A DNA stretch of 9,862 bases from positions 1-9,862 of IMG/VR virus record IMGVR_UViG_2778261457_000002; one strand, 5' to 3'. A model generated the notes under the pieces. The model made no database searches and was not told the DNA's origin. It worked only from the letters and a program-made list of their open reading frames with translations. The position numbers were made by a program, and so were the translations under genes. Positions 1-9,862 of the stretch are shown here, piece after piece (position 1 is the stretch's first letter; the number at the start of each line of letters is the position of its first letter). Source of the stretch: a virus. Lineage: Duplodnaviria > Heunggongvirae > Uroviricota > Caudoviricetes.

Positions 1-493
1 GCTTCCGCCCGGCCCGTAATTTCAGCTGAATCAGACTGATGGAAGCCATTGCAGCATCAATCAGCGACTGGCGCTTTGCTTCTGCCGCTTCTACTGCGGC
101 ACTATGCTGTGCCTCGGTATCCATCACCCATTTCTCACCATCCCATTTATCATATGGCGTTAACGGGGCGATAGTGGTTGTATTTTCAGGGTAATCACCC
201 AGAGCTGTGATTTCTTTCGATTCTCCTGTTTCGGTGCTATAGATGATTTCACCGCGATGGTCTGGCACATATTCCCAACCAGTTGAATCAGCATTACGGC
301 GTATTGCGAAACCGTCTTTATTGCCGCCTGGTGCATCAACGCATGAATGGGCAGGAACACCGACGCCAAACGGCAGATATTCAACCGATGAACCAATATA
401 TTCACGCGTCGAACCATCGTAGTTGTAAACGATAATATAGCCCGCATCCGTGGCAAATCCGTTTTCGTCTAAAGTAATTTGTTTCGTTGTCAT
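1..493 (-). CDS. tfa: Tail fibre assembly protein (Tfa; Mu U / P1 U' type), 3'-partial, continues beyond window start
   Basis: Minus-strand frame from ATG at 493..491, overlapping the upstream stop as TAATG, is open to base 1. Translation MTTKQITLDENGFATDAGYIIVYNYDGSTREYIGSS...AEAKRQSLIDAAMASISLIQLKLRAGRK ends in the conserved C-terminal motif of phage tail fibre assembly proteins. Absent from the ORF track because it has no stop in the window. Confidence 0.85.
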   Translation of the reverse strand, partial: MTTKQITLDENGFATDAGYIIVYNYDGSTREYIGSSVEYLPFGVGVPAHSCVDAPGGNKDGFAIRRNADSTGWEYVPDHRGEIIYSTETGESKEITALGDYPENTTTIAPLTPYDKWDGEKWVMDTEAQHSAAVEAAEAKRQSLIDAAMASISLIQLKLRAGRK

Positions 494-966
494 TATGCTG
501 CCCTCACTATGAAGTTGAACGCTATGTTACGCGGGCGGTTTTCTGTGGCAGTTGGGACTTTGGTAGATGCGTCAAAATAAGCACTTGCGTATTTGAGGTT
601 AGTGTCAACAGTTGAATCAGTAGCTACTGTCCTTTGGTTTACTCGATCTCTCCCCGAAAATACACCAGACACATTAGATAAAAGGCCATCTCCATACCAA
701 CCTACAGTACCAGTAATATTCCGAATGGCGTCACCCTGAGCAGACAGAATTTCGCGCCCCGCGTCAATACCGCGCCCGTCATCCCAGCCACGAATAAACT
801 CACCACGTAAATCTGGCAATTCATTTGTCGGATAAACTTTTGCCAGTTTCGGATACTCTTCGGCAGAAAAAGGCGCACCATTGCATTTCAGCCAGCCTGT
901 TGGCGGAGTGGCTGAAGGCCACGGAACAGGTACACCAACGGGTAATGCCGAACCTTCTCCTAAACC
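493..966 (-). CDS. Tail fibre protein variable C-terminal segment (Sv'-type cassette), 5'-truncated at the recombination site
   Basis: Minus-strand frame is open from 1002 to stop TAA at 495..493. Translation ...LPVGVPVPWPSATPPTGWLKCNGAPFSAEEYPKLAKVYPTNELPDLRGEFIRGWDDGRGIDAGREILSAQGDAIRNITG... looks like the variable C-terminal part of Mu S / P1 S-type fibres. No credible start: the ORF-track start is TTG at 819, and the frame runs through the cix-like site into the invertase 3' end. Coupled by TAATG to the downstream tfa. Confidence 0.75.
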   Translation of the reverse strand, partial: GLGEGSALPVGVPVPWPSATPPTGWLKCNGAPFSAEEYPKLAKVYPTNELPDLRGEFIRGWDDGRGIDAGREILSAQGDAIRNITGTVGWYGDGLLSNVSGVFSGRDRVNQRTVATDSTVDTNLKYASAYFDASTKVPTATENRPRNIAFNFIVRAA

Positions 967-980
967 AAGGTTTAGGATTG
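955..980. other. cix/gix-type site-specific recombination (crossover) site for the adjacent invertase
   Basis: TTCTCCTAAACC-AA-GGTTTAGGATTG: two 12-bp arms, with 9 of 12 bp forming a perfect inverted repeat (958-966 and 969-977), around a 2-bp AA core at 967-968. This is the architecture and AAACC/GGTTT core of gix/hix/cix sites. It lies at the junction between the invertase 3' end and the fibre variable segment. Confidence 0.8.
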
Positions 981-1532
981 AAATGATGACGCCGGAAACT
1001 TTTTATAAAGCGTGGAAACAGCCACATCATAGATGATTGCAACCTGCTTACGGGAGATGCCCTTCTCCAGCAATCGCCGCATTTGCTGCCATGTCTCTTC
1101 CTGGTATTTAGGCCGACGCCCACCTATTCGACCTTCTGCGCGAGCTGCATCAAGTCCAGCGCGTGTACGTTCAACAATAAGTTCACGTTCCATTTCTGCC
1201 AGCGCCCCCATTACGTGAAAGAAAAAGCGCCCCATTGGTGTACTGGTGTCGATGGAGTCAGTGAGACTCCGGAAGTTAATGCCTCTGTCACGCAGCTCTT
1301 CCACCAGCACAACTAAGTGACGCATGCTGCGCCCAAGACGATCTAACTTCCATACGACCAGGGTGTCACCTCTGGAAAGCATACGGAGAACCTTTTTTAA
1401 CCCAGGGCGTTCAGTCTTTTTGCCGCTCGCCTTGTCCTCAAAAATTAGCTCACATCCTGCGCTTTCAAGGGCATTTCTTTGTAAAGCCGTGTTTTGTTCA
1501 TTTGTTGATACACGAACATAGCCGATCAGCAT
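972..1532 (-). CDS. cin: Serine site-specific DNA invertase (Cin/Gin/Pin/Hin family), 186 aa
   Basis: ORF-track protein MLIGYVRVSTNEQNTALQRNAL...DTLVVWKLDRLGRSMRHLVVLVEELRDRGINFRSLTDSIDTSTPMGRFFFHVMGALAEMERELIVERT...VAIIYDVAVSTLYKK has the resolvase/invertase N-terminal catalytic serine motif (YVRVST), the conserved core, and a C-terminal helix-turn-helix. AGGAG sits 8 nt upstream of the ATG on the minus strand. Length matches P1 Cin (186 aa). The symbol cin is assigned from context (dar operon neighbour) and not from an alignment. Confidence 0.92.
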   Translation of the reverse strand: MLIGYVRVSTNEQNTALQRNALESAGCELIFEDKASGKKTERPGLKKVLRMLSRGDTLVVWKLDRLGRSMRHLVVLVEELRDRGINFRSLTDSIDTSTPMGRFFFHVMGALAEMERELIVERTRAGLDAARAEGRIGGRRPKYQEETWQQMRRLLEKGISRKQVAIIYDVAVSTLYKKFPASSFQS

Positions 1533-1653
1533 GAGTTTTTCTCCTATGCGTTGTTCTTATGAGTCTGCGAATTTTAAAGAGCAAAGCGTTATGCACAGAA
1601 ATAACAATCTGAATAGGTTCCTGATTGATTTTTGTTAGATCCGGGAGGAACTT

Positions 1654-1938
1654 ATGCAGATTTTGATTTTTTTAATGTCCATTATTAGTGGAACCTATTT
1701 ATTTCTTACTGGAGTTAGGCGTGGAGCTTATAAGCCATGTTTTTTACATTGGCTTGAAGCATGGCTGCTTGCCATAAAAGGTGGTTTTGTTGGTTTTTGT
1801 CTTGCAGAAGTTCAGTGGGGAAACTCATTTTTGGATGTGGTTGCTTTTTTGATATGTAGTTGGAATAGCCATTTTGTATTAAGAATAACCAAAGTATGGG
1901 TTTTTCACTTGATTTACGAATGTATTGGCAAATTATGA
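1654..1938 (+). CDS. Small hydrophobic membrane protein, LydC-like position (putative holin-associated), 94 aa
   Basis: GGGAGG sits 5 nt upstream of ATG 1654. The product is rich in Phe, Leu, Trp and Cys with 2-3 predicted hydrophobic helices. It is the first gene of the plus-strand operon, divergent from the invertase, which is the position of lydC in P1. The region is AT-rich. Confidence 0.5.
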   Translation: MQILIFLMSIISGTYLFLTGVRRGAYKPCFLHWLEAWLLAIKGGFVGFCLAEVQWGNSFLDVVAFLICSWNSHFVLRITKVWVFHLIYECIGKL

Positions 1939-1972
1939 ACAACCAGATGAGAAGTTACTTTGCATACCATTA

Positions 1973-1992
1973 CCTCCTGACAACGTAGGAGG
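1973..1992 (+). promoter_or_regulatory. Candidate RNA hairpin sequestering the holin ribosome-binding site
   Basis: CCTCCT (1973-1978) is the exact reverse complement of the Shine-Dalgarno AGGAGG (1987-1992), separated by an 8-nt loop, immediately upstream of the GTG start at 1999. Confidence 0.3.
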
Positions 1993-1998
1993 GAACTT

Positions 1999-2328
1999 GT
2001 GCTTGACACACAGGAATTAGCTCCAGTTGCTATTGCGCTCCTGCTTTCAGTAATTGGTGGGATAGGCACGTTCCTGATGGATGTCCGAGACGGTCGCCAG
2101 TCTGGCAATTTGTTGGGATTGGTTACGGAGATCTTTGTTGCAGTGACAGCTGGCGCGGTGGCGTACCTATTGGGGCAACACGAGGGCTGGGAGTTATCAA
2201 TTACGTACTTAATGGTAACGATAGCCAGCAATAACGGTCATGAGGTGATTTCAGGGATGAAACGAGTGAATATCGATAGCATTCTGAATGTTCTTACAAG
2301 TTTGGTGAAAAAGGGAGGCGGGAAATGA
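1999..2328 (+). CDS. lydA: Holin (LydA-like), 109 aa
   Basis: GTG start with AGGAGGG 5 nt upstream. Product has two hydrophobic helices (PVAIALLLSVIGGIGTFLM and LLGLVTEIFVAVTAGAVAYLL) and a charged C-terminal tail (KKGGGK), the holin architecture. Stop overlaps the next start as ATGA. Size and position match P1 LydA as recalled. Confidence 0.7.
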   Translation: MLDTQELAPVAIALLLSVIGGIGTFLMDVRDGRQSGNLLGLVTEIFVAVTAGAVAYLLGQHEGWELSITYLMVTIASNNGHEVISGMKRVNIDSILNVLTSLVKKGGGK

Positions 2329-2768
2329 TTGGCTGGGGTGTATGCGTTCTTGCGTTAGCCTTAGCCGATCGCTATTTGCTAAAACGCAAGGACATCACGC
2401 ATTTAGAACTTGGTGATGTGGAAATTAAACCGGGTTTCATCCGGGTGCCGTTCAAATACCGGTCTAAATTCCCGTTTTTGCGCGGCGCAACGGTCAGATA
2501 TTGGATCCGCGATGTTCAGAAGCCGACGACAGTGATTGAAGGCGAACAACGTTGTTTGACGTCGGCTGAACAGGGCGAAAACAGTGAATGGTTGTACATA
2601 CCCACTGAATATATGGGTAAAGGAGAGCGACTGTGGCATTTCAACGTCATGGTTACGCATGGCGACTCGTTCATTAACCCGTTGTATCGGATTTTCCCTG
2701 TTACTCAGCAAATCCGCAGAAGTTACGTAATAAATCTCGCACAGGATGTGTCAGATGACGAAAAATAA
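2325..2768 (+). CDS. lydB: Antiholin / lysis regulator (LydB-like), 147 aa
   Basis: ATG at 2325 overlaps the holin stop (ATGA), with AAGGGAGG 6 nt upstream. Product has an N-terminal hydrophobic segment followed by a soluble domain. Size and position match P1 LydB as recalled. Confidence 0.6.
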   Translation: MIGWGVCVLALALADRYLLKRKDITHLELGDVEIKPGFIRVPFKYRSKFPFLRGATVRYWIRDVQKPTTVIEGEQRCLTSAEQGENSEWLYIPTEYMGKGERLWHFNVMVTHGDSFINPLYRIFPVTQQIRRSYVINLAQDVSDDEK

Positions 2769-3357
2769 GTATGCAACGGTCGATTTTGACCAGGTTAATG
2801 AAAAGGGGCTGAAATCCCTTATCGCGGCGATCAATAAAACCGGTGTTACGGTAATTGAGGTTGACTCCAGCAACCGCGCAACAACGAAAGATGGCGTTAA
2901 AGTTAAAACCGCAAAGCTGGTTCTTAACGATGGACAAATTCTTGCCATACAGGTAAACGATACTGGCGATATATCGTCTGTGAAGCTGAATGGAAAAGCT
3001 ATTCCTAACGCTCAGTCTCCGGATATCAAGACGCTTGGTACCGTCATGGGGCAAGCGGCCCGCAAAAACTCCGCAAAATTCCAGAAATCACTGATCGCCA
3101 AAGCGAAACGTGTTGCCAATCCGGTAGACAAGAAACCGGCAGTAAAATCCAACTTTCAGCGCCTGCAAGAGGCAAAACAGCGGAATGCTCAGGTGGTTGC
3201 CGCTTATAAGTCCGCGCAGAATTCGGTGTCTTTCAATCAACAGCAGATCACTGATTTGCGGGCGAAGCTGGATAAGGAGACGGGCCGACTCAATAACGAA
3301 AAGGCACGGAATGGCGAACTCAAACGTCGTCTTAAGCAACTGAAAGCAGGAAATTAA
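2755..3357 (+). CDS. hdf: Hdf-like protein (homolog of the DarA N-terminal region), about 200 aa
   Basis: Open frame 2746-3357. The ATG at 2755 is preferred because AGGA sits 8 nt upstream, whereas the ATG at 2746 has no spacer. Overlaps the lydB 3' end by 14 nt. Product shares short motifs with the next protein (KNSAKFQ; LNDGQILAIQ versus LSDGQTISIL) and has a coiled-coil-like C-terminus. Confidence 0.65.
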   Translation: MTKNKYATVDFDQVNEKGLKSLIAAINKTGVTVIEVDSSNRATTKDGVKVKTAKLVLNDGQILAIQVNDTGDISSVKLNGKAIPNAQSPDIKTLGTVMGQAARKNSAKFQKSLIAKAKRVANPVDKKPAVKSNFQRLQEAKQRNAQVVAAYKSAQNSVSFNQQQITDLRAKLDKETGRLNNEKARNGELKRRLKQLKAGN

Positions 3358-3358
3358 C

Positions 3359-5278
3359 ATGGAACAGTTCAATATCAATAAAGGGATGACGATCAAGCCT
3401 GGGCTTGACGTGCTTCCCCCGCCAGTGACTGATGATGAATATCGCGCATTAATGGCCGGTGAGGACCGCTATCTGATGACGGAATCCAACACCCTGGAGG
3501 AAATCGAGGCTACGTTCTTCTATGACACGCCGATCCACTGGTGTGCTACGGATTTACTGGAGGCGATTAGTTCTACTCGTTTGCAGTTACACCGGACCAT
3601 GCAGGCATTTGTCCGGGCATTGAACCAGAAGCTGAATGGTACCGGAATCTCTGCGGGGAGTGATAAAACGGGGGATGTGGCCCAGAGCGGCGCGCGCGCG
3701 ATCGGCGGCGCTGAAATTGGCCGGGCACGTAACGTTAACGGGCTGCCGGTCTTGCCAGCCATTATTCCGCTCAGTGATGGTCAGACTATCAGCATTCTGT
3801 TTCATAGCCCGACAGCGGAAAACCGGATCACCAATAGCGATACGCTGGTTGCTTTCCAGTTCTTACTGAATAAAAAAGACGTTACTCACACAGTTGCTCC
3901 GATGAGTGGACGTGATATGACGCTGGCGCAGGTCACCATGAAACTTGCCAACCTTGCAGAGAAAAACTCGGCAAAATTCCAGCGTGCGCAGAAGAAGAAA
4001 AAAGCCCTTGTTGATGAAATAACCCAACTACAGGCTGACAGTGACCAGAAAGAGGATGCCATGAGCGACCTCGCGGATCAGGTGGCAGCGGTAGAAGGGC
4101 AGAAGGCAGATCTGGAGCAGAAAATTAACGCTGTTGCATCGGAAGCGGATTCCCTTTATGAAGAGAATGAGCGTTTGCAGACGGAGATTGATCGGCTCAA
4201 TCGCACTGGTGGGCGCGATACCATTGCCCCTGCGGGGATGACTGGTGGGCACTCTCGCGCGCTGACGGATCGCCTTGCCAGTATCAAAAATCGTATGCAT
4301 ATGGACGGGGAAGCGACGCTCAGTAATGGTGCATCAATGAAGCAATTCATTGGGGATGGCGAAGGGTATATCCAGTTAACCGATCCGGATGGCAGCGTGT
4401 ACATGATCAAGGCTAAATCCATACAGGGTGTGGACATGGCAGATGCGATCGGCAAGCTGTTTAAAGCCTATAAAGCGGGTAATGTATCGGAATATCTGGT
4501 CCAACCAGAAGAACATAAACCGGAAAACGTCGAACCTGAATCAGCGGAGGATACCGGTAGCTCTTCGCCTGAACCAGAAGTCTCTGTAGGTGCATATCGA
4601 TATGCCCTGCAAATGCGTCCGGCGGCCCCTGGCGCGATACCTGAAGGTAACAAAGCAATTCTTCCGCGCCCTGATGAAGGTGACCCGTATTATGAATATG
4701 CACGCTACGGCATTGCTACTTACGATACCCCGCTTTCTGATCAGCAAATGAGTGAGTACGATCTGAAGTTATTGCCTCGCGAGGATTCTTTCGACTTCCT
4801 GGCGAAGACACTTACTAATGGTCCGTTTGGCAAATATGCACAAAAAGCTCTGGAGCTGGCCACCAACTCACCAGACGAGTTCCGCGTAATGCTGAAAACT
4901 CAGTTTCAAAAAACTTTCCCCAATATTGCGTTTCCGGGTGGCGCTGGCACCGAGAAAATGGTGCAGAGCATGATCAATGCATTGCAGGCCGAAGTCGGTG
5001 AGATTACTCAGCCAGAACCGGCCCCGGCACAGCCTGATGAAACGGTTAGCGAAGCAGATGCAGAGGCTAATAAAGCCATTGAATATCTCAATAACGTGAT
5101 GGATATGCAAAGCACTGACATGGCGGAGATCCGTAACGCCCGGGGTAATGTCCGGGAAGCGATTGCAGCCCTTCAGACTGCCGGGCGTTTTGAGGAAAAC
5201 GAAGAGCTGGTTAATGGCGCAGCTCGCCACCTGGCTGATCTGCTGGTAGCAATCCAGAAAGCGGGGGTAGCAGCATGA
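3359..5278 (+). CDS. darA: DarA-like antirestriction internal head protein, 639 aa
   Basis: AGGAAA sits 7 nt upstream of ATG 3359, 1 nt after the hdf stop. The 639-aa product has a central coiled-coil (QLQADSDQKEDAMSDLADQVAAVEGQKADLEQKINAVASEADSLYEENERLQTEIDRL) and acidic, proline-rich linkers. Size and position match P1 DarA as recalled. Confidence 0.7.
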   Translation: MEQFNINKGMTIKPGLDVLPPPVTDDEYRALMAGEDRYLMTESNTLEEIEATFFYDTPIHWCATDLLEAISSTRLQLHRTMQAFVRALNQKLNGTGISAGSDKTGDVAQSGARAIGGAEIGRARNVNGLPVLPAIIPLSDGQTISILFHSPTAENRITNSDTLVAFQFLLNKKDVTHTVAPMSGRDMTLAQVTMKLANLAEKNSAKFQRAQKKKKALVDEITQLQADSDQKEDAMSDLADQVAAVEGQKADLEQKINAVASEADSLYEENERLQTEIDRLNRTGGRDTIAPAGMTGGHSRALTDRLASIKNRMHMDGEATLSNGASMKQFIGDGEGYIQLTDPDGSVYMIKAKSIQGVDMADAIGKLFKAYKAGNVSEYLVQPEEHKPENVEPESAEDTGSSSPEPEVSVGAYRYALQMRPAAPGAIPEGNKAILPRPDEGDPYYEYARYGIATYDTPLSDQQMSEYDLKLLPREDSFDFLAKTLTNGPFGKYAQKALELATNSPDEFRVMLKTQFQKTFPNIAFPGGAGTEKMVQSMINALQAEVGEITQPEPAPAQPDETVSEADAEANKAIEYLNNVMDMQSTDMAEIRNARGNVREAIAALQTAGRFEENEELVNGAARHLADLLVAIQKAGVAA

Positions 5279-5640
5279 CACTATCAGCTATTGAGTTAAT
5301 GGACCTCAGCGATAAGTTGGATGCTCTGATGTCCAAAGCAGCTACCGCGAGTGGCATGGAGTTGCTGGATATCAGCGATGAAATTGACCAGATCATGCAA
5401 CAGATGGGGTACGGCGCGTCTGGCGACGGTAGTGGCGAGGAGAAACAACCTTCGGAACATGATGGTGTGCCAAAACTGGTTGCTGATTTCCTGGCTGATA
5501 AATTCGTCGATCAGAGCACAGATGCATTTATCGGTACGTTACAGGACTTGAGTCAATATGTTGGCATATACATCGACCTGGACCAGGTTAAACAGCACAC
5601 GGCGGCATGGATAGCCGCCAACATTAAAGAGGCAGCATAA
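5275..5640 (+). CDS. ddrA: DdrA-like small acidic protein, 121 aa
   Basis: ATG overlaps the darA stop (ATGA). Product has 22 Asp/Glu against 7 Lys and no Arg. Position and size match P1 DdrA as recalled. Confidence 0.6.
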   Translation: MTLSAIELMDLSDKLDALMSKAATASGMELLDISDEIDQIMQQMGYGASGDGSGEEKQPSEHDGVPKLVADFLADKFVDQSTDAFIGTLQDLSQYVGIYIDLDQVKQHTAAWIAANIKEAA

Positions 5641-5652
5641 GGCGTAACACGG

Positions 5653-9862: not shown

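What the first reader, a model, noticed from the sequence alone, without database searches (positions are those of the whole stretch)
1..1532. One end of an invertase-driven tail-fibre host-range switch (C-segment-like)
A Cin/Gin-family invertase lies next to a promoterless fibre variable cassette and a tail fibre assembly gene, all on the minus strand. That is the layout of the right end of the P1 C segment or Mu G segment. Only one boundary is in the window; the alternative cassette, the second crossover site and the constant fibre N-terminus must lie left of base 1. This is a known kind of system, but the cassette sequences decide receptor specificity and vary between relatives.
Basis: partly seen in the sequence, partly recalled or inferred. 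Interest (0 to 1): 0.45.

Follow-up and report, generated by a model that had tools for sequence, protein, structure and literature searches.

The report
P1 Cin tail-fibre switch, swapped cassettes
This is the cin-proximal end of the well-known phage P1 invertase switch that flips a DNA segment to change the tail-fibre tip, sitting in a P1-like plasmid prophage whose flippable segment has been replaced by a shorter e14/lambdoid-type one; it is ordinary and already understood.

Summary
Window 955-9862 is phage P1 backbone: cin, lydC, lydA, lydB, hdf, darA, ddrA, ddrB, hxr, isaB and an IS1 end. Bases 1942-9862 are 99.8% identical to P1.

Cin (972-1532, minus strand) is 98.9% identical in amino acids to P1 Cin. 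The 26-bp site at 955-980 is P1's cixL, and homology to P1 and P7 stops exactly there.

To its left lie a fibre C-terminal cassette with no start codon (493-966, tail-collar domain) and a tail fibre assembly gene (1-494, cut by the window edge).

In the nearest relatives, 98-99.8% identical to bases 1-1700, the predicted partners are present. A second, inverted cix lies 1,855 bp to the left, followed by an opposite-strand cassette/tfa pair and the P1 S constant region.

Two 91,904-bp Salmonella plasmids are 99.99% identical in the flanks and carry the segment in opposite orientations. Their junctions are swapped exactly at the CC-TT-GG core.

The cassettes are not of the P1/Mu type. They resemble the e14 P segment (TfaE 80.5%, StfE' 57%, TfaP 56%). 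The same segment, 99.4% identical, sits in a lambdoid prophage.

The mechanism is textbook. The cin/C-segment region is a published variable region of P1-like plasmids. Low interest.

The parts
1..494 (-). 5' 164 codons of a 202-codon tail fibre assembly gene (counterpart of U', TfaE-like), cut by the window edge. Its ATG at 494-492 overlaps the cassette stop (TAATG), and a GAGGG Shine-Dalgarno-like motif lies upstream.
   Evidence: Translation. The full 202-aa copy in L004 8885-9493 matches Caudo_TAP (PF02413, E=4.8e-32) and phrog_105 (E=5.6e-93). It is 80.5% identical to e14 TfaE. The window part is 100% identical in amino acids to the copies in L003 and L005.
493..966 (-). Silent fibre C-terminal cassette (counterpart of Sv') with no start codon. 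It encodes ...LGLGEGSALPVGVPVPW... through to ...NFIVRAA and a stop at 493-495.
   Evidence: No ATG, GTG or TTG between the upstream in-frame stop (inside cin) and the TTG at 819. Collar domain PF07484 (E=1.1e-14) and phrog_523 tail collar fibre (E=1.3e-72). 100% amino-acid identity to the C-terminus of the fused, expressed-position S gene in L003. 57% identical to e14 stfE'. No tblastn hit to P1 or Mu.
955..980 (.). cixL crossover site: two imperfectly symmetric 12-bp half-sites around the 2-bp core AA/TT at 967-968. The outer half (969-980) is identical to P1 cixL and holds the cin stop codon (972-974). The inner half (955-966) belongs to the cassette.
   Evidence: Unique in the window, with 0 of 200 shuffles matching. 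Aligned with the annotated P1 cixL and cixR. Homology to P1 and P7 ends at 955. The junctions in the L002/L003 isomers are swapped exactly at the core.
972..1532 (-). cin, a serine DNA invertase of 186 aa. It is intact and has the Ser9 nucleophile in the motif GYVRVSTNEQ.
   Evidence: 98.9% amino-acid identity to P1 Cin, 82.9% to e14 PinE and 76.8% to Mu Gin. Of 20 nucleotide differences from P1, 17 are at third codon positions and only 2 change an amino acid.
1443..1514 (-). Recombinational enhancer inside the cin 5' coding region, assigned by homology. It is presumed to bind Fis.
   Evidence: Corresponds to cin nucleotides 19-90, which the P1 record annotates as 'enhancer of Cin-mediated C-segment inversion'. 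The alignment shows 5 mismatches in 72 positions. Function was not tested.
1533..1653 (.). Divergent cin/lydC intergenic region, where P1 has its predicted cin promoters. It is poorly conserved with P1 here.
   Evidence: P1cin and P2cin are annotated in P1. The alignment is weak upstream of the ATG. The consensus scan found no sigma-70 match here. Promoter position is therefore not established.

Best explanation
The window holds the cin-proximal boundary of a working two-state tail-fibre switch in a P1-like plasmid prophage.

**Proposed mechanism.** Cin dimers bind the 26-bp cix site at 955-980 and a second, inverted cix about 1.86 kb to the left, outside the window. Helped by the enhancer inside the cin 5' end, they exchange strands at the central TT/AA dinucleotide and flip the segment.

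**The segment.** It carries two convergent pairs, each made of a fibre C-terminal cassette without a start codon and its own assembly chaperone gene.

**Expression.** Only the pair that lies next to the constant S N-terminus is joined in frame through the shared ...Y/N-L-G-L-G-E... codons of the crossover site. That pair is transcribed with R and S, presumably from the late promoter upstream of R as in P1.

**State captured in the window.** The collar-type cassette and the 202-aa chaperone sit next to cin, so they are silent. The gp53-like cassette and the 146-aa chaperone would be the expressed pair.

**Shown versus inferred.**
- Shown: gene identities; site identity with P1 cixL; presence and position of the partner site in relatives; in-frame fusions; both orientations among near-identical plasmids.
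- Inferred: enhancer and Fis dependence; late-promoter control; and that the two tips confer different receptor specificities.
For: - The backbone is P1. Window 1942-9862 is 99.8% identical to P1, and 955-9862 matches P1 23320-32237.
- Cin is 98.9% identical to P1 Cin and shows a synonymous-biased substitution pattern.
- cixL matches P1's annotated site, and the cin stop codon sits in its outer half-site as in P1.
- L004 and L002 show Sc, cix, Sv, U, then U', Sv', cix and cin. A single 23-nt inverted-repeat pair lies 1,831 nt apart.
- L002 and L003 are both 91,904 bp and 99.99% identical over 8,124-bp flanks. The 1,877-bp middle is inverted, and the half-sites are reciprocally swapped at the CC-TT-GG core.
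- In PLSDB, the cin|collar-cassette junction occurs in 4 records and the cin|gp53-like junction in 9. Both states occur within a Salmonella set and within a Shigella dysenteriae set.
- A simulated inversion of L004 gives an in-frame 537-aa S'.
- The cassette has no own start codon, and there is no promoter-like site between cin and the cassette.
Against: - The partner site, the alternative cassette and Sc are not in the window. They are inferred from relatives that are 98-99.8% identical, not from the source molecule itself.
- No record in the three collections searched is identical to the whole window.
- The inner half-sites (GGTTTAGGAGAA and GGTTTGGGAGAG) differ from P1's GGTTTAAGAGAA at 1-3 positions. 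Inversion rate could therefore differ from P1's.
- Opposite orientations in different assemblies show that inversion has happened in the lineage. They say nothing about its frequency in this isolate.
- In L004, PGAP splits the silent cassette into two pseudogene fragments. However, the simulated fusion in L004 reads through without interruption.
Confidence: 0.93

Rival explanations
1. The switch is a frozen remnant. cin and one cix survive, but the segment no longer inverts because of the foreign inner half-sites or a lost partner site. The cassette next to cin would then be a permanently silent pseudogene fragment.
For: - Published surveys report that many P1-like plasmids have truncated cin or a modified or deleted C segment (PMC6906374).
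- The inner half-sites differ from P1's.
- PGAP annotates the silent cassette as pseudogene pieces in L004.
Against: - cin is intact and its substitutions are mostly synonymous: 17 of 20 are at third codon positions.
- The cassette frame is uninterrupted and 100% identical to copies in the expressed position.
- Both orientations occur in two independent sets of near-identical plasmids, with exact reciprocal junctions.
Confidence: 0.04
2. The fibre ORF next to cin is an independent, complete small 'phage tail protein' gene. PGAP annotates it this way in L002 (165 aa, starting inside the cin 3' end). It would be expressed by read-through from cin regardless of orientation.
For: - PGAP calls a CDS at L002 9493-9987.
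- cin and the cassette are on the same strand with no terminator-like site between them.
- The downstream tfa has its own ATG and a Shine-Dalgarno-like motif, so it could be translated from a cin read-through transcript.
Against: - The annotated start corresponds to an ATC codon. There is no ATG, GTG or TTG before the internal TTG at 819.
- The protein matches only the C-terminal ends of long fibre families, for example phrog_523 positions 479-638 of 673.
- The same cassette is fused to a 453-aa Sc in L003.
Confidence: 0.02
3. The region is a multi-site shufflon of the p15B Min type, with more than two crossover sites and several cassettes, rather than a two-state switch.
For: - P1-like plasmids related to p15B exist, and some carry Min-like invertases (PMC6906374).
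- The left part of the system is outside the window.
Against: - In L002 and L004 only one pair of cix-like inverted repeats lies between R and cin.
- Only two cassette/chaperone pairs are present.
- The window itself holds one site.
Confidence: 0.01

Closest known systems
Phage P1 cin / C-segment inversion system (P1 record AF234172; Iida et al. 1982, cited via PMC6906374; Lobocka et al. 2004 from my own knowledge)
   Same: - Same genomic locus and neighbours: lydC, lydA, lydB and the dar operon on one side, R and Sc on the other.
- Cin is 98.9% identical.
- The outer half-sites of cixL and cixR are identical, with the same TT core.
- The cin stop codon lies inside cixL.
- The enhancer region is 93% conserved.
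- Same logic: a constant Sc is fused to one of two Sv cassettes, each with its own chaperone gene.
   Different: - The invertible segment is 1,855 bp, against 4,256 bp in P1.
- The terminal inverted repeats are only 23 nt, not about 0.6 kb.
- The cassettes and chaperones have no detectable similarity to P1 Sv, Sv', U or U' beyond weak matches at the chaperone C-termini.
e14 cryptic prophage P segment with PinE (E. coli K-12; stfP, tfaP, tfaE, stfE', pinE)
   Same: - Nearly the same size: 1,797 bp according to PMC12529663, against 1,855 bp here.
- Same content and order: a short fibre tip, a ~140-aa Tfa, a convergent ~200-aa Tfa, a collar-type tip, then the invertase.
- TfaE is 80.5% identical, stfE' 57% and TfaP 56%.
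   Different: - The invertase here is Cin (82.9% identical to PinE) and is transcribed towards the segment. pinE is transcribed away from it.
- The constant part here is the P1 S N-terminus on a myovirus plasmid prophage, not the e14 fibre stub.
Invertible side-tail-fibre tips of lambdoid prophages (for example the dusA prophage of E. coli FJ_Ec_21, locus L005) and the HK97 Stf/Tfa C-termini
   Same: - The whole 1,860-bp segment is 99.4% identical between the plasmid (L004) and the lambdoid prophage. Homology ends at the two crossover cores.
- The window's cassette and chaperone are 100% identical in amino acids to the prophage copies.
- HK97 stf/tfa is 85.7% identical in nucleotides.
   Different: - The prophage invertase is only 52.7% identical to Cin.
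- The outer half-sites differ.
- The constant part there is a lambdoid Stf N-terminal domain.
Mu gin / G segment
   Same: Same family of invertase (76.8% identity) and the same Sc/Sv/U/U'/Sv' logic.
   Different: - The Mu cassettes are of the P1 type and unrelated to those here.
- gin is transcribed away from the G segment.
- The G segment is 3 kb.

Membership tests
Cin/Gin/Hin/Pin DNA invertases (small serine recombinases) | N-terminal resolvase catalytic domain with a serine nucleophile near residue 9-10, plus a C-terminal HTH_7 domain, in a protein of about 185-195 aa | tested here: met
   PF00239 (E=2.4e-51, residues 3-135) and PF02796 (E=2.2e-18, residues 138-181); 186 aa; Ser9 in GYVRVSTNEQ.
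Cin/Gin/Hin/Pin DNA invertases (small serine recombinases) | High identity to characterised members | tested here: met
   98.9% to P1 Cin, 82.9% to PinE and 76.8% to Gin.
Cin/Gin/Hin/Pin DNA invertases (small serine recombinases) | 26-bp crossover sites made of two 12-bp half-sites around a 2-bp core, present as an inverted pair flanking the segment | tested here: met
   One site in the window at 955-980. The inverted partner was found only in relatives L002 and L004, 1,855 bp away. The pair could not be tested on the source molecule itself.
Cin/Gin/Hin/Pin DNA invertases (small serine recombinases) | Fis-dependent recombinational enhancer in cis | tested here: inconclusive
   The stretch homologous to P1's annotated enhancer (window 1443-1514) is 93% conserved. 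Fis binding and enhancer function cannot be tested with these tools.
Cin/Gin/Hin/Pin DNA invertases (small serine recombinases) | Actual inversion of the flanked segment | tested here: met
   Near-identical plasmids carry both orientations with reciprocal junctions at the core. This is evidence at lineage level, not for this isolate.
P1 C segment in the strict sense | About 4.2-kb segment with about 0.6-kb terminal inverted repeats shared by Sv and Sv' | tested here: not met
   The segment is 1,855 bp and the only flanking inverted repeat is 23 nt. P1 has a 4,256-bp segment according to the annotation.
P1 C segment in the strict sense | Cassettes homologous to P1/Mu Sv, Sv', U and U' | tested here: not met
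   tblastn of the window's cassette and tfa against the P1 and Mu loci gave no hit at E<=0.01. Only weak similarity (26-31%) exists between chaperone C-termini.
P1 C segment in the strict sense | Located between cin and the constant part of gene S in a P1-type genome | tested here: met
   The cin side is shown in the window. The Sc side is shown in relatives, where R+Sc is 98.5% identical to P1 up to cixR.
e14-type P segment | About 1.8-kb segment with stfP-like and stfE'-like tips and TfaP-like and TfaE-like chaperones in convergent pairs | tested here: met
   Architecture. Identities are 56-80%. One pair is in the window and the other pair is seen in relatives.
e14-type P segment | Inverted by its adjacent Pin invertase | tested here: not met
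   The adjacent invertase is Cin, 98.9% identical to P1 Cin and 82.9% to PinE.

The most novel reading that the evidence does not exclude
The invertible segment may behave as a portable cartridge. It would be exchanged between unrelated prophages in the same cell (a lambdoid siphovirus prophage and a P1-like myovirus plasmid) by invertase-catalysed recombination at the crossover cores, rather than by ordinary homologous recombination.

Three observations fit this reading:
- Homology between the plasmid and prophage copies (99.4%) ends within 3 nt of the two cores.
- Strains EC23HZZ201 and FJ_Ec_21 each carry both a plasmid copy and a chromosomal copy.
- The two hosts' invertases are only 53% identical.

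A second speculative layer concerns defence. The fibre-tip fusion might be made in the lysogen and block superinfecting phages, as reported for the homologous e14 segment and StfE2 (PMC12529663).

The first idea was already proposed in the 1990s for P1, p15B, Mu and e14 (Sandmeier, Iida and Arber; from my own knowledge), so even if true it adds little.
Probability: 0.15. Interest if true: 0.4.

Novelty: already known. Interest (0 to 1): 0.15.

Why it matters
Practically, the cassette pair decides which bacteria this P1-like plasmid prophage can adsorb to and transduce. P1-like phage-plasmids spread resistance genes among E. coli, Salmonella and Shigella from livestock and humans (PMC9603915, PMC9600943).

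Knowing that this lineage carries e14/lambdoid-type tips rather than P1's S and S' means that P1 host-range data should not be extrapolated to it.

Conceptually nothing new is added. The mechanism, the locus and the mosaic evolution of fibre tips at crossover sites are all established.

Tried and rejected
- **P1/Mu-type cassettes.** tblastn of the window's cassette and tfa against the P1 C segment and Mu G segment gave no hits. The idea that these are P1/Mu-type cassettes was dropped.
- **p15B Min region.** The absence of extra cix-like sites in relatives argues against a Min-type multi-site shufflon.
- **Extra crossover sites in the window.** A relaxed core pattern gave only chance-level hits: 3 found against 1.5 expected, with only the true site matching exactly.
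- **Promoters and terminators, 1-2100.** One promoter-like hit was found inside tfa against 3.0 expected, and one terminator-like hit inside cin against 2.2 expected. Neither is meaningful.
- **Rfam.** The scan of the whole window found nothing at gathering thresholds.
- **Source record.** No record identical to the whole window was found in phages, plasmids or E. coli complete genomes. The best is pHZZ201-90K, at 99.8% over 1-1700 and 98.9% over 1-5636, and it has an IS insertion that the window lacks.
Full report
**1. What is in the window**

On the minus strand the ORF table and frame translations show three elements.
- An intact 186-aa ORF at 972-1532.
- A frame that stays open from inside that ORF's 3' end down to a stop at 493-495. 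It has no ATG, GTG or TTG before an internal TTG at 819.
- An ORF that starts at ATG 494-492 and runs off the window at base 1.

Pfam assigns them as follows.
- The first ORF has Resolvase (E=2.4e-51) plus HTH_7 (E=2.2e-18).
- The second has a Phage Tail Collar domain (E=1.1e-14).
- The full-length relative of the third has Caudo_TAP (E=4.8e-32).

PHROGs gives DNA invertase, tail collar fibre protein (matching only profile positions 479-638 of 673) and tail fibre assembly.

The 26-bp sequence at 955-980 is TTCTCCTAAACC-AA-GGTTTAGGATTG. It is an imperfect palindrome and unique in the window. None of 200 shuffles gave a match, even with three mismatches allowed.

**2. Where it comes from**

Window 955-9862 matches phage P1 positions 23320-32237. 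In window order this region contains cin, lydC, lydA, lydB, hdf, darA, ddrA, ddrB (with the antisense iddB ORF), hxr, isaB and the first 74 bp of IS1. The IS1 sits at the same insertion site as in P1.

Identity to P1 is uneven.
- Bases 1942-9862 are 99.8% identical.
- cin and its upstream region (955-1585) are only 93.8% identical.
- lydC (1586-1941) has no P1 match and is P7-like.

Cin is still 98.9% identical in protein to P1 Cin. Of 20 nucleotide differences, 17 fall at third codon positions. That pattern indicates purifying selection.

Homology to every P1 and P7 record stops exactly at base 955, the inner edge of the crossover site.

**3. The site is cixL**

The window site was aligned with the annotated P1 sites.

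| Site | Outer half | Core | Inner half |
|---|---|---|---|
| Window | CAATCCTAAACC | TT | GGTTTAGGAGAA |
| P1 cixL | CAATCCTAAACC | TT | GGTTTAAGAGAA |

The outer half is identical to P1 cixL. The cin stop codon (972-974) lies inside it, 4 nt from the core, as in P1. Only the inner, segment-side half differs.

The stretch homologous to the annotated P1 recombinational enhancer (cin nucleotides 19-90, window 1443-1514) has 5 mismatches in 72 positions.

**4. The missing half, recovered from relatives**

The closest record is E. coli plasmid pHZZ201-90K (L004), 99.8% identical over window 1-1700. A Salmonella 4,[5],12:i:- IncY plasmid (L002) is 97.7-97.9% identical over the same stretch. Both show the same layout to the left of the window:
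- R
- S, made of P1-type Sc fused to a gp53-like tip
- a 146-aa Tfa
- a convergent 202-aa Tfa
- the collar cassette
- cin

R+Sc of L002 is 98.5% identical to P1 right up to cixR.

A single pair of cix-like inverted repeats brackets the segment. Their cores are 1,855 bp apart. There are no further sites and no long inverted repeats. The Sc-side site is TTATCCAATACC-TT-GGTTTGGGAGAG, and its outer half is identical to P1 cixR.

**5. Evidence that it inverts**

L002 and L003 are two 91,904-bp Salmonella plasmids. Their 8,124-bp flanks are 99.99% identical, but the central 1,877 bp is in opposite orientation.

The four junction sequences are exact reciprocal recombinants at the CC-TT-GG core.

| Plasmid | Junctions |
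|---|---|
| L002 | Sc\|GGTTTGGG and cin\|GGTTTAGG |
| L003 | cin\|GGTTTGGG and Sc\|GGTTTAGG |

In L003 the window's cassette is part of a 611-aa S gene and is 100% identical in amino acids to the window copy. Simulating the inversion in L004 gives an in-frame 537-aa S'.

A junction census of PLSDB gives 4 records with cin|collar and 9 with cin|gp53-like. Both states occur within the Salmonella set and within a set of ~80-kb Shigella dysenteriae plasmids. About 280 plasmid records match the cin end, so this segment type is carried by a small minority of P1-like plasmids.

**6. What the segment is related to**

It is not a P1 or Mu segment. tblastn of the cassette and chaperone against the P1 C region and the Mu G region finds nothing.

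It matches the e14 P segment in size, order and sequence: TfaE 80.5%, stfE' 57% and TfaP 56%. It also resembles HK97-type Stf/Tfa tips, at 85.7% nucleotide identity.

The whole 1,860-bp segment is 99.4% identical to one in a lambdoid prophage at dusA in E. coli FJ_Ec_21. Homology ends within 3 nt of the two cores, and that prophage's invertase is only 52.7% identical to Cin.

This is the familiar picture of fibre tips moving as modules bounded by crossover sites. It was described for P1, p15B, Mu and e14 in the early 1990s (from my own knowledge; I could not retrieve those papers here). Recent surveys list lydC-cin-Sv'-U'-U-S as one of the hypervariable regions of P1-like phage-plasmids (PMC9603915; PMC6906374).

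**7. Mechanism**

Shown:
- an intact Cin
- an authentic cixL
- a partner site at 1.86 kb in relatives
- cassettes without start codons that become complete genes only when fused to Sc
- both isomers in nature

Inferred from P1 biology (annotation):
- synapsis of Cin dimers with a Fis-bound enhancer inside cin
- strand exchange at the TT/AA core
- transcription of R, S and U from the late promoter upstream of R
- different receptor specificity for the two tips

In the orientation captured by the window, the collar cassette and the 202-aa chaperone are the silent pair.

**8. Rivals**

- *Frozen remnant.* Unlikely, given the intact genes and the isomers.
- *Independent small tail protein gene (PGAP's call in L002).* This rests on an ATC start and is contradicted by the C-terminal-only homology.
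- *Min-type multi-site shufflon.* Not supported by the site count in relatives.

**9. Verdict**

It concerns a textbook system at its textbook locus. The only departure is a cassette swap of a kind already documented, and near-identical sequences are public. Novelty: already known. At most it is a not-yet-described member, combining a P1 backbone with an e14-type segment. Interest 0.15.

Noticed in passing
window 955-1941 versus 1942-9862: The backbone is a mosaic. Bases 1942-9862 are 99.8% identical to P1 (16 mismatches in 7,921). cin and its upstream region are only 93.8% identical. lydC (1586-1941) has no P1 match and resembles P7 (95.8%). A recombination boundary therefore sits near the lydC/lydA junction, around 1942, in addition to the one at cixL.
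   Followed up: partly
window 9789-9862: The window ends in the left end of IS1 (GGTGATGCTGCCAACTTACTGATTTAGTG...), inserted next to isaB at the same position as in laboratory P1. Many P1-like plasmids match only up to 9788 and lack this IS1.
   Followed up: partly
L005 4477-7125 (E. coli FJ_Ec_21 chromosome, lambdoid prophage at dusA): The same invertible segment (99.4%) is served by an invertase only 52.7% identical to Cin. The invertase-side outer half-site (ATATTTCAAAGG) barely resembles a cix half-site, and the constant stf is annotated as a pseudogene, so that copy may be locked. Strains FJ_Ec_21 and EC23HZZ201 each carry both a chromosomal and a P1-like plasmid copy of the segment.
   Followed up: partly
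L004 6974-8112 versus L002 6752-8112 and P1: The constant S part varies in length among relatives. It is about 380 aa in L004 and 453 aa in L002 and P1. The 222-nt difference equals the length of one of P1's annotated 'b' repeat elements, and L004 aligns to P1 in two overlapping pieces across that region.
   Followed up: no
L004 14680-15888; L001 14028-15053: Several relatives have an IS200/IS605-family (TnpB / IS609) insertion between ddrA and ddrB. The window lacks it at the corresponding point, around 5640-5652.
   Followed up: no
window 6207-6605 (minus strand): A 132-aa antisense ORF inside ddrB corresponds to the P1 annotation 'iddB', of unknown function.
   Followed up: no
L004 8885-8913 and 8823-8966: The two convergent tfa genes overlap by 29 bp at their 3' ends. 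A 24-nt imperfect inverted repeat (79% complementary, 96 nt apart) straddles the overlap. It could be a bidirectional terminator or just the shared C-terminal chaperone motif read on both strands.
   Followed up: no
e14 P segment (L009 2786-4656), literature: A 2025 paper reports that inversion of the homologous 1,797-bp e14 segment by PinQ creates a fusion protein, StfE2, that blocks phage T2 adsorption (PMC12529663). Whether fibre-tip fusions from P1-like plasmids are made in lysogens and have a similar effect was not examined.
   Followed up: no
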